Below are positions 1 through 64,000 of a stretch of DNA of 64,000 nt, piece after piece. The DNA is taken from positions 83,984 through 147,983 of the forward strand of contig JBAQNH010000002.1 in NCBI GenBank assembly GCA_049303575.1. Reading direction: 5' to 3'. The stretch comes from Microgenomates group bacterium. Its GTDB lineage: Bacteria > Patescibacteriota > Microgenomatia > UBA1400 > MFAQ01. Below the pieces are notes generated by a model. That model was not told the origin of the DNA. It saw nothing but the letters and a program-made list of their open reading frames with translations, and did not search any database. Positions within the stretch are counted from its first letter, which is position 1, and the number at the start of each line of letters is the position of its first letter. The translations under genes were made by a program, and so were the position numbers.

Positions 1-668
1 ACATCCTCGCCGACAACGGCGCTCGTAGCGCCGCCTTCGGTTCTACCAGTCAGTTGGTTATTCCCGGTCATACTGTGTCCGTTAAAACAGGTACTACTAA
101 TGACCTCAAAGATAACTGGACCATCGGTTATACCCCTGATTATTTAGCTGTCACCTGGGTTGGCAACAACGATAACTCTTCCATGAGTTATGTTGCTTCC
201 GGAGTCACCGGGGCTTCTCCTATCTGGAACAAAATTATGAGGAGACTCCTTAAAGATGTTAAAGACAAACCCTTAGTCAAGCCAGAATTAGTCACCAATT
301 TCCAAGTCTGTAATCTCACTGGCCTCCTTGCCCAACAAGAAAATCAATGTGAATCACACAACGAGTTCTTTATCGACAACATCCTTCCCCCAGGACAGTC
401 CGCCTATCCTACAAAGATGCAGGTCTGGGTCCGCCGTTCGGATAAACAACCGATTCTTCCCGGAGACGAAACCGTTGACCGTGATCTTGAGGAACACACC
501 GTCGTCTCCGATCCCTTCACTCAAAATTTCTGCCTAGACTGCGCTTATCCCGTTGATGACAAGGGTAAAATCTCTTGGCCACAAACCATTATTGATTACT
601 CAAAGTTTCAATATAAAAACATTACCCCTGCCAATTTTCTAAATACTGTTCCTACCAATGCTCCGTAA
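1..668 (+). CDS. class A penicillin-binding protein (PBP1A-like), C-terminal fragment; 5' end lies outside the window
   Basis: Reading frame is open from base 1. Translation (..ILADNGARSAAFG..KTGTTNDLKDNWTIGYTPDYLAVTWVGNNDN..ASGVTGASPIWNKI) closely parallels the C-terminal transpeptidase region (KTGT motif) of the complete PBP at 1947..4301. Confidence 0.7.
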   Translation, partial: ILADNGARSAAFGSTSQLVIPGHTVSVKTGTTNDLKDNWTIGYTPDYLAVTWVGNNDNSSMSYVASGVTGASPIWNKIMRRLLKDVKDKPLVKPELVTNFQVCNLTGLLAQQENQCESHNEFFIDNILPPGQSAYPTKMQVWVRRSDKQPILPGDETVDRDLEEHTVVSDPFTQNFCLDCAYPVDDKGKISWPQTIIDYSKFQYKNITPANFLNTVPTNAP

Positions 669-1875
669 AATAAAAATCTTTTTCCTTTTACTCGGATTGG
701 CATTATCCTCAATCACTGCCTACGCAGTCTGGCGAAGTACCCTCCCTCTTGTTAGTCCGATTGCTCTTATCGACAGTCTTATCGGCAACTCTCCCGCCAT
801 AAAATCCGACAAGGTTATCTATGGATTTTTTCCTTACTGGAACTTAAAGTATGCCGAACAACTAAACATTAAGTCCCTCACCCATTTTGCTTACTTTGCC
901 ATTGATCTCAAAGATGACGGCTCTGTCAATAAAAAGGTTAACCTCGTTGAGTCTGAACCTGGTTGGAACAAACTTAAATCCAAGGATACTAATAAACTTT
1001 TCTACCAGTCAAAACTTCTTGGTCAAAAAACCGTTATTGTCATCACTGCCATGCAGCCGGAAACTATTGAGTCAATTCTTAATTCTCCGGAAAACAAAAG
1101 GACAGCCATTGCTTCCATCATGAATATTTATAAAGACTTCGGCTTTGATGATATCAACGTCGACTTTGAATATGTCGATACCGGCAACAAAACTTTAAGA
1201 GATAATTTTATTGACTTCATTACCAATCTTCGTTTTGCCTGTGTTTCGTATAAAAGTCATTGTCAAATTGATATCGATATCTTTGCTAGCGCTGCCGAAA
1301 AACCCCGTCTTTGGGATCTCAAACAACTCGAACCGATAACCGACAAATTTATTGTCATGGCTTACGACTACTATCGAAAATCATCGACTCAAGCTGGACC
1401 AGTTGCCCCGATAAGAGGTAAATGTTCTGGTACCTTCTCCGATGAGAAAGACTGTCTAGAAGAAGATATTCTTTCTCATATTTCTCAAATAAGTAAACTT
1501 ATTCCCTCAGACAAAATTATCCTCGGAGTACCTTTCTATGGTTATGAATGGCAAACTGCCTCTACCGATTTCCTGGCCAACACTTACCCTGGTACTGGGG
1601 CTCTTGCCACATATCAGCGGATTCAGTCTCTCTTCCAAGATACCAAAATTTCTTCCATCTCTGCTCAGTGGTCAAATTTAACTCTCAGCCCTTACCTCTC
1701 CTACGAAGAAGATGAAAAAATTTACCAAATTCATTTTGAAAATGCTCAGTCCTTGGAACAAAAAATCAAGTTTGTCGAGTCAGCCAATCTCGGTGGTATT
1801 GCCATCTGGGCCCTTGGTTATGAAGGTCCTTCACAAGATTTATGGGAACCCATAAACTCTCTTTTTCTCCCCTAG
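658..1875 (+). CDS. glycoside hydrolase family 18 (chitinase-like) protein, membrane-anchored or secreted
   Basis: N-terminal hydrophobic segment. The DDINVDFEY segment matches the GH18 DxxDxDxE catalytic motif. YGFFPYW and GVPFYGYEW segments are typical of GH18 TIM barrels. Confidence 0.6.
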   Translation: MLRKIKIFFLLLGLALSSITAYAVWRSTLPLVSPIALIDSLIGNSPAIKSDKVIYGFFPYWNLKYAEQLNIKSLTHFAYFAIDLKDDGSVNKKVNLVESEPGWNKLKSKDTNKLFYQSKLLGQKTVIVITAMQPETIESILNSPENKRTAIASIMNIYKDFGFDDINVDFEYVDTGNKTLRDNFIDFITNLRFACVSYKSHCQIDIDIFASAAEKPRLWDLKQLEPITDKFIVMAYDYYRKSSTQAGPVAPIRGKCSGTFSDEKDCLEEDILSHISQISKLIPSDKIILGVPFYGYEWQTASTDFLANTYPGTGALATYQRIQSLFQDTKISSISAQWSNLTLSPYLSYEEDEKIYQIHFENAQSLEQKIKFVESANLGGIAIWALGYEGPSQDLWEPINSLFLP

Positions 1876-1946
1876 TCTTTTCCCGTTTTTCGTTCTAAAA
1901 TATACTTAGTTTGTAAGACCTGCCCTTTGAACAATCCGCCTTCCTC

Positions 1947-4301
1947 ATGGCTCAAAAAAGACACTTTATTCAATCAAAGAATTTTTTATCATATCTCGGT
2001 ACTCCTGTCTTTAAAATTGTTCTCTGGTCGATTTTAATTTTGGGGTACGTCTTTGTCTTCTTTTCCAAACTATTCTCTGCTCCTCTTCCCCAAGTCACTT
2101 TTCCGAAAATTTCCTTTCCAAAAATCTATTTTCCCCATATCTCATTTCCCAAAATAATTTTCCCAAAAATTATTCTCCCTCATTTTCCCAAAACTGTTTA
2201 TCCCCAACCAAAAATTGATTTAAACTCCCTTCGTTCATACCTTTTCTTTTCCCTTGGAGTTATTTCACTGGTTTGTTTCATCTACATTGAGTTTTTTTAT
2301 GGACTCCCTAGTCCAAGGATGCTAACCGACTATCCTTCAAAACTTACTACTCAGATCCTAGACAGAAACGGCAAACTTCTTTACAAAATTTACAAAGACG
2401 AAAATCGCACTTTAGTCACTCTTGACTCACTTCCTTCTCACGTAAAAAACGCCTTCCTTGCCGCCGAAGACAAAGACTTCTACCACCACAAGGGTTTCTC
2501 CGTCTCTGGTACACTTCGCGCACTATACAAAAATATTACTAATAACAAAACAGAAGGAGGTTCTACTATTACCCAGCAACTGGTCAAAAACACCCTCCTC
2601 AACAATGAAAAAACTCTTACCAGAAAGATCAAAGAGCTTATTCTTGCCGTCGAGGTCGAGTATACCTACAACAAAGATAAAATTTTTGAGATGTACCTCA
2701 ACCAGGTCGGTTTTGGTGGACCAGCTTATGGTATCCAAGAAGCCGCCAGACAATATTTCAATATTGATGCCAAAAATCTAAATCTTTCGCAAGCTGCTTT
2801 TCTGGCCGGACTCCCTCAAGCTCCCAGTAAATACTCCCCTTTCGGTAATCAACCGGAACTAGCTAAAGAAAGGCAGAAGTTTGTTCTCGATCAAATGCTC
2901 AAGCTGAACATGATTAACAATGCGGATTATCAAAAAGCCGTCGACCAAAAACTTGTTTTTAACTCTGCCAAAATCGAAATTAACGCTCCTCATTTTGTAA
3001 TGTATATCAAAGATATTCTTACTAAAGATCTCGGTGAAAACGTCGTTAACCAGGGAGGGCTTGTCGTCACTACCACTCTGGATCTAGAACTTCAAGAAAA
3101 GGTTCAGCAAATCGTAACTTCTGAAATCAGTAATTTAAAAAAATATCAAGTCAGTAATGGTGCTGCCCTAGTCACCAATCCCAAGACTGGAGAAATTCTG
3201 GCCATGGTTGGTTCCAAAGACTATTTCAATCTTAACGAAGATGGCCAAGTCAACCTAACCTTAGCCTTACGCCAACCAGGAAGTTCAATTAAACCGCTTA
3301 ACTACGCCTTAGCTTTTGAAAATGGTTATGGCCCTGGAAACGTTATTGAAGACAAGCCTATTTCTTTCAATCTTCCTGGGCAAGAACCGTGGGCTCCCAA
3401 AAACTATGACGGTAAATTTCACGGGTTCGTAACTCTCAGACAAGCTCTTGGTAGCTCCTACAACATTCCTTCAGTTATTCTTCTCTCCAAAAATGGCATC
3501 CAAAACTTAGTTGCCCTGGCCCAAAAAATGGGCATTACTTCCTGGGACGATCCTGGTAGGTTCGGACTTTCCATGGCCCTTGGTAGTCTGGAAGTTAGAA
3601 TGGTCGATCTCGCTACAGCCTACTCAACTTTTGCAAACTCCGGCATAACCACACCCCTAAACTCCATCGTCAAAATTGAAAGGTCCAATGGTGAAAAAAT
3701 CTATCTTTCCACCTGTCCCCAAAAAATGGAGGCTGTCGAGGAAAGCACTTCTGCTCTCGCCAAAGACAATAACTGTTCTCCTCATCAATCAGTTTCCCCC
3801 TCAACCGCCTATCTCATCTCCGACATCCTCGCCGATAACAGCGCTAGAGCTCCAGCCTTTGGAGCAAACTCGGTCATCAACATTAAAAAAACCAAGGTTG
3901 CTGTCAAAACCGGAACCAGTAATGACCTCCGCGATAACTGGACCTTTGGTTACACCGACGACTTTCTCGTTTCCACCTGGGTTGGCAACAACAATAACGC
4001 TCCCATGTCTCGTATTGCTTCGGGTATTACGGGAGCTTCACCTATCTGGGCAAAAATTTTCAACATTATTCTTGAGTCCATTCCTCAAATGACCAAAACG
4101 GACACTGTTGCTCCGACCGGTCTTATAAGAGTCCCCATCTGCACCCTTACCGGCACACTTTCCTGTGAGGGTTGTCCTACTAAATATGAATACTATAAAA
4201 AAGGTACCGAACCAAAAACTACCTGCGACCCAGCCAGAATAAAAGAAATTCTCTACCCCACGCCTTCGTCATCAATTGCCCCCTCTCCTCAAATTCTCTA
4301 A
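1947..4301 (+). CDS. bifunctional class A penicillin-binding protein (transglycosylase/transpeptidase, PBP1A), with an N-terminal FPKI tandem-repeat segment
   Basis: Transglycosylase motifs EDKDFYHHKGFS and TITQQLVKN. Transpeptidase motifs PGSSIKP (SxxK), SYN-like SxN and KTGTSND (KTG). An N-terminal TM helix follows the repeat FPKISFPKIYFPHISFPKIIFPKIILPHFPK. Confidence 0.85.
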   Translation: MAQKRHFIQSKNFLSYLGTPVFKIVLWSILILGYVFVFFSKLFSAPLPQVTFPKISFPKIYFPHISFPKIIFPKIILPHFPKTVYPQPKIDLNSLRSYLFFSLGVISLVCFIYIEFFYGLPSPRMLTDYPSKLTTQILDRNGKLLYKIYKDENRTLVTLDSLPSHVKNAFLAAEDKDFYHHKGFSVSGTLRALYKNITNNKTEGGSTITQQLVKNTLLNNEKTLTRKIKELILAVEVEYTYNKDKIFEMYLNQVGFGGPAYGIQEAARQYFNIDAKNLNLSQAAFLAGLPQAPSKYSPFGNQPELAKERQKFVLDQMLKLNMINNADYQKAVDQKLVFNSAKIEINAPHFVMYIKDILTKDLGENVVNQGGLVVTTTLDLELQEKVQQIVTSEISNLKKYQVSNGAALVTNPKTGEILAMVGSKDYFNLNEDGQVNLTLALRQPGSSIKPLNYALAFENGYGPGNVIEDKPISFNLPGQEPWAPKNYDGKFHGFVTLRQALGSSYNIPSVILLSKNGIQNLVALAQKMGITSWDDPGRFGLSMALGSLEVRMVDLATAYSTFANSGITTPLNSIVKIERSNGEKIYLSTCPQKMEAVEESTSALAKDNNCSPHQSVSPSTAYLISDILADNSARAPAFGANSVINIKKTKVAVKTGTSNDLRDNWTFGYTDDFLVSTWVGNNNNAPMSRIASGITGASPIWAKIFNIILESIPQMTKTDTVAPTGLIRVPICTLTGTLSCEGCPTKYEYYKKGTEPKTTCDPARIKEILYPTPSSSIAPSPQIL
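2095..2195 (+). repeat. in-frame 15-nt tandem repeats (about 6 units) encoding FPKIx pentapeptides in the PBP1A N-terminus
   Basis: TTTCCNAAAATNNNN units are visible in the DNA. Protein reads FPKISFPKIYFPHISFPKIIFPKIILPHFPK. Confidence 0.7.
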
Positions 4302-4304
4302 TAA

Positions 4305-4610
4305 CTAGAGAGTTATCTCCACGTAATTTTTACTTTTTGATTTTTCCGGTGTTGGTTTTGCTTGATCCCTATTCTCCGTTTCAATAATCATTGGTTCTCC
4401 TTTTAAAATACTGCCAATTTTGGGCGCCAACCAAAAACCAATCGTAATCACCAAAATAATTATCAGTGACCAAAACACCACCTTTCTTTCGGCGGCTCTT
4501 TCCTCCTTAGACTTCTTTCTTTTTTTTCTTTTAGGTACTCCGTCTCCCACATTCTCATCATCTTCACTAGGAATCTCAATATCCATATCCTGCTCTTTAA
4601 TTTTTGCCAT
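4305..4610 (-). CDS. small hypothetical membrane protein with a lysine-rich N-terminal region
   Basis: ORF of 101 aa with one predicted TM helix (VVFWSLIIILVITIGFWLA) and a KRKKRKKSKEER segment. No recognisable domain. Confidence 0.35.
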   Translation of the reverse strand: MAKIKEQDMDIEIPSEDDENVGDGVPKRKKRKKSKEERAAERKVVFWSLIIILVITIGFWLAPKIGSILKGEPMIIETENRDQAKPTPEKSKSKNYVEITL

Positions 4611-5586
4611 TTACTTTCCAAACATCGATATTAACAAGACACTTGGGTTGTCTGCCCTCCAAAATATCATTCATGCTATCCGTTACAATTCTGGCCATTG
4701 CTACTCTAGCTTCGACTGTTGCCGATGCTGTGTGTGGCGTCAATACTGTACTGGGAAGTTCATAGAGTTCAGGCGGAATTTTTGATTCATCCTCAAAAAC
4801 ATCCAGACCGGCTCCGGCAATCTGCCTTTCTTTAAGGGCCGTAATCAAAGCCGCTTGATCCACGATTGGACCTCGAGATGTATTAATTAACAGTGCCGTC
4901 GGTTTCATTAATCTTAATTCTCGCTCTCCAATCATGTGTTTTGTCTCCTCCGTCAGAGGCACCGATAAACTTACCACGTCCGCCAATTCCAACAATTGAT
5001 CTAAGGTGTGATAAACCACCGAGTACTCTTCTTCGAACTCCTCATCTCGATGACGATTGAAGTAAATTATTTTCATTCCCAAAGCTCCGGCCATCCTGGC
5101 CGTCCATCGCCCTATTCGCCCAAGGCCGACAATACCCATTACCTTGTCTTTGACCCCTGTTCCCAAAAGTAAGTCCGGTTCCCATCCTTTATACTTTCCG
5201 GCTCTCACAAATCTATCCCCCTCCACAATTCTTCTGAAAAGTGCCAGAGTTAACGCGATTACTTCCTCGGCTACAGCTTCCGTTAGTACCCCTGGTGTGT
5301 TTGTCACGCAAATTCCCCTCTTGGTTGCTTCAGCTACATCAATATTGTCAAAACCCACCGCATAGTTACTGATTACTTTAAGAGTAGGTCCAGCCGCTTC
5401 CATTACCTCCGTGTCGATCCTCTCGGTCAGTAAAGAGATAATTCCTGCCACACCTTTTACACTTCTAAGCAAATCTTCTCTACCAATATCCTTCTTTTGC
5501 CACACCACTACTTCATACTTCTCTTTCAATTCTTTAAGATACTTATCTAAAAAAACATGAGTTACGAATATTTTCTTTTTGTCCAT
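4597..5586 (-). CDS. D-isomer-specific 2-hydroxyacid dehydrogenase (glycerate/hydroxypyruvate reductase-like)
   Basis: NAD-binding GIVGLGRIGRWTARMA segment. Catalytic-domain signature LINTSRGPIVDQAAL..GAGLDVFEDE. Confidence 0.8.
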   Translation of the reverse strand: MDKKKIFVTHVFLDKYLKELKEKYEVVVWQKKDIGREDLLRSVKGVAGIISLLTERIDTEVMEAAGPTLKVISNYAVGFDNIDVAEATKRGICVTNTPGVLTEAVAEEVIALTLALFRRIVEGDRFVRAGKYKGWEPDLLLGTGVKDKVMGIVGLGRIGRWTARMAGALGMKIIYFNRHRDEEFEEEYSVVYHTLDQLLELADVVSLSVPLTEETKHMIGERELRLMKPTALLINTSRGPIVDQAALITALKERQIAGAGLDVFEDESKIPPELYELPSTVLTPHTASATVEARVAMARIVTDSMNDILEGRQPKCLVNIDVWKVNGKN

Positions 5587-5632
5587 ATCTTAATTAAAGC
5601 ACACGGTGTACCGCATTGTACTCAAGCTCCCT

Positions 5633-6625
5633 TCAGGGCACATCCAAGGTTTCCTCCACTGTTTTTAGTTTTCTCTTAAGCCATTTTTCCATCTCCTTTT
5701 TATACAATAATCCGTCTTTTGCTCCCAATTTGGTCACTACCGAACCACCGTTGGCCAACCCCATTTTCAGCACCTCCTCCGCCACTCTTCCTTGTAATAA
5801 ACCAGCCACTACTCCGGAAACAAAGGCATCTCCAGCTCCTGTATCGTCAATCGATTTGTTAGGATATGCCTCCATCTTCAGCCACTTTCCCCCCTTCCAC
5901 ATCCCCGCTCCTCTATCACCATCGGTAATCATCAACAATCGCGTCCCTGCCTTCACAAAGCTATTCACCAAAACCTCTTCCTCTTCAAAACTACCACCCC
6001 AAAACTCCGCCGCTTCCATTCGATTTACGTTAAACAAATCAATTTTGGGTAAAAGACGTAACATTCTCTCTTTTTGTATCAATTCTTTTTTCCCAGGATT
6101 AACTCCAATTTTAATTCCATGCTCCACAGCAAAATCAACCAAATCCTCGAGTAAATCCATTTCTCCCCCCAAGCTGGATACCTGAATCCAGTCGGCTTTT
6201 TTAATTTCTTCCCAGTCAATTTCATTTCTCTCAATCTCGCCGCTTTCCCCACGATATGTCACGATCGATCTTCTTCCATCCGTCGCCACTAGCACCGCCG
6301 AAATACCCGTCTTCCCTTTAGTCCTTTGTAAAAAGGATAAATCCACGTTTTCCTTCTCCAATTCTTTTATCAATATTTCACTCAGTTCATCGTCTCCAAC
6401 CCTGCTTATCATTTTTACGGCTTCGCCCAGTCGATGTAATCCCGCCGCTACGTTTGTTCCTCCACCTCCACTCACCAGGACTCCATTTTCTGCCTCGATT
6501 TTTCCTCCCATCACCTCACACATCGCCACCCCACCCTCAACCTGATGGCTCTTTAAAACTCGCAAACTTTTTGATTTCAAAAGCACATCAATCACCGCTG
6601 CACCAATAACCACTACTTTCTTCAT
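5633..6625 (-). CDS. PfkB-family carbohydrate kinase (ribokinase/fructokinase-like)
   Basis: N-terminal VVIGAAVIDV and a GG dipeptide segment. C-terminal DTGAGDAFVSGVVAG matches the PfkB DTxGAGD signature. Confidence 0.75.
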   Translation of the reverse strand: MKKVVVIGAAVIDVLLKSKSLRVLKSHQVEGGVAMCEVMGGKIEAENGVLVSGGGGTNVAAGLHRLGEAVKMISRVGDDELSEILIKELEKENVDLSFLQRTKGKTGISAVLVATDGRRSIVTYRGESGEIERNEIDWEEIKKADWIQVSSLGGEMDLLEDLVDFAVEHGIKIGVNPGKKELIQKERMLRLLPKIDLFNVNRMEAAEFWGGSFEEEEVLVNSFVKAGTRLLMITDGDRGAGMWKGGKWLKMEAYPNKSIDDTGAGDAFVSGVVAGLLQGRVAEEVLKMGLANGGSVVTKLGAKDGLLYKKEMEKWLKRKLKTVEETLDVP

Positions 6626-6678
6626 ATCTTTATTCTAAACTAAAACCAACCACCCTTTTGTTATAATTCGACTAGTCT

Positions 6679-7470
6679 ATGCAAAGTTCATCGTTTATCA
6701 CCGTTATTGGAGTCTTGTGTTTTGTTTTGATATTTGTCTATCGAATTCAAGCACTGCACATCAAAAAAATCTGGCATCTCTCTCTTCAGCAAATCATTTT
6801 TCTAATCCTTATCCCCGGACTTGTTTTCCCCATGATCTTTTCCTATTTGCAATCGATGGTTCGCCTACCCAGAAGTGATACTTCCTTTTTTCCCGATGGT
6901 TTTTTGGTCAACATAATTTTGTTATCTGTAATGTTCTCTTATGGTGGTGTTGCTATCCATGCCGTTACCAAAATGCTCTCTGGATATCTCAAGGACAAAA
7001 ATAGTGAACTCGCCCAAGTAAATAAATTTTTTCACTTAAATTTTTCTCACAATCTAATTTATAGTGGCATTATCATTTCTTCACTCGGTATAACACTACT
7101 GGAAATAAATCACGTCCCCAATGATGGAATAACCAATCTCGGTTGGGGAATTTTTCGCGGAATTGTTCTTGGACTTAGCTTTGCCATCTTTATTTATTAC
7201 TACACTCGAGCGTCATCAAACATTTATCGCGGTAGGTGGAGTGATCTGAAACTTTTCTTTGGTGTCGCCTGGATAGGTTTTTCTTTACTTCTCTATATCA
7301 TCCAAAAATTTGACATTGGCTTTACCGAGTACCAACTACTGCTTCCCATGCTTCTTTCTTTTTCCTTTGTTGCTGGTCTTAGTCTCATTTTAGTTATCAA
7401 GAAACTAAAAAATGGCGGCCTTCGTCTAAACTTCAAAAAGAAAATAAGTAAAGTTCTTAAACTAGACTAG
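6679..7470 (+). CDS. hypothetical polytopic membrane protein
   Basis: Six or more hydrophobic helices. No recognisable catalytic motif. Confidence 0.4.
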   Translation: MQSSSFITVIGVLCFVLIFVYRIQALHIKKIWHLSLQQIIFLILIPGLVFPMIFSYLQSMVRLPRSDTSFFPDGFLVNIILLSVMFSYGGVAIHAVTKMLSGYLKDKNSELAQVNKFFHLNFSHNLIYSGIIISSLGITLLEINHVPNDGITNLGWGIFRGIVLGLSFAIFIYYYTRASSNIYRGRWSDLKLFFGVAWIGFSLLLYIIQKFDIGFTEYQLLLPMLLSFSFVAGLSLILVIKKLKNGGLRLNFKKKISKVLKLD

Positions 7471-8216
7471 TCTTTATATACTATCTCTGCCAACTTCTTC
7501 GATACTTCGTTAGGGTTCTCATCCTGCCACACGTTTCTGCCGATCGCAATTCCCGCTGCTCCGGCCTGCATCACTCCCTTGACTTCCTCTTCCAAATTTT
7601 CCCAATCTACTTTTTTTCCTCCCTGTGCCAGCACTCCTGTTTTTCCGGCTGCCCTCACCGCCCAGGAAAAACTCTCCGAGTCTCCGGTATAAGGAACCTT
7701 CACAAAATCCGCATTCATCTCCAGTGCCAAACGTGCCCCATAAGCCACCACATCCCGGTCATTTTCCCGCCCGGCCACCTTTCTTCCTCTGGGATACATC
7801 CAGGCAATCACAATCATTCCTCGTTCATGTGCCTCATCCTCGATTCGAGAAAACTCCACCATCATTTGCTCTTCAAACTGACTCCCTACATAAATGGTAT
7901 AACCTACTCCGATTGCCCCCATTTCTGCTGCTTTTTTAACCGTACAAAGTTGTAAAGACAAAGGCTCTTCTCCTTGAAATGATGTTTTTCCGTTAAGTTT
8001 TACAATAAGTGGCACTCCCGATTCTTTTTTATAATACTTTGCCGCAACCCCCTCTTGAAAAACTACTCCGGTAAAATCGCCATTTTGGGCAATCTTCATA
8101 ATGTAATTAGGGTCAACCGATTTCTCGTTAAAATCTACCGGACCATGTTCCATCCCTTGGTCATAAGCCAAAAGCATTACCTTGCCTTTTATTTCGATTC
8201 TTGAAGTGTCAGCCAT
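7467..8216 (-). CDS. class I (DhnA/FbaB archaeal-type) fructose-bisphosphate aldolase or related ADH synthase
   Basis: DhnA-family TIM-barrel signatures (VKLNGKTSF, IAWMYPRG, FVKVPYTG). Sits inside a pentose-phosphate/glycolytic gene cluster. Confidence 0.65.
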   Translation of the reverse strand: MADTSRIEIKGKVMLLAYDQGMEHGPVDFNEKSVDPNYIMKIAQNGDFTGVVFQEGVAAKYYKKESGVPLIVKLNGKTSFQGEEPLSLQLCTVKKAAEMGAIGVGYTIYVGSQFEEQMMVEFSRIEDEAHERGMIVIAWMYPRGRKVAGRENDRDVVAYGARLALEMNADFVKVPYTGDSESFSWAVRAAGKTGVLAQGGKKVDWENLEEEVKGVMQAGAAGIAIGRNVWQDENPNEVSKKLAEIVYKD

Positions 8217-9165
8217 TTATTATTTTTCTTATTACTTTAATAACCCCATCTTTATTAAATCCATATTTAACCAACAATTCTCCCGGATCACCACTTTCTC
8301 CAAATGAATCTTTCATTCCCATTCTAACCATTTTTGTGGGCCATTTTTCACCCAAAACCTCAGCGATCGCTCCTCCTAGTCCTCCGTTAATTTGATGATC
8401 TTCCAAAGTAACCACCTTCCCAGTTTTCTTTGCACTCCGTACAATTGTTTCCTCATCAAGCGGTTTGATTGTGTGTACATTAACCACTTCCACTTCTACT
8501 TCTTCTTTCAATTCTTCGGCCGCCAACAGTGCTTCATAAACCAAACTTCCGCAAACAAAAATTGTTACGTCCTTACCAGTTCTCAATACTTGTGCTTTCC
8601 CTAGCTCAAATGGCGTCGTTGCCGTTGTAAACATCGCCGTCTTCGGCCTAGTGAGTCTTAAATATACTGGTCCTTTATGTGATGCAATCGCCACGGTTGC
8701 CTTCTTAGCTTGTTCAAAATCTGCCGGCACCACTACCATCAAGTTTGGCAAGGCTCGCGTCATGGCAATATCTTCTAAGGCCTGGTGGGTTGCTCCATCT
8801 GGCCCAACTGAAATCCCGGTATGTCCTCCTACAATTTTTACATTGGCATTGGTATAACAAACGGACACTCGCATTTGATCCCAGTTTCTTCCCGGATTAA
8901 AAACAGCATACGAAACAGCAAAAGGAATTTTTCCTGAAAGAGCCAATCCTGCTGACACTCCCATCATATTTTGTTCCGCCACTCCCACCTGCACAAATCT
9001 ATCCGGATGCTGTTTTTCAAACTCATCTACCCTCATACTTTCTCCCAAATCCGCCGTTACTACCACCACTTCTTTATTACTCTTTCCCAACAAAATCATC
9101 GCTTCCCCAAAGCCTTCTCTGGTGGCTTTTCTCTCTACGTTAATTATGTCGTTTACTAAATTCAT
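8209..9165 (-). CDS. transketolase, C-terminal subunit (pyrimidine-binding and C-terminal domains)
   Basis: FGEAMILLGK..VVVTADL..FVQVGVAEQNMMGVSAGLALSG is typical of split-transketolase subunit B. Adjacent to the N-terminal subunit gene. Confidence 0.85.
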   Translation of the reverse strand: MNLVNDIINVERKATREGFGEAMILLGKSNKEVVVVTADLGESMRVDEFEKQHPDRFVQVGVAEQNMMGVSAGLALSGKIPFAVSYAVFNPGRNWDQMRVSVCYTNANVKIVGGHTGISVGPDGATHQALEDIAMTRALPNLMVVVPADFEQAKKATVAIASHKGPVYLRLTRPKTAMFTTATTPFELGKAQVLRTGKDVTIFVCGSLVYEALLAAEELKEEVEVEVVNVHTIKPLDEETIVRSAKKTGKVVTLEDHQINGGLGGAIAEVLGEKWPTKMVRMGMKDSFGESGDPGELLVKYGFNKDGVIKVIRKIING

Positions 9166-9166
9166 T

Positions 9167-10000
9167 TTACTTTAGTTCCCATAATGCTTTTTCCGCCTCT
9201 TCGCTGGTCGGTGCTTTTCCGTGCCAATGAAAGTCTCCCTCTACAAAACTTACTCCCTTACCGGCAATCGTTTTCATAATAACTGCCTTTGGTTGGTCGG
9301 GGAATAATTTTCCTTTTTCAAAAACAGCCATAATTTCCGGAATGTTGTTTCCATCAATTTCAAATACTCGTAGTCCAAAGGCCGTCAACTTATCTTTCAA
9401 AGGTTCAATTGGCATCACTTCTCCTAAATTTCCGCTAATTTGTATTTCATTTCTGTCAATTACAAAGGTCAAATTTCCCAAACCATATTTGGCTGCTGTT
9501 TGGTATGCTTCCCACGTCTGTCCTTCTTGTTGTTCGGCATCGCTGTCAATACATATTACCTTCCATTTTTTCTTATCCATTTTTCCGGCGAGTGCCATTC
9601 CTACTGCCACACTTACTCCCTGGCCTAAAGGACCACCTGTATTTTCAATTCCCGGCAACTGTTTATAGTTACTCCCAGAAAAATCAATTTGTCTTACCGG
9701 ATGCCCCTGCAATCTTGTCCCCAACTTTCTTAGTGTTTTTAACTCCTCCATGGGAAAAAATCCGGCCAAAGCAAGAGCCGCATACTGTACCGGGCAGTAA
9801 TGTCCGCATGATAAAACAACTCTGTCTCGATCATCCCAATATGGTTCATCTGTCTTGAAATTTATTAGTCCTCCAAAATACAATGCTGCAAAAAGATCGG
9901 CTGTGCCTAAAGGTCCTGCTGTATGACCAGACTCGGCCAGCGTTAACATCTTAATTATTTCCACTCTAATTTCTCTCGCTTTATCCATCAAATCCACCAT
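9167..10000 (-). CDS. transketolase, N-terminal (TPP-binding) subunit
   Basis: SGHTAGPLGTADLFAALYF and GPLGQGVSVAVGMALAGK are thiamine-diphosphate-binding signatures. Confidence 0.85.
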   Translation of the reverse strand: MVDLMDKAREIRVEIIKMLTLAESGHTAGPLGTADLFAALYFGGLINFKTDEPYWDDRDRVVLSCGHYCPVQYAALALAGFFPMEELKTLRKLGTRLQGHPVRQIDFSGSNYKQLPGIENTGGPLGQGVSVAVGMALAGKMDKKKWKVICIDSDAEQQEGQTWEAYQTAAKYGLGNLTFVIDRNEIQISGNLGEVMPIEPLKDKLTAFGLRVFEIDGNNIPEIMAVFEKGKLFPDQPKAVIMKTIAGKGVSFVEGDFHWHGKAPTSEEAEKALWELK

Positions 10001-10055
10001 ATATTCATTCTAAACCATTGTCGCCGTACATACTTGCGGTCAGAAAATATAAAAA

Positions 10056-10691
10056 TTAATCAATAAAAGCTTTCTCTCCACTTCCGTCGTCTACCACCGG
10101 CACACTATCTTGTTTATGATTATCTAAAACTTCATCAAACTCTTCCAAATACTTCAGCACCATTTCCGGAGTTGTCGCAATTCTATAAACTCGAAGAGCT
10201 CCCGGTCTTGCCCCTATCAACATATTTTTTACCAAAGATTCCACAATTGGGAACCAAAAATCACCATACAAAATCAAAGGTTTGTGGTGTCCAAAATAAA
10301 GATAGGCCAAACCCCAAGCCATTCCGAACTCCGACAAAGTTCCCGTCCCTCCGTTAAAAATCACATAAGCATTTCCTAGCTCCAGAAGTTTCATCGTTCG
10401 ATCTACATAGTTATTCATGATTACTTCCCGATCCGCCTTATTCTGTTGATCTTTTCCTTCAAAATTTTCAATAAATTTTGGGTAGAACGTTGCTACCGTC
10501 GCCGTGCCGCCACCCTCATGTGCCCCCTCCGTCGCCGCTCTCATCACTCCCGGTCCTCCTCCATTTACAATTTCCAATCCCTTCTGCGCCAACAAACGCG
10601 TCACCTCCAAAACTTCCTTGTAAAGAGGGCTCTCCGGTGGACAGCCTGCAAAACCAAAAACTGTAATTGCTTTTATATTTTTAAATGCCAT
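10056..10691 (-). CDS. LOG-family protein (cytokinin riboside 5'-monophosphate phosphoribohydrolase-like, TIGR00730)
   Basis: ITVFGFAGCP..IVNGGGPGVMRAATEGA..GGTGTLSEF match the LOG Rossmann signature PGGxGTxxE. Confidence 0.7.
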   Translation of the reverse strand: MAFKNIKAITVFGFAGCPPESPLYKEVLEVTRLLAQKGLEIVNGGGPGVMRAATEGAHEGGGTATVATFYPKFIENFEGKDQQNKADREVIMNNYVDRTMKLLELGNAYVIFNGGTGTLSEFGMAWGLAYLYFGHHKPLILYGDFWFPIVESLVKNMLIGARPGALRVYRIATTPEMVLKYLEEFDEVLDNHKQDSVPVVDDGSGEKAFID

Positions 10692-10700
10692 ATATTATCT

Positions 10701-11336
10701 TCACACATTTTCTAATTTTCGATAAACTGTCTCCGGATCCTCGGCAGACAGCAACTCACTTCCAACTGCAAACTCCATTTTTTCTCCTCCTACCTCCAAA
10801 CACTTCTTTATTGTTTCTTCATTCAAACCGCCATCAATTATTATTGTCACCGAAGGCGATAGTTCTCTCACTTTTTTTATTTTTTCCAATACGGCATCGT
10901 TAAACTCTTGTCCCTGAGCTCCAGCCTTCACGCTTAATAACAAAATTGAATCTACCAAGTTTACCCACTCATCCAGCCCCGTCAGTGGTGTCTCTAAATC
11001 AAAAGCCAGTCCCGTTTTCATTCCCGCCTCTTCCGCTTTTGTAATAAAGTCCAACTTATTTGTCATTTTTTCTACCTGTCCATACACCGCCGTTACCCCA
11101 GCCGCTACACATCTCTCCACCCACTCTTCCGGTTCGACAACCATCAAGTGTGCTTCTATCTCTGCCATTGTTTCTATCGTCAGCAATACCTCGGGCATCA
11201 CCGTTTCCACTGGAGCAAATTTTCCATCAATGATATCCATCTGCACTCTCCCCGCAAAACTCTCCACCTTTGTCAAATCCTCCTCAAACTTACTTATATC
11301 CTTGGCCAAAATTGTCGGTACTACTTTATTCATCAA
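10701..11336 (-). CDS. rpe: ribulose-phosphate 3-epimerase
   Basis: PTILAKD..MDIIDGKFAPVET..HLMV..IDGGL pattern is typical of Rpe TIM barrels. Confidence 0.7.
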   Translation of the reverse strand: MMNKVVPTILAKDISKFEEDLTKVESFAGRVQMDIIDGKFAPVETVMPEVLLTIETMAEIEAHLMVVEPEEWVERCVAAGVTAVYGQVEKMTNKLDFITKAEEAGMKTGLAFDLETPLTGLDEWVNLVDSILLLSVKAGAQGQEFNDAVLEKIKKVRELSPSVTIIIDGGLNEETIKKCLEVGGEKMEFAVGSELLSAEDPETVYRKLENV

Positions 11337-11770
11337 AGTAAATTATCTAGCTTCATAACGCGTCTTTTATAGTTTTCTCCGTCGGCGAACTTCTCTGTCA
11401 AAAATATCTTGATCATTCTCTCCACCAAAACCTCATCCACATAATCTGCCGGCACGGATAAGCAATTAATATCGTCGTCGGTCCTCCCTTTAGCCACTGC
11501 TTCTTCTCCAAAAGCCAGTCCACACCTTACTCCTACAAATCTATTTGCCGCAATCATCATTCCAAATCCATTTCTGCAAAATAAAATTATTCTGTCATCG
11601 CTCGAAACCGCTTCCTTAACCGCCGCCTTGGCATAGTCTACATAATCGTCATCTGGAGCCAAAGAAGTCGCGCCCACATCAACCACCTCATATCCTTCAT
11701 TTAAGAGCCAAGCTCCAATTTTTTCCTTCAATTGAAAACCTCCATGATCAGAACCAAGTATTACGTGCAT
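11333..11770 (-). CDS. rpiB: ribose-5-phosphate isomerase B (RpiB/LacAB family)
   Basis: MHVILGSDHGGFQLKE and FCRNGFGMMIAANRFVGVRC are characteristic of RpiB. Confidence 0.8.
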   Translation of the reverse strand: MHVILGSDHGGFQLKEKIGAWLLNEGYEVVDVGATSLAPDDDYVDYAKAAVKEAVSSDDRIILFCRNGFGMMIAANRFVGVRCGLAFGEEAVAKGRTDDDINCLSVPADYVDEVLVERMIKIFLTEKFADGENYKRRVMKLDNLL

Positions 11771-11782
11771 ATATACAATATA

Positions 11783-12082
11783 TCAAAATCCAAACTCGGC
11801 CTTCAGTTCATCGCTCATCATGTCCTTGCTCCAGGGTGGATCCCACACCAGTTCTACCGTTAATTCTTTTACCTCAGGCACCTCCTTCAGTGCGTTCTTA
11901 ATTTTTTTGTCGATTACTGGTGCCAAAGGACACCCGGGAGAAGTCAGAGTCATTTCTACTTCGGCAACACCTCCTTCATACCGAACATCATAAATAAGTC
12001 CCAAATCCACAATCGAAACCCCAAGTTCCGGATCAATTACATCTTTCAGTGCCTCTCTGATTTTGTCTTCAACCATTTTCAT
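11783..12082 (-). CDS. DUF59/MIP18-family Fe-S cluster assembly protein (SufT-like)
   Basis: IDPELGVSIVDLGLIY..TLTSPGCPLAPVI is the DUF59 signature with its conserved Cys. Confidence 0.6.
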   Translation of the reverse strand: MKMVEDKIREALKDVIDPELGVSIVDLGLIYDVRYEGGVAEVEMTLTSPGCPLAPVIDKKIKNALKEVPEVKELTVELVWDPPWSKDMMSDELKAEFGF

Positions 12083-12273
12083 TTTTTCATTCTAAACTCT
12101 GCCTCAATTAAGACAAACACTCCCCAAATTGCCGCCGTCAAACCCACCAACATCCACTGAGTACTGGCAAGCCACAGATCAGTTCCCAGAGCTCCAATAA
12201 AGGCCAAAATTACACTCACTATTGAAAAATATATTAGTGCTTTTCCAATAGCCAATTTATCTTTACTTCTCAT
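12079..12273 (-). CDS. small hypothetical membrane protein; start trimmed to an internal Met forming an ATGA overlap
   Basis: Two hydrophobic helices. The long ORF track version (to 12303) overlaps the upstream ferredoxin gene. Confidence 0.3.
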   Translation of the reverse strand: MRSKDKLAIGKALIYFSIVSVILAFIGALGTDLWLASTQWMLVGLTAAIWGVFVLIEAEFRMKK

Positions 12274-12515
12274 ATTTTCACCTCCAATCTTGTTTCCGGC
12301 CACACTGTTTCTCCAGTTGCCGTATTAATAACTTTTATCGCCATATTTGGACAAGCCTGAGCGGCAAGCATTTTTTCCTCATCACTATTTCCATCCTGAT
12401 CAATCAACTCTGCCTTGTTGTCACTTCCCATTCTAAAAGTCAAACTGGCTAAATTTACACAGGACCTGGCACCGATACATTTATTCTTATCAATCACCAC
12501 CCTGAACTTCGTCAT
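12270..12515 (-). CDS. small ferredoxin-like Fe-S protein; start chosen at the internal Met (MTKFRVVIDKNKC)
   Basis: CIGARSC..AAQACP cysteine pattern resembles mono-cluster ferredoxins. The longer track ORF would overlap the FNR-like gene. Confidence 0.5.
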   Translation of the reverse strand: MTKFRVVIDKNKCIGARSCVNLASLTFRMGSDNKAELIDQDGNSDEEKMLAAQACPNMAIKVINTATGETVWPETRLEVKI

Positions 12516-12546
12516 CACCGGTTCATCATTCATTATCATCAGTTTA

Positions 12547-13254
12547 TCATGCGAATCGCTCATAAAAGATTTGTTCCTCGGGCACACCCATATCCATTAA
12601 CTTTTTTCTCATCTCCATTACCATCTCCGGATTCCCACACAAATAGGCACTCGTTTCTTTTCCTTCAATCTTTATTTTGTCTATTACATCACCCACATGC
12701 CCCTGTACCCCAGGCCATTTTTCCCCCGGATGAGACAAGGTAATATCCAAATGAAAATTATCATACTCTCTCTGTAATTTATCGAGTTCCGCCAACCAGT
12801 AAAGATCTTTTTCAAACCTCATCCCCCAGATTAAATGTGTCCGTCCTCGGAATCCTTTGTTTATCAACAAATCTTCAATCATCGGCTTCAAAGGAGCAGC
12901 TCCAGCTCCGGTCCCTACAAACAATAATTCTTTCTGCGTTGATAGTGTGTCATCTCCTACTACAAACTTACCCAAAAATCCCAACACTTCCACCACATCA
13001 CCCACCTTAAGTCCCAAAACATATTTTGATCCCACTCCCATTGGTGCCACATCCACCACCAGTTCAATATTTTTCTTGTTTGGCAAACTAGCTACTGAGT
13101 ATGACCTTCGCAAACCTTCTTCACTTACTTTCAAACTTACAAACTGTCCGGGAATAAAATCTACTTTTTCTTCTAATTCAATTCCCAGTATCCAGGTGTC
13201 ACCTGCCAAATTAGTCTTATAAATCACCCTACCCGGCATCTTCTTTGCACTCAT
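12547..13254 (-). CDS. FAD/NAD(P)-binding oxidoreductase of the ferredoxin-NADP reductase family
   Basis: RSYSVAS matches the RxYS FAD motif and GTGAGAAPLKPM matches the GTGxAP NAD(P) motif. No Fe-S domain is present. Confidence 0.65.
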   Translation of the reverse strand: MSAKKMPGRVIYKTNLAGDTWILGIELEEKVDFIPGQFVSLKVSEEGLRRSYSVASLPNKKNIELVVDVAPMGVGSKYVLGLKVGDVVEVLGFLGKFVVGDDTLSTQKELLFVGTGAGAAPLKPMIEDLLINKGFRGRTHLIWGMRFEKDLYWLAELDKLQREYDNFHLDITLSHPGEKWPGVQGHVGDVIDKIKIEGKETSAYLCGNPEMVMEMRKKLMDMGVPEEQIFYERFA

Positions 13255-13270
13255 ATTTCAATCATAATCC

Positions 13271-13960
13271 TTATTTAACTCCAATCCAAACTCCCACCAA
13301 AATTAAGGCCACTCCTAAAATAAATCTCATCCATTTGGTATTTTTATGTTCCCATTCTTTCATATTCACAATTTGTTTTCCTCCTGCCATCACCAGCAAA
13401 ATAACAATTAGTGGCAAAATAAATATCAAGTTGTAATAAAGGAAAAATCCTAATACTTTTGCCATACCCAATCCTGATCTCGCAATTACTGCCGTTGTTC
13501 CGATATAGAGAGGCAGCATGCAGGGAGTTGAAAACACCGTTGTTAAAAAACCAATTAAGGCGGTCACTCCAAAACCGGCTTTGGCCATCAATTTAGTCAC
13601 TTTTTCAAAACCTTTCATACTCATTCGTAAATGAATCGGCATGTCGGGGAAAAATACATCCTTTAGTTGAATTAATCCGGCAATTGCCAAGGCTCCCCCA
13701 ACGATGTACTTAAATACACTCGCCAGCCACCAGCGTTGGATATAAAATGCCACTCCATAAAACAACAATCCGGTCAAAAGATAGGTTACAAAAACAGCCA
13801 AAATATATACTACTCCTGTTTTTATTATCCAGTTTCTATCCTTTCCCTTTCCCCCAAAGACAATGAGATAACCCAAAAAGGTAATCATCATTCCGATTCC
13901 ACATGGATTTAATCCGTTGGTTAAAGCGGCTGCCGTGAGTAGTGGAATACTAATTCCCAT
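13271..13960 (-). CDS. ccdA: CcdA/DsbD-family thiol-disulfide transporter transmembrane protein
   Basis: Polytopic protein with the paired motifs NPCGIG and STPCMLP that define the DsbD/CcdA core. Confidence 0.7.
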   Translation of the reverse strand: MGISIPLLTAAALTNGLNPCGIGMMITFLGYLIVFGGKGKDRNWIIKTGVVYILAVFVTYLLTGLLFYGVAFYIQRWWLASVFKYIVGGALAIAGLIQLKDVFFPDMPIHLRMSMKGFEKVTKLMAKAGFGVTALIGFLTTVFSTPCMLPLYIGTTAVIARSGLGMAKVLGFFLYYNLIFILPLIVILLVMAGGKQIVNMKEWEHKNTKWMRFILGVALILVGVWIGVK

Positions 13961-14595
13961 TATTTGTTTTTAAGTAATTCCGTAACTTTGTTCATCACAA
14001 AATCCACCGCCACTTGTTCCCCATTTACATAGATAGTCGGCGTTCCTGAAAGTCGCAAACTGTTACCCAAACTAATATCCTGTTGCACCACCGCCGCTAC
14101 TTCTGCCGAATTAAGTTTTTCTTTAAATGTTTTTTCGTCCAGTTCCAATCTCTTGGCGTATTCCACTAACATTTCTTCAATCTTTGTCTCACCCGTCCAC
14201 TCTTCCTGTGTTTCAAAAAGTAAATCTATCATTTCAAATCCCTTACCCATCATCCGAGCCGCTTCTACCGCTCTGGCTGTAATTATTGAATTTTTGTGAA
14301 TTCCTAATGGAAAATGTCTAAATACTACTTTTACTCCCGGAATATTGTCACTGTATAAACTCCCGATTAAAGCATGTGCTCTTTTACAGGCGGGGCACTC
14401 CATGTCGGAAAAATTGACTACCGTCACCACTGTTTCCCCGTTCTCTTTAACTAACTTTGCTCCGTCCAATAATATATTTTGATCTATCGCAAGGTTTGTT
14501 TGTGTACCACTCATTTTCGACAATCCAAAAATTATCACCATCATCAAGACAGTACTTCCTAGTACTATTTTTAGTATTAATTTCCAGTCATTCAT
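13960..14595 (-). CDS. membrane-anchored thioredoxin-fold thiol:disulfide oxidoreductase (DsbA/TlpA-like)
   Basis: N-terminal TM helix plus a CPAC (CxxC) active-site motif in a thioredoxin-like context. Confidence 0.6.
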   Translation of the reverse strand: MNDWKLILKIVLGSTVLMMVIIFGLSKMSGTQTNLAIDQNILLDGAKLVKENGETVVTVVNFSDMECPACKRAHALIGSLYSDNIPGVKVVFRHFPLGIHKNSIITARAVEAARMMGKGFEMIDLLFETQEEWTGETKIEEMLVEYAKRLELDEKTFKEKLNSAEVAAVVQQDISLGNSLRLSGTPTIYVNGEQVAVDFVMNKVTELLKNK

Positions 14596-14599
14596 TGTT

Positions 14600-14956
14600 T
14601 TAATTAAACACTTTTAATAATCCTCGAAATGCCAGTGTAGCACACTTCATTCTACCTGCATTTATCTCCCCTCCGAGCATCTGTACTACTCCTTCTTCTC
14701 CAAACTTTTCCAAATCTGTTTTGCTCATGCCCACCACTTTTTCGGAAATCATCGAAGCTCCTGCTGTTGAAATCGCGCACCCAATTCCCTGCCACTTCAT
14801 CTCCGTAATTTTTCCATTGTTAATCTTCACAAAGATTTTAATCAGGTCTCCACAAGAAGAGTTCGCTTCATCCACTATTTTATTGGCTCCAGGAAGTTCT
14901 CCCATATTCCTCGGGTTCTTATAGTGATCAATAATTATTTCTCGATACTCTGACAT
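14600..14956 (-). CDS. sufU: SUF-system Fe-S scaffold protein SufU/NifU-like
   Basis: HYKNPRNMG..SCGDLIKIF..GIGCAIS conserved cysteines and motif order match SufU/IscU. Confidence 0.8.
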   Translation of the reverse strand: MSEYREIIIDHYKNPRNMGELPGANKIVDEANSSCGDLIKIFVKINNGKITEMKWQGIGCAISTAGASMISEKVVGMSKTDLEKFGEEGVVQMLGGEINAGRMKCATLAFRGLLKVFN

Positions 14957-16237
14957 TTATGCAAATACTTTTGGTACTTCTCTAATTTTATCGACCATAT
15001 AATCGATTTCCTCTTTGGTGTTGTAAAGATAAAAGGTCGCTCTTACCATCGCCGTCACTCCAAAACTAGTCACCAAAGGAGCTGCACAGTGTTGACCTGA
15101 ACGCACCGCAATACCAAAGCTATCTAATATCTGTGCCGTGTCGTGAGCATGTACTCCAACAACATTAAAGGGAATAGCTCCTCCACGAGTCTCCGCTTCC
15201 GGTCCATAAAGTATCACCAGACCTTCTTTCTCCAAACCTCTCATTTTTTTCAGAGCATACTCTAAGACTTCTTTTTCGTGTTTGTGGATATTTTCCATTC
15301 CGACAAACTCCAAATACTTTACCGCCGCACCCAATCCTACAATTCCGGCAATATCCGGCGTCCCGGCTTCAAACTTGGTTGGTAATTCTGCCCAGGTAGC
15401 CCCAGTTAGTTTTACTTCCCCAATCATATCTCCACCAAAAAGAAATGGTTTCATCTTTTTTAGAATCTCTTTGTTTCCCCAAAGTACCCCTATTCCCGTT
15501 GGGCCAAGCATTTTATGTCCGGAAAAAACCAAAAAATCTATTCCCAGTTTTGCAACATCTACTTTCATATGCGGCACCATCTGTGCTCCGTCAACTAAAA
15601 TCAACGCTGCTGGCGACCTTCTCCTCACTGTTCTCACAATTTCCTCGACTGGCGTTTCTGTTCCCAGGACATTCGACTGTCCTGTAAATGTCACCATTTT
15701 TACCTTATCGTCCAACAAATCACTCCAACCACCAACAACTACTTTTAGCCCATTCTCTTCCATCGTTTCTATTTTCTTAGTCTTTTCCAACTCCCCTTTT
15801 TCGTTTACATCCACCACTCGAAGTTGCGCACCTTTTTTTCTACACAGTTCCTGCCACGGAATCATATTTGAGTGATGCTCCAACTTGGTGATAACTACCG
15901 CGTCACCCTTGTGAACATTTTCCTCACCCCAAGAATAAGCTACCAAATTGATACTTTCTGTCGCGTTCCTGGTAAAGATTATTTCTTCTGCTTTCGCCCC
16001 AATAAACTTGGCCACTTTTGCTCTCGTCTCATCGACTAGGCGCGTCGACTCAACCGACATCTCATACACTCCTCGGTGAATATTGGCATTTGTCTCACGG
16101 TAATACTTGTTCATAGCCTCGATTACTGCTTCTGGTTTCTGGCTGGTTGCTCCGGAATCAAAATAGACCAAATTATAACCATGGATTTTCCGCTTTAAGA
16201 TAGGGAAGTCTTCTCTGATTTTGTTTACGTCAAACAT
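14957..16237 (-). CDS. sufS: cysteine desulfurase SufS (PLP-dependent)
   Basis: SGHKMLGPTGIGVLWG carries the PLP-lysine. RSGQHCAAPL carries the active-site Cys. Confidence 0.9.
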   Translation of the reverse strand: MFDVNKIREDFPILKRKIHGYNLVYFDSGATSQKPEAVIEAMNKYYRETNANIHRGVYEMSVESTRLVDETRAKVAKFIGAKAEEIIFTRNATESINLVAYSWGEENVHKGDAVVITKLEHHSNMIPWQELCRKKGAQLRVVDVNEKGELEKTKKIETMEENGLKVVVGGWSDLLDDKVKMVTFTGQSNVLGTETPVEEIVRTVRRRSPAALILVDGAQMVPHMKVDVAKLGIDFLVFSGHKMLGPTGIGVLWGNKEILKKMKPFLFGGDMIGEVKLTGATWAELPTKFEAGTPDIAGIVGLGAAVKYLEFVGMENIHKHEKEVLEYALKKMRGLEKEGLVILYGPEAETRGGAIPFNVVGVHAHDTAQILDSFGIAVRSGQHCAAPLVTSFGVTAMVRATFYLYNTKEEIDYMVDKIREVPKVFA

Positions 16238-16245
16238 ACTTTATT

Positions 16246-16710
16246 TTAATCGAAATTAATAAAACCATTAATAATAATGTTTTTTGCTTTTATTTCTTCA
16301 ATTCCTCTGGACCTCAAATAAAACAACTGTTCATCATCAATCTTCCCCACGCTTGCCGAGTGACTGGCTTTTACTCTGTTGGCCTCAATCTCCAGTTCCG
16401 GCTCCGCCGTCGCCCCAGACTTTTTATCCAAAAGCAATATTTTCATTGCTAAAAAACTATCTGTATTTTGTGCCTGTTTCTCTATTTTTACCAGCCCTTT
16501 AACCGCTATTCTCGCCCCATTTTCCGCCACCCCTTTTATTACCACTCTTCCAAAAGTATTCGGCACCGTATGGGAAATTATCAAGTTTAATTCATACTCT
16601 CCGGACTCTCTGGCATCGATTATTCCCAACCACTCCAATCTTTTCCCCTCTCTATCTAAAGAAAGTTTGATTTCGTGTTTTCCTGGTTTGGTAATCCTTA
16701 AGTTTTCCAT
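16246..16710 (-). CDS. sufD: short SufD-like Fe-S assembly protein (C-terminal beta-helix portion only)
   Basis: Homologous to the SufB/SufD C-terminal core (compare LFYLRSRG with LLYLMSRG in SufB). Position between sufB and sufS. Confidence 0.5.
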   Translation of the reverse strand: MENLRITKPGKHEIKLSLDREGKRLEWLGIIDARESGEYELNLIISHTVPNTFGRVVIKGVAENGARIAVKGLVKIEKQAQNTDSFLAMKILLLDKKSGATAEPELEIEANRVKASHSASVGKIDDEQLFYLRSRGIEEIKAKNIIINGFINFD

Positions 16711-16716
16711 ATATTT

Positions 16717-18144
16717 TTAACCGACACTCCCTTCCATTTCTAACCCTACCAGTCTATTCATTTCCACGGCATATTCCATGGGTACTTCTTTCATTACTGG
16801 TTCTAAAAAGCCATTAACTACCATTGCCTCCGCTTCGTGTTCCGCTAAACCTCTACTCATTAGATATAGTAGTTGTTCTTCGCTCACTCGACTAACTACT
16901 GCCTCATGCTCCAAAATCACATCTTCTTCAAATATTTTGTTTGTTGGATACGTATCGCTTCTGCTTTTTTCGTCAAGAATCAAGGCATCGCATACCACCT
17001 TAGATCGTGATCCATAAGCTCCTTTATTTATCCGCACCATTCCTCGATATGTCGCTCTTCCTCCGTTTTTACTGATTGATTTACTGATTATCTGTGAAGT
17101 TGTGTTCGGAGCCAAATGAATCATCTTTGCTCCGGTGTCTTGATGTTGGCCTTTTCCGGCCCAAGCAATCGAGAGCATCTCGGCACGTGCTCCCTCTCCC
17201 GCCAATACACATGAGGGATACTTCATCGTCAGAGCCGAACCCAAATTTCCATCCACCCATCTCATTTCTCCCTTTTCTTCCACCCAAGCTCTTTTGGTCA
17301 CCAGGTTATAAATATTTTTGTACCAATTTTGTACGGTGGTGTACTGTACTCTTGCCTTTTTCTTCACAATTACTTCCACCACAGCGGCATGTAGCGATGC
17401 CGATGAAAACGAAGGCGCCGAACAACCCTCAATATAGTGCACGTTTGCCCCTTCTTCGGCAATAATTAAAGTTCTTTCAAACTGTCCCGCACTCTCGCTA
17501 TTAATTCTAAAATACGCCTGCAAGGGCAAACCTACATTCACACCCTCAGGGACATAAACAAATGAGCCTCCACTCCACACCGCCGTATTCAAAGCTGCCA
17601 GCTTGTTGTCTCCCATTGGCACAATTGTGCCAAAGTATTTTTTCACAATTTCTGGATAAAGTTTTAATGCTTCGTCCATTGACAAGAAGAGTACTCCTTT
17701 TGCCGAAAGGGTTTTCCTCAAAGATCCATAAACCACTTCCGAATCATACTGTCCCTTTACCCCAGCAAGCATCTCTCGTTCGGCTTGAGGCACTCCAATT
17801 TTTTCAAAAGTTTCCTTTACCGAAACTGGCACATCTTTCCAAGATTTTTTTCCAATTACGGCAGGCTTTAAATAATAATAAATATCTTCAAAATGAATTG
17901 GTGCCATATCTCCACCCCAGGTAGGAATCGGTTTAGACAAATACACTTTGTAAGCCGCCAATCTATTCTGCAGCATCCATTCTGGCTCTTCTTTCATTGC
18001 CGAAATCTCACGAATTAATTTTTCGTCCAAACCCCTTTCCCCTTTATATGAATAAGCAATATCGTCTGCCTTTCCTAATTTATATGACTCATCAAACTCC
18101 TTAACTATTACTTCTGGTTTAAAATCCTTCTTAGCGTATCGCAT
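16717..18144 (-). CDS. sufB: Fe-S cluster assembly protein SufB
   Basis: Length and motifs (..[27 protein letters not shown]..) are typical of SufB. Confidence 0.85.
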
Positions 18145-18149
18145 TTTAT

Positions 18150-18872
18150 TTATCGATACCCTGTTTTTTCTAATCGCTCGACTATTTCTTTTCCTCCCTG
18201 TTCCACAATAACTCCATCTTTCATCACCGCCACGACATCTGGAGTCAAGTAATTCAAAATTCTCTGGTAGTGAGTAATCACCAAAACGCTCATTTTTTGT
18301 TCTTTAACCATCTCTGCCACATTCTGGGCAATTATGGCCAAAGCATCAATATCGAGCCCCGAATCAATCTCGTCCATTATTAACAACTTTGGTCTTAACA
18401 CTCTCATTTGCAGAATCTCCATTTTCTTTTTCTCTCCGCCACTGAAACCTTCATTCAAACCACGAGCCAACAAATCAGGACTTAAGTGCAGCTTTCCTGC
18501 CTCTTTCTCTACCGTTTTTTTAAGATCCAGTGCCGACACTGTTACCTCTTTGTTTTTAGCGCGCAACGCAGAAAGAAGCATCTCCCGCACTGTCACTCCA
18601 GGAATAGCCACAGGATATTGAAAGGCCAAATAAATTCCTCTGTTGGCTCGCTCATCAGGAGTAAGTGTTGCCAGATCCTTACCCTCAAAAGTAATTTTTC
18701 CCTCTGTCACTTCATATTTTGGATTCCCGATAATCACCGAGGCCAAGCTCGATTTTCCCGATCCGTTAGGACCCATCAGAGCCACCACTTCTCCTTCATT
18801 TACTAATAAATCAACTCCATTGAGAATTTCTTTTTCTTCAACATTTACCTTAAGATTTTCTATTTTCAACAT
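18150..18872 (-). CDS. sufC: Fe-S cluster assembly ATPase SufC
   Basis: Walker [13 protein letters not shown] signature FSGGEKKK, Walker [13 protein letters not shown]. Confidence 0.9.
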
Positions 18873-18873
18873 T

Positions 18874-19260
18874 TTATTTGGCTAAATCTTCTAAAGTATA
18901 TTTTTCCAGTAGTCCATTAATATCCTCGGTCAACTTGTCCATAAAACCTATCTGGCCACAACCACCTTCCATTGGACATCCGTCGCACGTCACTGGCTCA
19001 ACCTCTCCCTCAATTGCCTCTAACGCTTCGCGTATCTGAATTTCTTTTGGTTCATAGTTCAGTCCATATCCACCACCCCTACCTTCTCTACTATTTAGAA
19101 TCCCGTTTTCTACCAAAGAAGCTGCAATCTTGCTCATAAAAGCCCTGGGCATACCCATCTCCGACAGCTCCTTCAAATTGATACGTCCCTTTCGGCCTCG
19201 TAAAGCCAAAACAGAAAGCATTGATAGGCCATAATCGGCCTTTTTAGTAAGAGTAAACAT
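18874..19260 (-). CDS. Rrf2-family transcriptional regulator (IscR/SufR-like)
   Basis: N-terminal MFTLTKKADYGLSMLSVLA winged-helix signature. Three Cys in the C-terminal region. Position upstream of the suf genes. Confidence 0.75.
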   Translation of the reverse strand: MFTLTKKADYGLSMLSVLALRGRKGRINLKELSEMGMPRAFMSKIAASLVENGILNSREGRGGGYGLNYEPKEIQIREALEAIEGEVEPVTCDGCPMEGGCGQIGFMDKLTEDINGLLEKYTLEDLAK

Positions 19261-19301
19261 ATACTTGGACTATTATACTCCAAGTAACCTCATTCAGCCA
19301 C

Positions 19302-20135
19302 CTATTTCTTGGATACCGCACCCTCAATCTGCTCCCAGTCACGCACCTTACGGATTTTCAAATTCTTTTTCCAGGCAGTCTCAATTACTGACAACTCTAC
19401 CCCCAACTCGCGAGCTAGACCCAATAAAGCCACCGTATCTTTGGGAAAACACTTTCCACCAAAACCTCTTTGGGTTGTAATGTCCAGATGTGAGTCATAA
19501 ATACGTTTGTCTGCCACCACCATCTTTTTCATTTCCCCATAATTCACCCCCAATTTCTCACACAGGTCAAACATCTCGTTGGCAAAAATAACTTTCGTGG
19601 CTAGGTAGGTGTTGGCCATATACTTCACTACTTCAGCCGTTGTCGGATCAGTCTCAAAAATCGGCGTCTTAGGAAAAGTTGCTCGATAAAGATCCACTAC
19701 CCACTGTTTTACTTCATTGTTGTCTGCGCCCACCACGACTCTGTCTGCATTCACAAAATCCATTAAGTAGTTTGCCTCAGTCAAAAACTCTGGGTTAAAG
19801 GCCATTCTCGGATACTTCATTTTTTTCATCAATCTTCTCGTTGTTCCGGGAACAATCGTCGACTTCAACACGATAATTGGTTCAACCTTATTTTTTCTGG
19901 CAATTTTTACTATTTCCGCCGTTATATCCTCCACAATTGATAAATCAATTTTTTTGTACTCTTTAGTCATTGGCGTTGGCACACCCACAAAAATGACTTC
20001 CGACTTCTTTACTACTTCCTCCAGAGGTAACTTCGGCAAAAACTTATCGTAAATATAAATCTCGTTTCCTTCCTTAAATCCATACTCTACTGCTTTACCT
20101 ACGAACCCGTATCCTACAATTCCGATTTTGTACAT
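19302..20135 (-). CDS. nucleotide-sugar dehydrogenase (UDP-glucose/GDP-mannose dehydrogenase family), short form
   Basis: N-terminal KIGIVGYGFVGKA Rossmann motif. GGKCFPKD matches the catalytic-Cys motif GGxCxPKD. Confidence 0.6.
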   Translation of the reverse strand: MYKIGIVGYGFVGKAVEYGFKEGNEIYIYDKFLPKLPLEEVVKKSEVIFVGVPTPMTKEYKKIDLSIVEDITAEIVKIARKNKVEPIIVLKSTIVPGTTRRLMKKMKYPRMAFNPEFLTEANYLMDFVNADRVVVGADNNEVKQWVVDLYRATFPKTPIFETDPTTAEVVKYMANTYLATKVIFANEMFDLCEKLGVNYGEMKKMVVADKRIYDSHLDITTQRGFGGKCFPKDTVALLGLARELGVELSVIETAWKKNLKIRKVRDWEQIEGAVSKK

Positions 20136-20170
20136 ACCATTAGTGTAACACTGACAATATCCCTGTCAAG

Positions 20171-20803
20171 TTAAAACAATCCCATTTGTTGCTCTATTTT
20201 TCCGGGATTCTCTTCCTTCGGATAGGAAAAATCTACTTCGATTTCTCTTGGCTCATTCCAATGGTCGATAAACTTCAGCTTTTTATTTTTCATTCCAAAG
20301 TCATAAATACCCTTCGTTACCTCAACATCCATTTCACAATATTTTTTTAGATTAGCCAAACTTTCTTTGTCCCCTTTTGCCCACCACATCACCGCGTCTG
20401 CTCCCGAAGCATTCTTCCCCTGTCCCAAACACTCCTTGGCCACCGAATCCAATTTTACCCGATGTCCAAAAACATCTTTGATAATTTTCATCACGTCAAA
20501 ATGTTTCAATTTAGTAAAGTCGCCCTTATAAACTCCATTTACTGCTGGGACATCAAATCCCAAACTGTTGTAGCCAATTATTCTGTCCGCTTCTTCAAAC
20601 CAACTCCACATCTGATCAAAGTCCTCCTCCCAAAAACTTTTCATTTCCCCACTTAACTCTTTAAGATCACTGTCTATCTCCCGCCTATATACCGACACAA
20701 TAGATATTCCCAAATCTTCCGGCTTCCTCGCGTTAATATCATCAAAAAATTTCTTTGTCTCAATATCAAAAAATACCTCTACTCTGTTTCCTTCGGCTGT
20801 CAT
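20171..20803 (-). CDS. predicted RNase H-like/DEDD-type 3'-5' exonuclease
   Basis: VFFDIETKKF resembles exonuclease motif I (DxE). IGYNSLGFDVPAV resembles motif II. Otherwise uncharacterised. Confidence 0.4.
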   Translation of the reverse strand: MTAEGNRVEVFFDIETKKFFDDINARKPEDLGISIVSVYRREIDSDLKELSGEMKSFWEEDFDQMWSWFEEADRIIGYNSLGFDVPAVNGVYKGDFTKLKHFDVMKIIKDVFGHRVKLDSVAKECLGQGKNASGADAVMWWAKGDKESLANLKKYCEMDVEVTKGIYDFGMKNKKLKFIDHWNEPREIEVDFSYPKEENPGKIEQQMGLF

Positions 20804-20815
20804 AAGAGAACATAT

Positions 20816-21322
20816 TTAATCACCCTTTTCCCATTTTTGCATCCGGTCCTTTCCAAATCTCCCCAAGAAATACACCCCCATGCCCGCAACAAGCACCGGA
20901 ATATAGTACTCCCACACTCCGGCATCGGGTAAAGCAGACTCATCGGGTAGAGCTGCTGGAGTTGCCACAGATGCCGAAGCCGTTGAATTAAATTTTAAGG
21001 TGAATGAAATACTCTGCACTCCCGAAGTAATTACGATCAAGTTGTCTCCCTGATCCAAAGAAGCAGGCACAAACTGCCACACTCCGCTGGTACTAGCCGT
21101 CGCGTAATTTAAAAGAGTTTTAATTTTTACCCCAACCTCAGCACTTGGTGACGCCGTTCCTGTAAGTGTCGGTACTCCTCCGGTGTAATTCACCACGCTG
21201 TAGTTTGTTCCCAAAGTCGACAACACTCCCACACTGGTTAAGGTCAGATCATACGCCCAAACACTTTTCACCATTAAAATACCTCCCCATAGTCCCAAAA
21301 GACCCAATATTCCCTTTTTCAT
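20816..21322 (-). CDS. hypothetical secreted/surface protein with a C-terminal membrane anchor; start trimmed to MKKGILG to abut the upstream gene
   Basis: Signal-peptide-like N-terminus (MKKGILGLLGLWGGILMVKSVWA). Ser/Thr-rich middle. C-terminal hydrophobic helix plus basic tail. Confidence 0.35.
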   Translation of the reverse strand: MKKGILGLLGLWGGILMVKSVWAYDLTLTSVGVLSTLGTNYSVVNYTGGVPTLTGTASPSAEVGVKIKTLLNYATASTSGVWQFVPASLDQGDNLIVITSGVQSISFTLKFNSTASASVATPAALPDESALPDAGVWEYYIPVLVAGMGVYFLGRFGKDRMQKWEKGD

Positions 21323-21323
21323 A

Positions 21324-22664
21324 TTAGATTTCAATTTCATCATGTAACATGGGCAAGTCAACTTTTACACCTGGTAAATCCTGCCTTATCTTTTCCGCCA
21401 AAACCAATCTTGGTAGTTCTTCCCCATGGGTCAGGATCACATGTGATAATCCTTCCATCTTGCCAAGCCATGTCAAGATCTGACCCTGATCGGCGTGTGA
21501 ACTCATAGTCTTAATCTCTTTTATTTTTGCCCTGATTGTGACTTCGTTCCCCCATACATTTACTTTTTTTATGCCGTCTTTTATCAAACGACCCATTGTT
21601 CCATCAGCTTGATAACCTACAAAGACAAGCTGTGTCTTAGGCTCACCTAAAAACGAAACTACATGGTGAATAACTCTCCCCCCGCTCATCATTCCGCTTC
21701 CTGCCACAATTATTTTCGTCCCCATCATATTTTTTATCTGCCTGCTTTTTTCCATCGTGTCGCTCAAAACTAAACTCGGAAAATCAAATGGATCATCTGT
21801 TTGGGCTTGTGTCTCCAGTTTTCGATTATATAAATTTGGAAAATCCCTAAAAATCTCGGTCGCTTTAATTGCCATTGGACTATCCAAAAATACCGGTGTT
21901 TTTTCTGCCATTCTTCCTTGTTTTTTTAGTTGATCAAAAATGTATAAAATTTCTTGAGCTCTCTGTAAAGAAAAGGAGGGAATAATTACTGTTCCTTTTT
22001 CGGCTTCCGCTTCAGCCACAATTTTGGCCAGCTCCTCTACCTCGTCTCGACTTTCGTGTATTTCATCTCCGTATGTTGATTCGACTACCGATATGTCTGC
22101 TTTTGTTACCCAGTGAGTTGGATCGAGCAATGGTTCCGGAGTATTTCCGAGATCTCCACTAAAAGAAACTCGTTTCCCGGTTTTTGTATCACGAACCAGT
22201 ACCGTCGCTGATCCCAAGATGTGTCCCGCATCCATCAATACCACTTCAAACTCACCCACCATAAAGGGTTTGTCATACTCCACCAGCTGCACCTGTTTCA
22301 TTATTTTTTCAACATCTTCGTCGGTATACAGTACTACTCTTAATTCTTCCTCTTTGGCTATCTTTGCCGAGTCATATAGCACCAACTCCGCCAGTGCTTT
22401 AGTTGCCTCAGTCATAAAGATTGGTCCCCTAAAACCATAACGGAGAAGTAAAGGCAGTCTTCCGCAATGATCCAAATGCGCATGTGTTAAAACTACTGCC
22501 GTCAACTTATCAAAATCCATGTCTGGTTTAACTGAGTTCAAGCCCATTTCTTCCGCCTTTCCTTGAAACATTCCGTAATCAACCATCAAACCGGTCGACT
22601 CTCCAGTGAGAAAATAGCATGAACCGGTAACCATAGAGGCAGCCCCCAAAAACTTTATTTTCAC
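21324..22664 (-). CDS. metallo-beta-lactamase/beta-CASP family RNA-processing nuclease (RNase J/CPSF-like)
   Basis: MBL motif HAHLDHCG. N-terminal KFLGAASMVTGSCYFL is typical of beta-CASP RNases. About 446 aa. Confidence 0.7.
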   Translation of the reverse strand: MKIKFLGAASMVTGSCYFLTGESTGLMVDYGMFQGKAEEMGLNSVKPDMDFDKLTAVVLTHAHLDHCGRLPLLLRYGFRGPIFMTEATKALAELVLYDSAKIAKEEELRVVLYTDEDVEKIMKQVQLVEYDKPFMVGEFEVVLMDAGHILGSATVLVRDTKTGKRVSFSGDLGNTPEPLLDPTHWVTKADISVVESTYGDEIHESRDEVEELAKIVAEAEAEKGTVIIPSFSLQRAQEILYIFDQLKKQGRMAEKTPVFLDSPMAIKATEIFRDFPNLYNRKLETQAQTDDPFDFPSLVLSDTMEKSRQIKNMMGTKIIVAGSGMMSGGRVIHHVVSFLGEPKTQLVFVGYQADGTMGRLIKDGIKKVNVWGNEVTIRAKIKEIKTMSSHADQGQILTWLGKMEGLSHVILTHGEELPRLVLAEKIRQDLPGVKVDLPMLHDEIEI

Positions 22665-22707
22665 TAATCCAGTTTATCAGAGACCCAATCTTTGCTAAAA
22701 TGAACTC

Positions 22708-23463
22708 ATGACTTGTCCTCACTGTAGCCAGCCTCTTTCCTTTATTGCTGTGGACACCATTGATGGTAATACTCAAACTGTCAGTGAATGCCTTAACTGT
22801 GGTGGTCATTTTCTTCCCCCTTACATGGCTAACTTCCTTTCCGTCGAGACCGCAAAAAATATTGACTCTGTTCTCCCCAAATCCAAAACCGTTCCGGCCA
22901 CTCGCCCGGTCTGTCCCAAGTGCGGTCAAACTATGTCCAGTATCAAAGATGACGCCGTCCCGGAAACCGTTACTGTTTTTACCTGTCCCAACAATCATGG
23001 CGACTTTTTCCCCAAAGGTCAGCTTCTAAACTTCAAAAAGGCCCAACAGGCTAAGATCTATTATCACAAACTCTGGGGCATCCCCCTAAAATCGGCCTTC
23101 GCCGTCATCATTCCTTTATTTATTGTTTTTACCGCCATTGCGGTCATACCGACCATCACCAAACAACTAGGCACCTCCCAAGAATCTCGCGTCAAAGCCG
23201 GTGACATTCTTACTGCTCCCTTAATTACTCCCATTTCCAACACCCAGGTCCTCATCTCTTTCTCTACCAAAAGTCCTGCCAAAGCCCAGGTTCGCTTCAC
23301 TGAAGGTCTAGACCAAACCTTTGTCATCTCGCAAACTCCCCAAACCAATCATCTTCTTAACGTGGAAGGTCTCCTGCCGGGAACACTCTATAAATACGTC
23401 ATTACTCTAAACATCAACAACAAACTAACTACCACCCAGGAGTACACCTTCGCCACCCCCTAA
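22708..23463 (+). CDS. hypothetical double zinc-ribbon membrane protein with a C-terminal beta-rich (Ig/FN3-like) domain
   Basis: CPHC..CLNCGG and CPKCG..CPNNH cysteine pairs. Central TM helix (AFAVIIPLFIVFTAIAVI). Confidence 0.4.
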   Translation: MTCPHCSQPLSFIAVDTIDGNTQTVSECLNCGGHFLPPYMANFLSVETAKNIDSVLPKSKTVPATRPVCPKCGQTMSSIKDDAVPETVTVFTCPNNHGDFFPKGQLLNFKKAQQAKIYYHKLWGIPLKSAFAVIIPLFIVFTAIAVIPTITKQLGTSQESRVKAGDILTAPLITPISNTQVLISFSTKSPAKAQVRFTEGLDQTFVISQTPQTNHLLNVEGLLPGTLYKYVITLNINNKLTTTQEYTFATP

Positions 23464-23469
23464 AACCAA

Positions 23470-23493
23470 AAGCCGCCTGTTTCCAAGCGGCTT
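23470..23493. terminator. bidirectional hairpin terminator between convergent genes
   Basis: AAGCCGC-(10 nt loop)-GCGGCTT, a 7-bp GC-rich stem flanked by A/T runs on both sides. Confidence 0.5.
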
Positions 23494-23510
23494 CAAACCC
23501 ACACAATCCT

Positions 23511-23852
23511 TTATTTCTTATAGATACAGTATCGGTTTGTCTTTACCTCCTTCCACTCATAGTCGTACCTAGAAGAAAAGGTAATTTTTTCGGTTTTGTA
23601 CCCGACATAAACGCAGTCATTGTCGGGGAACAATACTTCCATCGGCGTCCAATGGTAAGGGCTATCGGGACTAATCATTGATCCTACACGCTTGTAGGCC
23701 AAGGCTGTCCCCGCCCATTCTGAATCATCTGCCAGCTGGTCAAAATTGACCTCAGCGAAAGACTTCGTCGTCTCTCTGCCGCAGGCAGTTAACAAAACCG
23801 ACAGAATTATAACTACTAGAATTACGGTCACTTTCTTCATCTTTTCCTCCAA
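23511..23852 (-). CDS. hypothetical lipoprotein
   Basis: Signal peptide ending in the lipobox LLTAC. Confidence 0.4.
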   Translation of the reverse strand: MEEKMKKVTVILVVIILSVLLTACGRETTKSFAEVNFDQLADDSEWAGTALAYKRVGSMISPDSPYHWTPMEVLFPDNDCVYVGYKTEKITFSSRYDYEWKEVKTNRYCIYKK

Positions 23853-23918
23853 AAATCACAGAAAAGGATTGGTTTAAGGTTCAACTTACGACTCATATAC
23901 TATCATGTCTAGCCTCAA

Positions 23919-24710
23919 ATGTCAAGTTATAGGACTATTTCTCCCCGTGTGGGTTATAATAAGCTAGTGACTACCAAACGTGAATTTACCCCCTACGAGC
24001 AAAACCATCTCCGAAAATGGGCACCAAAGATCGATCCTAACACGATTGGCAATCAGCCTGTCGAGTATGCCACCGGCCACGCTGAGTTTCTCGGTCTGGA
24101 CTTTTTGGTTACACCGGACACCCTCATTCCCCGTATCGAGTCCGAACAGATAGTAAACGACGCGCTTCAATTTATCGACGATCATGATCTTGCCCACCCT
24201 ACCATCGCCGATATAGGGACCGGTTCCGGCTGTCTCGGTATTTCCCTTGCCACAAAGCTGGCCAAACGCCAAATTCCTTACTCCATCTTCCTTTCTGACA
24301 TCTCCCTCAAAGCTCTCAAGGTTGCCGACTTAAACGCCCAAAGGCTACTTCACTCTCCTGAAAATATCTACTTTCAAGAGTCAAACCTTCTCGAAAATTT
24401 TCCCAAAATTAAATTTGATCTTATTCTCGCCAATCTTCCCTATATTCCCTCGAAGAACATCGCCTCACTCGACTCCTCCATCAAAGACTTCGAACCAAAA
24501 ATAGCCTTGGATGGCGGTCCCAATGGCAATCTTTTCATCAACGCCCTCCTCGATAAGCTCCCCCTATTTCTCAAAAAAGGTGGTCGGGCAGTACTCGAGA
24601 TTGATGATACCCACACCCTCGAAAGTTTTTCTTTCCCCAAAGGTATATCAGCCAAGATCATCAATGACTGTTTCCACAAACCTCGTTTCCTTGTTTGTTC
24701 TTATTTGTAG
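23919..24710 (+). CDS. prmC: release-factor glutamine N5-methyltransferase PrmC/HemK
   Basis: SAM-binding ADIGTGSGCLGISLA. Catalytic NPPY-type motif as ILANLPYIP. Confidence 0.75.
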   Translation: MSSYRTISPRVGYNKLVTTKREFTPYEQNHLRKWAPKIDPNTIGNQPVEYATGHAEFLGLDFLVTPDTLIPRIESEQIVNDALQFIDDHDLAHPTIADIGTGSGCLGISLATKLAKRQIPYSIFLSDISLKALKVADLNAQRLLHSPENIYFQESNLLENFPKIKFDLILANLPYIPSKNIASLDSSIKDFEPKIALDGGPNGNLFINALLDKLPLFLKKGGRAVLEIDDTHTLESFSFPKGISAKIINDCFHKPRFLVCSYL

Positions 24711-25150
24711 TGGCCCTTAATTTGGAAAAGAATATACATTGATATTCCCGTTCCAATAATCAAACCTCCTAAATTTACTGTAACCAAGTTATATATCGCC
24801 ATTATCAAGCCTGAATAGAACATTAGTCTCCAAGCCGAAATCTTTCTTTTAAACAAACCGGGTAAAGCCACTGCCAAAAGCACCATACTGGCAACCGAAA
24901 TCCACCACGCTATGTTATATCCAAAACGATACGAGTAACCCCAACCGGGCATCATCAAAGCCGAGAGGCCAAGAGCCCCAAGCAAAGTCGGTAGGCTAAA
25001 TACCAATGCCACTAGCGCAATCCAGGGGCTGAATCTAACAATTATTTCTTTTATGCTAGTCGGTAGGGCCGGAAGTTTTTTGACAAAAATGTCTTCCAGC
25101 TTCACCTCTATCTGCTTGATAACACCTCCCTCGTTATTTTGTTTTGCCAT
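24701..25150 (-). CDS. hypothetical membrane protein
   Basis: Three to four hydrophobic helices. No motif recognised. Confidence 0.35.
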   Translation of the reverse strand: MAKQNNEGGVIKQIEVKLEDIFVKKLPALPTSIKEIIVRFSPWIALVALVFSLPTLLGALGLSALMMPGWGYSYRFGYNIAWWISVASMVLLAVALPGLFKRKISAWRLMFYSGLIMAIYNLVTVNLGGLIIGTGISMYILFQIKGHYK

Positions 25151-25196
25151 AAATTAATTCTACACATTTTTTTAAATATTTGTTAAACTTATTACA

Positions 25197-25853
25197 GTGT
25201 TTAAAACCTGGATTATTTGTATCACTATTATTTCTGTAAGTCTCTTCTTGGGTATTAATCTCTATCCCCGAAACCGTTTCCAGCCCCAAGAAGATTTTGA
25301 TCCCCAGGAAACCACCGCCGTTTTTCTTAACTCACCCTTGTTGATCCCCAAAGAGCTTGCTCAGATTCCTCTCTCCCAAAAGGTTCTTGGCGATTCGAAT
25401 GTCGACAAAAAGATCTACGTCGACCTCACCAATCAAACCCTCTATGCCTATGAAGGCGAAAATCTTATTTACAGTTTCCTGGTATCTACCGGTAAGTGGG
25501 GTAAAACACCAACCGGAGTTTTTAATATCTGGGGTAAGTTTCGCTACACCAAAATGAGTGGTGGTTCTACCGCCCTACGTACCTATTACTACCTTCCCAA
25601 TGTCCCCTATGTCATGTTTTACAGCAATGATCAAGTTGCTGCCTCTCGCGGTTTTTCTCTTCACGGCACCTACTGGCATGATAACTTTGGCCACCCCATG
25701 TCCCATGGTTGTGTCAATATGAAAACTTCTGAGGCCGCTCTAATCTATGAGTGGTCTGATCCTCAAATTCCCCAGGGGAGTAAATCCACACGTTCAACTT
25801 CTGATAATCCAGGCACCCAAATCATTGTCTACGGAAAAGCTCCCCCATCTTAA
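25197..25853 (+). CDS. L,D-transpeptidase (YkuD-family catalytic domain)
   Basis: N-terminal TM helix. Catalytic motif HGT..SHGCVNM (His/Cys dyad). Confidence 0.75.
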   Translation: MFKTWIICITIISVSLFLGINLYPRNRFQPQEDFDPQETTAVFLNSPLLIPKELAQIPLSQKVLGDSNVDKKIYVDLTNQTLYAYEGENLIYSFLVSTGKWGKTPTGVFNIWGKFRYTKMSGGSTALRTYYYLPNVPYVMFYSNDQVAASRGFSLHGTYWHDNFGHPMSHGCVNMKTSEAALIYEWSDPQIPQGSKSTRSTSDNPGTQIIVYGKAPPS

Positions 25854-25909
25854 TAGTTCATTATCTAAGACTGTTGCCTTAAAATATTTTTAGGGTATAA
25901 TCTTCACGT

Positions 25910-26560
25910 ATGACTAAAGCAAAATTTATCAAAATCAAAAAGTTCTTTTCCCAGTTCCCCACGAAAAAATTCACCAAGGGTCAAATAATTCTTAAACCGG
26001 GAGACAAGTTTGAGAATATTTACTTCATTAAAAATGGTTTCGTTAAAGCCTATACCGTTACCCCCAAAGGCAAAAACATCATCAATCTTTTTAAGCCTTT
26101 ATTCTATTTCTCCCTCATGCACTTCACCATGGACCATCGAAATGATTTTTACTTCAAAACTCTTACCCCCGTTGAAGTAAATATTGTCCCCTTCTCAGAG
26201 TTTCAAAAATTTATTGATGAAGATAAAAGTATAAGTCTCTCTATCATGGAGTTATTTTTCAGTTCCCTTATGAACTATTTCGTCAATCAAGGTAACATTG
26301 TCTGCGGTTGTGCCCAAAACAAAGTCGCTTCAATTCTCCTACAACTCACTCATGATCATGGTGACCTTAAAAATGGTAAGCTTGTTGTCAACTTCCCGGC
26401 CACCCATAGAGTCATCGCTAATATCGTTGGGCTTACTCGTGAAACCACTAGTGTCCAAATGAGTAAACTTCAAAAAATGGGAATCATTTCTACTAAACGA
26501 ACCCAGTTCGTGGTAAACGACCTCAAAAAACTAAAGGAGCTGGCTCAAGTATCAGAGTAA
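25910..26560 (+). CDS. Crp/Fnr-family transcriptional regulator
   Basis: N-terminal cNMP-binding-like beta-roll. C-terminal HTH (RETTSVQMSKLQKMGII). Confidence 0.6.
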   Translation: MTKAKFIKIKKFFSQFPTKKFTKGQIILKPGDKFENIYFIKNGFVKAYTVTPKGKNIINLFKPLFYFSLMHFTMDHRNDFYFKTLTPVEVNIVPFSEFQKFIDEDKSISLSIMELFFSSLMNYFVNQGNIVCGCAQNKVASILLQLTHDHGDLKNGKLVVNFPATHRVIANIVGLTRETTSVQMSKLQKMGIISTKRTQFVVNDLKKLKELAQVSE

Positions 26561-27355
26561 CTTCTTAATTCTTCCCATCACTTTTTCGGTCGCTTTTTCT
26601 CCGATCTCAATTGCTTCTTTTCCTCTGATAAAATCAAAATCCTCGATATATTCCATTACCGGCTCTATCACTACGTCCGCTCCTCTAACTTCCTTTTTGG
26701 CCAAGTTGTATCTTAGCGCAAAATAACTATTCTTCAAAATATCAATTGTTGAACTCGAGAAACCCCTTCTATAATTTTTCCCCGAAAAATACACTCCATC
26801 CAAGTTCACCGCAATTATTATTTCCGCCCCCATGTTCTTAGCTACTTCCACTGGCACCGGAGAGGATACTCCCCCATCCACCAACAATCGTCCCTCGGTC
26901 AAGACTGGTGAATAAACCAGTGGCACCGAGACACTGGCTCGGATTGCTTCTGCCAAACCTCCTTTAGAAAAGATCACCGTTTCCGCCGTACCCATATCTG
27001 TAGCCACTGCCGCAAACGGTATTTTTAAGTCTTCAATTTTTTCGCCATTAAACAGTTTTTTCAAAAACTCCAAAGTTTTTTCTCCTTTGATCAAGCCCCC
27101 TCCCCACGTCGGATCAACCAACACCTTAGCCAAATCTTTGTAAGTAACCCCTCTAACCATTTCTTCCAAGTCGTCAACTCTTCCCCACGATGCAAATAGT
27201 CCTCCGACCAAAGCTCCCGAGCTTGATCCTACAATAAAATCTATCGGCACTTTATTTTTCAACAAAGTTTTAATTACCCCGATATGAGCTAAACCCCTTG
27301 CGCCACCACTCCCCAGTACCAGTCCCACTTTTTTCTTCTTTTTAAAAAAACACAT
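26552..27355 (-). CDS. patatin-like phospholipase; start trimmed to MCFFKKKKK
   Basis: Oxyanion GSGGARG (GxGxxG). Nucleophile GSSSGA (GxSxG). Catalytic Asp in the DGG context (LLVDGGVSS). Confidence 0.75.
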   Translation of the reverse strand: MCFFKKKKKVGLVLGSGGARGLAHIGVIKTLLKNKVPIDFIVGSSSGALVGGLFASWGRVDDLEEMVRGVTYKDLAKVLVDPTWGGGLIKGEKTLEFLKKLFNGEKIEDLKIPFAAVATDMGTAETVIFSKGGLAEAIRASVSVPLVYSPVLTEGRLLVDGGVSSPVPVEVAKNMGAEIIIAVNLDGVYFSGKNYRRGFSSSTIDILKNSYFALRYNLAKKEVRGADVVIEPVMEYIEDFDFIRGKEAIEIGEKATEKVMGRIKKLL

Positions 27356-27402
27356 TAAACTAATGTTACAACAACATCGCGCTCTCGATATAATAAGAAG
27401 CA

Positions 27403-28173
27403 GTGACCAATTTACAAGCAATCATTCTCGCCATCGTTGAGGGCCTTACCGAGTTCCTTCCTATTTCCAGTACTGGTCACTTAATTCTCACTCAAAAACT
27501 TCTGGGAATTACCGCCACCGAGTTCACCAAAAGTTTCAACATTCTTGTTCAACTCTCGGCTATCCTTGCGGTGGTTGTCCTTTACTGGAAAAAAATTATT
27601 GGCTCACGACACCTTTGGCGACAACTAATTATTGCCTTTATACCCACAGGGATTCTTGGTTTCGTTTTCTATAAATACGTTAAGATTTTTCTTCTAGACA
27701 ATGTCTTGGTCACCGTTCTTGCTCTGCTCATTGGCGGTTTTATTTTACTCATTATCGATCGCCTTCCCAAACTCACTCTCGGCTCAAAAAAAATCTCTAT
27801 GTTAAACTCCCCAAATCTTCTCTCTATTGGTCTCTTTCAGTCTTTATCTATGATCCCCGGAGTATCTCGCTCTGCCGCTTCCATTATTGGTGGTCTCTTT
27901 TCCGGTCTCTCTCGAGTTGAGGCTGTCGAGTTTTCCTTTCTCCTGGCTATTCCTACCATGGTTGCCGCCAGTGGCTATGACTTACTCAAAACCGGTTTTT
28001 CTTTTACCTCCCAAGAATTTTTTCTCCTTGCTCTAGGCTCTCTCTTTTCCTTCCTGGCTTCCCTTCTGGCCGTCAAATCCTTTACCTCCTTCGTTGCTAA
28101 ACACAACTTTACCATCTTCGCCGTTTATCGGATAGTTTTCGCCTTCATTGTTCTCTGGTTGCTCAACTCCTAG
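27403..28173 (+). CDS. uppP: undecaprenyl-diphosphatase UppP/BacA
   Basis: LTEFLPISSTGHL and ..SRSAASIIGG.. conserved motifs. Eight TM helices. Confidence 0.85.
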   Translation: MTNLQAIILAIVEGLTEFLPISSTGHLILTQKLLGITATEFTKSFNILVQLSAILAVVVLYWKKIIGSRHLWRQLIIAFIPTGILGFVFYKYVKIFLLDNVLVTVLALLIGGFILLIIDRLPKLTLGSKKISMLNSPNLLSIGLFQSLSMIPGVSRSAASIIGGLFSGLSRVEAVEFSFLLAIPTMVAASGYDLLKTGFSFTSQEFFLLALGSLFSFLASLLAVKSFTSFVAKHNFTIFAVYRIVFAFIVLWLLNS

Positions 28174-28182
28174 GAATTTATT

Positions 28183-28380
28183 TTATCTTTTTAGGGTAGA
28201 CATACCAAGCAACTTATAAACTAAACAAAACCCCGTTAGCGCATTTATCACCAGTATCCCCCCTAAAATATACAGCACGATCTGCCATGTTCCTTCACCC
28301 ACACTATATCCCACCAGTATCAATATTACCCCCACTACCGCCCTTATTAGTCTATCCATTTCACCCACGTTTTGTGTCAT
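28183..28380 (-). CDS. small two-helix membrane protein (DUF2892/YgaP-like)
   Basis: 65 aa. GxxxG-rich hairpin of two TM helices. Confidence 0.35.
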   Translation of the reverse strand: MTQNVGEMDRLIRAVVGVILILVGYSVGEGTWQIVLYILGGILVINALTGFCLVYKLLGMSTLKR

Positions 28381-28475
28381 TTATTACTATCATAACATGA
28401 TAAACGAAACTATGAAAATAGCCTCAAAAAAAATGGGGCTCATTTAAAGTCCCAATTTTTTTATACCAAATGGTC

Positions 28476-28715
28476 TTATTTTTTGATTACTTTCTTGACT
28501 ACTTTCTTTTTTGCAGCAACTACGGTTCTTTTAACCTTGGCTACTTGAGCCTTTCCTTTTCTTACTGTTTTATTTACGGTATTTCTAACCGCAGTTCTGT
28601 TCTCTTTTTTTGAAAGAAAAATTGCAACCACTCCGACAGCGACACCAATAACAGTGGCTCCTATGGCTGCAAGTATTCCTCTTTTAATCTTCTTTTTTCT
28701 GGCAGGACTTTTCAT
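28476..28715 (-). CDS. small lysine-rich membrane-anchored protein
   Basis: KKKIKRG N-terminus, one TM helix, then a highly basic KxxK-rich tail (VAAKKKVVKKVIKK). Confidence 0.3.
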   Translation of the reverse strand: MKSPARKKKIKRGILAAIGATVIGVAVGVVAIFLSKKENRTAVRNTVNKTVRKGKAQVAKVKRTVVAAKKKVVKKVIKK

Positions 28716-28788
28716 GTCTTTTGAAATTGTTAACTAACTCATTATTGCACAAAACCACCTCATTAAAAATACCACTATCACACCCTCC

Positions 28789-29010
28789 CTATATTTTTTT
28801 CAACTTCTCCCGGGCATACTCACGCGCCTTTCCCTCTCTGTCCTCAAAATCGGGGAAATCGGGGTGATTTTCCACAATATGTCGACTCCCTTCCCTAAAA
28901 CTTTTTTTAAACGCCCCCTCCCAGTCGTCAGCCTTCACCTCTAAGATAAAATCGCATCCGGGGGTAGGACATTTCCAAGAGTATCTACTCATAAAAATAG
29001 GTACCTCCAC
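28789..29010 (-). CDS. small hypothetical protein
   Basis: 73 aa. CPTPGC pair. Charged C-terminus. Confidence 0.3.
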   Translation of the reverse strand: MEVPIFMSRYSWKCPTPGCDFILEVKADDWEGAFKKSFREGSRHIVENHPDFPDFEDREGKAREYAREKLKKI

Positions 29011-29127
29011 CCTTCAACTTTTCTAATATTAATATAAATAATCTTAACACCGCTAGGTTAAAAACAAAAATCAGCATCGCTTCAATCTTTTTCCCAAAAA
29101 TAATAACAGTAAATATATAATTAACTA

Positions 29128-29694
29128 TTGATGAGAAAAATCAATTATAAAATTGTCCGCAACCTTGTTATCGGCATCTTAACCTTTGGCCTTCCGATAG
29201 CTCTCATCATTATCTTTCGTAACGACATCAAAAACATTGAAAAAATAATTCCGGCAACTGGTCTCACCGGACCTCTTCTCTCAATTCTTCTTATGGGTAT
29301 TCTCTCGGCAACCCCTATCCCCACCGATCCGATTGTTATTTTAAACGGTGCCATTTTCGGACCGTGGATTGGTATCCTGGTTTCCTGGATGGGTAATAAT
29401 CTTGCCTCCGTTATCGAATATTATTTAGGTCGAGGCTTGGGTGAAGTTGCCAATTTTGAAAAAATAAAGAGCAAACTTCCCCTTGGTCTTGGTCGTTTCC
29501 CGGCCGACTCGGTTTGGTTTCTTCTTTTTGGTCGTTTTATTCCTCAGTTCGGCGGCAAAATTGTTTCCCTTACCGGTGGTTTTTATCGTGTTCCCCTCGT
29601 GCGCTATCTCTGGACCGCTTTCCTAAGCAATCTCCTTGGCTCGATCCTCTTGGCTTATGGGGGCTACTCTCTCCTTCACGTTTTCATCAAGTAA
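29128..29694 (+). CDS. DedA/TVP38-family membrane protein (tentative)
   Basis: Polytopic protein. Loop motif GRFIPQFGGKIVSLTGG resembles the DedA signature. Confidence 0.4.
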   Translation: MMRKINYKIVRNLVIGILTFGLPIALIIIFRNDIKNIEKIIPATGLTGPLLSILLMGILSATPIPTDPIVILNGAIFGPWIGILVSWMGNNLASVIEYYLGRGLGEVANFEKIKSKLPLGLGRFPADSVWFLLFGRFIPQFGGKIVSLTGGFYRVPLVRYLWTAFLSNLLGSILLAYGGYSLLHVFIK

Positions 29695-30309
29695 AAATCT
29701 CTTAAACCAATTTTCTGCCAGCCCTGCTACTTTTTCTAAAGCTCCTTCCTCTTCAAACAAATGTGTTGCTCCGGCCACAATTTCCACCTTCTTTGCACAC
29801 CCGATTTTTACATATGCCTTCCGATTTAGCTCAATCACCTTTTTGTCTTCACTTCCCACAATTAACAAAACCGGCGCTTCAATAAGGTCAAGTTCGTCCA
29901 TCGCCAAGTCCGGTCTACCACCTCGAGAAACTACCGCCCCTATCTTTGTCCCCCAGAACGCCGCTGCCGATAAAGCTGCAGCGCTTCCCGTACTTGCTCC
30001 GAAATATCCAATTTTAAACCCGCTGGTTTTTTCATTTTCCATACACCATTTGGTCACTGCAATTAGCCTCTCCGTCAAGAGATCAATATTAAATCTATTT
30101 TCCGACTCCTTTTCCTCCTCTTCTGTTAAAAGATCAAAAAGCAACGTTGCCAGTTTTCCCTTATTTAACTCCTCGGCCATAAATACATTTCTTACACTCG
30201 TTCCTTCGCTTCCGGTACCGTGAGCAAAAATAATCAAACCATAAGAATCAGCTGGAATTTCCAAGTTCGCTTTCAATAAAACATTTTGGACCGGTATCTC
30301 AATTTCCAT
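29623..30309 (-). CDS. alpha/beta hydrolase (dienelactone hydrolase-like)
   Basis: IFAHGTGSEG oxyanion region. GASTGSAAA matches the GxSxG nucleophile elbow. Confidence 0.65.
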   Translation of the reverse strand: MEIEIPVQNVLLKANLEIPADSYGLIIFAHGTGSEGTSVRNVFMAEELNKGKLATLLFDLLTEEEEKESENRFNIDLLTERLIAVTKWCMENEKTSGFKIGYFGASTGSAAALSAAAFWGTKIGAVVSRGGRPDLAMDELDLIEAPVLLIVGSEDKKVIELNRKAYVKIGCAKKVEIVAGATHLFEEEGALEKVAGLAENWFKRFLLDENVKERVAPISQEDRAKEIA

Positions 30310-30359
30310 CTACCTAAACTATAACAAATCTTACACATCAAACACAATAACTAGTTTGT

Positions 30360-31862
30360 TTATTTTGTTACCAACAAACCAATAATTCCCAAAATACTCA
30401 GGCACACCAAAGTTGCCCCAACCACCCCACGCAACACACTTCTCGTTTTGTTTTTCATTCCCACCACAGCTTCGGCCGCCATAATGTCGGCGATTGCCAT
30501 AGAATTTCCAATCGCGGCTCCGGAAATTTCCAAAGCCAGTATTTTTGTCACACTCAAATGATAAAGCACACTCGCCTGCGATAAAATATTTCCAAACAAA
30601 ATATTCGAAATGGTAATACTGCCGGTAAGAAACGAGCCGAAAGCTCCAATAAATGGCGCTACAAAAGGCAGGATACTTCCATTTAAGTTTTTTGTTAACA
30701 CACTTAAAACCGGTGGTAAACCGGAGATATTGTTTCCGGAATTAACCATTAGCTGAATCATTGTCGACATCGACAAAATAACCAAAAATGGATCAACTGT
30801 ACTTAAAGTTGCCTTTTTTCCGCTTTCGATCAGTAATTTTTTCTTCCCCCACAATAAAGCCAAAGGGATTCCCACCACCACAAAAATTACTCCCGGATTA
30901 AACAGGTTAAAGACATGTTGATACCCCCACGGAAAGCTAATTTGAAAAGACTTTAACACAAATTTCCCCAAGACCAACAATGCGAAGACCACTAAATATG
31001 GCAACACCACTTTATACAAAGGCAAACTCATTTTTCTTACTGAATGTACCATTAAACTTCTTTCGTTTTTCGGCACAAACATCTTTAATTTGAGAGAAAT
31101 TACTATCAACACAATAGCGAGCAAAGATCCAATAATCGATACAAACTCTTGACCGAGACTCACCACAATCAACGACGAAATTACAAAAAGGAAACCGGAC
31201 CACAAGGCAAACGGTAGCACTTCCACAAAATGTGTCCATTTTTGTTTTTGGCCTTTTGCCATCACCCAGATCATAAACACCGGCATAAGAATTCCCACGC
31301 TATTAAACAAAACCGTAAACCATGGCACGCCGGTCACATCCAAACCTGCAAAACCCACCCTTATCGGTGTTCCCACGGCACCAAATGTTCCAGCACTGCT
31401 ATTTCCTAGCAATGAGATTATTACTGCCGTCAAAGGAGACAACCCTATACTTACCAGCACCGGAGCTACAATTGCCCCCGGGGTCCCAAATCCGGCCATT
31501 CCTTCCAAAAAGTTTATCAAAAACCAGGCCAAAAGAACTACTTGAATCCGATAATCCTTTGATATTGACTCCAGATACAAACTGATATTTTCAATCACTT
31601 TTACCCTCTTCAGAATTTCCAGAAAAAACACCGCTCCAAAAACAATTAAAAATATGTCAAATGCCACAAAGAATCCTTTTACGACCGAGTTTAACAAGTA
31701 CAACGGAATTATTTTCCAATAAGCTATTTGAATTATCATCACTACCGTCAGTGCCAACAAAGAAATCTGCCGTAAAGTTAGTCTCTTAAAAAACAAAAGA
31801 CTCAAAAACAAAACAAATGGTAACAAAGCAAACACCAAAGATAAATCAAGCATCTCTTTCAT
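30360..31862 (-). CDS. L-lactate permease family (LctP) transporter
   Basis: About 500 aa with 12 or more TM helices. GMAGFGTPGAIVAPVLVSIGLSPL resembles the LctP signature (GFGTP.A.APLLV.LGF.P). Confidence 0.6.
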   Translation of the reverse strand: MKEMLDLSLVFALLPFVLFLSLLFFKRLTLRQISLLALTVVMIIQIAYWKIIPLYLLNSVVKGFFVAFDIFLIVFGAVFFLEILKRVKVIENISLYLESISKDYRIQVVLLAWFLINFLEGMAGFGTPGAIVAPVLVSIGLSPLTAVIISLLGNSSAGTFGAVGTPIRVGFAGLDVTGVPWFTVLFNSVGILMPVFMIWVMAKGQKQKWTHFVEVLPFALWSGFLFVISSLIVVSLGQEFVSIIGSLLAIVLIVISLKLKMFVPKNERSLMVHSVRKMSLPLYKVVLPYLVVFALLVLGKFVLKSFQISFPWGYQHVFNLFNPGVIFVVVGIPLALLWGKKKLLIESGKKATLSTVDPFLVILSMSTMIQLMVNSGNNISGLPPVLSVLTKNLNGSILPFVAPFIGAFGSFLTGSITISNILFGNILSQASVLYHLSVTKILALEISGAAIGNSMAIADIMAAEAVVGMKNKTRSVLRGVVGATLVCLSILGIIGLLVTK

Positions 31863-31919
31863 TCTATAATTTTCTTCCCCATTCCGCTCAACTAAATCGA
31901 TACCTTTCCTCTATCCTCC

Positions 31920-32189
31920 CTATACCTTAAAAACAGCTGGGTATGCCGATTTAAATAAGTTGAGATTGTTTTCATCCGCCGCTTCGAGTATCTTGGCCAA
32001 CAGTTGTTGATCACTCATTGTCCACACTGGCAAAGTAGCCAGTGACTCCGGTACAAAATCAGGCATTACTTCAACCCCCTGAGTTATCTTTCTTAGAAAT
32101 ACATACAAACCCTTCTGCTCCCTAGTTATCGGCACTCCACTACACTTCTCCATACTACTCAACTGCGCTAAAGAACATTCTTCTATCAT
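31920..32189 (-). CDS. hypothetical protein
   Basis: ORF only. Confidence 0.3.
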   Translation of the reverse strand: MIEECSLAQLSSMEKCSGVPITREQKGLYVFLRKITQGVEVMPDFVPESLATLPVWTMSDQQLLAKILEAADENNLNLFKSAYPAVFKV

Positions 32190-32397
32190 CCCTCAAGTCT
32201 AGCACTAGTAGTCGTTATTTCCCCATTCAAATTCTCTGACCGGTTATCAACCTGTAAACAATAACTATCAATGCGATAACCAACAAACTATGAATCAAAC
32301 TTCCCCCGACAGCAAATACGCTAAACCCTAGAAACCACCCCACAATTAACAGTATTACGATGAACCAAATTATATCCATTTTTACCTCCTTTCTGAG

Positions 32398-32796
32398 CTA
32401 CTCCTCTGGTTGTCTTTCACCTGAGAAAATCCGTACTAATTTAACTATTCCCCAAGCCAAAATGGCGTAAACAATCACCGCCACCACGGTAGATGGTTCA
32501 ATTACCGACGCCGTCTCTAACCCTTGGGCAAATCCCCTGCGGAATATTCCCTCAAAAGGTAAAATAAACATCCCTGTAACACCATACACAAACCCCACAA
32601 AGCCACTCGAAAGACTTGCTCCCATCAATTTGAGTACAAAACGAAAGGCTAGTAGTATTTCTACTACTCCAAAAAGGAAGTAGATTAAATACTCAATCGT
32701 CTGAGAATCACTCGCTTGAACCTTAACTGGAGCAACCACAACTGGTTTTCCACTATTTTCTTGTCTAATAACTGTTTCCTTAATTATTTCTGCCAT
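32398..32796 (-). CDS. hypothetical membrane protein
   Basis: Three TM helices. Confidence 0.35.
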   Translation of the reverse strand: MAEIIKETVIRQENSGKPVVVAPVKVQASDSQTIEYLIYFLFGVVEILLAFRFVLKLMGASLSSGFVGFVYGVTGMFILPFEGIFRRGFAQGLETASVIEPSTVVAVIVYAILAWGIVKLVRIFSGERQPEE

Positions 32797-32863
32797 TTAA
32801 TTTTTACCCTACAACATGTTAATAATATTACAATATCAAGTATCGCAACAATTAGCAAGTTTG

Positions 32864-34060
32864 TTATTTCTTCACAAACAAAACCACGTTTGGCAAATTT
32901 CTACCAGGACCAACCTTATACCCTCCACTCCACAAAGCCGTTGACCCACCATTATCCAAGTTGATTGCACTTTTAATTCCCATCGCGTGCAATACCTTGG
33001 CTGACTCCGCTACCGTCGCACCGTGCACCACGCCAATATATCCGGTACTTCCCGTCGCCCCCAGGAAACTTCGGTTTCCCCTACTTGCTTCCTTTTCCTC
33101 TCCTCCGCTTCCAAACATAATATTTCCGTCCAAAACTAATAGCGGTCTATTGGCAATTACACTGTCCACGCTGGTATCTCTTCCCCAGCCAGATGTCTGG
33201 CCAATAAACCTGGCCGAACTACCGGAAAATACAGCCACCGGTACCGTGCTATACACGTTATTATCAGAATTGAAATACACCTTATTTTTATTCATCACTA
33301 AAACATCAAAGGAATTTTTTTTGCTCGCACACGAAGGATAAGTCTCTGGACAAAAATAGGTCCCATTTACTCCGGCATAAGCACCGCTTCTACTGACATA
33401 CGTTGCCAAAGGCAACACGGGGCAGTCATTGGCACAAGTTCCATCGGACGCCGTATCTACAATCACCCTTGTGCTGCCCAAATCTGCCGACACGACATCG
33501 ACCAAAAAAGAGGTGCCATCCACCGTAACTTTCTGTCTCCGGTATCCGGATGTCGGAGCCTCAACAATCTCCGGCACATTTGCCGGTATCGGAGCCGCCA
33601 CCAAAGAGGCCAGTCTTGCTTTCTCTTTATCAATCTCTGCCACTAACTCTTTGGTAGTTTTAAGGGCATTCTGAAGATCATTCTTCGCCAAAAAATCTAG
33701 AATTGAAGAAAATTTGCTTAGTTGGGTAGTGATCTTTGATCCACGATCTTGAAGATATAGTACTTGTTCATATGCTTCCACCGCCGCCTTAAAACTAAGT
33801 TTCAAATCTGCCATCTGTTTCTTGACCTCTGTATTTGTTTTTCGCAAATCTTCGTTATTTAATCTGTCTATCTCTGCTTGAATACTTAAAATTGTTTCGT
33901 TATTTTTTACAATCTGTTGCTCCAACTCAACATTTATTCTTTGTGTCTCCTGCTGTTTCTGGGATAACCTGTAAAACAAAAAGCCAAAAACCGCCAATAC
34001 TATGAATCCTACGACAATAAATAACCAAGTTGACCGAAATTTTTTATTTATCTTGACCAC
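32864..34060 (-). CDS. phosphodiester glycosidase family protein (DUF2233/NAGPA-like), membrane-anchored with a coiled coil
   Basis: N-terminal TM helix, about 130 aa of coiled coil, then the C-terminal NLDNGGSTALW motif (NLDGGGS signature). Confidence 0.55.
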   Translation of the reverse strand: MVKINKKFRSTWLFIVVGFIVLAVFGFLFYRLSQKQQETQRINVELEQQIVKNNETILSIQAEIDRLNNEDLRKTNTEVKKQMADLKLSFKAAVEAYEQVLYLQDRGSKITTQLSKFSSILDFLAKNDLQNALKTTKELVAEIDKEKARLASLVAAPIPANVPEIVEAPTSGYRRQKVTVDGTSFLVDVVSADLGSTRVIVDTASDGTCANDCPVLPLATYVSRSGAYAGVNGTYFCPETYPSCASKKNSFDVLVMNKNKVYFNSDNNVYSTVPVAVFSGSSARFIGQTSGWGRDTSVDSVIANRPLLVLDGNIMFGSGGEEKEASRGNRSFLGATGSTGYIGVVHGATVAESAKVLHAMGIKSAINLDNGGSTALWSGGYKVGPGRNLPNVVLFVKK

Positions 34061-34185
34061 CGTAAAACAATCCTAACATAGATGTAAATTTGATTACAAC
34101 TTCGTTGTCTTTATCAAATTATAAGCGTGACTACCACAAAAAAACACGGCTCCGTCCTTCTTCGACAAATGTTTTTCAGTCCAAA

Positions 34186-34389
34186 TTATTTTGCCTGGTT
34201 AACGTTTACATCAATCTGACTTGGTATATTTATCTGAGGAGTCCCTCCTTGCGTATTTTGAATCGCAGGAAGTCCGTAAACGTATACCAAATATCCCAGC
34301 ACCAGCAAAATAACCAGTCCCACAATCCAGCCTATTGGTCCACCTGAGTCATTAGAAGCCGGTGGATTATTTACTATAGTTGTCATCAA
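34186..34389 (-). CDS. small hypothetical membrane protein
   Basis: 67 aa. One TM helix. Confidence 0.3.
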   Translation of the reverse strand: MMTTIVNNPPASNDSGGPIGWIVGLVILLVLGYLVYVYGLPAIQNTQGGTPQINIPSQIDVNVNQAK

Positions 34390-34514
34390 TACTCACCTCC
34401 TTTACTGTTAAATTTATTGGGTTTGTTTTCGTCCAAAACACACCTCTACTTCTAATATATCCTTTTTACACCCAAGTTGTATTAACTTTCACAAAACAAA
34501 ACCAGCTAAGTATA

Positions 34515-35399
34515 ATGTTAATGGGAATAAAAAAACCGACCATCATGAAAAAATGGATACTGACTAGCTTCTTTGCCTTTGGTGTTTTAACACTCATCCT
34601 TCTTTTTATTCCTATTATTCCTAAAAAACCTTCTTCCCCCTCCTCTGCACCGGCCCCATCCCCCACCATCGCCGTCCCAACCCCCAAAATCTATCAACCC
34701 ATTGATCAATATCTTCCACCCGTTATACCCACATCCTCCTCCTATACCCTCATTTTTGTTGGTGACTCCATGACTGAAAGCCTCGGCGAAAACTTTGACA
34801 AACTCAGAGTTAGTCTTAAAAAATACTATCCCGATAAGATTTTTGGGCTCTTTAACTACGGCTTTGGCTCAACCAATGTTCTTTCGGTTGAAGATCGTCT
34901 CAATCGCGATATCGTTTATTTGGGCAGAAATATGCCTGCCATCCTTGGCCGCAGTTTCGATATTATTTTTATTGAGTCCTTTGGCAACAATCCTCTTTCT
35001 GAGTTTGCTCTTGATGTCGGCTTACAAAAGCAAACCGCCGCTCTTGACTATCTGGTTGCCGAAATAGCCGGCACTCATCCCAACTCTCTAATCGTCTTTA
35101 TTGCCACCGTTGCACCTTCACAAGCCTTTTATGGTAAAGGGGTCGTTACCCTCTCACCATTAGTCAGAAATCAATGGGCCAACGAAAGACGCGCTTACAT
35201 TGAAAACCATATCAACTATGCCAAACGCCATAACATTCCTCTCATTAATGTCTACGAAAAAACTCTGGACAAAAAAGGTCTTACCCTCACTAAATATCTT
35301 GACCAGGGAAACTACATTCATCCATCAGCCGAAGGCGTTAGTCTCATCAGCCAAATGATTGCCGACTTTTTATACAAAAATCTCATTCTCAAAAACTAG
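34515..35399 (+). CDS. SGNH/GDSL-family hydrolase, secreted/anchored; start moved from 34380 to the internal ATG preceded by TATAAT
   Basis: LIFVGDSMTE (GDS motif block I). N-terminal signal/TM (MKKWILTSFFAFGVLTLILLF). Pro/Ser-rich linker. Confidence 0.5.
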   Translation: MLMGIKKPTIMKKWILTSFFAFGVLTLILLFIPIIPKKPSSPSSAPAPSPTIAVPTPKIYQPIDQYLPPVIPTSSSYTLIFVGDSMTESLGENFDKLRVSLKKYYPDKIFGLFNYGFGSTNVLSVEDRLNRDIVYLGRNMPAILGRSFDIIFIESFGNNPLSEFALDVGLQKQTAALDYLVAEIAGTHPNSLIVFIATVAPSQAFYGKGVVTLSPLVRNQWANERRAYIENHINYAKRHNIPLINVYEKTLDKKGLTLTKYLDQGNYIHPSAEGVSLISQMIADFLYKNLILKN

Positions 35400-35469
35400 T
35401 ATCCTACTCTTCCACTAAAAAAGCTTTTATCAACTTCCCCTCCAGGTAGAAAAATAGTAAGATCAAACA

Positions 35470-37077
35470 GTGACAACATTTGCAAAAAACATTAAGGTTT
35501 TTGTAAAAACTCAATGGTTCGTTTTTTTTCTGTTGGTATTTGCTGCTTTACGCCTAATAAATCTTAAATCCGGATACATTTGGTTCGACGATACCGCCAC
35601 CATCGGTGGCATTAACAAAATCCCTTGGCCAAATTTATTTGGAGAAGTCTTAAACCACACCACCAACGCTGTAACTGGACCATTCCTCCCAACACTATTG
35701 TCCAGAATCATCGTCAACCTCTTCGGTCCGGACATCTTATTACTACGCCTACCGGACTTCATAATTTCGATACTCTCGATCATTTTATTTAAAAAGTATG
35801 TCTTATCAAAAATCTTCTCCAGCCAATCAATTCAATTCTTAGTCTTGATTGCTATTTGTTTCTCCATCCCCTTCATTCTCTATAGCCAATCAATTCAACC
35901 TAGTATTTATTATTTTTTTTCCAGCATTGTTCAATTTGGCATATTTTTAAGTCTTTGGCGAGAGATACGGTCACTCGACAGTCTTGGTAAACTCAACAAA
36001 AAAGTTCTCCTCTTTGGCTTAATCTCCACTCCGCTGTTTTTGGTTAATTACATGAGCGTCATTGTCTTTTTTATTCTTCTCGGAACTCTTTTAATGTATT
36101 TTTTGCACCAAGTCCTAAAAAACAAACTGGCCCTTAAAAAATTAATCTCGTTCTCTCTTTATGCTCTGTTGGGAAGCATTCCTTACCTGGCCTTAACCTA
36201 CTGGAGACTTGGTGGTGACGAAACATATATCCGACAGTATTTTGAAGGCTCTTACTACGTCAACGGACTAACGGATATCTTTAAACTAATCTACGATACT
36301 GTTTCGTATTTGTTCAACTTTGCGTATACCCTAAACCTTTACCGACCCCTTGGTTACAACCTTTTATCCGCCCCCTTTTTGCTTCTGGTTATTCTGGGTT
36401 TAATAGACTTGATTTACAAGAACCGAAAACTCTGGCTAATCTTTGTTTACATCTTGATGATTTTTGCAGCCTTATCTATCTTTAAAATAATTCCTTTGGG
36501 AGGCGTTCGTCATATCCTCATCTTCGCCCCGTTTATTTTTGTTTTCTTTGGCATGGGTCTGCATAAACTAGGATTAATAGTCATCTCCAAGTTTAAAGGT
36601 CAAAAATTTATAAATACTACTCTGGCAGTCATCCTCATCACCTACATCTTGACGATTTTTATGACTTCAGGAAAATACGTTTACCTCCATCGTCAGAGTG
36701 CTGTTGACCTAAACAAGATCGTTAAGTTCGCCAATCAATACTCCGTTAAATCCATCCTCGATCTCGAGTCATATGATCAGTTATCCATCATCGACTACTC
36801 AAACGGAAAAATCCTAAAAAAGAATGGCCTCTCCATTTATCCCCTGGATAAAAAATCTTGTCCGGATATCATGGAATCCTACCTTCTGGTAGCCTATCAT
36901 TACCCCCTCGACCCCAAATGGAACTTTCCTCTACCCGATAACTGTCTCACAAAATTCAACATTGGTACTCTTGAAGAAAATCTGGGTAACCTTGACCAGA
37001 GTACTATTGCTCAGTCCATCTACTACCCTCAAAATGGCTTCTTTATCTACATCATTCAGTCCATCTCCAATTTATAG
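35470..37077 (+). CDS. large polytopic membrane protein, possibly a GT-C fold glycosyltransferase (ArnT/PMT-like)
   Basis: 535 aa. Ten or more TM helices in the N-terminal two thirds and a soluble C-terminal domain. Architecture only. Confidence 0.35.
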   Translation: MTTFAKNIKVFVKTQWFVFFLLVFAALRLINLKSGYIWFDDTATIGGINKIPWPNLFGEVLNHTTNAVTGPFLPTLLSRIIVNLFGPDILLLRLPDFIISILSIILFKKYVLSKIFSSQSIQFLVLIAICFSIPFILYSQSIQPSIYYFFSSIVQFGIFLSLWREIRSLDSLGKLNKKVLLFGLISTPLFLVNYMSVIVFFILLGTLLMYFLHQVLKNKLALKKLISFSLYALLGSIPYLALTYWRLGGDETYIRQYFEGSYYVNGLTDIFKLIYDTVSYLFNFAYTLNLYRPLGYNLLSAPFLLLVILGLIDLIYKNRKLWLIFVYILMIFAALSIFKIIPLGGVRHILIFAPFIFVFFGMGLHKLGLIVISKFKGQKFINTTLAVILITYILTIFMTSGKYVYLHRQSAVDLNKIVKFANQYSVKSILDLESYDQLSIIDYSNGKILKKNGLSIYPLDKKSCPDIMESYLLVAYHYPLDPKWNFPLPDNCLTKFNIGTLEENLGNLDQSTIAQSIYYPQNGFFIYIIQSISNL

Positions 37078-37154
37078 CCCGTATTCGAGTACTCACCGTC
37101 TTGTAACTAATCTAACCATTTGACGCCCGTTAAAATTTCTTCTATGATGACTAT

Positions 37155-37736
37155 ATGACCAAAACTAACTTTTCCCTAAAATTCGTTATTATTTTCCTGT
37201 TTTTTGCTCTTCTTGCCTCACCTGCGTTAGCTCAAACAGAAAAGGGTAAGGAAAATGGCATTAATCGTAGAAACCCATCCCCTCAAGCTCTCGTCACCAC
37301 CGCCAAAGCAAACTCCTGCCAAGCTAGAGAGTCGGGCGTCAAAACTCGTATGGCACAGTTGACCAAGTTGTCCATCAACATGGAGACAACTTTCGACCGG
37401 ATTGCCGAAAAAGTTAAAGCATACTATACCGAGACTGTTCTACCTTCCGGTAAATCAGTCGCCAACTATGATGCCTTGGTTGCCGACATTGCCGCCAAGA
37501 AAGCTATCGTCCAAACAGAGCTTGCCGATGCCGATACCGACATTAAAAGTTTCAGCTGTATCTCAGGAGAACCAAAAACTCTTATGAACCAGTATCAAGT
37601 AAACATGCGAGCAGTCAAAACAGCTCTCAAAAACTATCGTACTTCAATCGTTAATCTTATCGTCGCCGTCAGAACCGTCTCCAAAGACATCGAGGCTACT
37701 CCGACAGTCACCGTCACCCCCTCCCCTACGATATAA
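37155..37736 (+). CDS. hypothetical secreted protein
   Basis: Signal peptide (..LASPALA). No motif. Confidence 0.4.
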   Translation: MTKTNFSLKFVIIFLFFALLASPALAQTEKGKENGINRRNPSPQALVTTAKANSCQARESGVKTRMAQLTKLSINMETTFDRIAEKVKAYYTETVLPSGKSVANYDALVADIAAKKAIVQTELADADTDIKSFSCISGEPKTLMNQYQVNMRAVKTALKNYRTSIVNLIVAVRTVSKDIEATPTVTVTPSPTI

Positions 37737-37761
37737 ATATTAATTAAACAACTAAATCAAA

Positions 37762-37989
37762 ATGAAGTACAACACCAAACTCTTTTTGTTTATCCTTATC
37801 GCCGTTATCATTGGTCTATTCATAATCTCGCTTAAGACTCAAAAAGTTGTCAATAACTCCTTCGACGCCACCCAAGATATCCAAAGATCAAGTGATCTGG
37901 ATCAAGCTGAAGACCAACTCAACGTCATAAATGTCGACAGTGTCGATCCGGGACTAAATCAGTTAAACACCGAGGCTGCTACTTTCTAA
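37762..37989 (+). CDS. small hypothetical membrane protein
   Basis: 75 aa. One TM helix. Confidence 0.25.
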   Translation: MKYNTKLFLFILIAVIIGLFIISLKTQKVVNNSFDATQDIQRSSDLDQAEDQLNVINVDSVDPGLNQLNTEAATF

Positions 37990-38045
37990 GTCCCATAAAC
38001 ATCAACGTAACGATTGATCTAGCCGTTCTATTCACCAACCTACCC

Positions 38046-38267
38046 TTACGCCTCTAACTGTTTTGAGGGACACTTTGTGTCGGCATATGAACAAAAAACG
38101 CAACAATCACCTGCTTTTGGTCTCAGTATCTCACCACAATGTATGCATTTGTAAAAAAATTGGCACGCATCGGTTGGCATCTCCACTTTTTGTGGTTTTC
38201 CACATTTTGGGCACACCAAAACAGCAGTCGTTGTAATACTATTTGTTTTACTCATAACCAGTCTCAT
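38046..38267 (-). CDS. GDCCVxC-domain cysteine-rich metal-binding protein
   Basis: CPKCG..CIHCGEIL..KAGDCCVFCSYADTKCP contains the GDCCVxC signature and flanking CxxC pairs. Confidence 0.55.
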   Translation of the reverse strand: MRLVMSKTNSITTTAVLVCPKCGKPQKVEMPTDACQFFYKCIHCGEILRPKAGDCCVFCSYADTKCPSKQLEA

Positions 38268-38276
38268 TTAACAAAT

Positions 38277-38552
38277 TTATTTTCCTAACCACTTGTTATA
38301 CAACCTGATAGTCGCATAAGTTGTTATCCAAGTCAGCAAGCCTATGGAAATAAGACCCCACAAAACAGTTCCAAAGGACATCACTGATGTTGTTTTAAGA
38401 CTTTCTATACTGATACTATGCAACCAAGCATTTGCTATACCAAAAATAAAATCGGGAGCAAGCGTAGATATCAGCCAGCAAGCTACATAAAAAACAACCA
38501 TCACCGTTGTGGTTGCGTTGGCAAACGTTTTAGCACTTAACATTGTTACCAC
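38277..38552 (-). CDS. hypothetical membrane protein co-directional with the GDCCVxC protein
   Basis: Three TM helices. 10-nt gap to the downstream gene. Confidence 0.35.
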   Translation of the reverse strand: MVTMLSAKTFANATTTVMVVFYVACWLISTLAPDFIFGIANAWLHSISIESLKTTSVMSFGTVLWGLISIGLLTWITTYATIRLYNKWLGK

Positions 38553-38764
38553 CTCCTTTCGATTAGTTTTTACTAAGTAAATATCCGTGTCCTAAAAACC
38601 ATTATAGACTACAAATTACACACCGAGTTTAAAAGCTATCCAGCAGGAAAAACCACTCCCAACAACCCTATCTCCCAGCTACCCAGTTACTCTTGACTTT
38701 TAGGCCTATAAGTGGTATCATACCTCACTTGAAGTTGGCTGGCACACTAAGAAAAGGAGAATAC

Positions 38765-39028
38765 ATGAAAAAATTTCTGTACCTGAGCGCGATCGTTTTA
38801 CTGCTTGTCTTCGTCATGGCGGCCGTGGCCACAACCACGGTAAAGGCCGATTATATCGACTACGTGACCAACCCCGGACTCCAGCACGCTTCTGAGTCCG
38901 GAACCTTCCACGGAGCCTTCCAGTACTTCGAAGGTCTCAAAGCCGGCTGGATTCCCGAAGCAGCCAGAAATGGCGGTATTGGGGACACCACCGGGCCCGC
39001 AAACTCCTGGTGGGGCAAAAACCACTAA
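38765..39028 (+). CDS. small secreted hypothetical protein; start at MKKFLYLSAIV, preceded by the AAGGAG RBS
   Basis: AAAGGAGAATAC-ATG spacing. Signal peptide. Followed by a strong intrinsic terminator. Confidence 0.45.
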   Translation: MKKFLYLSAIVLLLVFVMAAVATTTVKADYIDYVTNPGLQHASESGTFHGAFQYFEGLKAGWIPEAARNGGIGDTTGPANSWWGKNH

Positions 39029-39078
39029 AAAATATTTCCGCGCGCTAAACAAACCCCAAGCTAGCCAGCTTCTCTCAC

Positions 39079-39107
39079 AAGGTGCCCCCAAAGGGCACCT
39101 TTTTTTA
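39079..39107 (+). terminator. rho-independent terminator
   Basis: AAGGTGCCC-CCAAA-GGGCACCTT hairpin followed by TTTTTTT. Confidence 0.75.
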
Positions 39108-39187
39108 CGTCAATTTTTTGTAACTTTGGGTCAAATTTCAAGCTTTTGGACACTGCTCTTTAGCCCTTGCTCCTAAGAACAAATCGT

Positions 39188-39397
39188 CTAGCTGTCTAGT
39201 CCAGCCTCCGTACTTATTCCTCTTAATCTTTTCTTTTCATCATCCAACTCCTTTAATCTTTTAAAATCGTCATCTAATTCCTTTTCTAGCAATTCAGCCA
39301 CATTTGTATACGACAAACCATCATCTTCTATCAACTCTGGTGGTTCATCCAGTCCTTCCGGCTCAGCCCATTGGAATGGTATTTCTTGTTCGCTCAT
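39188..39397 (-). CDS. small acidic hypothetical protein
   Basis: 69 aa. Very Asp/Glu-rich. Confidence 0.3.
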   Translation of the reverse strand: MSEQEIPFQWAEPEGLDEPPELIEDDGLSYTNVAELLEKELDDDFKRLKELDDEKKRLRGISTEAGLDS

Positions 39398-39405
39398 ATC
39401 GATTC

Positions 39406-39714
39406 CTATGACTTAATCATTATTAACAACATCTTAAACGGTTCCAACGCTCTTACCGAATGAAGACTGTTGGCAGGCATTAAAAGAGATTCTCCCGACT
39501 TCACTAAATTTACTGTTCCAGATACGGTAATTTCAGCGCTTCCCTCTATCCCCATAACAAATGCATCATACGGAGCTTTGTGCTCACTTAAACCCTGATC
39601 TTTGTCAAAAGCAAAGATTGTTATTGTCCCTGTGGTTTTATTTAGAATCTCTTTACTAACAACAGAGCCCGATTGAAAATTTATTTGTTGACTTAGTTTT
39701 TTAGAATTATCCAT
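39406..39714 (-). CDS. cupin-domain protein
   Basis: Small beta-barrel (102 aa). Motif-2 region SLLMPANSLHSVRALE is consistent with a cupin. Confidence 0.5.
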   Translation of the reverse strand: MDNSKKLSQQINFQSGSVVSKEILNKTTGTITIFAFDKDQGLSEHKAPYDAFVMGIEGSAEITVSGTVNLVKSGESLLMPANSLHSVRALEPFKMLLIMIKS

Positions 39715-39839
39715 AATTAATTATATCCTAACAAACCCAAGCCTCGAAAATCGTAGCTCTGATATAACCACACATTTGACTTCAACAAATAATCAATCCG
39801 ATAGACCGACTCACGGAGTTATCTATCCTCAAAATACCG

Positions 39840-40439
39840 TTATTCAAACCTAAAAGTAGCCAGAATTTGATCTGTCAAAGCCTTGTTTACCTCTGTCGGA
39901 GGATATGTTGATACTGTAAATAGTTTCCCCTCTTTTATGATCGCTGTCGTATAGTGTGCTTTGGGTCCTGAAATATTAACCAGTCCTTCAATCCCCTTTA
40001 TTCCATCAATCGTCGCCTCCTTAACTGATTTTGGATCCATTCCTGTTTTGATTTTATCTAGCTCCTTACTGGTTACTGTCTCCAGTGGCTGATACAAAGC
40101 ATAAAGCTGATATGTTGGACTGTCTGATGATCCTTTCTCGACATAAAAACTAGCAACCCTAATTCTTCCGACATCGTCAGCTATTTCTTTTCTAAAGGTT
40201 GTATCGAGTGGAGTTTCCAAGGTGAGGAATAACCCCGCCTCATTAAATGTTTGCTTATTGCTTATCTCCCCTCCACAACCAGTAGTGGGCCTAGGTGTTG
40301 ATGGCTTTCCGTGCTGTATCCAAGAGCCATTTGTACAAATCCAAGTATCTTCATTCCCACCGAGAAGGAAACGAGCAATCAATAGTCCAACGAGTCCGAT
40401 TACAACGATAACAACGAAAGATATAAGGTACTTCTTCAT
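39840..40439 (-). CDS. hypothetical membrane-anchored/secreted protein
   Basis: N-terminal TM/signal. No motif. Confidence 0.4.
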   Translation of the reverse strand: MKKYLISFVVIVVIGLVGLLIARFLLGGNEDTWICTNGSWIQHGKPSTPRPTTGCGGEISNKQTFNEAGLFLTLETPLDTTFRKEIADDVGRIRVASFYVEKGSSDSPTYQLYALYQPLETVTSKELDKIKTGMDPKSVKEATIDGIKGIEGLVNISGPKAHYTTAIIKEGKLFTVSTYPPTEVNKALTDQILATFRFE

Positions 40440-40642
40440 ATGTCCTAATTATAAACCCACCACGTTTGTGGGCTCATCCTTATTCAAGTCCTCAAGGAGG
40501 CTCATTTGGGTATATTAAGTCACAACCAGATTTTCGAACTTTTCCGTAAATTTTTATTGTTACTCACCACTTCCATCTGTCACGACAAAAAACAACTAGA
40601 AACTTTCTACCAATTACAGCCATCCTTGGAATTATTTCATAT

Positions 40643-40999
40643 CTAAATTACGCCAAAGAAAAGCAGAACCAAAAATACAACAGTTAGAGCTCCAAAGACA
40701 CCAACTGTTTGAAAAAATAGGCGTACTGCCTCTTTTTTCTTTCCTTCAAATAAAAGCTGAAGTGGTTGATAAAAAAACAGATATGCCATTACCGCAACAG
40801 AAAGAGTTAGTAACGACAAAAATATGATTGGAGCAAAAAATGTGTCGGGTTTATTCTTAAGGGGTTGTGTCAAGAAAGTCATAATGGTGACACCGAGAAT
40901 TATGTAAGCCGAAGCACCAAGACCATTAACAATAGGATTCTTAGTCATATCGCATATTATAACCAGTTTTGCTCGCCAGCTGGGTCGATTTTCGAACAC
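40643..40999 (-). CDS. hypothetical membrane protein
   Basis: Three TM helices. Confidence 0.35.
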   Translation of the reverse strand: MFENRPSWRAKLVIICDMTKNPIVNGLGASAYIILGVTIMTFLTQPLKNKPDTFFAPIIFLSLLTLSVAVMAYLFFYQPLQLLFEGKKKEAVRLFFQTVGVFGALTVVFLVLLFFGVI

Positions 41000-41016
41000 A
41001 TATTCAATAAAAAAGA

Positions 41017-41772
41017 CTATCTCAATTCAGCTTTCAGCATCTCCTGAGCAGCAAAGTTAAAGAAATCATCATCAATTGTTTTATTGAAATCAAGATACTC
41101 CTTAACCTTTGGTCTTATTATCTCTCCCAACCTCTTTCTATTAACCACCTCTTCTCTTTCTCCTTCTCTTACAACCGGAGCAAAACTTCCTAATGGTTGG
41201 ATTTCTGGTGCAAAAATACCCTGAACGGCATAGGCAATTCCTTCATCAAGTAAGGTTGAATCTTTCCCGTGTTCATTTTCCAGGCCGGATATTCTCTCAA
41301 AAGCTTGTGCAAATTTTGAACCAGGTTTACTATCCAACAATCCATGAACTCCTTCATGGAGCACTGTTGAAGCACAGGTTGCATTGATAATTTCTCTACA
41401 TTTTGCATCTTTTTCGTTTTCCTCAACACCTTGTAAGGCTGTCCCCAATGCCAATTTCATCTCGTTAATTGCCTCTTCATCTTTTGGAAGTTGTATTTCA
41501 ATTACTCCGTTACCAATTTGTTGTCCTTCACCGACACGGCCATCAGTCAACTTGATAGACAGGTCTTTCGTTTCGATAGGAGAATAATCACCGAATAATC
41601 TTTTAACTTTCCCAAGAGCCAAATCAACTTCATCTGTCTTTAATCTTTCCGTTAGTAAAAATACTTGCACGGAATCACCATCCTGACGCATATCCTCTAT
41701 GGGGAATTTTAACCTGTTGTCAGACTCTATTTGATTTTCTGATGATGTACTATTTTCTTCTGGATCATCCAT
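41017..41772 (-). CDS. hypothetical cytoplasmic protein with an HExxH motif (putative zinc metallopeptidase)
   Basis: VLHEGVHGLLD contains HExxH. Acidic N-terminus. No signal peptide. Confidence 0.4.
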   Translation of the reverse strand: MDDPEENSTSSENQIESDNRLKFPIEDMRQDGDSVQVFLLTERLKTDEVDLALGKVKRLFGDYSPIETKDLSIKLTDGRVGEGQQIGNGVIEIQLPKDEEAINEMKLALGTALQGVEENEKDAKCREIINATCASTVLHEGVHGLLDSKPGSKFAQAFERISGLENEHGKDSTLLDEGIAYAVQGIFAPEIQPLGSFAPVVREGEREEVVNRKRLGEIIRPKVKEYLDFNKTIDDDFFNFAAQEMLKAELR

Positions 41773-41849
41773 ACCAAAAGTATACTAGAAGTTCGAGCCC
41801 TATCTGGTCTCCTTCAGTTATAAGGATAAAGTTGTGCCTAAAATTTTTG

Positions 41850-41923
41850 CTCCCCCGGCAGGGCTCGAACCTGCGACATCCTCCTTAACAGGGAGGCGCT
41901 CATACCAACTGAGCTACAGGGGA
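41850..41923 (-). tRNA. tRNA-Asn (anticodon GTT)
   Basis: Hand-folded cloverleaf: acceptor TCCCCTG/CGGGGGA, D-stem GCTC/GAGC, anticodon stem CCTCC/GGAGG with loop CTGTTAA, T-arm GCAGG-TTCGAGC-CCTGC, discriminator G. Coordinates +/-2. Confidence 0.8.
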
Positions 41924-41952
41924 ATAAAAACGTACACCTATTACGACAAGCC

Positions 41953-42279
41953 CTATTTTACCAACACACCACCCTTATTATCAAGTAAAACAAACCTAGC
42001 GTGAATTTCTCTGTGACAATTAGCACATACCAGTAAACACTTTTCTGCCTCATCAATAATTTTATCCCAACTTCTGGTTAAACCCCGCTGAGACAATTCA
42101 AACTCCTTAGTAGACTCATCAATATGGTGAAAATCTAATGCAACCAAACATCTCGAATAGCCACAAATCTGACACACACCTCCCTTATAGCCTACTAACT
42201 TCTTTTTCATTCGTAGTCTTCTAATGTTAGTAGCTTTTGATAAATATTCCCGTCTATCCGCATATTTTCTCTTATCCAT
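41953..42279 (-). CDS. HNH endonuclease
   Basis: CQICGYSRC..LDFHHID..CANCHREIH form the HNH zinc-finger nuclease motif. Confidence 0.7.
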   Translation of the reverse strand: MDKRKYADRREYLSKATNIRRLRMKKKLVGYKGGVCQICGYSRCLVALDFHHIDESTKEFELSQRGLTRSWDKIIDEAEKCLLVCANCHREIHARFVLLDNKGGVLVK

Positions 42280-42321
42280 ACAATAATAATACCGTAAATA
42301 ACACGAAATCTCAAATTAATT

Positions 42322-42354
42322 TCCCAATAAAATGGGCACCTTTTCGGTGCCCAT
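42322..42354 (-). terminator. rho-independent terminator downstream of the 42358..42741 gene
   Basis: ATGGGCACC-TTTTC-GGTGCCCAT hairpin. On the minus strand it is followed by TTTTATT. Confidence 0.65.
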
Positions 42355-42357
42355 AAT

Positions 42358-42741
42358 TTATATTTCTTTCAATAGATTCAGGTATTTTTCAACATCATCA
42401 GGATGATACTCAGCCAATGAACCAATCAGCATTTCCATATCAATCTTTGATATTCCAATTACTTTCGACACTGCAAGCTTCATCATTTCTTTGACAACAT
42501 AAAAATACAGCTGCTCATCTGTTCGAGGTAATGGGTGTGTTGAGTGATCGGTCAAGAAGTTACCCAAAATCAACATACTATTGGTTCCAACACGTTCCTG
42601 AGACGGTACGTGTAAGAATTCTACCCCATTAAGAATGGGAGATATTACGAAAAATTGTCCACCGATTTCTACGGACAACGAACTTGAGCATGTTTTTTCG
42701 GCAATTTTTCTCAAAAAATACAGGTCACGATTTTCTTTCAA
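42358..42741 (-). CDS. hypothetical protein
   Basis: ORF of 127 aa followed by a rho-independent terminator. No motif. Confidence 0.35.
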   Translation of the reverse strand: MKENRDLYFLRKIAEKTCSSSLSVEIGGQFFVISPILNGVEFLHVPSQERVGTNSMLILGNFLTDHSTHPLPRTDEQLYFYVVKEMMKLAVSKVIGISKIDMEMLIGSLAEYHPDDVEKYLNLLKEI

Positions 42742-42811
42742 TGTACACCTCCACGAACAGAATGAATTTCAACCCGTATTGTATCAATTAGTGCCCCATA
42801 ACACAATCTTC

Positions 42812-43138
42812 TTACTTCAATCTTCCCAAAACCACATTCAACAATGCCAAAACTACGGCCGCCAGTAAGGCTGCTCCAAAGTTTTTTACTCCAAAGCCCG
42901 GCACAATCTCCCCCATCAGCATAATTAGCCCTGCATTAATCACAAAAGTGAACAAACCTAAAGTCAAAAAATTTACCGGTAGGGTCAACAAAATCAGTAT
43001 TGGCTTTAATACTATCGATAACACCCCCCACACCACTGCCACCACCCCCAATGTCCCCCAGTCCGCTATCATAATTCCCGGAACAATTTTTGCCGTAATA
43101 AAAAACCCGAGAGCATTAACCAACAATTGTATTAACAT
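42812..43138 (-). CDS. 4-TM phage-holin-family (PF04020-like) membrane protein
   Basis: 108 aa and four TM helices. N-terminal LVNALGFFITAKIVPGI pattern is typical of the family. Confidence 0.5.
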   Translation of the reverse strand: MLIQLLVNALGFFITAKIVPGIMIADWGTLGVVAVVWGVLSIVLKPILILLTLPVNFLTLGLFTFVINAGLIMLMGEIVPGFGVKNFGAALLAAVVLALLNVVLGRLK

Positions 43139-43216
43139 ACCCCATCTTTATTCAAATTAACTCCGTTGTCAAATTGTACCCTTGTCTATCTCCTTGTTCT
43201 TTGCCATAATGGCGCC

Positions 43217-43819
43217 ATGACCGAAAGTTTGAAAGGTATCTCTGGCTCCATGTTTGCCGGGAAAACGGAAACCCTCCTCCGAGAAATCTCTCGGGCAGAA
43301 ATTAGCAAGAAAAAGGTTCAGGTTTTTAAACCAATTGTCGATGATCGCTGGGGCGAAAAAGACAAAGTTCGATCTCATTCCGGCGGAGAACACGATGCTT
43401 GTGCCGTAAAAAACGCCCTTGATATTCTTGCGTGTCTAGACGCAGATACTCAAGTCGTCGCCATTGAAGAAATCCAGTTTTTTGACCCGGAAATAATCAA
43501 CGTCGTTCGGGCTCTTCTGGAAGCTGATATCCGCGTCATCTTCGCCGGACTTTCTCAGGACTTCAGGGGAGAACCTTTCGGCTCCATGCCTACCCTCCTA
43601 GCCCTTTGTGACGAAATTGAAAAACCTACCGCTATTTGTACTGAAGAAGTCGACGGAAAAATCTGTGGTGCCAACGCTTCCAAAACCCAACGACTCATCA
43701 ATGGCCAGCCCGCAAACTTTAACGATCCCATTGTTCTCATCGGCGACCAAGACGAAGGCTATCAAGCTCGTTGTCCCAAACACCACAAAGTTCCGGGTAA
43801 ACCTCTTCCTAAAATCTAA
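43217..43819 (+). CDS. tdk: thymidine kinase
   Basis: P-loop ISGSMFAGKTETLLREI. C-terminal zinc ribbon (C..C...C..H). The track ORF begins at an upstream TTG; ATG (MTESLKG) is preferred. Confidence 0.85.
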   Translation: MTESLKGISGSMFAGKTETLLREISRAEISKKKVQVFKPIVDDRWGEKDKVRSHSGGEHDACAVKNALDILACLDADTQVVAIEEIQFFDPEIINVVRALLEADIRVIFAGLSQDFRGEPFGSMPTLLALCDEIEKPTAICTEEVDGKICGANASKTQRLINGQPANFNDPIVLIGDQDEGYQARCPKHHKVPGKPLPKI

Positions 43820-43820
43820 A

Positions 43821-44936
43821 CTAATCTAAGTAATCCTGCAGCTTTCTTCTTCTTGAAGGATGTCGTAGCTTCCTCAGGGCTTTGCTCTCTATCTGTCTTA
43901 TACGCTCGCGAGTCACTCCAAATACCTTACCCACCTCTTCGAGAGTTAAAGGTTTACTGCCGTCAAGACCAAAGCGCATTCGCAGCACCTTACTTTCACG
44001 CTCGGTAAGGCTTCCTAGAGCCTCTTCCAGGTTCTCATGCATCAGCTGTTTACTAGTTGATTCATAGGGAGTTGCCTGTCGTTCATCGGGGATAAAGTCC
44101 CCCAGCATTGAGTCTTCATCATCCCCTATTGGTGTTTCCAAAGAAGTCGTCTTTTGGGCAATTTTCAAAATTTCACGCACTTTTTCCGGTGTCGTCTCCA
44201 ACTCTGCGGCCACCTCTTCATCTGTAGGCTCACGACCCAAATCTTGCATTAGTTTTCTCTGAGTACGAATTAGTTTGTTTATCGTCTCCACCATGTGTAC
44301 CGGAATACGAATTGTTCTGGCCTGATCGGCAATCGCCCGGGTAATCGCCTGACGGATCCACCAAGTAGCATACGTTGAGAACTTAAATCCCTTTGTCCAG
44401 TCATACTTCTCAACCGCTCGGATTAGTCCCTTATTACCCTCTTGAATCAGATCCAAAAAACTCATTCCTCTACCCATGTACTTCTTGGCAATAGAAACTA
44501 CCAAACGTAAATTACTCTTAGTTAGCATGTCTTTCGCATTTCGATCTCCTCGTTCCACTTTCTGAGCTAGAGAAATTTCCTGTTCACGTTTCAATAGCGG
44601 AATGCGTCCAATTTCTTTAAGATACATGCGCACTGGATCATTTACCTCTGTGTCTTCCAGTTTTGAAAGTGACTCTAACTCTTTTTCCAGATCACTGGTC
44701 GCCTCAATTATCTCGGCATCCTGCCCGGACAGCACACTCTCAAACACATCAATATCTTCTTTAAATAACAACTCGTAGAGATAGTCCAGATCATTTACTT
44801 CATCTTCAGCTGTAGGAAAATACACCAAGATATCATCTTGGGTTACAAAGCCTTGTTCTTGCCCAAGTTCTAGAATTGCTTTGATTTTTTGTTGAATGGA
44901 AAGAGTCCCTTTATTTTCAGCCATAATAGTCTCCAT
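43821..44936 (-). CDS. rpoD: RNA polymerase primary sigma factor (sigma-70/RpoD)
   Basis: Region 2 ([27 protein letters not shown]) and region 4 HTH ([29 protein letters not shown]). Confidence 0.9.
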
Positions 44937-44961
44937 TAGCTTACCACAAAAGAGCTTAAAA

Positions 44962-46728
44962 TCAACCCAAAAACGCTATTACCCTACTTTCTTTCTTGTT
45001 TAGCTCATTGAGCTTCGCAAATATCTCATCTTCTTTTTCTTCATTCCTTTCCCTCCTTGCCAGGTTCATCTCCTCCATTAGCTCTTTTTTTCGGTCACGA
45101 ATTATTTCTCTCAACAGTTGTACCGCTGCTTCTTCAACTTCTTTTTGGCCAGGCACCTCTTCGGAGTCTTCCGCCATGTATGCTTCTCCCGCTACTTCCC
45201 GTAGTTCTTCAGGAATATTTTTTACCAGTTCATCTACCGGCTGATTTTCTCTATTCTCCAGTAACCAGGTAATCAGTTTTCCCTCCGCTCCGGCAACGCT
45301 CACTCCCCCAAACCAGGGCGACACTATCTTTACCGCTTCCTGTTTCAAAATCAAAAGGCCAATCAATCGCCGAGCTAGTTTTACAATTCGTTTTTCCTCT
45401 ACCTTACCCCTTTCTTCACTTGTATTTTTTATCTCCTGCTTTCCGAAAATCTTTTTTTCTATCTCTCCCATCACTCCCTTTGTGGCCACCCCAATTTTGT
45501 CGGCCAATCGCTTTGCCCAAACTTCTCTTACCACATCATTTTCAATTTTTGCCAGAAATGGCACTACCTCTTCCGTAATTTTTTTAACGCCGTCTACTTT
45601 TGTCACGTCAAATTTTTTAAAAGCGCCGTCCATTATAAATTCATAAACATCGACTGATTTTTCCACCAGTTCCTTCCATTTTTCTGGAGACTTTCGGGCT
45701 ATTTCATCTGGATCTTTGCCGCCTTCTATCTGTACAACTTTTATGTTCATACCTCTCTTTTCTGCAAGCTCCACCGACCTTTTTATAGCCACGCTTCCTG
45801 CTTCATCCGCATCCATGGAAAGGTAAATTTTGTCTGCTAGTCTGGCCAGTAATTCTATCTGGTCTTCCGTCAGGGCCGTCCCCCCTACTGCCACTGTTTC
45901 TGTAATTCCAGCGGCATATGAGCTGATACAATCCATCTGTCCCTCCACCAAAACGACTCTTTTCTTTTCTCTAATTGCTTTTTTTGCTTGGAAAAAACCA
46001 TACAACATTCTGCTCTTGTGATACAGTGCCGTTTCCGGAGAGTTCATGTATTTTGGTTCATCATCTTTGGCCAATGTCGGTAAAATTCTTCCCGTAAAAC
46101 CAACCACCTTACCTCCGGCATCCTGCAAAGGAAACATTATTCTCCCTCGAAATTTATCGAAAACTCCCCCTTCTTTTGATTTTCGGCTCACCAGTCCCAC
46201 TTTTTCCAGCAACTCTTCGCTATATCCTTTTTTCTTAATCAAATAATTAACCACTCCTTCCCAACTCTGCATCGCAAATCCAAGATTAAAGGTCTCCATC
46301 AGTTTTTCGTTTATTTTCCGACTCCCAAGATACTCTCTGGCCGCCGCTCCGGCATTCCCCTCCATCAGTAGCCAGTGATAGTATCGTGCCGCCAGGTCCA
46401 TTACTTCCAACATCTTTGCTCGTTCGTCACTATCATCTCTCCTTCTGCTTACTAGCTTCACCCCGGCTTTTTCGGCTAGTCTTTCCAAAGCTTCCCGAAA
46501 CTCAATTCCCTCTATTTCCATCAGAAACTTTATTACATCCCCTCCGGCACCACACCCAAAACATTTATACAGCCCCATCTCTTCATTCACCATGAACGAT
46601 GGTGTCTTCTCTGAGTGAAACGGGCACAATCCTTTGTGGTGTCTTCCCATCTTCTTCAACACGACATAAGATCCCACCACGCCGACAATATCAGTTTTTC
46701 TCTTTATTTCCTCAACTTGATCTTCCAT
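44962..46728 (-). CDS. dnaG: DNA primase DnaG
   Basis: Zinc finger [26 protein letters not shown] ([11 protein letters not shown]). Classic dnaG-rpoD order. Confidence 0.9.
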
Positions 46729-46805
46729 CTTTGGGTTTTATTGGTATCAACCTGGCTCAATTGTACCCTAAAAAGGGACTCGCTTCATTCCCAAAACAAC
46801 TCTCG

Positions 46806-47042
46806 TTATTTCTTTTTTTTCTTCGTCGGTGTTGTCAGTCTGATATCTTTGTTTGTAATCAAATAAATGATCGGTAAAATTCCCAGACTATTTACCAAGA
46901 GTAAGGCGACAAACCAAACTTTCTGGTCTCTCTGAGCACTTTTGAAAAGAGTTACTCCTTTCAAAATCAAATCCGACAACACCAAAATCACTACCAACGG
47001 CGCCATACCTCCATATACAGGCATAAAGAATAAATTGTTCAT
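46806..47042 (-). CDS. small hypothetical membrane protein
   Basis: 78 aa. Two TM helices. Confidence 0.3.
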   Translation of the reverse strand: MNNLFFMPVYGGMAPLVVILVLSDLILKGVTLFKSAQRDQKVWFVALLLVNSLGILPIIYLITNKDIRLTTPTKKKKK

Positions 47043-47095
47043 AACTTAATCTTACACATTTTTTTCAACTTTTTCTTGTTTCCCCTATTTATCTC

Positions 47096-47473
47096 TTACA
47101 CAGGCAGGTACTTCTTTACAATCTTCGGAACTTCCTGAATGTCCACGTTTGCTTTCACAATGTAGTCCTTCGCTCCCAACTTCTTTCCTTCAGAGATACT
47201 CGTCTCTTGTTCAAAGTTGGTCAAAATGACAACAGGAATATCCTTCGTTTCTGGGTTTTGACGTATCACTTTCAAGACCTCAAAACCATTCTTAATTGGT
47301 AATAACAGATCGAGAAGTATCAGATCCGGAATTTCTCGCTGGATCATCTTCTCTGCTTCCTCTCCATCTGTCGCCAAACTTAATTCATAACCCTCGTTTT
47401 GAAGGATAAGAGACAGGGCGTTGGCGAGCACCGTGTCATCCTCCACGATCATCACTCTCTTCTTTTCTTCCAT
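47096..47473 (-). CDS. single-domain response regulator (CheY-like receiver only)
   Basis: MIVEDD..DLILLDLLLP..conserved K receiver signature. No output domain. Confidence 0.8.
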   Translation of the reverse strand: MEEKKRVMIVEDDTVLANALSLILQNEGYELSLATDGEEAEKMIQREIPDLILLDLLLPIKNGFEVLKVIRQNPETKDIPVVILTNFEQETSISEGKKLGAKDYIVKANVDIQEVPKIVKKYLPV

Positions 47474-49922
47474 TTTTTTGTTTAATTGGTAACTCTACAA
47501 AGAAGGTCGTTCCTAATTTTTCCTTAGACTCAAACCAAATCTTTCCTCCGTGGCTCTCCACCATACTTTTGGCCAAATAAAGTCCCAATCCTGATCCTGG
47601 AATTGTTTTTGCCACGTTATCCGCTCGAAAAAACTTATCAAATACTTTACTTTGTTGTTTCAATGGTACCCCCAACCCATGATCTCTCACATAGATCTTC
47701 ACCTTTCCCAAACCCAGCTCTGCCCCAACTTCAATTTTACTTCCTTCAGGTGAATATCTGACTGCATTATCAAACAAATTGCCGAAGACCTGGACCATTT
47801 GTGTCACGTCCGCGTCAATTTCCAAGTCCTCAGAAATAAGCTCCATTCCCTCGATGGTAATCTTCTTGTTCAAAAAGAGCCTTCCCTGTTCGTCAATCGA
47901 TCGCTGGAGCAAGTCCTTAACCGGGTAACTCGACACCTCTTTTACGATCTTTCCGCTATCGGCTTTTGACGTGGCCATCAGGTCATTCACCAAATCTATC
48001 ATTCGATTATTACTTTCACCAATTTTTTCAATATATTTCTGAATCTTCTCAATCGACATCTTTGGTGCATTTTGGTCCAATAGTTCCACAAACCACTTAA
48101 TCCCGGTTAGCGGAGTTCGGAGTTGATGGCTAGCCAAAGATATAAAATCGACTCTCATCTGTTCTAGCGCCTTTTCTTTTGTTACATCTCGCAAAACCCA
48201 CACCGTTCCCACTAGTTTCAAATTTTCATCAACAATAGGAGACGCCACTCCATCAACCGATACCGAAGTCCCGCTTTTGTTTCTTACTACTAAAGTATCT
48301 ACTGGCTTTGCTTGTTGTTTTTTTTCAAACACCGTCTCAATCAAATCGACTGGTTTTTTGCCTGTAGTTTCATAAGACAACGATAGTACTTCTTCAATAT
48401 TTTTTCCCATCATCTCCCTTTCGCCCAGACCAAACAATATCTCCATTGCTTTATTCGCCAAAATAATTTTTTTCTTGTCGTCGGTTACAAAAACGGCGTC
48501 ACCCATATCATGTAAGATTGCCTCCAGTTTATGTTTTTCCGTCAAAATATTCATATTGGCTCTCGCCAGTTCAATCTCCGCCCGTTTTCGACCCTCAATG
48601 TTTATTCCCAAAACCAACAAGTACTCCTTTTCGCCGATCATTAAAGTCGTTATTGAACACAAACAGGTAATTATTTCTCCGTTCTTTTTTCTAAACCGAT
48701 ACTCCTTATCTCGAATAATTTTATTTTTCTTCAACTCTTCAATCATTTTGTCCCTTTCTGTATTCTCAGCCCAAATGTTCAGACTCAAAACAGACTTTCC
48801 AATAACCTCCTCCTTTTTATAACCAAGAGACTCCGTAAAGGCGTTATTAACATCCAGATATATTCCTTCTTTAAGTGACGAAATCGTAATTATTTGAGGA
48901 CCGTTTTTAAATACTTGCGAAAACTTTTCTTCCGACTCTATTAATTTTTTTTCAGTCCTTTCTCTCTCTGTAATGTCACGCACGAAAGCCTGCAATCTTC
49001 CATCAGACAATCTCCTTGCCTTGGCTTCTATTATCAACACCTGTCCGTTTTTTCTTAACATCTTTCTCTTAAAATTCAAGTCCGTCCCTAATGCAAGTTG
49101 ATCCAGTCTTTTTTTTGCAGCCTCTCTTTCCTCAGACAAGTATGTGTCAATAATATTCACCTTTTTAATTTCTTCATCGGTATAACCCAACATTTCTTTC
49201 ATCTTTGAATTCACCAATAAAAAATGGCCCCTGGTATCCACTACAAAAATACCATCTGCTGCTTGTTCAATCAAAACTCGGTATTTTTCTTCACTCTCGG
49301 CCAGTTCTTCTACCACCAGATCCCGTTTCAGTCTATTGGACATCATTACCCCCAACATCAAAGTTGCCAAAGGATTAACGGTAATCACTGGAAACCAAAT
49401 AGTCAAAAAGGCTTCCCCCATAATTTCCTTGGGTAACAATACTACCAAAGCCAAATCAACTATGTGTATCACCAAGCCAAAAAGATACATCTCTATCCAA
49501 AGTAACTGGTGTAATTTTTTTCCTCTGAGATACCTCCATATCAGCCCAAAAGCACCGGCCATAATGATCTCCGATACTCCTGCTAAAGTTCCCACTCCTC
49601 CAATAGAAATTCTATATAAAACTGTCACAATAATCGCAATCAGTGTTGGAATCCAACCAAAAAATAATCCGGAAATCCCTAACAAAACAGTTCTTGTATC
49701 GAAAATCAGTCCTGGAATTAGTTCCCACTTCGTTGACATTACCGCCAACCCAACTCCTCCCAGAATTATTCCTACCATCACTTGCCAAATATAAGAGTTG
49801 CTCTTTTTTTGTCTTGTTGTTAACAACTCAAAAATCAAAACCATCGTCAAAAGAAGCGACGCGTTATAAACAAGACCCATAAAAAATTCACTATTCATTT
49901 CTCCTCCCCCCAGGCAGGTCAA
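47436..49922 (-). CDS. sensor histidine kinase with an N-terminal polytopic membrane domain and multiple PAS domains
   Basis: Six or more TM helices, three PAS-like repeats, HisKA (LASHQLRTPLTGI) and HATPase (GSGLGLYLAKSMVESHGGKIW). Confidence 0.85.
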   Translation of the reverse strand: MTCLGGGEMNSEFFMGLVYNASLLLTMVLIFELLTTRQKKSNSYIWQVMVGIILGGVGLAVMSTKWELIPGLIFDTRTVLLGISGLFFGWIPTLIAIIVTVLYRISIGGVGTLAGVSEIIMAGAFGLIWRYLRGKKLHQLLWIEMYLFGLVIHIVDLALVVLLPKEIMGEAFLTIWFPVITVNPLATLMLGVMMSNRLKRDLVVEELAESEEKYRVLIEQAADGIFVVDTRGHFLLVNSKMKEMLGYTDEEIKKVNIIDTYLSEEREAAKKRLDQLALGTDLNFKRKMLRKNGQVLIIEAKARRLSDGRLQAFVRDITERERTEKKLIESEEKFSQVFKNGPQIITISSLKEGIYLDVNNAFTESLGYKKEEVIGKSVLSLNIWAENTERDKMIEELKKNKIIRDKEYRFRKKNGEIITCLCSITTLMIGEKEYLLVLGINIEGRKRAEIELARANMNILTEKHKLEAILHDMGDAVFVTDDKKKIILANKAMEILFGLGEREMMGKNIEEVLSLSYETTGKKPVDLIETVFEKKQQAKPVDTLVVRNKSGTSVSVDGVASPIVDENLKLVGTVWVLRDVTKEKALEQMRVDFISLASHQLRTPLTGIKWFVELLDQNAPKMSIEKIQKYIEKIGESNNRMIDLVNDLMATSKADSGKIVKEVSSYPVKDLLQRSIDEQGRLFLNKKITIEGMELISEDLEIDADVTQMVQVFGNLFDNAVRYSPEGSKIEVGAELGLGKVKIYVRDHGLGVPLKQQSKVFDKFFRADNVAKTIPGSGLGLYLAKSMVESHGGKIWFESKEKLGTTFFVELPIKQKNGRKEESDDRGG

Positions 49923-49977
49923 TTACCATGTAACAATTCTAACACAGCAGCTTCAACAAGTTCAACGATATTAAGAT

Positions 49978-50009
49978 GCGGAAGGGATGTAACAAAGTCC
50001 GAACCTTTT
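49978..50009. repeat. copy A of a roughly 30-nt imperfect direct repeat (GCGGA.G.G..AAC.AAGTCCGAACCTTT)
   Basis: Core AAGTCCGAACCTTT at 49995..50008. The partner copy is at 50956..50985. Confidence 0.6.
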
Positions 50010-50130
50010 CAATCTCTAGTTAAATTTCGCCGACGATACCCCTTCTCCTCTTTCCCTCCTTGCTTGTACAACATAATTATCAATATCTAGTTTTTTCATC
50101 TCTTCTCCGGCAAACTTAAGAAACTCCTCG

Positions 50131-50823
50131 TCAATTTATTCTCCTCCATGTTAAATGCTCGTATATGCTAGACCAAATAAAACCAAAGCTTAATGCAAAC
50201 AGAAGTTCTTCTGGCGGGATGCCAAGGATCAAAACTCCAGAAATAGCTTTTAAATTCCAAACTTTTTCCACATAACCCGGATATACAGCAATAAGTGTAA
50301 TGAAATATATAAAATATATTCCTAAAAATATTATCGCGCTTGTGATCATTTTTTTCATTAAATCGGGACGACAATACCACGAAAATAGTCCACCTCCTGT
50401 CATTGATATCACGGCAATGTAAATGGGATTAATGGAAGTTGTCATAAGAAGCAAGAAAAAAATAATCGGGGCGGAAAACAAAGCTATTAAATGATTGCGA
50501 TGTCGTCGTGAGTGTCGTTCGTGATAATTAATTTTTTCGTGTTTTGTCTTAAAAATTAGTTCATAACTTATAACCGCAATTCCACCAATGCCAAAAGAAA
50601 AAATCAGGCTTTCAATATCAAATCCAGTTCGTAAGGCTAAATTAAAAAGAGAAGGAGGACTCCAATATTCCGGGACAAATAATGGTTCGGTAAGACCAAG
50701 AATAGATGTCCACAAGCTTACAACCAGCATTTCTCGTTTTTTGTCTTTAGTATTTAGGGAAAAATAAATCACCCCCCAAACCCCTATTAACATTAAGCTC
50801 CAAATGAGCCATACATATTGCAT
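50131..50823 (-). CDS. lycopene cyclase domain-containing membrane protein (CrtYcd-like), tentative
   Basis: Two-repeat polytopic protein. Each half carries a PxE(E) motif (LTEPLFVPEYW and LGIPPEELLFALSFG) as in lycopene cyclase domain proteins. Confidence 0.4.
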   Translation of the reverse strand: MQYVWLIWSLMLIGVWGVIYFSLNTKDKKREMLVVSLWTSILGLTEPLFVPEYWSPPSLFNLALRTGFDIESLIFSFGIGGIAVISYELIFKTKHEKINYHERHSRRHRNHLIALFSAPIIFFLLLMTTSINPIYIAVISMTGGGLFSWYCRPDLMKKMITSAIIFLGIYFIYFITLIAVYPGYVEKVWNLKAISGVLILGIPPEELLFALSFGFIWSSIYEHLTWRRIN

Positions 50824-50955
50824 AAAGTTTAACTATCTGCAAGTTAGTGTATGAAATTTTTATGACTTAGTCAAACAAAATTGGGGATTTAGCATTCACA
50901 AATAGGTTAGGTTAGTCAAAGGCAACATCTTGTGATTTCACAAAAGTGAAAAATA

Positions 50956-50985
50956 GCGGAGAGTGGAACGAAGTCCGAACCTTTA
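50956..50985. repeat. copy B of the roughly 30-nt imperfect direct repeat
   Basis: Core AAGTCCGAACCTTT at 50971..50984. The two copies flank the 50131..50823 gene. Confidence 0.6.
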
Positions 50986-51017
50986 TTAAACTATGATAAT
51001 TGTAAAATAGATTTTAT

Positions 51018-51614
51018 ATGCCAAAAGTAAATTATTTAGAAAGAGTTAAAGGATTAAGTGGCGCGATAAAAGTTTTGAAGGATAGTCTTAATAAGGTAAA
51101 GGGAGGAGACTCTGATTACTATATAACATTGGCAAGTGTGCTTAGATCGTTGGTAGCTGGTGGCAACAAAAACTTTAACCCACTATTAATTGATCTGGCA
51201 AAAATAAACAATTACTCTTTAAAATGTTTTGGTAGTGGAAGTATCTCATTAATCAGAGAGATTTTAGGTAATGAAACTGCTGAAAACAACCTAGTTTCCT
51301 TACACCCACAACACTTTATTACATTACAGCAATTTAGCCCCGCACAAGACGAATATTCACTTGACGAATGGTTAGAATCAGAAACGATGGCTTTATTTGG
51401 AAAAATTTATACACCAAACTACATTCTTAGAGCTGTTGCTGACACAGAAGCTAGTCACTATGATATTGAACAACCCCAAAAATATCTTAATTTAAAAAAA
51501 ATTATTTCTGAGACAGATATTGGACAACAAAACGATGTAATAAAATTTTTAATAGAGTTAGGAGACGTCGTCGTGTATTTTGGAGAAAAGCTAATAGAAA
51601 CGATCAGTAAATAG
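51018..51614 (+). CDS. hypothetical protein convergent with the trypsin-like protease gene
   Basis: 198 aa. No signal peptide and no recognisable motif. Confidence 0.4.
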   Translation: MPKVNYLERVKGLSGAIKVLKDSLNKVKGGDSDYYITLASVLRSLVAGGNKNFNPLLIDLAKINNYSLKCFGSGSISLIREILGNETAENNLVSLHPQHFITLQQFSPAQDEYSLDEWLESETMALFGKIYTPNYILRAVADTEASHYDIEQPQKYLNLKKIISETDIGQQNDVIKFLIELGDVVVYFGEKLIETISK

Positions 51615-51684
51615 CTGATTACATTAATCGAGGTTTATATACACTTACGAAGGATCTTGAATTGAGTTATAACCATTATTTAAA

Positions 51685-52560
51685 CTAGCCAATAATGTTA
51701 TGTTTTTTAAATATTTCGAGAAATGTTGGAGTTGCAAAGCCATAAGAATATGTCGCGTTTAGTGTCTCAATATAAGCTTTTTCCTTGTATTCTTTGTAGT
51801 TTCTAATTCTTTCAGGTTCGACAACGACCTCTCTAATATTGATTGGGTGAGAGTGCCAACCTTTAACGATTGAAATAAGTCTCCCAGTCTTTGCGTCAAA
51901 AATTGGCCCACCGCTATTGCCTGGATTGAAAGCGAGTGTAAACTCATAAAAAAAGTCTTTGTCAGAAGTGTGGTATCTACAATTTACTACTCCTAAATCA
52001 GTTCTGAGTTTTATATCACCAACTTTTGGTTTGTAAACGTCCTTATTATCAAATGATAACTCACAAAGTGGATATCCTAATAAACCTACTTCCGAACCAA
52101 TAGGTAAATAATCCTTAGAAATTCTAATAAAATCGTTTTTGTCGGCATACAAAGTATCGCCAACTTGATAGAAGTTATCTTTCAAATAGATTATTGCCAA
52201 ATCTACATCAGGATATACAAATAAATCTTTATTGATTTCTAGATCCATAAAACTCCAATGAATGTTATCCTCGTCGTCATGTTTTAGGAGATAGTATTTA
52301 TCCCCATCTTTATGTTGTTGAAATTCATTATTGATGACATGAGCAGCTGTTATAAAGCGATTAGGGGCTGCGGTGAACCCAGAACCTAATGTCAACCAAT
52401 TTGTTTCCTCCTGACCATTAACCATAACTTTTCTTCCTCTCACCACAAGATATACGGATTTTTTTATCAGTTTTACGCAATCAACAAATGAGTGAAATGA
52501 CTCAGGTCGCTTGGGACGTTTTAAACCTTTATATTTTTTCTTAGGCTTCTTTGTACTCAT
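51685..52560 (-). CDS. intracellular trypsin-like (chymotrypsin-fold, S1) serine protease
   Basis: Catalytic triad contexts TAAHVI (His), DLAIIYL (Asp) and NPGNSGGPIFD (GDSGGP-type Ser). Basic N-terminus with no signal peptide. Confidence 0.65.
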   Translation of the reverse strand: MSTKKPKKKYKGLKRPKRPESFHSFVDCVKLIKKSVYLVVRGRKVMVNGQEETNWLTLGSGFTAAPNRFITAAHVINNEFQQHKDGDKYYLLKHDDEDNIHWSFMDLEINKDLFVYPDVDLAIIYLKDNFYQVGDTLYADKNDFIRISKDYLPIGSEVGLLGYPLCELSFDNKDVYKPKVGDIKLRTDLGVVNCRYHTSDKDFFYEFTLAFNPGNSGGPIFDAKTGRLISIVKGWHSHPINIREVVVEPERIRNYKEYKEKAYIETLNATYSYGFATPTFLEIFKKHNIIG

Positions 52561-52733
52561 AACTTCATTGTTTCTAAATAATGTTTATAATTTTACTCTT
52601 TTGATAAGTAATAATTAGTGAGATTTGATATACAACCAATGACTTTTGTGTTTCCATAATACTGGTTACACTCTTAAACCGAGTTCCCCATCACTGCAAA
52701 GTCGTGATAATATGCTCTGTTGAGGGTAACCAG

Positions 52734-52817
52734 CGGAGACGGTGGGATTCGAACCCACGGGACTTTTTCAAGTCATGGTTTAGCGAACCATTGTCTTAAC
52801 CACTGGACTACGTCTCC
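52734..52817 (-). tRNA. tRNA-Ser (anticodon GCT), class II with a long variable arm
   Basis: Acceptor GGAGACG/CGTCTCC, anticodon stem ATGGT/ACCAT with loop TCGCTAA, variable hairpin GACTT..AAGTC, T-arm TGGG-TTCGAAT-CCCA, discriminator G. Coordinates +/-2. Confidence 0.8.
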
Positions 52818-52833
52818 TTAACTCAAAATTATA

Positions 52834-53838
52834 TCATCGTAACTTGGAAATTAGCCTGTAGTTTGAACTCCCAACTACCTTGAAATATCGGATAATCTCA
52901 TCCTTTTTATATAGCCACACTTTATTATTGGACTGATACTTTGGAGAAAAACCTAAAGTAGTTAGTGTTTCGAAGACAAATGTTAATAACGGAGTTGATA
53001 CGTTTGTGAAGTTTATGGTTAGGTACGAGTATTGTTTTCCGTTTATTGTGTATTTATGTTCAAATAGTCCTCCGTCTGTATCAATAAGCCCTCTAAGACA
53101 CATTGTTGAATAATTGATGTCTCCTGTTATCCACTTTGGAACCGTTATTTGAATTTTTGATTTGTTTCCAAAGGAAATACCATTTTTATTCAAGAACTTA
53201 ACGAGATTAACACCGCTATACTTTAACGAAATTGCATTGGCTTTCTTGTATTTATATAGAGATGGGGAATATTTAAATAATTTTTCTGATAGATCCTTGA
53301 CATACTCCATATATTTATTGTCTAAAATTGAATTAAGGGTGATGGTCAGTTGATATTTTGTTAGTCCTCCATCACCTAAAACAATTCCAAACAACTCGGC
53401 TAATTGTTTTGATTCGTTTGGAAAATTAAAAATATTGGGTACATTGCAACCAATTGAACGATAATAATCTGGATTTTCTTTCCTGTTTTTCTGGGACATT
53501 TCTCCTCCTTTTTTTCGCCCAGATTCATTTCCAGGTGGTCCATATAGTTTATTCCTCTTTAGTGTACCAATAGGTCCATTGATTCTTCCACTCCACCATT
53601 CTTCTCTTTCTTCCAATATTGGTGGAAGGGTAATGCCAGAAATTTTGCTAATTTTTTTCATTGCGTCTCTACTTCCTAAAGTCTTTTCGCTAATCCAATA
53701 CCTGAAGCTTCTTCCTGAGATACCAACAAATTTTGATAGACCATCCGAGTTTAGAGTAAGGATAGCCATAACCTTTTTCAAGTATTTGTTTTGTTCTCCT
53801 CGTTTAAATACCAATCTTGTCATAGCTAATCCTAACAA
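52834..53838 (-). CDS. free-standing double-motif LAGLIDADG homing endonuclease with an N-terminal HTH-like region
   Basis: Two LAGLIDADG motifs, LFGIVLGDGGL and LRGLIDTDGGL. Lies 16 nt upstream of tRNA-Ser(GCT) on the same strand. Confidence 0.75.
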   Translation of the reverse strand: MLGLAMTRLVFKRGEQNKYLKKVMAILTLNSDGLSKFVGISGRSFRYWISEKTLGSRDAMKKISKISGITLPPILEEREEWWSGRINGPIGTLKRNKLYGPPGNESGRKKGGEMSQKNRKENPDYYRSIGCNVPNIFNFPNESKQLAELFGIVLGDGGLTKYQLTITLNSILDNKYMEYVKDLSEKLFKYSPSLYKYKKANAISLKYSGVNLVKFLNKNGISFGNKSKIQITVPKWITGDINYSTMCLRGLIDTDGGLFEHKYTINGKQYSYLTINFTNVSTPLLTFVFETLTTLGFSPKYQSNNKVWLYKKDEIIRYFKVVGSSNYRLISKLR

Positions 53839-53879
53839 AACCCGAAATGAATGTCAAAATACGTATATAAACACATCTG

Positions 53880-53895
53880 AATGATAAAATATACA
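53880..53895 (+). promoter_or_regulatory. putative extended -10 promoter (TGATAAAAT) for tRNA-Ser(TGA) and the following tRNA
   Basis: TGnTAAAAT is about 10 nt upstream of the mature 5' end. The same motif recurs before three other tRNA genes. Confidence 0.5.
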
Positions 53896-53900
53896 GGTTC

Positions 53901-53982
53901 GGAGAGTGGGCAGGACGGTAATGCGTTGGTCTTGAAAACCAATGAGCGCAAGCTCTAACAGGTTCGACCCCTGTACTCTCCG
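53901..53982 (+). tRNA. tRNA-Ser (anticodon TGA), class II
   Basis: Acceptor GGAGAGT/ACTCTCC, anticodon stem TTGGT/ACCAA with loop CTTGAAA, variable hairpin GAGC-GCAA-GCTC, T-arm CAGG-TTCGACC-CCTG, discriminator G. Preceded by TAAAAT. Confidence 0.8.
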
Positions 53983-53987
53983 CCTCA

Positions 53988-54072
53988 GGAGGGGTCGCAT
54001 AGTGGTCGAGTGCTCCGGTTTACTAAACCGGCGTATCGCAAGATACCGCGGGTTCGAATCCCGCCCCCTCCG
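53988..54072 (+). tRNA. class II (Ser-type) tRNA with an apparent anticodon ACT (unusual A34); possibly a tRNA-Ser variant or pseudogene
   Basis: Acceptor GGAGGGG/CCCCTCC, 3-bp D-stem GCA/TGC as in tRNA-Ser, anticodon stem CCGGT/ACCGG with loop TTACTAA, variable hairpin GTATC-GCAA-GATAC, T-arm GCGGG-TTCGAAT-CCCGC, discriminator G. Confidence 0.55.
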
Positions 54073-54094
54073 CATTTAAATAGTTACACAACTA

Positions 54095-54487
54095 TTATCT
54101 AATGTCTGGGTTTTTGCAATATTCTGTCTCAATCATTAGTGACTCATCCGTAAATCGTATCGCTATCCTTTCCTGTCTCAACTCGACAGCCAAGTTTCCA
54201 ATGAACTCTATAAATCTTTCTTTAAATCGATCTTTTTCCTCTGGAAATCTGGGGTAGACTGAGGACTCAATCAAAATAGCTGGCTCGCTATACTCATTTT
54301 TACCGGAAACCACTATCCCGCTTGGAGTCAAAGTACCAGAAAAGGTAAAATCGTTAACTTTTGAAGCTGATATTTTTATTGCTTTTTTTACTTCGTCTAA
54401 AGAGAAAGTTTTGTTTGAGTAACCCACCTTCAAACCCAAAATAACCCTTGCCTCAAAAGTCTCAATGTTTAAGCCAGTTTTATACAT
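54095..54487 (-). CDS. hypothetical protein
   Basis: ORF of 130 aa. No motif. Confidence 0.4.
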   Translation of the reverse strand: MYKTGLNIETFEARVILGLKVGYSNKTFSLDEVKKAIKISASKVNDFTFSGTLTPSGIVVSGKNEYSEPAILIESSVYPRFPEEKDRFKERFIEFIGNLAVELRQERIAIRFTDESLMIETEYCKNPDIR

Positions 54488-54561
54488 TTACTAGATTTTA
54501 CCTTAATTGTTGTCGAAACCCATTACTCCCGCAACCCTCACCTTTTTGTTACACTTATCAC

Positions 54562-55329
54562 ATGGAGGAACCTCAGCACCCAAAGACACCCACACTACCC
54601 CTCACTACCGTGGTCATCAACGAACTGGTAGATACCAAAGAAAAAGTTTCCACCCCTCCCAAAAAGGTCAGAACTCTCCCTTGGATTATTCTCGGTCTAA
54701 TAATTTCTTTAATTCTTGCTGGTATCGGCACCTTAGTCTGGAAATGGGCTCAATCTGCCAAACAACCCGATCTGGTTATCAATGCTCCTGATACTTCAAA
54801 CCCTTCAATTACTCCCCTTCCAACACCGATCGGTGAAACCACCACACTTGTTCCCCAAAGTCTTCTTTTTGAAGACAAGGCATATCGGAACGAACTCGCC
54901 AGATTTCAAATTAATGTTCCGCTCGGTTGGCAGATTGACGACTCGGGGGAGTCGGGATCGATTCTTGTCATCGTCGACCCTAAAGCTACCATCGTAAGTG
55001 GTAATGCCCTCCTCACTTTTGTGAACGTTTCCACTGGCAAAGCTTCCGGAGAAACACTTGAAAGCTATGTTAAGTCTGCCCGAGACGGTCTCATAAAAAA
55101 CTTTAATCAATATGTCATCAAAGAAGACAAAGACATGACTATTAGTGGTAATACCTACCACCTCATTGGTGGTAGCTATCAAATACAAGGTATTACGATG
55201 AAAAATCGCAATCTTCTTCTCGTTTTTAATGATCGTGGTTACGCCATCTCCGCCACGGCACCAGAATCTGTTTGGTCAAAAAAAGAACTTCTTCTCAATG
55301 CCACCATTTTTTCCTTCAAAAACTTCTAA
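54562..55329 (+). CDS. hypothetical membrane-anchored (type II) protein; start set at MEEPQHP
   Basis: TM helix LPWIILGLIISLILAGIGTLVW followed by a Pro/Thr linker and a soluble domain. The upstream part of the track ORF overlaps the minus-strand gene. Confidence 0.4.
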   Translation: MEEPQHPKTPTLPLTTVVINELVDTKEKVSTPPKKVRTLPWIILGLIISLILAGIGTLVWKWAQSAKQPDLVINAPDTSNPSITPLPTPIGETTTLVPQSLLFEDKAYRNELARFQINVPLGWQIDDSGESGSILVIVDPKATIVSGNALLTFVNVSTGKASGETLESYVKSARDGLIKNFNQYVIKEDKDMTISGNTYHLIGGSYQIQGITMKNRNLLLVFNDRGYAISATAPESVWSKKELLLNATIFSFKNF

Positions 55330-55358
55330 GGTAACAGTTCGTTGTGTTAAGATGAAAT

Positions 55359-55859
55359 GTGCCCAATATCGACCCCTTAAATTCTGAAGAAGTCATCCTT
55401 TTGGAATGGACTTCCTATGAAAGACCTCAAAAAAAATGGAGCAAAGAGTTCTACAGTTCCGTTCTCGTTATGGCTTTTCTCGCTAGCGTTATCCTTTATT
55501 TCATCGAAGGCATTATGCCCGTACTGGTAATTGGTGCGATGGTCTTTATGCTTTGGGCCATGAGTCGTACTGAACCTCGCTTAGAAAAATATGCCCTCTC
55601 CACCTGGGGACTTAAAACCAAAGAGAGAACTTATCGTTTTGAAAATATGAGTCAATTTTGGTTAGAAAATAAATGGGGAGGCAGACTTATGCGAATTAAC
55701 CTCATTGGTGCTCCCTGGCATCTCGTCATCGTCGTCAACTCGGAATCCGAAGGCAAACTGAAAAAACTCATGCTTCAATACGTCGCCTATCAAGAGCCAC
55801 CCATTACCTGGAGCGACCGTTTGGTTAAGTGGTTTGGTGACAAAGTCCCACTGGAGTAA
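55359..55859 (+). CDS. hypothetical membrane protein
   Basis: Two TM helices. No motif. Confidence 0.4.
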   Translation: MPNIDPLNSEEVILLEWTSYERPQKKWSKEFYSSVLVMAFLASVILYFIEGIMPVLVIGAMVFMLWAMSRTEPRLEKYALSTWGLKTKERTYRFENMSQFWLENKWGGRLMRINLIGAPWHLVIVVNSESEGKLKKLMLQYVAYQEPPITWSDRLVKWFGDKVPLE

Positions 55860-55974
55860 ATTTGATTTTCTTTTAAACTAAAGATAACAGTCTTGCCCTA
55901 AAAGAAGAAATCATGTATTACGCGCACAACACAGCAGACCATTTACTAAACAAAGTGAACGAAAAAGACCCGTA

Positions 55975-55990
55975 GATGGTAAAATATGCT
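55975..55990 (+). promoter_or_regulatory. putative extended -10 promoter (TGGTAAAAT) for tRNA-Arg(GCG) and tRNA-Ser(CGA)
   Basis: Conserved GGTAAAATAT box 11 nt upstream of the tRNA 5' end. Confidence 0.5.
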
Positions 55991-55996
55991 TTGTTT

Positions 55997-56070
55997 GCGC
56001 TCGTAGCTCAGTTGGATAGAGCACTAGGTTGCGGACCTAGGGGTCGCAGGTTCAAATCCTGCCGGGCGCA
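55997..56070 (+). tRNA. tRNA-Arg (anticodon GCG)
   Basis: Acceptor GCGCTCG/CGGGCGC (one T-G wobble), D-stem GCTC/GAGC, anticodon stem CTAGG/CCTAG with loop TTGCGGA, T-arm GCAGG-TTCAAAT-CCTGC, discriminator A. Preceded by TGGTAAAAT. Confidence 0.7.
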
Positions 56071-56076
56071 CTTTTG

Positions 56077-56158
56077 GGAGGGTGGGCAGGACGGTAATGC
56101 GTTGGTTTCGAAAACCAATGAGCGCAAGCTCTAACAGGTTCGACCCCTGTACCCTCCG
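56077..56158 (+). tRNA. tRNA-Ser (anticodon CGA), class II; near-duplicate of the TGA isoacceptor
   Basis: Identical to tRNA-Ser(TGA) except for the anticodon loop (TTCGAAA) and a compensated acceptor pair (GGAGGGT/ACCCTCC). Confidence 0.8.
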
Positions 56159-56188
56159 CATTTTATATATTTCTCCTTGTGCCACTAA

Positions 56189-56204
56189 AGAGATAAAATC
56201 ACCT
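56189..56204 (+). promoter_or_regulatory. putative -10 promoter (GATAAAAT) for tRNA-Arg(CCG)
   Basis: Same box at the same distance from the tRNA 5' end. Confidence 0.45.
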
Positions 56205-56207
56205 CAC

Positions 56208-56282
56208 GTACCTGTAGCTCAGTTGGATTAGAGCGTTCCCCTCCGAAGGGAAAGGTCGTGCGTTCGAATCGCACCAGGTGCA
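56208..56282 (+). tRNA. tRNA-Arg (anticodon CCG)
   Basis: Acceptor GTACCTG/CAGGTGC (T-G wobble), D-stem GCTC/GAGC, anticodon stem TTCCC/GGGAA with loop CTCCGAA, T-arm GTGCG-TTCGAAT-CGCAC, discriminator A. Preceded by GATAAAAT. Confidence 0.75.
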
Positions 56283-56306
56283 CAAATTTATCTGCTATCA
56301 TAGGCC

Positions 56307-57047
56307 ATGATTGAAAGAGATCCAATTCATAACCAAACTGCCGAAAAACTTCGTCAGCTAGACATTAAAGCCGTTCTTTTTGACTTCGACGACACTCTCA
56401 TCCACACCGGCGAACTCTTCTCTAAATACATGGAGGAATATGTCAAAGTCGTCTCCACCACACTTGGAATAGACTACTCCACTCTTCGTATCAGGCTACA
56501 AGAATTAAACGACGAAGGCTATCACAAAATGGGCGTCTCTCCACAAAGATGGAGCCTAGTTCTCGACCAGCTTTCACAGGAATTAAACAATGCCCCTGTG
56601 GTCAAAGAAAATCTCGACATTCTCATGAAAATCTACACCGACGAACCTAGAATAAAATCCGGAGCCAAAGTTATCCTCAAAGGTCTCAAGGACACGGGCT
56701 TTAAGCTTGGTCTGGTCACCCACGCCAACACTGATTGGACCATGAGGAAACTTGACCAAACTGGGCTCCTAAACTACTTCGACACTATCAAAATCGCCGA
56801 CGAAAATGGATTCAAAACTGTTGAGCACTGGAAAAGTGGTATCGAAATGCTCGGGGTCGAAAGCCAGCAATGTCTTGTTGTCGGAGATAATCTTAAAGGC
56901 GACATTATTCCTTCCGCTTCTCTGGGGGCAAAAGTCCTTTGGATGCCTAGCTCTTGGTCTGTATATCGACAAGGTGAGGTACCGGAAGGCACGATCGCAA
57001 TGGATGAACTTAGTGACTTTTGGGACTCCGTTCAAAAACTTGCGTGA
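56307..57047 (+). CDS. HAD-superfamily hydrolase
   Basis: Motif I AVLFDFDDTL (DxD). Motif II LVTHAN. Motif IV VVGDNLKGDI. Confidence 0.7.
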   Translation: MIERDPIHNQTAEKLRQLDIKAVLFDFDDTLIHTGELFSKYMEEYVKVVSTTLGIDYSTLRIRLQELNDEGYHKMGVSPQRWSLVLDQLSQELNNAPVVKENLDILMKIYTDEPRIKSGAKVILKGLKDTGFKLGLVTHANTDWTMRKLDQTGLLNYFDTIKIADENGFKTVEHWKSGIEMLGVESQQCLVVGDNLKGDIIPSASLGAKVLWMPSSWSVYRQGEVPEGTIAMDELSDFWDSVQKLA

Positions 57048-57064
57048 TGTGAATCCAAGCTCGA

Positions 57065-57080
57065 ACTGGTAAAATATACA
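57065..57080 (+). promoter_or_regulatory. putative extended -10 promoter (TGGTAAAAT) for tRNA-Ser(GGA)
   Basis: Same box at the same distance from the tRNA 5' end. Confidence 0.5.
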
Positions 57081-57087
57081 CCTGTAC

Positions 57088-57171
57088 GGAGGAGTCGGAT
57101 AGTGGTCCATTCCACATGCTTGGAAAGCATGCAGGCGCAAGCCTACGTGGGTTCGAATCCCACCTCCTCCG
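57088..57171 (+). tRNA. tRNA-Ser (anticodon GGA), class II
   Basis: Acceptor GGAGGAG/CTCCTCC, anticodon stem CATGC/GCATG with loop TTGGAAA, variable hairpin GGC-GCAA-GCC, T-arm GTGGG-TTCGAAT-CCCAC, discriminator G. Preceded by TGGTAAAAT. Confidence 0.8.
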
Positions 57172-57177
57172 CAAAAA

Positions 57178-57588
57178 CTATTTCAAGCCGTGGATATGGA
57201 AACAGTGGGTGTATTTTTTGTCCTCAAAGTTTATGTGTCCTACCCACCATTTTTGTAGGAAATCAAAAATGTCATACGACAACTCCACCCCTACCCCTTC
57301 TTTCTTTTTTGCTATGAGTTTTTTTACTTCATCTACGTATGCTTGATGAATGGTCTCATGAACCTCTTTTTCTTCATAGTTGAACTCGTCAAAATATTTT
57401 TCTTCAGTTTTAAAATGAAAGTCAGCATACTCAACCAGCTTATCTAGTATGGCGTCAATATCTTCATGAGCCTTGAAGGTTACCATTTTGTCATAAAGAT
57501 CGTTGATGATTGAAAACATCTTCTGATGTTGTAAATCAATTTCTTTAACTCCTACCGAATTCTTCTCTGTCCAGATTAGTATTGGCAT
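57178..57588 (-). CDS. hemerythrin-like metal-binding protein; start trimmed to MPILIWTEKNSVGV
   Basis: W..S.GV..ID.QH..MF.. at the N-terminus. HF..EE..F, H..H and HI..ED.K match hemerythrin His/Glu ligand spacing. Confidence 0.6.
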   Translation of the reverse strand: MPILIWTEKNSVGVKEIDLQHQKMFSIINDLYDKMVTFKAHEDIDAILDKLVEYADFHFKTEEKYFDEFNYEEKEVHETIHQAYVDEVKKLIAKKKEGVGVELSYDIFDFLQKWWVGHINFEDKKYTHCFHIHGLK

Positions 57589-57608
57589 ATTAGAGAATTC
57601 TATTACAT

Positions 57609-58277
57609 TTAGTGAGCTAAAGCTAATCCCCAAACCACCGCCGCTCCTTTTTTCTTGAGCATCTTGGTGCACTCCCTCATATCCGCTCCGCTAGTAAAAA
57701 CATCGTCCACTAGCAATATCTTTTTCCCTTTTAATTTTTTCTTGAAATTTTCTCTAACCTCAAAAACTCCTTTTACGTTTTTTTCTCTCACTTCTCTCTC
57801 CAAAATCAACGACTGTTGTTTTGTTTTTTGTTTTCTTCGCAGCACCTCTTTTACTTCAACCTTCATTTTTTTACCAATCACTCTTGCTATTTCTTCCGCC
57901 TGGTTAAAACCCCTCCAATTCTCACGGTAAAAATGCAAAGGAACGGGCACTAAATAATCAAAGCTCTCCCCAGACTCAAACTGAAAGTTTTTCAAAACAC
58001 TCTTTATTAACTCCTTATTAAAATCAAATTTAATTCCATCAATTATCGACCTCATTTTTACATCCTGATAATCATAAATCACAATTAGTCCATCCATTCC
58101 CATTTTCTTTTTACACTCCCTGTGTGTCCAACCCATCGGCGACTCTCCCCCACACTCTGAACATATTTGATCAGCTATCGAAAGTTCTCGAAAACACTTG
58201 CCACCTAAATCTTTTCCATATTTTCCACATCCATAGCATCTTTTGGGAAACAAAAAATCAAACACCATATCAAACAC
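57609..58277 (-). CDS. comFC: ComF-family protein (phosphoribosyltransferase domain with an N-terminal zinc finger)
   Basis: N-terminal CYGCG..CSECGG. C-terminal PRTase motif KKILLVDDVFTSGADM. Confidence 0.7.
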   Translation of the reverse strand: MFDMVFDFLFPKRCYGCGKYGKDLGGKCFRELSIADQICSECGGESPMGWTHRECKKKMGMDGLIVIYDYQDVKMRSIIDGIKFDFNKELIKSVLKNFQFESGESFDYLVPVPLHFYRENWRGFNQAEEIARVIGKKMKVEVKEVLRRKQKTKQQSLILEREVREKNVKGVFEVRENFKKKLKGKKILLVDDVFTSGADMRECTKMLKKKGAAVVWGLALAH

Positions 58278-58395
58278 AAAACAATTCTAACCGAGTAAAT
58301 ACAAAAAATCTCCCCGTTAGGAGAGATTTTTGTATATTGTGGAGATGGGGCGCCACTTCTTGAACCATTTCTGTTATCCCTCATTTCTTCGGTAA

Positions 58396-58716
58396 ATGAT
58401 AACTGGCACTTGGAAAATGACAACCGTTGGCTTTTGCTTCCACCCGAAAAAAGTGATGGTCTTTCTTCGTATAATAGTTATAGTGACTATAAATACTAAA
58501 CCCAAGCAATTACCCAAACCGAAAGTGGCTGTTCCTGTTCCTCAGCCACGAATTAGGATACTTGATGGCGGATATAACTCGGGCATTTCGGGCTTTGTCA
58601 GCTCCCTTCAATCAGTCAATCTCAATGCTCCCGAAGCCTCACAAAACGCCCACTCAATAAGCGACAACCGAGGTGGAAGAATAGAGCTTGGCTTGGAGAA
58701 TTACATTAAGAAGTGA
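58396..58716 (+). CDS. hypothetical protein (first gene of the putative integrated element)
   Basis: ORF only. Hydrophobic N-terminus. Confidence 0.25.
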   Translation: MITGTWKMTTVGFCFHPKKVMVFLRIIVIVTINTKPKQLPKPKVAVPVPQPRIRILDGGYNSGISGFVSSLQSVNLNAPEASQNAHSISDNRGGRIELGLENYIKK

Positions 58717-58757
58717 GACCTTGAACCTTTCAGGATGAAGGTCAAGTAAGTAATTAA

Positions 58758-59192
58758 ATGGACGAAGAAACCGACATAATTTTCCGAAAAGTGGAGCCTT
58801 TCTTGAAGTGCGGTCTGAGCCTCCACAAAGCCTGTCTACAGGCTCAAATACCCAAAAGCACGGCATATGACCTATACAAGAATAACAAGTCATTCTCGGA
58901 AAGAATAGACACCAGTAGAAATTATTACTCAGTGCTTGTAACTAGCATTGTCACGAAGGAGCTTGAGAGGATAAGCTCAAAGCAAGACCGAGGTAAGAAA
59001 TTACAACCATTGGAAGTCAGGCTCATTCAATGGATAGCCACAAACAGCCGTTCTCTCAAGGGTGAGTATGGCGACGAGCCTGAGAAATTGGATGAAGAGA
59101 TAAAGCAAGACGACACCATTACATTACTTCAAAAAATAATTAACGACTGTTCTCGGAAAGACAAGGATACACTGGAAGAGCAACCCTCTTGA
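58758..59192 (+). CDS. hypothetical protein, possible HTH (terminase-small-subunit-like) N-terminus
   Basis: GLSLHKACLQAQIPKSTAYDLY resembles a helix-turn-helix. Acidic C-terminus. Confidence 0.3.
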   Translation: MDEETDIIFRKVEPFLKCGLSLHKACLQAQIPKSTAYDLYKNNKSFSERIDTSRNYYSVLVTSIVTKELERISSKQDRGKKLQPLEVRLIQWIATNSRSLKGEYGDEPEKLDEEIKQDDTITLLQKIINDCSRKDKDTLEEQPS

Positions 59193-59311
59193 ACGGTATT
59201 TATAATCATTATAAGTTGTCCTCTTTGGGTTGAGTTTCCTTTCTGCTTCAACCATCACATTCCAACTCGGATTAGCCAACTTAATACTTAGGTAAATTAA
59301 CTCCTACAAGG

Positions 59312-59905
59312 CTAATCATTAAGGTGTTGCATAGCGTAGTCTGCTTCTGCCGCTGTAAATTTACCGCCATACTGTGAAACGAGTTGGTCACGAACAGCTG
59401 CTGGTGACAGGTTCATAGTATCTTGGTAAGTTTTTGCCTGTGAGAGAGCATTTGCATTCCAATTTGCTTTTACATTATCTATTGCATATTGTGCTGCTTT
59501 TGGCGAAAATTTCCCGCCATATTGTGAAACAAGTTGGTCATAGACACCCTGCTTAGACAAATGCATTGAGTTGGCATATGTTGTTGCTTGGGCAAGAGCA
59601 GATTTGTATTCCGCTGGCACATTTGTGCTTGGTGCTGTTGGTGCAATCGGAGTGGTTTTTGCGGAAACTGTCACACTGGGAGTTGGTTGAGTAGTATCGG
59701 TATCAGTAGTGACGGTCTCGTTACTCTCGGTTGTTTTACTTCCCTTACCTCCACTTGCAGAACCAATCATACCCAAAATAAATATAGCCAAAATAACCGT
59801 GAGTATCGGATGTCTTGCAAACCAAATCCTTTGGTCTGACTGACAATAAGGACACTTCTTGGCTTTATTATCTATCTCTTTCTGACAAGACTTACATTTT
59901 TTCAT
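59312..59905 (-). CDS. Ltp-family (PF07553-like) surface protein with an N-terminal zinc ribbon and TM anchor; putative superinfection-exclusion protein
   Basis: CKSCQ..CPYC zinc ribbon, one TM helix and a Thr-rich linker. Two tandem repeats: QATTYANSMHLSKQGVYDQLVSQYGGKFSPKAAQYAIDNV and QAKTYQDTMNLSPAAVRDQLVSQYGGKFTAAEADYAMQHL. Confidence 0.55.
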   Translation of the reverse strand: MKKCKSCQKEIDNKAKKCPYCQSDQRIWFARHPILTVILAIFILGMIGSASGGKGSKTTESNETVTTDTDTTQPTPSVTVSAKTTPIAPTAPSTNVPAEYKSALAQATTYANSMHLSKQGVYDQLVSQYGGKFSPKAAQYAIDNVKANWNANALSQAKTYQDTMNLSPAAVRDQLVSQYGGKFTAAEADYAMQHLND

Positions 59906-60019
59906 TATTCTTGTTTGTTAATAATTTTTTAATACTCCTTGTCACCTACCTACTTCAAATTGTAATCCATTCCACAGTCTAAAAACAACAATGCAGTTCG
60001 GGGATGTAAAATCAGGGCA

Positions 60020-61561
60020 ATGGAATACTACGACCTTGATGTCACAAAACTAAAGTATGTCCTCTACCTTCGCAAGTCCACCGACGACGCTCAAAGGCAA
60101 GTCAGGTCTATTGGCGACCAAGAGGCAGAATGCTTTGACCTCCAAAGACGGCTCGGACTAAATATCGTCAAAACCATAAAGGAAACAAAGTCGGCAAAGT
60201 CCCCTAACAAGCGTCCACAATTCCGAGAAATGCTTGATGGAATAAAAATGGGCAAGTATGACGCCATTCTTGCTTGGAACCCCGATAGGTTGGCAAGAAA
60301 TATGCTTGAGGGTGGAGAAATAATTTATTTGGTGGACGAAAACATTATCAAAGACCTAAAGTTCGTTACTCACCCATTCACACCCGACCCAAACGGCAAA
60401 ATGCTTCTCGGGTTGGCTTTTGTCCTCTCCAAGCAATACTCGGATGACCTCTCTCAAAAGATTTCCCGAGGAGTAAAAAGAAGCTTCAGTGAAGGCAAGA
60501 TTGGCACCTACAAACATGGTTACAAGCGTGATGATGAAGGGTTCCAAGTTCCCGACGGAAAGAAGTTTGAGCTCATTAAGGAGGCTTGGGAGCTTAGAGC
60601 CGAAGGTCGTTCCCTTGAAGAAATAGCCTCCATCATAAACGACAAGGGATATGAGAGAAAAATAAAAAGAACGGGAGTAATTATGAAGGCAGACGCCAAA
60701 CTATTGAGTAAGCTTTTCCGAGACCCATTTTATTTTGGAACTTTGATACAAGCGGGTCAAACAATAAACCTTCTCCAATTTGGCTTTATTCCTGCCACCA
60801 CAAAAGAAGTTTACGAACATATCCAGTTGCTCTCATCAAACCGACTCCGACCATTCAATGTCAGGCGAATGACATTCTTCCCTCTTAAGGCAATACTGAG
60901 GTGTTCATTTTGCGGAAAGAATATGGTGGTGGCTCCATCAACAAGCCGAGGAGGAGGAAAGCTTTTGTATTGTCGTTGCGATACCAAAGGATGTCCGAGG
61001 ATAAAGAAATCGCTCCGAATGAAGTTTGTCTTTGATTTTATCTACGACTTTTTGGATAACAATCTAAAAATCACCGAGAAGGAATACCAAAAATATCTTG
61101 ATGAAACCGACGCTCTCAATGTAGAAGCGACAAGTAATACCTACCTTCAAATCCATACTCTTGAGGGACAGGTAAAAGCTATCACCCAAGAAATCAAGGA
61201 AAGCTCACTTGGTCTCGTCAAAATAAACTCCAAATCTCCAGCCTTCAATATAGTAAACGATAGGATTTCAAGCCTAGACAATGAAAAGTCAGGCTTGGAA
61301 GAGAAACTACGAGACCTCAGGAGCACTCTAAAAAGCCCCGAGAGTCAGAGGTTGGGTATGGATGAGTTCTTGAACCTGTGTAAAAATGCGGGTGCTATCG
61401 CAAGAAGTGCCACCGAAGTTCAAAAAGATACAATTTGCCGATATGTTTTCTTGAACCTATCTGTGGATGAGGAAAAAGTAGTGGCATATCAACTAAAAGA
61501 GCCGTTCAACACATTGGTCAAACGGCTCTTTATCCAAGAAGGTGGAGACGGAGGGAATTGA
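60020..61561 (+). mobile_element. large serine recombinase (serine integrase) CDS
   Basis: Resolvase-type catalytic N-terminus (VLYLRKSTDDAQRQ, nucleophilic Ser), recombinase domain, zinc-ribbon (CSFCGKN..CRC) and coiled-coil. The 3' end overlaps the tmRNA 3' end. Confidence 0.85.
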
Positions 61562-61935
61562 ACCCTCGTCTGAAATAATAAATCTACAATTTCTACAAGC
61601 TTAGTTTGCCGTTTTTCCATAAAGCTTCAGGCAAACAAGAACACTTTATGGTCGACTTAGAATAAGTTAGTCTCCAAGCCTAAATCACGCCTTGAAGCAT
61701 TCAATCCGGTGTTTTTTCGCCTTAAAGGTACCCCGGGATCCGATATTCTCTAGAGCGTCTCGAACTCGAGTTTAGGCAAAAGCGTAAACGGGAGCGAAAG
61801 ATTTGGCTTCACTTGAGGTGAAACCAAGTAACTTGTCTTCTTTATTGACAGTTGTATTTTGGTCTTTTTTACTCCTTTTACCAAAGGAGGCTTGCAGTTG
61901 TAAACGTACTAGTCCATCGATTCCGGTCGTCCCCA
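61541..61935 (-). ncRNA. ssrA: tmRNA (ssrA), about 395 nt
   Basis: 5' GGGGACGACCGGAATCGATGG matches the tmRNA 5' consensus (GGGGnuGAuucuGGAUUCGAcGG). Acceptor GGGGACG pairs with 3' CGTCTCC, giving a G3:U wobble, with discriminator A plus CC. T-arm GAGGG-TTCAATT-CCCTC. Candidate tag ORF GCC..TAA encodes AKSFAPVYAFA. smpB lies immediately upstream. Confidence 0.75.
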
Positions 61936-61983
61936 TAAGAACCACCTATAGTATATCAAATTCTGAGGCTAAAAGCAAGACTA

Positions 61984-62226
61984 TTAGGACCTTAATGTTC
62001 TAAAATACTCAATTTTCTCAGTCAAAGTGACTCCCATCATCTGAGCACGAGACGCAGCCATTACCACACCAGCCAAAAATAAATCAAATTCGTCATCATC
62101 CATCGCGGATACTTTAGCTTTTATGCCTTCTTGCCACTTTTTCAGGCTCATTTTCGGCGTAAAATCCTTACTCCATGAATAATTAACGATGCTGGCAGGC
62201 ATTACTTTACTCCAAAATAGGTCCAT
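61984..62226 (-). CDS. small hypothetical protein between smpB and ssrA
   Basis: ORF of 80 aa. No motif. Confidence 0.3.
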   Translation of the reverse strand: MDLFWSKVMPASIVNYSWSKDFTPKMSLKKWQEGIKAKVSAMDDDEFDLFLAGVVMAASRAQMMGVTLTEKIEYFRTLRS

Positions 62227-62236
62227 TTTTACCCTT

Positions 62237-62677
62237 TCAGTTAGTTAGTTTTAAACGTCTCGCAAGACCCAACTGACTTTCACGCTTTTTGAGTATCTCT
62301 CTTTTTTCAAACTTCTTCTTGCCTCGGACTAAAGCGATCTTCACCTTCACGAGACTGCCCTTATTATACAGCGAGATAGGCACGACTGTCAACCCTGCCG
62401 ATCTCATTTTGCTCTGAATCTCGATGATTTCTTTCCTGTGCAGCAACAATTTTCTTCGTTTGTCGGGATCATATTCCTCCGCACTGTCATGCCTGTACTT
62501 GGGAATGCTCAGTCCCAGCACATACGCCCCGTCATTCTCAAAAATGACTCTTGCTCCCAACATCGTTGCTCCTCCGTCACGAACACTTTTCACCTCAGCC
62601 CCACTCAATACAATACCGGACTCAAAATCCTCAATAATCTCATAATCAAATCTGGCTTTTTTATTCTCCACGATCAT
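62237..62677 (-). CDS. smpB: SsrA-binding protein SmpB
   Basis: ARFDYEI..GIVL.GAEVKS..KRRKLLLHRKEI..KGSLVKVKIALVRGKK are canonical SmpB motifs. Confidence 0.9.
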   Translation of the reverse strand: MIVENKKARFDYEIIEDFESGIVLSGAEVKSVRDGGATMLGARVIFENDGAYVLGLSIPKYRHDSAEEYDPDKRRKLLLHRKEIIEIQSKMRSAGLTVVPISLYNKGSLVKVKIALVRGKKKFEKREILKKRESQLGLARRLKLTN

Positions 62678-62697
62678 GGATATATTGTAGCAAGCAA

Positions 62698-63966
62698 TTA
62701 GTTCAAAACTCCTACTGTTCCCTCCGTCAACACCAGCAGAATGGTCCCGTCGTACTCAATGTCTGTTGCTGTCTTCAATTTTTCCGACTTTAACTGTTGT
62801 TCGCAGTTTCCGGTTTCTTTACTACAGACAATTACCACTCCGTTTATCTTGTCTAGTATTGCCAAGCCATTGCCATCCAACTGCACCGCGATTCTCGCCG
62901 TTTTTATCCCTTCCGGCACACCGTTCAAGGAAAACTGTTCTCTGGCTCCTCTCCTAAACTTTTCTACCACTCCCGACTCTCCCAAGACCCATACGTCACT
63001 GTCAATCGCCATATCCACGGGCACTACACTTATCGACTGACCCTGTGCTAACCACCGAACTCTGTCTCCATAGCCATCACTTATTGCTCCGTATTTATAA
63101 ATCTCTTTGTTTCCACTATCCAGTACATAAAGATTTGCTCCAAATCTGCCGATTGTCGTTGCTTTGCTCACTGCCATATCAAAAACAATTCCTCCCGTCT
63201 CTTTCCCGTTTACACTCACTCCCTTGGGACTCAATATCAATACTCTACTGCCATCACTGGTTGCATCCAACCACTCAAGACCCTCACCTTTTCCGGCAAC
63301 TACCTTGATATCCTTGGTCGCTGTTGCCGCCGAAACTACTGTTCCCAACTTACTGTCCGTCACTAATACACTTCCGGACTTTATTAAACTCATTCTGTCC
63401 CCCACAAATCCGGGTCGAACTAATTGAATGTTTACCATCTCCGCAAACTGGCTTTCTTTTTCTCCAGAAGTTATCGTCCACGCGTTATTAAGTCGTCCTT
63501 CCAAAGCTGCCACCTCATCCCTGTACTTTCCTTTTACAAACTCTGCTTTTTGTACATCAAAAGTTTTTCTTACGTCTTCAATCAATTTTCTTGCTCCAGA
63601 TGGATTAATCTTTACCAAATCCTGAGCTTCCTGAATGTTGTTCACTATTGGTTCGGAAAATTCTTTCCATTTTTTTGCCTCTCTATCGGCTTGAATTTTT
63701 ATCGACCCAGTCACCAAACTTACTGCTAATAAGATTAGAAATAAAACTCCCATTAAAACAGCCCACTTCTTCCTTTTTTGTCCTCCTTCGCGATCTATCC
63801 GAAGATCTTCCCTCCCTGATGGTTTAATTTTTCTCCACCAATTTAATAGTTTGTCTTTTGCTTTAACCGGCCCAATTAACTCTTCTCCGGCCAAATCTTC
63901 CTCTCTCTCCGGCCTGTAAAAAGTTTCCCTTTCTGCTTCTGGCTTTTCAATTATCTCCTCAACCAC
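62698..63966 (-). CDS. hypothetical membrane-anchored protein with a large extracytoplasmic beta-rich domain
   Basis: Acidic N-terminus, one TM helix (WAVLMGVLFLILLAVSLV) and a 300-aa C-terminal domain. No motif. Confidence 0.4.
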   Translation of the reverse strand: MVEEIIEKPEAERETFYRPEREEDLAGEELIGPVKAKDKLLNWWRKIKPSGREDLRIDREGGQKRKKWAVLMGVLFLILLAVSLVTGSIKIQADREAKKWKEFSEPIVNNIQEAQDLVKINPSGARKLIEDVRKTFDVQKAEFVKGKYRDEVAALEGRLNNAWTITSGEKESQFAEMVNIQLVRPGFVGDRMSLIKSGSVLVTDSKLGTVVSAATATKDIKVVAGKGEGLEWLDATSDGSRVLILSPKGVSVNGKETGGIVFDMAVSKATTIGRFGANLYVLDSGNKEIYKYGAISDGYGDRVRWLAQGQSISVVPVDMAIDSDVWVLGESGVVEKFRRGAREQFSLNGVPEGIKTARIAVQLDGNGLAILDKINGVVIVCSKETGNCEQQLKSEKLKTATDIEYDGTILLVLTEGTVGVLN

Positions 63967-64000
63967 AATTTCACTTTCCTCAGTTTCTTCAGTTTTTTCC

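Follow-up and report, generated by a model that had tools for sequence, protein, structure and literature searches.

A compact element at the 3' end of the tmRNA gene in a CPR bacterium and its split serine integrase gene

In the genome of a Microgenomates group bacterium, about 3.2 kb of DNA separates a ComF-like gene from the tmRNA gene (ssrA), and a large serine recombinase gene within it runs up to the RNA gene. The initial annotation of the window (the whole 64,000-nucleotide stretch analysed here) read this DNA as an integrated element of about 3.3 kb starting at 58280, with two small hypothetical genes, an Ltp gene and the recombinase gene between the ComF gene and the tmRNA; all of these are present where it placed them. 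Three questions arise: is the region a mobile element, where does it end, and which enzyme put it there?

The insert and its boundaries

The features of the region are as follows.

57609 to 58277, minus strand: ComF-like gene, host
58304 to 58331, minus strand: intrinsic terminator of ssrA, host (12-bp stem and T run)
58339 to 58345: attL core GTGGAGA, left copy of a 7-bp repeat (blastn break-points against L098)
58346 to 58499, plus strand: P' arm and detached integrase C-terminal extension (TTGAAC at 58360 to 58365)
58396/58417 to 58716, plus strand: small conserved partner protein (ORF clustering)
58758 to 59192, plus strand: 144-aa protein, orf144 (weak likeness to small-terminase-type helix-turn-helix proteins)
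59312 to 59905, minus strand: Ltp-family membrane protein (Pfam Lipoprotein_Ltp, two matches, and PHROG)
60020 to 61561, plus strand: large serine recombinase (int), 513 aa, integrated and C-terminally swapped form (Pfam, PHROG and fold)
61540/61541 to 61934, minus strand: tmRNA gene, the target (Rfam, 116 bits; also ARAGORN)
61542 to 61548: attR core GTGGAGA, right copy of the repeat (break-points and core search)
61549 to 61563: B' arm, formed by the 3' strand of the tmRNA acceptor stem and the T-arm (TTGAAC at 61558 to 61563)

A 23-mer from the body of the tmRNA retrieved 26 contigs, and in 20 of them a terminator-like hairpin directly adjoins the tmRNA 3' end, meaning that the site is empty; comF lies on the hairpin side, as in the window, in 7 of these 20. 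The gene order is therefore not one that is conserved without empty alleles. In related metagenome contigs with about 93% nucleotide identity, the order is comF, terminator hairpin and tmRNA, with nothing between them. Three empty contigs (L098, L095 and L106) share 87-93% identity with the window flanks, and L098, at about 93% nucleotide identity to the window, encodes SmpB and orf80 products that are 98.6% and 98.8% identical to those of the window. An exact look-up with ComF gave no match, and one with SmpB gave a single short identical contig and nothing else. The empty alleles in close relatives, together with the 7-bp flanking repeat, bear out the presence of an integrated element between comF and ssrA.

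The hairpin noted earlier at about 58305 to 58335 as a possible element boundary is real: on the minus strand, a T run follows its 12-bp stem (dG -17.9 kcal/mol, z -4.3). As it occupies the same place in the 20 empty-site contigs, it is host DNA rather than part of the element, and it lies 8 nt outside the boundary. The element thus starts at 58339/58346 and not at 58280, with positions 58278 to 58338 belonging to the host. Compared with the empty-site contigs, the insert is exactly 3,203 bp (58339 to 61548 in the window with both cores). The insertion has displaced the ssrA terminator by 3.2 kb from the gene that it serves. The tmRNA gene itself is intact and its mature product unaltered, the change being limited to the templated bases past discriminator A73 (CA to CC).

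The blastn break-points against the empty site of L098 overlap by exactly 7 bp, GTGGAGA, which corresponds to C74, A73 and the first five acceptor-stem bases of the tmRNA. On both strands of the 64-kb window, GTGGAGAYGG occurs only twice, at 58339 and 61542. The comparison with insert-free relatives that the initial annotation had proposed thus defined attL and attR and narrowed the exchange to this core. In the host site, attB, the order is terminator, then TATAT-TGTGGAGACGG-AGGGAATTGAACC. At position 8 of the core region, attL has T where attB and attR both have C, so that parsimony puts the crossover, and with it the presumed strand exchange, inside GTGGAGA, although a later C-to-T change in attL would allow a crossover in the following GG instead. 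For the window, the sequence data confine the exchange to GTGGAGA; for most tRNA-Pro loci, the interval is GTCG. At the far boundary, the displaced copy of the tmRNA 3' end measures just 7-10 nt (GTGGAGATGG, 58339 to 58348). A generic repeat search did not reveal the boundaries, as the core is too short; the empty sites provided them.

The recombinase and its attachment sites

Both profile matches and fold show the 513-aa protein to be a large serine recombinase. Pfam Resolvase matches residues 14-160 (E 3e-20) and a PHROG integrase profile residues 9-489 (E 1e-55), while Pfam Recombinase is barely over its cut-off (21.4 against 21.1 bits) and Zn_ribbon_recom is under its own (21.0 against 25.3 bits). 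The catalytic serine of PDB 3g13 (in YCRVSTD) is matched in the alignment by S20 (in YLRKSTDD), which is invariant in 31 homologs; C295, C298, C320 and C325 are invariant or almost so. In the AlphaFold model, a catalytic domain with helix E (124-157) is followed by a helical recombinase domain (180-273), zinc-ribbon beta strands (293-333) and a coiled coil of two long antiparallel helices (353-400 and 407-436, pLDDT mostly 80-90). Foldseek gave full-length matches to the SPbeta (E 4e-21), Bxb1, PhiC31 and LI integrases, and the recombinase domain matches 4kis and 4bqq, at a sequence identity of 13-16% to the solved integrases. The zinc ribbon and coiled coil of the initial annotation are therefore substantiated, and the protein has the full large-serine-integrase architecture rather than that of a resolvase or invertase lacking the integrase domains.

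The recombinase gene had been described as lying flush against ssrA. The adjacency holds, but the ORF in fact enters the tmRNA gene by 21 nt, its last 7 codons including the stop. The integrated gene ends in host DNA, since the B' arm gives int its final four codons and its stop, the TGA of the T-loop.

The same arm carries a motif with a constant position. In all 59 attR sites, where the arm is of host origin, T[TC]GAA starts at +17, and in 31 of 33 attL sites, where it comes from the element, TTGAAC starts at +22, the window included. TTGAAC thus spans +17 to +22 where the arm is the host's and +22 to +27 where it is the element's, 5 bp farther from the core. This is the same shift as in the serine-integrase model, in which the zinc-ribbon motif lies 5 bp nearer the centre in attB than in attP half-sites (PMC3783163). 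The shift is confined to the right-hand arms, the left arms being asymmetric. The zinc-ribbon domain may well read the T-loop motif TTGAAC. A 7-bp inverted repeat in the rebuilt attP, CAAGAAG-N17-CTTCTTG, was dropped as an attachment-site feature: it is centred on position 9, offset rightwards by 2 bp from the core (positions 1-7), and it is absent from the tRNA-Pro relatives. The attL of L042, the other tmRNA-targeting locus, was looked for and not found.

Could another mechanism, either a transposase or a tyrosine integrase supplied in trans, have inserted the element, with the serine recombinase as a passenger? The 3' ends of tmRNA genes are classic tyrosine-integrase targets (PMC7192596), but the insert encodes no second recombinase, the ORF and Pfam survey having turned up no tyrosine integrase or other recombinase in it. 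Moreover, the core is 7 bp as compared with at least 25 bp at tyrosine-integrase tRNA sites (PMC9262239), the geometry of the arms is specific to serine integrases, and in L102 the same core is taken up, in the same arrangement, by an unrelated second serine-integrase element. Such an origin is extremely unlikely. We conclude that the region from 58339/58346 to 61541/61548 is, in all likelihood, a compact integrative element placed by its own large serine integrase in the extreme 3' end of ssrA.

The enzyme resembles the large serine integrases of phages (PhiC31, Bxb1, A118/LI and SPbeta SprA) in its domain order, in the zinc ribbon with an inserted coiled coil, in its full-length fold, in the short common core and in the 5-bp offset of the outer motif. 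It differs from them in that: the target is a tRNA or tmRNA 3' end and not a protein gene or an intergenic site; attP lies inside the integrase gene, and integration replaces the C-terminus of the enzyme; and the host is a CPR bacterium with elements of 3-7 kb that carry no virion genes. Islands and prophages of tyrosine integrases in tRNA and tmRNA genes (the Islander/TIGER class; 'Traffic at the tmRNA gene') share the target gene. They also enter at the 3' end, leave the RNA gene whole and have the integrase gene beside it (PMC7192596), and attB sites overlapping tRNA genes have been reported for tyrosine integrases of mycobacteriophages (PMC9262239). Their enzymes belong to an unrelated family, and they duplicate a long 3' fragment where the present elements have a core of 4-7 bp. 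A further difference is that here the mature RNA is untouched, because the exchange falls at A73/C74 and the top of the acceptor stem.

The split gene and its relatives in CPR genomes

The int frame stays open through the core and on into the other end of the element, where it encodes a C-terminal extension. In the window, this extension comprises 51 codons counting the junction codon, on the plus strand and in frame with int (stop at 58497 to 58499). After integration it is stranded at the opposite end of the element without a start codon. A profile of the extension matches in 33 loci, always on the int strand, and in the 32 that have a whole attL, the core codon keeps the int frame, which stays open over 43-53 codons. 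Synonymous and non-synonymous changes in three close pairs number 12 versus 2, 11 versus 1, and 3 versus 0, so that the extension (43-53 aa, 33 loci) appears to be under purifying selection. As the int frame crosses the core into this conserved extension, integration swaps the C-terminus of the integrase. The predicted integrase of the circular form has 560 aa; in its AlphaFold model, the extension has a pLDDT of 30-45 and no assignable fold.

In the circular form, attP would lie inside the integrase gene, with the final codons of the conserved part as its P arm and the opening 9 codons of the extension as its P' arm. The full-length enzyme of 560 aa could then be made only from the unintegrated element. 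Comparable logic is known from mycobacteriophages. In integration-dependent immunity (BPs and others; Broussard 2013), attP lies in a coding gene, which loses its 3' end upon integration at a tRNA gene and takes a new stop from host DNA (reviewed in PMC9262239). As here, the integrated and free forms make different proteins. There, it is the repressor that is split, a degradation tag that is removed and a tyrosine integrase that acts, whereas here the serine integrase itself is split and the removed piece is a conserved module of 43-53 aa. The archaeal SSV1 integrase, a tyrosine recombinase, also has attP in its own gene, which is split upon integration into a tRNA gene.

The initial annotation had called a serine integrase at the end of tmRNA unusual. 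This is true for the enzyme class, but the locus is not a one-off: of 67 relatives that could be assessed, all in CPR genomes, 59 have a recombinase ORF that likewise overlaps the 3' end of a convergent tRNA or tmRNA gene. The targets of these 59 loci are tRNA-Pro (51), tmRNA (2) and others (6), and the overlap, always in the same frame, is 11-22 nt in 42 loci and 41-173 nt in 17. Placement at ssrA and tRNA 3' ends is the rule for the whole recombinase clade in CPR genomes. At least nine kinds of tRNA or tmRNA gene are used by the family, whose members (more than 1,000 proteins) occur in at least 420 of 185,579 species-representative genomes. The tmRNA of L001 was found by Rfam and missed by ARAGORN because of a scaffold gap. 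Repeat-based attL sites at L002 and L008 were rejected as junctions with remnants of older integrase genes; at L002, the extension profile located a nearer attL.

Elements are stacked in tandem at L113 and L002. SCCmec elements, which are serine-recombinase (Ccr) islands at the 3' end of a conserved gene (rlmH), can also stack in tandem, but SCC elements are much larger and their Ccr genes unsplit. In Group 1 proviruses of Thermotogota, serine recombinases adjoin tRNA-Glu, -Phe or -Pro genes, and the authors of that study propose that the recombinase recognises the adjoining tRNA gene (bioRxiv 10.1101/2020.11.07.368316). These proviruses are complete, with genes for head, tail and lysis; no crossover point, att architecture or gene overlap was found described for them. 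The literature searched, which covered few subscription journals, contained no description of the clade and no serine integrase gene that spans attP; a family of CPR elements with a serine integrase at the tmRNA 3' end and a split int gene was not found in it.

Is the element still mobile? A 94%-identical integrase (88% at the nucleotide level) is found at ssrA of a host whose flank is just 78% identical, with different cargo. We count this as evidence for mobility. Alternatively, the element might be fixed, with an inactive or domesticated recombinase and an incidental overlap with ssrA. No circular junction or excised form was seen among the contigs examined, two other contigs 100% identical to the window, which come from two additional runs within the project, show the integrated attL or host flank alone, and the integrated gene lacks its conserved C-terminus. 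Against this, the element is missing from relatives with about 93% identity, every ORF is intact, the integrase is more similar between lineages than the host flanks are, and the same overlap and frame recur in the 59 loci, across nine kinds of tRNA or tmRNA gene. We therefore consider an immobile relic unlikely, and a functional integrative element remains the preferred reading.

Having attP inside the integrase gene would give the clade a built-in sensor of its own state: the free circle alone would yield the full-length enzyme with its tail of 43-53 aa, and the integrated copy would yield a tail-less enzyme ending in tRNA-encoded residues. Tentatively, as a reading less likely than not, we suggest that across the CPR-wide clade: the universal T-arm of tRNA-like genes serves as the outer recognition motif; the placement of attP in int acts as the state sensor; and the tail, with or without the small partner protein, sets the direction of recombination.

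Cargo, origin and significance

The 3.2-kb insert contains four genes in addition to the detached integrase extension, none of them for replication or transfer. ORF clustering found the small partner protein in 39 of 81 loci, in each case encoded on the int strand. It has the C-terminal motif L..L..VD...P.A.LN.TSISDNNGGRIEL and no match in Pfam, PHROG or PDB, and a database search returned itself alone. We regard it as a candidate cofactor or directionality factor. No directionality factor was identified in the element; excision would require one, for which the small protein is one candidate. The product of orf144 is probably a DNA-binding regulator, with relatives in clusters 5 and 13 (10 locus entries, the window counted) and below-threshold matches to Pfam Sf6_terminase (E 0.009) and the PHROG terminase small subunit (E 0.004). 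The Ltp protein has an N-terminal zinc ribbon, one hydrophobic transmembrane helix (residues about 33-52) and two Lipoprotein_Ltp repeats (E 1e-41), and it matches the superinfection exclusion family phrog_4980 (E 8e-55); it is predicted to be element cargo for superinfection exclusion. Cargo across the islands includes Ltp, restriction-modification, reverse transcriptase and Erm-like methyltransferase genes.

Such a gene set might suggest the decayed remnant of a larger prophage at ssrA, of which the integrase, Ltp and terminase-like genes were left after deletion. An Ltp protein and a small-terminase-like fold are typical of phage, and larger forms among the relatives carry relaxase-like and ATPase genes. 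Yet both att sites bound the insert, and the integrase, its extension and the small protein are all intact. The 24 relatives with both ends mapped are small as well (3.1-7.5 kb, median 4.75 kb). Pfam and PHROG gave no capsid, tail, packaging or lysis genes in the insert, only the sub-threshold small-terminase-like matches, and no family member was found in the 2.9 million viral contigs of IMG/VR. A prophage remnant is accordingly quite improbable.

A phage satellite or mobilizable islet, excised upon infection by a helper phage, packaged through the terminase-like protein and repaying its host with Ltp exclusion, is also doubtful, if slightly less so. It would accommodate the Ltp exclusion protein, the absence of transfer genes of its own in the element, and the weak small-terminase-like matches, which recur in related cargo at other loci. 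On the other hand, those matches score poorly (E 0.004-0.009), known satellites are far larger than 3.2 kb, capsid-remodelling, primase and repressor modules are absent, and there is no known helper phage. The compact integrative element thus remains the reading that we favour.

The insertion of large DNA relies mainly on serine integrases, which in nature usually target idiosyncratic protein genes, and few genetic tools exist for CPR bacteria. The present elements are mobile DNA of CPR bacteria and form a large natural family directed to the best-conserved portion of tRNA and tmRNA genes, the ends of which are landing sites present in every genome; the shifts of target within the family amount to a natural experiment in integrase retargeting. 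For annotation, such islands, defence cargo included, will escape island finders built around tyrosine integrases or long repeats of tRNA fragments. Finally, the split integrase gene suggests a directly testable mode of directionality control, and the state sensor, if true, would be a new one for serine integrases.

Insertion at the ssrA 3′ end

The initial annotation had described a compact integrated element between comF and ssrA, and all the genes that it placed there were recovered by ORF listing and profile searches. The region contains the following features:

57609-58277, minus strand: ComF-like gene (ORF listing and profile searches)
58304-58331, minus strand: ssrA intrinsic terminator (12-bp stem and T run, z -4.3)
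58346-58499, plus strand: extension segment of the integrase (tail profile, in frame with int across the core)
58396/58417-58716, plus strand: small ORF (ORF listing)
58758-59192, plus strand: 144-aa ORF with only weak matches to small-terminase-like helix-turn-helix proteins
59312-59905, minus strand: Ltp-family protein (two Ltp repeats, E 1e-41; PHROG 'superinfection exclusion', E 8e-55)
60020-61561, plus strand: recombinase, 513 aa (ORF listing and profile searches)
61541-61934, minus strand: tmRNA (ARAGORN call; Rfam, 116 bits)

The tmRNA gene is followed by orf80 and then smpB. The recombinase had been described as flush against ssrA; it does adjoin the gene, but the final seven codons of its ORF (GGDGGN and the stop) cover 21 nt of the tmRNA 3′ end, the stop codon being the TGA within the T-loop sequence AATTGAA.

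When metagenome contigs were scanned with a 23-mer from the tmRNA body, 26 related loci were obtained, none of which carries the window's recombinase at ssrA. In 20 of them a terminator-like hairpin is followed at once by TGTGGAGACGGAGGGAATTGAACC, the tmRNA 3′ end, and in seven of these 20 empty sites comF lies on the hairpin side, as in the window. The relative's locus L098 lacks the insert and is very close to the window (SmpB 98.6% and orf80 98.8% identical). In blastn, window positions 58161-58345 correspond to L098 1-185 and 61542-64000 to 179-2637, the two break-points having the 7 bp GTGGAGA in common; these break-points give an insert of exactly 3,203 bp. A search of both strands of the whole window located GTGGAGAYGG at 58339 and 61542 and nowhere else. 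This comparison with related genomes lacking the insert, proposed earlier as a check, defines the att ends to 7 bp and, together with the 20 empty-site alleles, substantiates the integrated element.

A hairpin had been suggested as the other boundary. The hairpin at 58304-58331 is real, but a hairpin occupies the same position after the tmRNA in the 20 empty sites, and the window's sits 8 nt beyond the element boundary; it is the ssrA terminator of the host, which the insertion has displaced.

Inside the element's left end lies a minus-strand promoter-like site (58396-58423, TTGTCA-16-TATCAT, 10/12 matches), which faces outward to comF, a gene whose upstream region was altered by the insertion. 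Elsewhere in the window, ARAGORN calls a tRNA-Ser with anticodon ACT at 53988-54073, directly after tRNA-Ser(TGA) at 53901-53984, and Rfam confirms a tRNA there (55.8 bits). A serine tRNA with A34 is unusual, and the ACT may be a mis-placed anticodon call. The G+C content steps near 53600 from about 0.33 to 0.42-0.47, sustained to the window end, and this step coincides with the tRNA gene cluster.

The integrase family, its targets and the strand-exchange point

By every feature testable in its sequence the recombinase is a large serine integrase, with predicted catalytic activity. Residues 9-489 match PHROG 'integrase' (E 1e-55), and in an alignment with a solved recombinase domain S20 falls in the region of the catalytic serine. 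The AlphaFold model, for which 31 homologs were used (pLDDT 78.5), combines a resolvase fold and a long helix E with a helical recombinase domain; its zinc-ribbon strands have four conserved cysteines, and two long helices run antiparallel. Over its full length, Foldseek matched this model to SPbeta integrase (E 4e-21), Bxb1, PhiC31 and LI integrase. The PHROG and Foldseek matches bear out the proposed phiC31/Bxb1 class, and the enzyme features and empty sites uphold the overall reading of a mobile element with a serine integrase at ssrA. Within the large serine integrase class, the element stands out for a target that is unusual and common to its family, and for its split integrase gene.

More than 1,000 homologs were found; the best 120 of these, all from CPR/Patescibacteria assemblies, show 48-57% full-length identity, except one at 94%. 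Taking one genome per species gave at least 420 relatives, from which 80 loci were fetched. The recombinase ORF overlaps a convergent tRNA or tmRNA 3′ end in 59 of the 67 loci with enough sequence, the targets being tRNA-Pro (51, three anticodons), tRNA-Leu (3), tmRNA (2, window counted), and tRNA-Tyr, tRNA-Glu and tRNA-Arg (1 each). Of the 59 loci, 42 have an overlap of 11-22 nt and the other 17 one of 41-173 nt, including 12 at 56-58 nt, in which the T-loop reads TCGAA and provides no stop. The C-terminal tails are antisense translations of the target (SRG.. for tRNA-Pro, GGDGG for tmRNA). Placement at an RNA-gene 3′ end is a family rule, not peculiar to the window. At two loci (L006 and L056, 9500-12900), the integrase tail finishes with ..GRDLRKS and is separated from the tRNA-Pro gene by about 3 kb; a second insert without the family extension seems to have entered between them.

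In mycobacteriophages, attB sites overlapping tRNA genes have been reported for tyrosine integrases (PMC9262239). For serine recombinases, a Paracoccus phage has a predicted site in tRNA-Met (PMC6536676), and a preprint on Thermotogota proviruses places such enzymes beside tRNA genes and proposes tRNA-gene recognition (bioRxiv 10.1101/2020.11.07.368316). No description of the CPR clade or of its T-arm-based sites was found in open-access papers and bioRxiv.

In the window, attB reads ...GTATAT-T-GTGGAGA-CGGAGGG..., attL ...GTATAT-T-GTGGAGA-TGGGGCGCC... and attR ...CCAAGAAG-GTGGAGA-CGGAGGG.... In attL the core is preceded by a host-type base and followed by an element-type one, and in attR the opposite holds; because of this switch, exchange is placed within GTGGAGA, which spans C74, A73 and acceptor positions 72-68. 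Exchange in the GG after GTGGAGA is possible if attL later underwent a C-to-T change. As far as the discriminator, the mature tmRNA keeps its sequence; the insertion alters nothing but the templated bases beyond A73, which go from CA to CC. In most tRNA-Pro loci the shared core is minimally GTCG, and in the window it is GTGGAGA; the only dinucleotide common to all cores is GT (A73-C74).

Cargo and mobility

The elements with both ends mapped (n=24) span 3.1-7.5 kb. Other cargo differs from locus to locus and includes MerR-type and XRE-type regulators, Erm/KsgA-like methyltransferases, restriction-modification genes, a reverse transcriptase and, in the window, Ltp. Directly upstream of the integrase, eight family elements carry an Erm/KsgA-like rRNA adenine dimethylase gene (Pfam RrnaAD, E 1e-48): that of the locus L066, at 7080-7970, and those of seven further loci. 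Of 81 loci, 39 encode a small protein ending L..L..VD...P.A.LN.TSISDNNGGRIEL; its gene shares the integrase strand in every case and lies either immediately before the integrase or beside attL, where it often overlaps the extension stop. The protein has no match in Pfam, PHROGs or PDB and may be a cofactor or directionality factor.

Several comparisons point to mobility. An integrase 94% identical to the window's (88% at the nucleotide level) occupies ssrA in a host with a flank only 78% identical, where the preceding gene differs from the window's. The locus L102 (JGI Ga0074195_1000201), whose source is closely related to the window's host, has a 3.75-kb element of another kind (about 3780-7530, window orientation) at the same ssrA core (TGTGGA). 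Tandem arrays also occur among the loci, as do remnants of older integrase ends. The L102 element encodes an unrelated 523-aa large serine recombinase (about 23% identity to the window's over the recombinase and zinc-ribbon region), which likewise extends into the 3′ end of the tmRNA gene, and its different cargo includes a ribbon-helix-helix-like protein. In the contig of the 94%-identical integrase, about 100 nt of unrelated sequence and an N run, probably a scaffolding artefact, interrupt the tmRNA 3′ region (L001 2037-2149), and for this reason ARAGORN found no tmRNA there.

Among window-identical contigs from two further runs, which hold integrated attL or host flank alone, no circular form or restored attB of the window's element was seen. 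No family member was found in IMG/VR viral contigs, and no transfer genes in the window's 3-kb element.

The split integrase gene and the att arms

A longer tail past the core is present in some homologs (P0063 and P0091) and in short ORFs upstream of several loci. When a profile of this tail was run against all loci in six-frame translation, it matched 37 times in 33 loci, always on the integrase strand. In all 32 loci with complete attL, the tail is in frame with the core codon before it (xR for tRNA-Pro, CAD for tRNA-Leu, GGD in the window), and an open frame of 43-53 codons follows, with the usual ending ..YNxxYEY. Synonymous versus non-synonymous differences in the extension number 12 versus 2, 11 versus 1 and 3 versus 0 in close pairs. 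As the tail follows the core in frame at attL, attP lies inside the integrase gene, and joining 61548 to 58346 yields a 560-aa integrase ending ...GGDGAPLLEPFLLSLISSVNDNWHLENDNRWLLLPPEKSDGLSSYNSYSDYKY. The free element would therefore encode the full integrase, and the integrated element an integrase that takes its last codons and stop from the host RNA gene.

The nearest published parallel that we found is integration-dependent immunity in mycobacteriophages, where attP lies within the repressor gene and host DNA beside the tRNA gives a new stop, although the enzyme there is a tyrosine integrase (PMC9262239). No serine integrase gene spanning attP was found in open-access papers and bioRxiv.

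At three loci with P0091 (L110, L111 and L112), the integrase has its extension attached and is followed by NYN, DNA methyltransferase, Replic_Relax, DUF87 ATPase and SLFN_AlbA_2; this looks like a larger, perhaps mobilizable relative. At the locus L113 (P0063 plus P0005) two such elements stand in tandem, with the ORF of the first integrase entering the extension of the second element.

With att positions counted from the G complementary to C74, the T-loop motif T[TC]GAA begins at +17 in 59 of 59 attR sites, and TTGAAC begins at +22 in 31 of 33 attL sites (61558 and 58360, respectively, in the window). No matching symmetry was seen in the left att arms; the window's rebuilt attP holds an inverted repeat centred off the core. 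The 5-bp shift from +17 to +22 has a counterpart in LI integrase, for which Rutherford and colleagues showed the zinc-ribbon motif to lie 5 bp nearer the centre of attB half-sites than of attP half-sites (PMC3783163). This agreement supports two proposals: that the recombinase made these junctions; and that the family integrases use the conserved T-arm for outer recognition. Such T-arm recognition, if true, would explain the clade's moves among different tRNAs and tmRNA.

Follow-up and report, generated by a model that had tools for sequence, protein, structure and literature searches.

The prototype of the Ltp proteins, that of phage TP-J34, combines a lipid anchor, a Ser/Thr-rich spacer, and a repeat domain, and its gene adjoins the integrase gene in the phage lysogeny module (PMC3952083). 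TP-J34 Ltp targets the phage tape-measure protein and blocks DNA entry (PMC3952083, PMC5137146, PMC11480721), and the interaction has been described as electrostatic (PMC11480721). An acidic pI of the repeat domain is regarded as a feature of Ltp, and the Ltp domain also occurs in CbpL, a pneumococcal surface protein outside defense (PMC5137146). Patescibacteria are reported to be largely devoid of CRISPR and to be infected mainly by temperate phages (PMC12911398). We analyzed a 64,000-nucleotide stretch of a Microgenomates genome (here called the window; all coordinates refer to it), in which a preliminary description had recognized an Ltp-like gene beside an integrase gene in a CPR bacterium. 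That setting held: a recombinase gene lies 114 nt away in divergent orientation, and the host is a member of the Microgenomates, with the 90% clusters of the window proteins dominated by Candidatus Collierbacteria. The ltp gene proved to be the only cargo of a mobile element, 3.2 kb long, for which the tmRNA gene had served as the insertion site.

The ltp open reading frame (ORF) lies on the minus strand at 59312 to 59905, begins with an ATG at 59905, ends with a stop codon at 59312 to 59314, and encodes a 197-amino-acid protein with all four parts that had been described for it, namely, a zinc ribbon, a transmembrane (TM) helix, a linker, and two Ltp repeats. This architecture is far beyond chance. 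Its structure was modeled with AlphaFold from a 58-sequence alignment; a single-sequence model (pLDDT of 64) was discarded. Residues 1 to 31 (59813 to 59905, minus strand) are basic, with a net charge of +5.5, are predicted to be cytoplasmic, and contain a Cys4 zinc ribbon with the spacing C4-x2-C7-x10-C18-x2-C21. Pfam zinc-ribbon models matched this region below threshold only (DZR, E = 0.0077), and we took the motif as real because the fixed-spacing CxxC-10-CxxC pattern recurs in homologs; the ribbon was modeled with beta-hairpin elements at a pLDDT of ~91. A single TM helix, residues 32 to 50 (59756 to 59812, minus strand), follows a conserved W-F-x-R-H juxtamembrane motif. The Kyte-Doolittle maximum (residues 34 to 52, mean of 2.26) marks the sole hydrophobic segment of the protein, and the helix spans residues 33 to 47 in the model. 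The spacer, residues 51 to 95 (59621 to 59755, minus strand), is predicted to be disordered (pLDDT below 50) and is rich in Thr, Ser, and Pro, which together make up 56% of its residues, with Thr at ~31%.

The remainder of the protein consists of two three-helix Ltp repeats of 51 residues each. Repeat 1 (residues 96 to 146; 59468 to 59620, minus strand) includes the PF07553 stretch at residues 99 to 145 and was modeled with helices at 98 to 114, 118 to 126, and 135 to 144 (pLDDT of 98); repeat 2 (residues 147 to 197; 59315 to 59467, minus strand) corresponds to the second PF07553 stretch and to DNA direct repeat D2, with helices at 149 to 164, 168 to 176, and 185 to 193. The two share 25 identical positions, including DQLVSQYGGKF, and at the DNA level a 60-nt direct repeat within ltp is 77% identical between copies 150 nt apart.

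The preliminary description had proposed to check its Ltp assignment by a PF07553 search and by structural comparison with TP-J34 Ltp and to give it up if neither showed a likeness; both did. PF07553 (Lipoprotein_Ltp) matched in two stretches with an E value of 9.7e-42 (141.3 bits against a cutoff of 23.2), and two PHROG families annotated as superinfection exclusion were matched as well, phrog_4980 at 8.4e-55 and phrog_15667 at 2.2e-23. The sole significant solved structure was that of TP-J34 Ltp (PDB 4EQQ; E = 3.6e-22, residues 94 to 195). The alignment-based model, with a pLDDT of ~98 across the repeats (residues 100 to 197), superimposed on 4eqq_B in Foldseek with a target-normalized TM score of 0.94 and an rmsd of 1.2 Å at 47% identity over 102 columns, while the next match had an E value above 0.5. 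The window protein is a genuine, ordinary member of the Ltp family.

Like TP-J34 Ltp, the window protein has two tandem three-helix repeats, a membrane anchor with a Ser/Thr-rich spacer, and an adjoining integrase gene. It differs from the prototype in having a Cys4 zinc ribbon and TM helix as its anchor, with no lipobox or lipid anchor; in a two-residue insertion in each repeat (SQYGGKF in the window protein versus SF--DKY in TP-J34); and in a repeat domain that is neutral rather than acidic. The pI of this domain is 6.9 (net charge of -0.1), compared with 5.1 for TP-J34 Ltp and a median of 5.3 among homologs, 88% of which fall below 6. The neighboring integrase is a divergent large serine recombinase, and the carrier is a 3.2-kb element and not a phage. 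No lipobox was found in the window protein, which has no cysteines other than the four that form the ribbon, N-terminal to the TM helix. In its broader form, the criterion for the Ltp family is an N-terminal membrane-anchoring region (PMC5137146), and the TM helix is such a region.

The replacement of a lipobox by a TM helix, to which the preliminary description had drawn attention, is real, but most close homologs share it, and it does not set the protein apart. A homolog search returned 681 significant proteins, many of them 55 to 65% identical over their full length. When the best 120 of the 681 were assigned to anchor classes with our own classifier, 75 to 76 had a zinc ribbon and a TM helix, 44 had a TM helix only, and none had a lipobox. 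CxxC-10-CxxC with an invariant 10-residue spacer was present in 76 of these 120 proteins, and the W-F-x-R-H motif was present in 104. Exactly four cysteines were counted in 73 of the 76 ribbon homologs, and 41 of the 44 ribbon-less homologs had none. The architecture is therefore not unusual, and anchoring by a TM helix together with a zinc ribbon is usual in the subfamily. NCBI already applies the name Ltp family lipoprotein, a misnomer for a lipobox-free subfamily, to such proteins from Patescibacteria, Roizmanbacteria, and other metagenome-assembled genomes (MAGs). Neither Ltp in CPR bacteria nor the zinc-ribbon form was described in the literature that we searched. As a large number of PF07553 proteins of precisely this architecture are already annotated, the ltp gene as such adds little.

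Phages carry related proteins. The window Ltp matched 69 phage records, among them BigBern1 (QIG78216.1, Bifidobacterium phage) and LR2 (AYN56788.1, Lactobacillus phage), in which TM-anchored copies adjoin the phage integrases. These two share with the window protein an N-terminal cytoplasmic tail, a single TM helix, a low-complexity spacer, two PF07553 repeats, and the lack of a lipobox, and the BigBern1 copy is 65% identical over the repeats. Unlike the window protein, however, they have no Cys or zinc ribbon and are carried by complete phages of 40 to 44 kb, and the integrase beside the BigBern1 copy is of the tyrosine type, whereas that of the window is of the serine type. Ltp relatives are encoded by 304 viral contigs of IMG/VR; among the best 80 of them, ~20 have a zinc ribbon, 42 have a TM helix only, and ~16 have a lipobox. 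The closest, on contig UViG_3300031515_000003 (L027), is 56% identical and shares the N-terminus MKKCKxCQxEID...NWFxRHP. Its gene is the lone opposite-strand gene of a tail module from a siphovirus, where it immediately adjoins the gene for the tape-measure protein and is surrounded by Dit, tail-fiber, head-tail connector, and major-capsid genes. Together with the copies from Patescibacteria and Roizmanbacteria MAGs, which have the same four parts, the same N-terminus, and 55 to 65% full-length identity, it belongs to the window protein's own subfamily. Those copies have plain chromosomal surroundings or lie in the siphovirus tail module, in contrast to the window copy, which is on a serine-recombinase mini-element at a tmRNA gene.

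The four closest full-length homologs that we inspected elsewhere, each in its own genome, are surrounded by housekeeping genes, and neither an integrase gene nor phage genes were seen in their vicinity, so the family is not exclusively phage or element borne. An alternative that these genomes raise is that Ltp is a general cell-surface binding module, used, for example, in attachment of an episymbiont to its host cell or in envelope interaction, with the repeats serving as a generic HTH-like protein-binding unit. The four loci, where mobile-element hallmarks are absent, fit such a role, as does the window repeat domain, which lacks the acidic character of the prototype, and CbpL, a nonlipoprotein with an Ltp domain and a contributor to lung infection by pneumococci, offers a precedent (PMC5137146). 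In CbpL, however, a single Ltp repeat is joined to other domains, a layout that differs from the membrane-anchored pair of repeats in the window protein (PMC5137146). Moreover, ltp in the window is strain-variable mobile cargo, absent from a relative of 93% nucleotide identity; the viral copy nearest to it is part of the tail module of a siphovirus; and cultured temperate phages have TM-anchored copies beside integrases. We consider a general surface role unlikely.

Superinfection exclusion is the probable function of the window protein, judging from its homology to TP-J34 Ltp. The basic N-terminus (positive-inside rule) and the Cys4 knuckle point to an N-in/C-out topology, as a Cys4 zinc site should need a reducing cytoplasm. 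Ltp would then be a type II membrane protein anchored by the cytoplasmic ribbon and one TM helix, and the disordered Thr-rich spacer would present the two three-helix repeats on the outside of the membrane. There, by analogy with the prototype, the exposed repeats may attach to the tape-measure protein that an incoming siphovirus is ejecting at the membrane, which would stall the ejection complex and keep the phage DNA out. Given the neutral repeat domain and the electrostatic nature of the prototype interaction, the target range may differ. The excluded DNA could also be of other kinds, such as rival copies of the element or DNA arriving by transformation or conjugation-like uptake, in place of tailed-phage DNA. 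That Ltp is the sole recognizable cargo of so small an element provides a context for this idea, which we nevertheless find very improbable, as a phage tape-measure protein is the only target yet characterized for this fold and the Ltp subfamily is abundant in tailed-phage genomes. For exclusion of phages, the setting is suggestive: in CPR bacteria, which are reported to lack CRISPR and to be infected mainly by temperate phages (PMC12911398), a surface exclusion protein on a tiny element is a candidate route to phage resistance in reduced genomes.

The extent of the element was established from empty sites. Metagenomes were searched with a conserved tmRNA 26-mer, which retrieved two related loci, L013, with 93% nucleotide identity to the window, and L014, more distant and from an 841-kb contig. 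In both, the tmRNA end (...CCCTCCGTCTCCAC), an intrinsic terminator, and a ComF-like gene are contiguous, and the recombinase and ltp are absent from the tmRNA locus. By blastn, L013 positions 1 to 185 correspond to window positions 58161 to 58345 and L013 positions 179 to 2637 correspond to 61542 to 64000, with an overlap of 7 nt. This placement defines an insertion of 3,203 bp in the window (58346 to 61548), absent from L013 and L014, with a shared core of 7 bp, TCTCCAC. Because the core is this short, a direct-repeat search had not exposed the att sites, and direct alignment of the tmRNA end with the candidate remnant was weak, becoming convincing once the two empty sites were compared.

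The target is the tmRNA gene ssrA (61540 to 61934, minus strand; found by ARAGORN and by Rfam RF00023 at 116 bits), the 3′ end of which is completed by the junction. The right core, attR (61542 to 61548, minus strand), lies inside the functional tmRNA acceptor 3′ strand, whereas the left core, attL (58339 to 58345, minus strand), reads TCTCCAC in the tmRNA sense and belongs to the displaced native tmRNA 3′ end. A terminator scan placed an intrinsic terminator at 58304 to 58331 (minus strand), which originally followed the tmRNA gene and is now parted from it by the element. The recombinase would drive the element into the tmRNA 3′ end, with that end being regenerated. Integration into the 3′ end of ssrA, regeneration of this gene, a displaced 3′ fragment at the far end, and an int gene beside the target follow the principle of Islander-type islands (PMC7192596), from which the element departs in its size of only 3.2 kb, its large serine recombinase, its 7-bp core, and a recombinase ORF that crosses att into the tmRNA gene.

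Within the insertion lie four ORFs, orf106 (58396 to 58716, plus strand), orf144 (58758 to 59192, plus strand), ltp, and the recombinase gene. The last (60020 to 61561, plus strand) encodes a large serine recombinase of 513 amino acids, the integrase of the element, with matches to PF00239 (Resolvase; 3.3e-20), PF07508 (Recombinase; 21.4 bits against a cutoff of 21.1), and the integrase family phrog_95 (9.8e-56); PF13408 (Zn_ribbon_recom) scored 21.0 bits, under its cutoff of 25.3. The 114 nt that separate the divergent ltp and recombinase genes (59906 to 60019) presumably hold the promoters, and one weak promoter-like match was found at 59932 to 59904 on the minus strand. Pfam, PHROG, and PADLOC scans assigned neither orf106 nor orf144 to a family; orf144, a small HTH-like backbone protein and a candidate regulator or directionality factor, gave small-terminase-like matches only, all below threshold, in Pfam and PHROG. 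The NCBI neighbors of the window Ltp are MFZ3068903.1 and MFZ3068905.1.

The same three scans found no phage structural, replication, packaging, or lysis genes among the four ORFs, where phage-related matches were confined to ltp, the integrase, and the subthreshold ones of orf144. A prophage identity was rejected for this content: with orf106, orf144, ltp, and the recombinase gene as its only genes, the insertion is an integrative mini-element. Of the prophage-derived defense module that had been proposed in the preliminary description, the mobility stands, as close relatives lack the insertion, but what carries the gene is a serine-recombinase element of 3.2 kb; the term prophage-derived draws solely on phage-borne homologs elsewhere.

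A family of such elements was found. Recombinases 89 to 94% identical to that of the window abut tmRNA genes at two other loci (L005 and L023), and more distant relatives end inside tRNA-Pro (L006, 45% identical) and tRNA-Ser (L007, 31% identical). The element of L024 retains orf106 (92% identical), orf144 (84% identical, in the same position), and the recombinase (94% identical, truncated at 283 amino acids), with an unrelated 150-amino-acid gene in the position of ltp; in L023, the gene immediately preceding that of the recombinase encodes a 143-amino-acid C-terminally anchored protein. In orf106, 20 of the 28 substitutions that separate the window from L024 fall at codon position 3. The backbone recurs at 84 to 94% protein identity in different host backgrounds, in which SmpB is 68 to 83% identical. 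As other genes take the same slot of a conserved backbone, the ltp position is a variable cargo position. No usable PADLOC match was obtained for Ltp, the recombinase, orf144, orf106, or the alternative cargo genes, and orf144 showed no similarity to the ORF in the equivalent position of L006. A scan of viral contigs with the recombinase gave a single distant match of 23% identity.

The 3.2-kb segment could instead be a decayed prophage remnant, the end of a lysogeny module, which would be nonautonomous and in which ltp would be a leftover moron, expressed or not. The adjacency of int and ltp mirrors the TP-J34 lysogeny module (PMC3952083), orf144 is weakly small-terminase-like, the L024 recombinase is truncated at 283 amino acids, and the element encodes no transfer functions. 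Decay is at odds with two intact junctions that have a core in common, with a full-length recombinase ORF, and with a recombinase frame that continues across attP with six synonymous changes against one nonsynonymous change; nor would a remnant be expected to recur as a small backbone at 84 to 94% protein identity across hosts with different cargo in its slot. We therefore judge a remnant distinctly unlikely. The account that we favor, and hold to be reasonably likely, is that of a membrane-anchored Ltp that excludes phages and travels as the cargo of an ssrA-integrated element. The element probably spreads a single-gene antiphage function among Collierbacteria-like CPR bacteria. The main value of the locus lies in this context, that is, in the biology of the element, which is the part that merits a further look.

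The recombinase ORF contains the att core and ends ~20 nt into the 3′ end of the tmRNA gene, so that its final ~20 nt, with the stop codon among them, run antisense to that end. Once the element is integrated, the antisense of the tmRNA T-arm supplies the final three codons and the stop (G-G-N-*). When the element ends are joined as a circle, the ORF extends to 560 amino acids and ends at 58499. Along this continued frame (58350 to 58499), the window and L024 differ by six synonymous changes and one nonsynonymous change; over 58350 to 58395, all five of the five substitutions fall at codon position 3 of the frame. The peptide ...GDGAPLLEPFLLSLISS... is also preserved in L024. The excess of synonymous changes and the preserved peptide suggest that a longer form of the recombinase is made from the excised element, and the former also points to continuing selection on the excised form. 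As an independent check of the split ORF, a displaced tRNA-Pro fragment was sought in L006, and none was detected.

An attP inside a coding sequence has a parallel in cluster G mycobacteriophages such as BPs, where attP lies in a coding sequence of the lysogeny module and integration alters the encoded C-terminus. BPs has an integrase of the tyrosine type, and the gene split there is that of the repressor, whereas in the window the split gene is that of the serine recombinase itself, with a putative functional effect. A recombinase ORF that spans its own attP is a more novel part of the locus than the ltp gene. We tentatively suggest, as a possibility of rather less than even likelihood, that the 3.2-kb insertion is an autonomous minimal CPR element with a one-gene exchangeable cargo slot (filled by ltp here and by unrelated small genes in L023 and L024) and with a recombinase gene split by its own attP. 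The circle would encode the 560-amino-acid form, and integration at tmRNA or tRNA genes would swap the last ~50 residues for three codons and a stop, an integration-dependent recombinase switch that could set directionality or stability. The precise att sites and a recombinase family that repeatedly ends inside tRNA and tmRNA genes could interest those who mine genomes for serine integrases and the field of integration-state sensing.

The arms of the reconstructed attP, read by eye, are CAAGAAGTGG and CCACCTTCTTG, with a polymorphic A/G beside the core; the junction sequence is GGTTCAAGAAGTGGCGCCCC[A/G]TCTCCACCTTCTTGGATAAAG for attP and CCCTCCGTCTCCACAATATACAAAAATCTC for attB. The candidate crossovers are a CC dinucleotide at the center of the attP dyad and one inside TCTCCAC, and the A/G position that discriminates between them is G in L024.

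The reading frame of the large serine recombinase, taken with its predicted extension (window 61542-61561 and 58350-58499), contains the att core. In the integrated state, the recombinase is 513 aa long, and its final three codons and stop codon are supplied by the antisense strand of the tmRNA T-arm. In the reconstructed circle, the frame would continue into the left end of the element to give a predicted protein of 560 aa. When the continued frame was compared between the window and L024, a locus carrying a close relative of the recombinase, 6 synonymous substitutions and 1 non-synonymous substitution were found; within window 58350-58395, 5/5 substitutions fall at codon position 3 of this frame. 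The predicted extension is overlapped in a different frame by orf106 (window 58396-58716), for which a family search returned no match. Compared with L024, orf106 exhibits a third-position bias of its own (20/28 substitutions), and the doubly coding stretch (58396-58499), shared by orf106 and the recombinase extension, contains two substitutions only.

The tmRNA T-stem (window 61552-61572) carries a compensatory double change relative to L005, a second locus with a close recombinase relative (GAGGG/CCCTC in the window versus GAGAG/CTCTC in L005). The recombinase C terminus is altered in step, from ...GGDGGN in the window to ...GGDGEN in L005.

Relatives of the recombinase were located at tmRNA or tRNA genes in L005 (1-965), L023 (487-2523), L006 (7980-9630), and L007 (6964-8514). 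The identities of these relatives range from 94% down to 31%. Each one meets a tmRNA, tRNA-Pro, or tRNA-Ser gene in convergent orientation and terminates within its 3′ end or runs across it, which suggests that CPR-like genomes harbour a clade of serine recombinases with t(m)RNA 3′ ends as targets.

The same element backbone carries another gene in the position of ltp in both L024 (8565-10855) and L023 (56-2028). The gene in L024 encodes a 150-aa protein with no family assignment, and that in L023 encodes a 143-aa protein with a hydrophobic segment at its C-terminal end; the cargo slot of the backbone is therefore variable. The recombinase of L024 is truncated (283 aa). The region of the related tRNA-Pro element in L006 encodes a TM2-domain membrane protein of 356 aa (5371-6441); this protein also has an NWFKDHRALS sequence with a transmembrane segment, which is similar to the Ltp-subfamily juxtamembrane motif and is followed by unrelated repeats. 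In L027 (3592-8073), a 27.5-kb IMG/VR siphovirus contig, a ZnR-TM-Ltp gene is inserted in the tail module as a single opposite-strand gene. It directly adjoins the gene for the tape-measure protein, which Ltp is known to target.

An 80-aa ORF (window 61984-62226, minus strand) located between the genes for SmpB and the tmRNA is conserved in L023 (2573-2815) and L024 (7105-7347) and gave no match in a Pfam search. In the window (57609-58277) and in two related loci with empty sites (L013 and L014), a ComF-like gene follows downstream of the 3′ end of the tmRNA gene; in L005 (568-1792), it is located 5′ of the tmRNA gene and is divergent from it. In L024, the element is flanked by a melibiase gene. 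These differing placements indicate that gene order around ssrA has been rearranged among these relatives. The tmRNA of L023 spans 517 nt according to Rfam (2007-2523) versus 395 nt in the window, and ARAGORN called no tmRNA at that position, suggesting that the L023 tmRNA carries an insertion or has an unusual structure.

At window 53988-54073, ARAGORN called a tRNA-Ser whose anticodon, ACT, is unusual; Rfam confirmed that a tRNA is present there. This tRNA-Ser immediately follows tRNA-Ser(TGA) (window 53901-53984), and the same pair is present in L005.

Follow-up and report, generated by a model that had tools for sequence, protein, structure and literature searches.

In order to describe the locus we start from ssrA, a one-piece tmRNA gene at 61541..61934(-) of the window, by which we mean the whole stretch of 64,000 nucleotides that was analysed. 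The host is a member of Candidatus Collierbacteria (Patescibacteria). The first-pass annotation had proposed an unannotated tmRNA on the minus strand, adjoining smpB, and both points were borne out. ARAGORN called a tmRNA at 61541..61934(-), and the Rfam model RF00023 matched 61540..61934(-) over its full length (model positions 1-374) with 116 bits, above the curated gathering score of 47 (E 1.2e-44). smpB (Pfam SmpB, 3e-45) is located at 62237..62677(-), with a conserved ORF of 80 aa between the two genes, and ssrA itself is conserved in ~20 Collierbacteria loci. The tRNA-Ala-like domain is present as had been described, comprising the 7-bp acceptor (GGGGACG/CGTCTCC) with its G3:U pair, the T-arm GAGGG-TTCAATT-CCCTC, and the discriminator A followed by CC. 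The sequence given for the 5' end, GGGGACGACCGGAATCGATGG, was likewise right, but it starts at 61934, and the end coordinate of 61935 was one base too far. In the ~20 Collierbacteria relatives, the T-arm shows compensatory changes, from GAGGG/CCCTC to GAGAG/CTCTC and GGGAG/CTCCC. Pseudoknot 1 (CUCC/GGAG and UUUGGU/ACCAAA), read from the sequence at 61858..61889(-) and corresponding to gene positions 46-77, has paired segments that are invariant in the ~20 Collierbacteria tmRNAs, and covariation therefore speaks neither for nor against it. A cluster of eight common restriction sites within 200 bp of ssrA sequence raised the question of vector contamination (a polylinker). This was rejected, as ~20 independent Collierbacteria tmRNAs conserve GGATCCCGGG, the AAGCTT sites and ATCGAT as structural segments. 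The tmRNA gene itself is ordinary; its annotation closes a gap and supplies the Collierbacteria tag sequence.

The reading frame of the proteolysis tag extends from the resume codon GUC to UAA at 61772..61849(-), gene positions 86-163 in the ARAGORN prediction, and encodes VNKEDKLLGFTSSEAKSFAPVYAFA*. The resulting tag, (A)VNKEDKLLGFTSSEAKSFAPVYAFA, has 25 residues and ends in YAFA. The GUC at gene position 86 is located 8 nt past pseudoknot 1, and the RF00023 alignment sets the resume codon of the model on the same triplet. Among the ~20 Collierbacteria relatives, the N-terminal part of the tag (VNKEDKLLG) is conserved, length differences in the frame amount to whole codons, and synonymous changes are present. 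The resume codon could be one codon off, AAU instead of GUC. The first-pass annotation had read the tag as AKSFAPVYAFA; the underlying string GCC AAA ... GCC TAA is present in the sequence, but it encodes merely the C-terminal 11 residues, and ARAGORN put the resume codon elsewhere, at the GUC 14 codons earlier, a placement that the annotation itself had named as counting against its tag start. A short tag AKSFAPVYAFA with GCC at 61804..61806 as the resume codon would have a canonical length, and no kind of resume codon is commoner than GCC (Ala). This GCC is, however, 50 nt from pseudoknot 1 as against 8 nt for the GUC, both ARAGORN and the Rfam alignment chose the GUC, and the 14 upstream codons are conserved as protein across the clade, with the synonymous changes and whole-codon length differences mentioned above. 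The short tag is thus highly improbable.

Adjoining the 3' end of ssrA, we identified an integrative element at 58339..61548 (3,203 bp core to core) with the 7-bp core GTGGAGA on both flanks. It contains four ORFs, and no conjugation, replication or virion genes were found in it. The largest ORF is the body of a large serine recombinase gene (60020..61561(+)), which as integrated encodes 513 aa and stops with TGA at 61559-61561. The cargo is an Ltp-type lipoprotein of the superinfection-exclusion family at 59312..59905(-) (Pfam Lipoprotein_Ltp 1e-41; PHROG 4980 8e-55). The helix-turn-helix-like protein orf144 is encoded at 58758..59192(+) (PHROG 4102 E 0.004; Pfam Sf6_terminase 0.009); it has homologues in the loci L020 (82% identical) and L070 (44% identical), shows weak similarity to terminase small subunits, and is a candidate regulator or directionality factor. 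The remaining small ORF, at 58396..58716(+), has a conserved C-terminal half (58552..58716, ...SPEASQNAHSISDNRGGRIEL...) and a doubtful N-terminal part. This small conserved protein of the element was located by tblastn ahead of the recombinase gene in 20 loci; it has no Pfam or PHROG match and is another candidate directionality factor.

The catalytic domain of the recombinase was identified with the Pfam Resolvase model (PF00239) at 3e-20, and R18, S20, D89, R90, and R93 are invariant in a 31-sequence family alignment, S20 and R18 being catalytic. The Recombinase domain (PF07508) scores 21.4 bits against a cut-off of 21.1, and the zinc ribbon scores 21 bits, under the curated cut-off of 25.3, with 28.6 bits in the homologue P0091. 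A PDB sequence search returned isolated catalytic domains only. The predicted fold of the homologue P0063, with strands at 293-333 and long helices at 353-435, has as its best matches full-length serine integrase-att complexes (E down to 1e-19).

The overlap between the recombinase CDS (60020..61561) and ssrA, put at roughly 20 nt in the first-pass annotation, exists and extends over exactly 21 nt. It had been taken as what the insertion of an integrative element into the end of ssrA is expected to produce, a proposal that is now confirmed by empty sites and by junctions mapped at base level. In the empty sites L001 and L002, whose SmpB is 99% identical, the gene order is smpB, orf80, ssrA, ~60 bp, and comF, whereas 3.2 kb separate ssrA from comF in the window. 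The comF-like gene (57609..58277(-); Pfam DZR_2 and Pribosyltran) directly follows ssrA in element-free genomes, as seen from the synteny in L001-L010. Compared with L001 and L002, the junctions were resolved to a single base, with the attL core GTGGAGA at 61542..61548 and the attR core GTGGAGA at 58339..58345. The attL core is the complement of TCTCCAC in ssrA, i.e. five acceptor bases, the discriminator A, and then C. ssrA is unaltered up to the discriminator in the occupied site and, as the 7-bp core spans the discriminator, the mature tmRNA sequence is unchanged and the gene intact after integration.

Presence and absence of the element share identical end points, the site being empty in L001 and L002 and occupied in the window and in L020. 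The latter is a distant member of the Collierbacteria (SmpB 68% identical) with the same element at the same target; it has the same attR junction, in the order terminator, GTGGAGA, and element left end, and over 844 bp the two copies are 85% identical in nucleotide sequence. The attL junction is the same as in the window in L082 (partial recombinase, 98% identical) and in L113 (94%). L113 encodes the closest homologue, but its ssrA is interrupted by an N-gap that is an artefact of scaffolding, and the contig was therefore used for the attL junction alone. A displaced second copy of the ssrA 3' end was not found in the window, even at 3 mismatches, because the core is just 7 bp, and a general repeat search of the window gave nothing relevant. 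For the element of the window itself, neither an excised circle nor an attP junction was seen; its predicted circular junction is ...CCAAGAAGGTGGAGATGGGGCGCC..., the reconstructed attP junction is ...GGCTCTTTATCCAAGAAGGTGGAGATGGGGCGCCACTTCTTGAACC..., and the reconstructed attB is ...TTTTGTATATTGTGGAGACGGAGGGAATTGAACC.... A resident chromosomal recombinase gene that overlaps ssrA tail to tail, with no mobile element, would be in keeping with the compact genomes of Patescibacteria, in which convergent overlaps occur, with the GC content of the element (42.1%, near the 41.1% of the window) and with the missing second copy of the ssrA 3' end, but this reading has virtually no probability left. The empty sites L001 and L002 have already refuted it, since the 3.2 kb are missing entirely from these closest relatives, the junctions are precise and the 7-bp core is duplicated, and it is opposed further by the same element at the same target in the distant host L020 and by recombinase ORFs that run into different tRNA genes in at least 62/80 loci.

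The native ssrA terminator hairpin, located directly 3' of ssrA in L001 and L002, was found by the terminator scan at 58304..58331(-) in the window, displaced 3.2 kb by the insertion. Ten nucleotides after the ssrA end, the element contributes a 15-bp perfect hairpin (61496..61531(-); fold energy -23.6 kcal/mol, z = -4.4), which is antisense to the recombinase codons KEPFNTLVKRLF. This hairpin may be a substitute ssrA terminator or a processing signal; it was not called by the terminator scan owing to its weak U-tract.

Reconstruction of the circular form showed that the recombinase gene is split by its own integration. The detached 3' end, a 53-codon tail (GDGAPLLEPF...SDYKY*), is located at 58339..58499(+), and body and tail are contiguous in the excised circle only, which would encode 560 aa. 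The attP site is located inside the recombinase gene, ~50 codons before its stop, and integration consequently detaches a conserved tail of 47-55 codons. The last 13 nt of the ORF as integrated are host ssrA DNA read in antisense, with the stop TGA inside the T-loop motif. At 18/18 mapped P' sites the recombinase frame is open for 47-55 codons in the same phase, and the tail at these mapped element ends is conserved, ending YEY-like (n=18). Continuous recombinase ORFs in L048 and L109 carry the tail, which confirms the split gene. Between the tail of the window and that of L020 there are seven synonymous and one nonsynonymous codon changes, with 7/8 differences at third codon positions, and the substitution pattern indicates that tail and recombinase are under purifying selection. 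The first-pass annotation had missed that the 20 nt in common belong to the host and that a truncated recombinase ORF merely reads through them, that the true 3' end of the recombinase gene is 3.2 kb away, and that the arrangement of an ORF running into tDNA is common to the whole recombinase family.

Among the closest homologues, 118/120 end in tDNA-antisense peptides and 2/120 have the full tail. With 118/120 copies truncated, yet the tail intact and selected, we argue that the full-length form matters in some state. The single contig L112 comprises attR, attL with a 510-aa recombinase in tRNA-Pro, and an internal P|P' junction whose recombinase is full-length (554 aa); in this tandem array, the one examined, the inner recombinase regains its tail from the neighbour. 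The attP-configured loci that were examined in detail (L048 and L112) are tandem arrays. A search for circular contigs found no terminal overlaps among 31 short contigs. In the AlphaFold prediction, the tail has a pLDDT below 50, which is due to its presence in only 2/42 aligned sequences. Without its tail, the integrated recombinase probably has an altered or lower activity, which would stabilise the integrated state. The tail could also be dispensable, and the split would then be without regulatory meaning. As a whole, the locus is very probably best explained by a tmRNA gene, an element inserted at its end, and a recombinase gene split in the process.

The recombinase has >1,000 homologues, which at E<=1e-30 form 544 clusters when clustered at 50% identity. 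In 56/80 metagenomic loci the recombinase ORF ends inside, or <=80 nt from, a convergent tDNA, and six further loci with the B' signature bring the number to at least 62/80. The targets are the 3' ends of tRNA-Pro, tRNA-Leu, tRNA-Val, and tmRNA genes, with a core of 4-7 bp at the discriminator. The elements are small (2.6-6.3 kb) and also form tandem arrays. In 18 mapped relatives the layout is tail, small protein, helix-turn-helix protein, cargo, and recombinase, and the cargo of the family is varied, including an Erm/KsgA-type methyltransferase, a toxin-antitoxin pair, Schlafen-like proteins, and Ltp proteins. This large recombinase family, with the ends of tRNA and tmRNA genes as its targets, has apparently not been described before.

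A viral origin of the family was rejected, as it is absent from IMG/VR and a tblastn search of a phage database gave distant integrases only, the nearest ~24% identical. The same result weighs against the element being a decayed prophage of which an integrase, a superinfection-exclusion gene, and a terminase-like fragment are left. Ltp-type lipoproteins are typical prophage genes (the PHROG 4980 match of the cargo), and the weak likeness of orf144 to terminase small subunits would also fit such a remnant. However, the 18 mapped relatives all fall within 2.6-6.3 kb, have intact ends and share one layout, the tail and the recombinase are under purifying selection, and the L020 copy has the same left end; we consider a prophage remnant unlikely.

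The complement of the ssrA T-loop, TTGAAC, is located in the host arm B' at 61558..61563(+), and 15 bp separate it from the discriminator T (61543). The same hexamer is found in the element arm P' at 58360..58365(+), 20 bp from the discriminator-equivalent T (58340), so that it is 5 bp closer in the tDNA arm than in the element arm. In an offset test across the family, TTGAAC/TCGAAC gave 18 matches at offset 20, compared with 0-1 at each of 27 other offsets (8 to 35); since the search for P' sites required the TTGAAC motif, the base identities are partly circular. A 5-bp shift of a motif between attB and attP has been described for the LI integrase (PMC3783163), and the offset seen in the present sequences matches this known rule of large serine integrases. 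The offset test superseded an exact k-mer search for element ends, in which 8-mers were noise and only the matches to the 9-mer TACTAGTCG were real. By sequence inspection, no matching motif was found in the P and B arms, and the site is asymmetric. An attP centre 5 nt inside the acceptor, hinted at by inverted-repeat symmetry, was rejected because tRNA-Pro cores do not reach that far.

The element may be real and the tail and the TTGAAC at +20 nevertheless have no role in recognition or directionality, the motif being merely coding and the 513-aa protein fully active. In P', TTGAAC also encodes the [L/I]-E-x ([L/I]-E-[L/P]) of the conserved tail, and its fixed position could be due to coding constraint alone; the partly circular base identities and the missing motif in the P and B arms also favour this reading. 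On the other hand, the distance of the hexamer in the tDNA arm is shorter by exactly 5 bp, in agreement with the established spacing rule of serine integrases, and the tail is intact and under selection despite truncation of 118/120 database copies. On balance, we regard the absence of any such role as rather unlikely, though by no means far-fetched.

As a tentative reading, we propose that the family parallels, in bacteria and with a serine-type enzyme, the 'suicidal' integrases of archaea; the recombinase would be full-length only in the circle or in tandem arrays, and the T-loop would be the motif of the zinc ribbon. Whatever the merit of this reading, the 3.2-kb element has inserted at the last bases of a functional one-piece tmRNA gene; in doing so, the recombinase would pair attP with an attB in which the tDNA acceptor and T-arm form one half-site. 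The zinc ribbon would read the near-universal T-loop GTTCAA/GTTCGA (TTGAAC/TCGAAC on the strand read here), a motif whose position in attP is shifted outwards by 5 bp, as is known from characterised serine integrases, and the predicted 2-bp crossover at the discriminator would be GT, or T followed by G or C. Integration leaves a body of 513 aa, whose frame continues for a few codons on the antisense strand of ssrA until the T-loop TGA ends it, and the conserved 53-codon tail is moved to the opposite end of the element. If the zinc ribbon does read the T-loop, this would let the family hop between tRNA species and tmRNA by a change in acceptor-stem specificity alone. Canonical serine integrases avoid attL-like sites; the tandem arrays imply recombination into such sites, against this canonical behaviour.

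The closest precedent is the ssrA islands of Dehalococcoides with the serine recombinase DsiB (McMurdie et al. 2011; PMC3146451). Like the window, these islands have a large serine recombinase (~540 aa) adjoining attL at the ssrA 3' end, with an ORF that crosses attL into ssrA (the ORF of the window ends at 61561), and like the present family they occur in tandem. Their authors speculated that dsiB is perhaps complete only on the circle or beside another island (PMC3146451). The DsiB islands differ in having a 20-bp direct repeat and insertion in the T-loop, compared with a 4-7 bp core at the discriminator here, and in a six-gene module (DsiB, the small recombinase DsiA, RecF-like, ParB-like, and Mom-like with an embedded tRNA) that is missing here. 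Unlike them, the elements described here are of 2.6-6.3 kb and have tRNA-Pro and other tRNA genes as main targets. A conserved detached tail is demonstrated for the present family; the comparison with DsiB is by its published description.

The domain order of catalytic domain, recombinase domain, and zinc ribbon with an inserted coiled coil is shared with the integrases of LI/A118, PhiC31, Bxb1, and SPbeta. Characterised serine integrases also have a short core and a half-site motif whose distance from the centre is 5 bp greater in attP than in attB, but they are only 13-15% identical to the family, which differs from them by an extra C-terminal module and tail, by an attP inside the integrase ORF, and by targeting tRNA/tmRNA gene ends instead of protein-coding or intergenic sites; in addition, the elements are not phages. 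With the SSV-type 'suicidal' integrases, the element of the window shares an att site within the integrase gene, which is fragmented by integration. Such self-disrupting integrases were called exclusively archaeal in a review (PMC8371274). The SSV-type enzymes are tyrosine recombinases of archaeal viruses and plasmids, whereas a bacterial serine recombinase (Patescibacteria) is involved here, and what it loses is limited to the last ~10% of its sequence.

The tyrosine-integrase islands found by Islander/TIGER (PMC4383910) have in common with the present elements the tDNA 3' target, restoration of the gene by element sequence, an integrase gene adjoining the tDNA, and tandem arrays, but their enzymes belong to a different family from the recombinase of the window. 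The repeat of 4-7 bp found here is too short to give a displaced tDNA fragment of the kind that Islander seeks. The tycheposons of marine cyanobacteria (bioRxiv 10.1101/2020.12.28.424599) are likewise modular cargo elements at tRNA-Pro, other tRNA, and tmRNA genes in streamlined genomes without common gene-transfer mechanisms, and a minority have a large serine recombinase. They differ in that 910/937 have tyrosine recombinases and many have replication genes; their serine recombinases were compared by description only.

According to the reference literature on genomic islands, tRNA genes are not among the known targets of serine integrases. The present family both targets tRNA genes and disrupts itself, in bacteria with tiny genomes and poorly known routes of gene exchange, and its elements may be one of the main means by which accessory genes travel in Patescibacteria. 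With the tRNA T-arm as part of its attB, such a compact serine integrase is also a possible tool for genome engineering, as conserved tRNA T-arm sites are present in every genome. A neighbour-joining tree of the recombinases compared with their targets was star-like and unsupported; at most it hints at more than one origin of tmRNA targeting.

ARAGORN placed a one-piece tmRNA gene (ssrA) on the minus strand at 61541..61934, and RF00023 matched 61540..61934(-) with the whole model covered (116 bits vs a gathering score of 47, E = 1.2e-44; Rfam). Both agree with the tmRNA proposed in the first-pass annotation, except that its end at 61935 was one base too far. Every sequence feature quoted there is present on the minus strand, with the acceptor GGGGACG/CGTCTCC and its G3:U pair, the T-arm GAGGG-TTCAATT-CCCTC and discriminator A. 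A genome scan for smpB relatives gave 30 loci and placed the host in Candidatus Collierbacteria. Comparison of Collierbacteria tmRNAs revealed compensatory changes in the T-arm and other helices, and pseudoknot 1 was invariant. The tmRNA itself is ordinary. The predicted neighbouring smpB was found at 62237..62677(-) (Pfam, 3e-45), separated from ssrA by one 80-aa ORF (61984..62226, minus strand) that is conserved from L001 to L023 of these loci (57-99% identity), has no match in Pfam or PHROG and may be a partner specific to this lineage in the smpB-ssrA locus. A cluster of eight common restriction sites, the densest in the window, falls within 200 bp inside ssrA (61597..61770): XhoI, XbaI, BamHI, SmaI, KpnI, SalI and two HindIII. 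It resembles a polylinker, a reading that was rejected; the main sites coincide with structural segments that are conserved in tmRNAs of the clade, and the cluster is thus natural.

The tag had been read as AKSFAPVYAFA, starting at a GCC codon. ARAGORN gave VNKEDKLLGFTSSEAKSFAPVYAFA instead, with a GUC resume codon that is also the one in the RF00023 alignment. This GUC lies 8 nt past pseudoknot 1 (CUCC/GGAG and UUUGGU/ACCAAA), compared with 50 nt for the GCC. The tag start VNKEDK[LI]LG recurs in about 20 of the 30 smpB-relative loci, and codons upstream of AKSF carry synonymous changes among about 20 Collierbacteria loci. Tags of 25, 26 or 32 residues were seen among about 20 Collierbacteria tmRNAs, and the length differences are therefore all whole codons. 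Taken together, these observations support the long tag, the start of which is possibly off by one codon.

In two loci with 99% identical SmpB (L001 and L002), the gene order is orf422, smpB, orf80, ssrA, ~60 bp, comF, hemerythrin and HAD; in the window, 3.2 kb of additional sequence separates ssrA from comF. The alignment of the window to these empty sites breaks at single-base resolution: the empty site reads ...CCGTCTCCAC/AATATAC..., the junction at the ssrA end (attL) ...CCGTCTCCAC/CTTCTTGG... and the far junction (attR) ...CCCCATCTCCAC/AATATAC.... Two plus-strand copies of the core GTGGAGA, at 58339-58345 and 61542-61548, lie 3,203 bp apart core to core. The insertion leaves the mature tmRNA sequence unaltered as far as the discriminator, the native ssrA terminator is displaced to 58304..58331, and a 15-bp hairpin supplied by the element lies 10 nt beyond the new ssrA end. 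L020, a Collierbacteria locus with only 68% SmpB identity, comes from a subclade in which ssrA is inverted relative to smpB. It shows the order terminator, GTGGAGA, element left end, the nucleotide sequence being 85% identical across 844 bp. A distantly related host thus carries the same element, inserted at the same target. The empty sites, the base-level junctions and this shared target bear out the suggestion that an integrative element had inserted at the ssrA 3' end. The same attL junction occurs in L082 and L113, which have near-identical recombinases. Two other loci have the inverted ssrA (L023, 10800..11000; L021, 10824..10993); in L023, a duplicated terminator and a 21-nt ssrA 3' fragment lying ~150 bp away from the true end of the gene may be the scar of an earlier integration or excision. 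In L113, the contig of the closest recombinase homologue, an N run and a second copy of GACGAGGGT within the T-arm of ssrA (2037..2150, 0.75x coverage) are a scaffolding artefact, because of which ARAGORN missed ssrA.

The element encodes a large serine recombinase of 513 aa (60020..61561, plus strand; Pfam Resolvase 3e-20, Recombinase 21.4 bits, zinc ribbon 21 bits), and the overlap of this ORF with ssrA noted earlier amounts to its last 21 nt. Besides this gene it carries orf144, which is helix-turn-helix-like, a small conserved ORF and a gene for an Ltp-type lipoprotein that matches PHROG 'superinfection exclusion' (8e-55). Cargo in six related elements (L048, L058, L070, L040, L094 and L109) includes Erm/KsgA-type rRNA adenine methyltransferases, a PEP-utiliser mobile-domain protein, a RibD_C reductase, a Schlafen/AlbA_2 protein, an HD-domain protein, DUF4238, and a PIN toxin with antitoxin and small resolvase. 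Cargo differs between the window and L113 despite nearly identical recombinases.

Homologues of the recombinase number more than 1,000, and an exhaustive search with a full-length family member gave 544 clusters at 50% identity (E ≤ 1e-30). A metagenome scan returned 80 loci, in 56 of which the end of the recombinase ORF falls in a convergent tDNA or no more than 80 nt from one: 48 tRNA-Pro, two tRNA-Leu(GAG), one tRNA-Val and five tmRNA genes (one cut by the contig end). Six further loci of the 80 show the same junction signature. A G stands beside the discriminator at 56 of 57 junctions (the 56 loci and the window), so that the tDNA strand reads A-C. In a crude tree, tmRNA-targeting members fall at no fewer than three positions among those targeting tRNA-Pro. 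The C-terminal peptides of more distant members are antisense translations of acceptor/T-arm DNA in various frames. IMG/VR contained no member of the family, and the closest phage integrases share ~24% identity with it. The model of the homologue P0063 is built like a serine integrase, with a long coiled coil plus an additional module at the C-terminus, its tail being poorly modelled; the best fold matches were full-length serine integrase-att complexes (E 1e-19 to 1e-10, 13-15% identity).

In the tDNA arm, the T-loop complement (TTGAAC or TCGAAC) begins 15 bp from the discriminator. A search upstream of each recombinase gene, covering 166 kb, for the junction 4-mer followed by either motif gave 18 matches at offset 20 and none or one at each of 27 other offsets tested. 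This mapped the element left ends (sizes 2,594-6,333 bp) and shows that the motif lies 5 bp more distal in the element arm than in the tDNA arm. For the LI integrase, the zinc-ribbon motif spans positions 16-24 of attP and 11-19 of attB (PMC3783163). At attR junctions where the left flank is not a recombinase-gene remnant, the attL/attR overlap is as short as GTCG at tRNA-Pro elements and GTGGAGA in the window; from these overlaps we infer that the crossover falls at the discriminator.

At all 18 mapped left ends the recombinase frame is open in the same phase for 47-55 codons, encoding a conserved tail, xRxGAxx[LI]ExL...W...YNxxYEY*. In a reconstructed circle, the excised-form ORF of the window recombinase would run across attP for 560 aa, and the tail is present in continuous ORFs of L048 (554 aa) and L109 (560 aa, tmRNA-type core). 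Each of the three junction types occurs on the single contig L112: attR (5117), an internal junction (9521) restoring a 554-aa recombinase, and attL (13107) in tRNA-Pro(CGG) with a 510-aa recombinase. Two of the 120 closest database homologues are full length, the other 118 being truncated. Between the window and L020, the tail has seven synonymous and one nonsynonymous codon changes, and seven of the eight differences fall in the third codon position. The truncated window recombinase stops at a TGA inside the T-loop motif. Since the TTGAAC of the element arm also encodes part of the tail, coding constraint and DNA recognition are inseparable here.

The element is thus a tDNA-targeting serine integrase element with attP inside its own gene, a variation on a known theme. 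Its closest precedent is the Dehalococcoides ssrA islands, whose serine recombinase gene dsiB always overlaps attL and has its stop outside the island (PMC3146451); these islands have a different repeat length, insertion point, gene module and size. Tycheposons, unlike the present element with its serine recombinase, are mostly tyrosine-recombinase elements (bioRxiv 10.1101/2020.12.28.424599). According to the Islander paper, tRNA genes are not known as serine-integrase targets (PMC4383910), and a review gives self-disrupting integrases as exclusively archaeal (PMC8371274). The recombinase family is large and appears undescribed; no description was found in the literature searched, and one may exist beyond the searchable library.

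Elsewhere in the window, a tRNA-Ser(ACU) (53988..54073, plus strand) adjoins tRNA-Ser(UGA), a pair kept in seven other Collierbacteria loci even though there is a tRNA-Ser(GCU) as well. In bacteria it is unusual to find A34 in tRNAs other than tRNA-Arg(ACG). Between tRNA-Ser(GCU) and tRNA-Ser(UGA) lies a 334-aa ORF with LAGLIDADG-like motifs (52834..53838, minus strand), apparently a free-standing homing-endonuclease gene. In L001 the two tRNA genes are only 65 bp apart, and the ORF is therefore a second strain-specific insertion in the window; its homologue in L087 is 33% identical.

Follow-up and report, generated by a model that had tools for sequence, protein, structure and literature searches.

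A polylinker-like cluster of restriction sites in a Candidatus Collierbacteria ssrA gene probably reflects pseudoknot PK2 of the tmRNA

The second pseudoknot of tmRNA, PK2, is made up of helices 6 and 7 and has good support in tmRNAs from across the bacteria (PMC1168896). The pseudoknots of tmRNA have been described as functionally interchangeable (PMC1168896). The tmRNA gene, ssrA, can also have mobile DNA beside it: Dehalococcoides carries ssrA-specific genomic islands with a large serine recombinase, DsiB (PMC3146451).

Here we describe an ssrA locus that looks, over 44 nucleotides, as if a cloning polylinker had been placed in it. The locus lies in a stretch of 64,000 nucleotides that we will call the window, which has a GC content of 41.1%. 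A first-pass annotation had reported six type II restriction sites (KpnI, SmaI, BamHI, XbaI, BsmBI, and XhoI) at 61728-61771. All six sites are real, but the cluster lies one base to the left of those coordinates: the 44-mer that was quoted, GGTACCCCGGGATCCGATATTCTCTAGAGCGTCTCGAACTCGAG, corresponds to 61727..61770 of the window. The cluster was correctly placed inside ssrA, just 3' of the stop codon of the tag; it starts one base 3' of that codon. The SpeI, ClaI, SalI, and two HindIII sites that had been noted nearby are present as well, and ssrA contains all of the listed sites. Table 1 gives the positions of these sites and of the other features that we discuss.

Table 1. Features of the window, with positions counted from its first nucleotide
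Feature	Position	Strand	Basis or comment
405-aa ORF	658..1875		
Second five-palindrome cluster (EcoRV, ClaI, EcoRV, NheI, AfeI)	1270..1293		24 bp; in the range of the 405-aa ORF
tRNA-Ser(GCU)	52733..52817		
tRNA-Ser(TGA)	53901..53984		
Type-II tRNA, anticodon ACU, tRNA-Ser(act)	53988..54073	+	ARAGORN
Insertion at ssrA 3' end	58339..61541		comparison with L001 and L002
Imperfect repeat copy CCATCTCCAC	58339..58348		element boundary
Small ORF of element	58396..58716		
Small ORF of element	58758..59192		
Ltp-type superinfection-exclusion lipoprotein	59312..59905	-	element cargo
513-aa large serine recombinase, 3' end overlaps ssrA antisense	60020..61561		Pfam Resolvase, Recombinase, Zn_ribbon_recom; PHROG integrase E = 1e-55
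ssrA (tmRNA), complete: tRNA-like domain, tag reading frame, pseudoknots	61540..61934	-	Rfam RF00023 and ARAGORN
Repeat copy CCGTCTCCAC, end of ssrA	61542..61551		element boundary
HindIII (two sites)	61597 and 61622	+	site positions
SalI	61651	+	site position
PK2 stem 2 3' strand CCGGAU (columns 51-56), within invariant ACCGGAUUGAAU (pairing predicted)	61704..61709	-	alignment
A-rich single-stranded connector AAAAAACA, 8 nt (columns 43-50), nearly invariant	61710..61717	-	alignments
PK2 stem 1 3' strand (columns 28-42); contains KpnI	61718..61732	-	covariation, RNAalifold
KpnI	61727 (61727..61732)	+	site position
SmaI	61732 (61732..61737)	+	site position
Proposed stem 2 (helix 7) 5' strand AUCC(C)GG	61733..61739	-	pairing potential
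PK2 9-nt hairpin loop GGAUCCCGG; BamHI and most of SmaI	61733..61741	-	invariant 20/20, RNAalifold
BamHI	61736 (61736..61741)	+	site position
PK2 stem 1 5' strand (columns 3-18; helix 6); contains XbaI	61742..61757	-	covariation, RNAalifold
XbaI	61749 (61749..61754)	+	site position
BsmBI (CGTCTC)	61756 (61756..61761)	+	site position
Unpaired linker, stop codon to PK2, variable between genomes; holds XhoI and half of BsmBI	61758..61771	-	alignment
XhoI	61765 (61765..61770)	+	site position
Tag reading frame, tmRNA positions 86-163, stop UAA 61774..61772	61772..61849	-	ARAGORN
SpeI	61908	+	site position
ClaI	61916	+	site position
80-aa ORF between smpB and ssrA	61984..62226	-	
smpB, protein partner of tmRNA	62237..62677	-	Pfam PF01668, E = 3e-45

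The gene around the cluster is ssrA. The Rfam tmRNA model (RF00023) matches with a score of 116 bits, as compared to a gathering score of 47, and the match covers model positions 1-374 of 374. ARAGORN calls a tmRNA at 61541..61934 with the tag VNKEDKLLGFTSSEAKSFAPVYAFA*. In the acceptor stem, GGGGACG at the 5' end pairs with CGUCUCC at the 3' end, which gives a G3-U pair, and the Rfam model aligns the T-arm, GGGUUCAAUUCCC, at high posterior probability. The end of the tag (...SFAPVYAFA*) is kept in 19 related loci. The protein partner of tmRNA is encoded about 300 bp upstream of ssrA, and this synteny also holds in relatives.

We noticed several other aspects of this locus. Across the window and loci L001-L023, the tmRNA tag of Collierbacteria has 25-32 residues and ends in ...YAFA or ...YANA, as compared to the common ...LAA. 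The resume codon that ARAGORN reports for these tmRNAs is GUC (Val), not GCN, and a 21-nt in-frame block in the region of the tag and helix 5 differs between lineages of Collierbacteria. Also, an 80-aa ORF lies between smpB and ssrA in all of the Collierbacteria loci that extend this far (about 50), with identities of 57-99%. It has no match in Pfam, PHROG, or NCBIfam. This ORF is an uncharacterized small protein that is fixed in the trans-translation locus.

The closest relatives of the window's SmpB are from metagenome-assembled genomes of Candidatus Collierbacteria (candidate phyla radiation, or Patescibacteria), with identities that range from 99% down to 65%. The source genome belongs to Candidatus Collierbacteria, which are uncultured and are known from metagenome-assembled genomes. 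By scanning for SmpB and keeping one genome per species, we fetched 30 loci for the analysis of orthologous ssrA genes. ARAGORN found ssrA beside smpB, with the same unusual tag, in 19 of these 30 loci, and it missed L016, L020, and L021. We added the ssrA of L016, which contains N bases, from the Rfam search. Rfam also recovered a truncated copy from L021; the contig of L020 stops short of ssrA. This smpB-anchored set comprises 20 complete orthologs, which were picked without reference to the site motif.

We also scanned metagenomes with the conserved PK2 motif, which gave 30 further contigs from many projects. Because the scan pattern fixes both the loop and stem 2, these 30 contigs provide no evidence on the invariance of either, and only the smpB-anchored set counts for that purpose.

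The ssrA gene of the window is 79-97% identical to the ssrA genes of 19 Collierbacteria loci. In the nearest relative (L002), ssrA is 97.4% identical to the window and the flanks are 93% identical. The divergence has no local discontinuity at ssrA and is unremarkable here. In one sublineage of Collierbacteria (L020, L021, and L023), ssrA is on the opposite strand to smpB, which inverts the locus as compared to the window.

Aligned with MAFFT, the segment with the site cluster matches column for column across 20 ssrA genes. Its core, GGATCCCGGG, in which BamHI overlaps SmaI, is invariant in 20/20 complete smpB-anchored orthologs. KpnI is present in 3 of the 20 aligned genes (counting the window, here and below), XbaI is at the homologous position in 3, and XhoI is in 4. 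The internal BsmBI site is found in the window alone (1/20), which has GAGACG where all of the other genomes have AAGACG. An AatII site (GACGTC) lies a few bases away in 18 of the 20 genes. The first-pass annotation had proposed an alignment to ssrA from related genomes as a check, and the conservation of the homologous stretch and of its core identifies this as natural sequence.

If we consider all 50 sequences, the homologous stretch contains three, four, or five 6-bp palindromes in 14, 27, and 9 of them, respectively. Eight other sequences equal the window's five. For instance, L003, L048, and L050 each have five sites in this stretch (XhoI, AatII, BamHI, SmaI, and KpnI). Because every one of the 50 stretches carries 3-5 palindromes, the polylinker-like look is a clade-wide property of this RNA gene, with the window at the upper end of the distribution. 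The exact 44-mer of the window was in none of the other contigs from the 30-contig metagenome scan, so the six-site version is without an independent replicate. The window-specific bases are the G at 61731, which makes the KpnI site, and TTCGAGACG, which makes the BsmBI site; these bases (for KpnI, relative to L002) come from one assembly.

To describe the structure of this segment, we used 61 aligned columns, from GACG (window position 61759) to GAAU (61699). These columns conform to an H-type pseudoknot, located where PK2 lies in tmRNA. Across the whole model, 96.1% of cells form standard pairs in a set of 19 sequences and 97.0% do so in a set of 28 distinct sequences. If the partners are slid by 1-3 columns, then only 29-48% (19 sequences) or 29-49% (28 distinct sequences) of cells in the whole structure are paired.

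Stem 1 is established by covariation. Its cells are paired in 94-96% of cases, and 7 of its 14 pairs have compensatory changes (on both sides) in the 19- and 28-sequence sets alike. For instance, columns 17 and 29 are C-G, U-G, G-C, or U-A, and columns 12 and 33 are G-C or A-U. In both sets, none of 500 shuffles reached the observed covariation score. Without being given the proposed model, RNAalifold recovers 13 of the 14 pairs, with exactly the invariant 9-mer as a hairpin loop. The remaining pair, between columns 15 and 31, is weak: it is not predicted by RNAalifold and is unpaired in 7/19 and 7/28 sequences. We treated these columns as part of a putative internal loop.

For stem 2, we infer the pairing of AUCC(C)GG, in the loop, with the invariant CCGGAU, which is 30 nt downstream. 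All six pairs are possible in every sequence; both strands are invariant, hence there is no covariation. The Rfam tmRNA consensus has a semi-conserved "ugGGaUa" that aligns with the 3' strand of stem 2. A distant tmRNA from Patescibacteria (L024, with an SmpB that is 53% identical) also has GGAUCC in its PK2 loop and CCGGAU downstream. Two other distant tmRNAs (L025 and L026) had no confident alignment, and our claims of covariation do not extend to L024-L026. The Rfam model found no alignment here for its own PK2 helix; therefore, the dimensions of PK2 here depart from the consensus.

We propose that the site cluster is the DNA that encodes PK2 (helices 6 and 7) in a genuine and functional tmRNA gene of Candidatus Collierbacteria, and we are highly confident of this. 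In the proposed structure, an interrupted stem 1 of 13-14 bp would close the invariant 9-nt loop, and the AUCC(C)GG bases of the loop would pair with CCGGAU, 8 nt past the stem, to form an H-type pseudoknot. The loop, together with the closing C18-G28 pair of stem 1, corresponds to the BamHI and SmaI sites. These sites are probably present because selection on the RNA holds the loop and the closing C-G pair constant. This contradicts the initial view that perfect 6-bp palindromes are not required in this region: for the core, the palindromes coincide with an invariant PK2 loop that can pair with the invariant CCGGAU.

The other four sites have another status. KpnI is the top of the 3' strand of stem 1 (G28 G29 U30 A31 C32 C33) and XbaI lies in the 5' strand (columns 6-11). 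The sequence of these strands drifts freely while the pairing is kept. The nearest relative, L002, lacks KpnI through a change of G29 to A, and this A still pairs with U17. XhoI and BsmBI lie in the variable unpaired linker after the stop codon. Thus, RNA structure would hold two of the sites in place, and the other four arose by chance in particular lineages.

Could the pile-up of six sites be purely coincidental, with none of them constrained? The density had been called unexpected for a genome of roughly this GC content, but it is only mildly above chance. We simulated 300 64-kb windows with the second-order Markov statistics of the window itself; in 28 of them (9%), a span of 44 bp contained five or more distinct GC-containing 6-bp palindromes. 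The window itself contains a second cluster of five palindromes (Table 1), so such clusters occur elsewhere in it. The whole of ssrA contains 10 six-bp palindromes, as compared to 4.4 expected (Poisson P = 0.015). The four variable sites are also sporadic among the relatives, as coincidence would have it. These statistics alone would not settle the origin of the cluster; the comparison with relatives does. The core is invariant in all 20 of the independently selected orthologs, whose SmpB proteins are 65-99% identical, while neighboring stem positions vary freely. Therefore, the core appears to be under purifying selection rather than coincidental. As an explanation for all six sites, chance is very unlikely. 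It is refuted for the BamHI/SmaI core, and it stands for KpnI, XbaI, XhoI, and BsmBI, each of which is found in few lineages, so chance, as one of the origins that were originally suggested, is right in part.

The other suggested origins involve cloning. If vector contamination or a chimeric assembly had put a polylinker into ssrA, this would account for the order KpnI-SmaI-BamHI...XbaI, which is as in pUC19. The KpnI-SmaI-BamHI block of pUC19 is GGTACCCGGGGATCC, and the corresponding block of the window, GGTACCCCGGGATCC, differs from it at 1 of 15 positions, so 14/15 bases of the overlapping block are identical. However, the longest exact word that the segment shares with the polylinkers of pUC19 or pBluescript II is just 8-9 nt. 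This is the background level: random 395-nt chunks of the window reach a match of 8-9 nt in 11-17% of trials. When we compared ssrA to 72,556 plasmids and 50,697 phage records, using blastn with E values of up to 10, we found nothing over the site cluster. The matches that we did find were to the tRNA-like 3' end or were short chance matches. Flanking vector sequence is absent, and PK2 would be incomplete without the segment. Furthermore, the homologous parts of ssrA on 49 other contigs, which come from many unrelated projects, align to the segment column by column, and the invariance of the BamHI/SmaI core extends across 20/20 orthologs from unrelated metagenome projects. We reject vector contamination or a chimera, which has an extremely low probability given that all 49 related contigs have the homologous stretch and that the match to the pUC19 and pBluescript II polylinkers is at background.

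Similarly, a cloning cassette could have been deliberately placed after the ssrA tag. What speaks for this is the appearance of the sequence alone. The closest relatives that we found all come from environmental metagenomes, either as assembled genomes or as contigs, and the same architecture is found across the whole clade, with the same core in 20/20 complete smpB-anchored Collierbacteria orthologs. Each of the window-specific sites is only 1-3 point changes or a 1-nt indel away from the nearest relative, which is like the background divergence. Also, no culture of Collierbacteria and no genetic system for them is known. As the architecture is clade-wide and the relatives are metagenome-derived, we reject engineering as well; its probability is vanishingly small.

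A different question is whether the self-complementary GGAUCC in GGAUCCCGG is kept for a role beyond helix 7. Such a role may involve kissing between the loops of two tmRNAs, or it may involve a lineage-specific contact with a protein or the ribosome in these reduced-genome bacteria. The loop and its partner strand have zero variation, while the adjacent stem covaries freely, and the PK2 loop of L024, the distant tmRNA from Patescibacteria, contains GGAUCC as well. On the other hand, the intramolecular pairing with CCGGAU already accounts for much of the constraint, and interchangeable pseudoknots (PMC1168896) would argue against a specialized role for this one. We consider an additional role to be quite improbable. 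The absolute invariance of a self-complementary loop is the only mildly novel residue of this analysis, and it might point to a further interaction.

Relative to L001 and L002, which have an empty site, the window has a 3.2-kb insertion exactly at the 3' end of ssrA. The empty site reads ...CCGTCTCCAC|AATATAC..., and in the window, the element separates these two flanks. It is bounded by CCGTCTCCAC, at the end of ssrA, and by an imperfect copy, CCATCTCCAC. A search for repeats at the ends of the element found nothing besides this 10-bp imperfect direct repeat. The predicted circular attP junction has ...GGCGCCCCATCTCCAC joined to CTTCTTGGATAAAG... The element encodes a large serine recombinase and an Ltp-type lipoprotein, and it has two small ORFs (Table 1). 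The recombinase has a weak match to CcrB (E = 1e-7), which is far below the cutoff for that family. A distant member of the Collierbacteria (L020, whose SmpB is 68% identical) shares this element end and has homologs of the two small ORFs, with identities of 92% and 82%. Because of this, the element appears to be mobile and specific for the 3' end of ssrA.

Two other features of the window lie farther from ssrA. A type-II tRNA with a clean cloverleaf and the anticodon ACU, which ARAGORN identifies as tRNA-Ser(act), is directly after tRNA-Ser(TGA); the window also encodes tRNA-Ser(GCU). A34 is unusual for a bacterial serine tRNA. The same tandem of TGA and ACT is found in L023, at 6129..6304. 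Also, the first 50 kb of the window have a very strong negative GC skew (-0.2 to -0.4), which drops to about 0 to -0.15 across the tRNA-rich region from 50-62 kb and then returns to -0.39.

This region of the genome needs no contamination flag: what looks like a cloning artifact is a normal and selectively maintained part of an essential RNA gene. More generally, structured RNA genes can mimic polylinkers, because palindromic hexamers can accumulate where invariant loops and drifting paired strands occur together. A minor gain is a covariation-supported model of PK2 for the tmRNA of Collierbacteria, in a region that the Rfam model fails to align.

Among known systems, the ssrA islands of Dehalococcoides (PMC3146451) are the closest precedent for the integrated element, but not for the site cluster. 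In both, a gene for a large serine recombinase of about 500 amino acids is directly at the 3' end of ssrA. The element in the window is only 3.2 kb, its cargo is an Ltp-type lipoprotein, and it is without a second small recombinase. Its repeat is 10 bp, imperfect, and at the extreme 3' end of ssrA, while the Dehalococcoides islands have a 20-bp repeat and insert in the T-loop.

Like the multiple cloning sites of pUC and pBluescript, the site cluster is dense in 6-bp sites, with overlapping KpnI, SmaI, and BamHI sites in the order found there and with XbaI and XhoI close by. It differs from them in that exact matches are at most 8-9 nt, the 15-nt block has a mismatch, there are no vector flanks, and the stretch belongs to an RNA gene and is conserved with it in wild relatives.

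The closest likeness of the cluster is to the bacterial tmRNA itself (RF00023). The window shares with it the full-length match to the model, the tRNA-like domain with G3-U, a tag ORF with its stop codon, PK1, and an adjacent smpB. It also has a pseudoknot directly after the tag's stop codon, with a long helix 6 and a loop that is predicted to pair with a GGAU-containing strand downstream. The differences are in degree: the dimensions of helix 6 depart from the Rfam consensus, which is why the Rfam model skips this helix here, and within Collierbacteria, the loop and helix 7 show an unusual lack of variation. The feature is natural, ordinary, and already known in kind.
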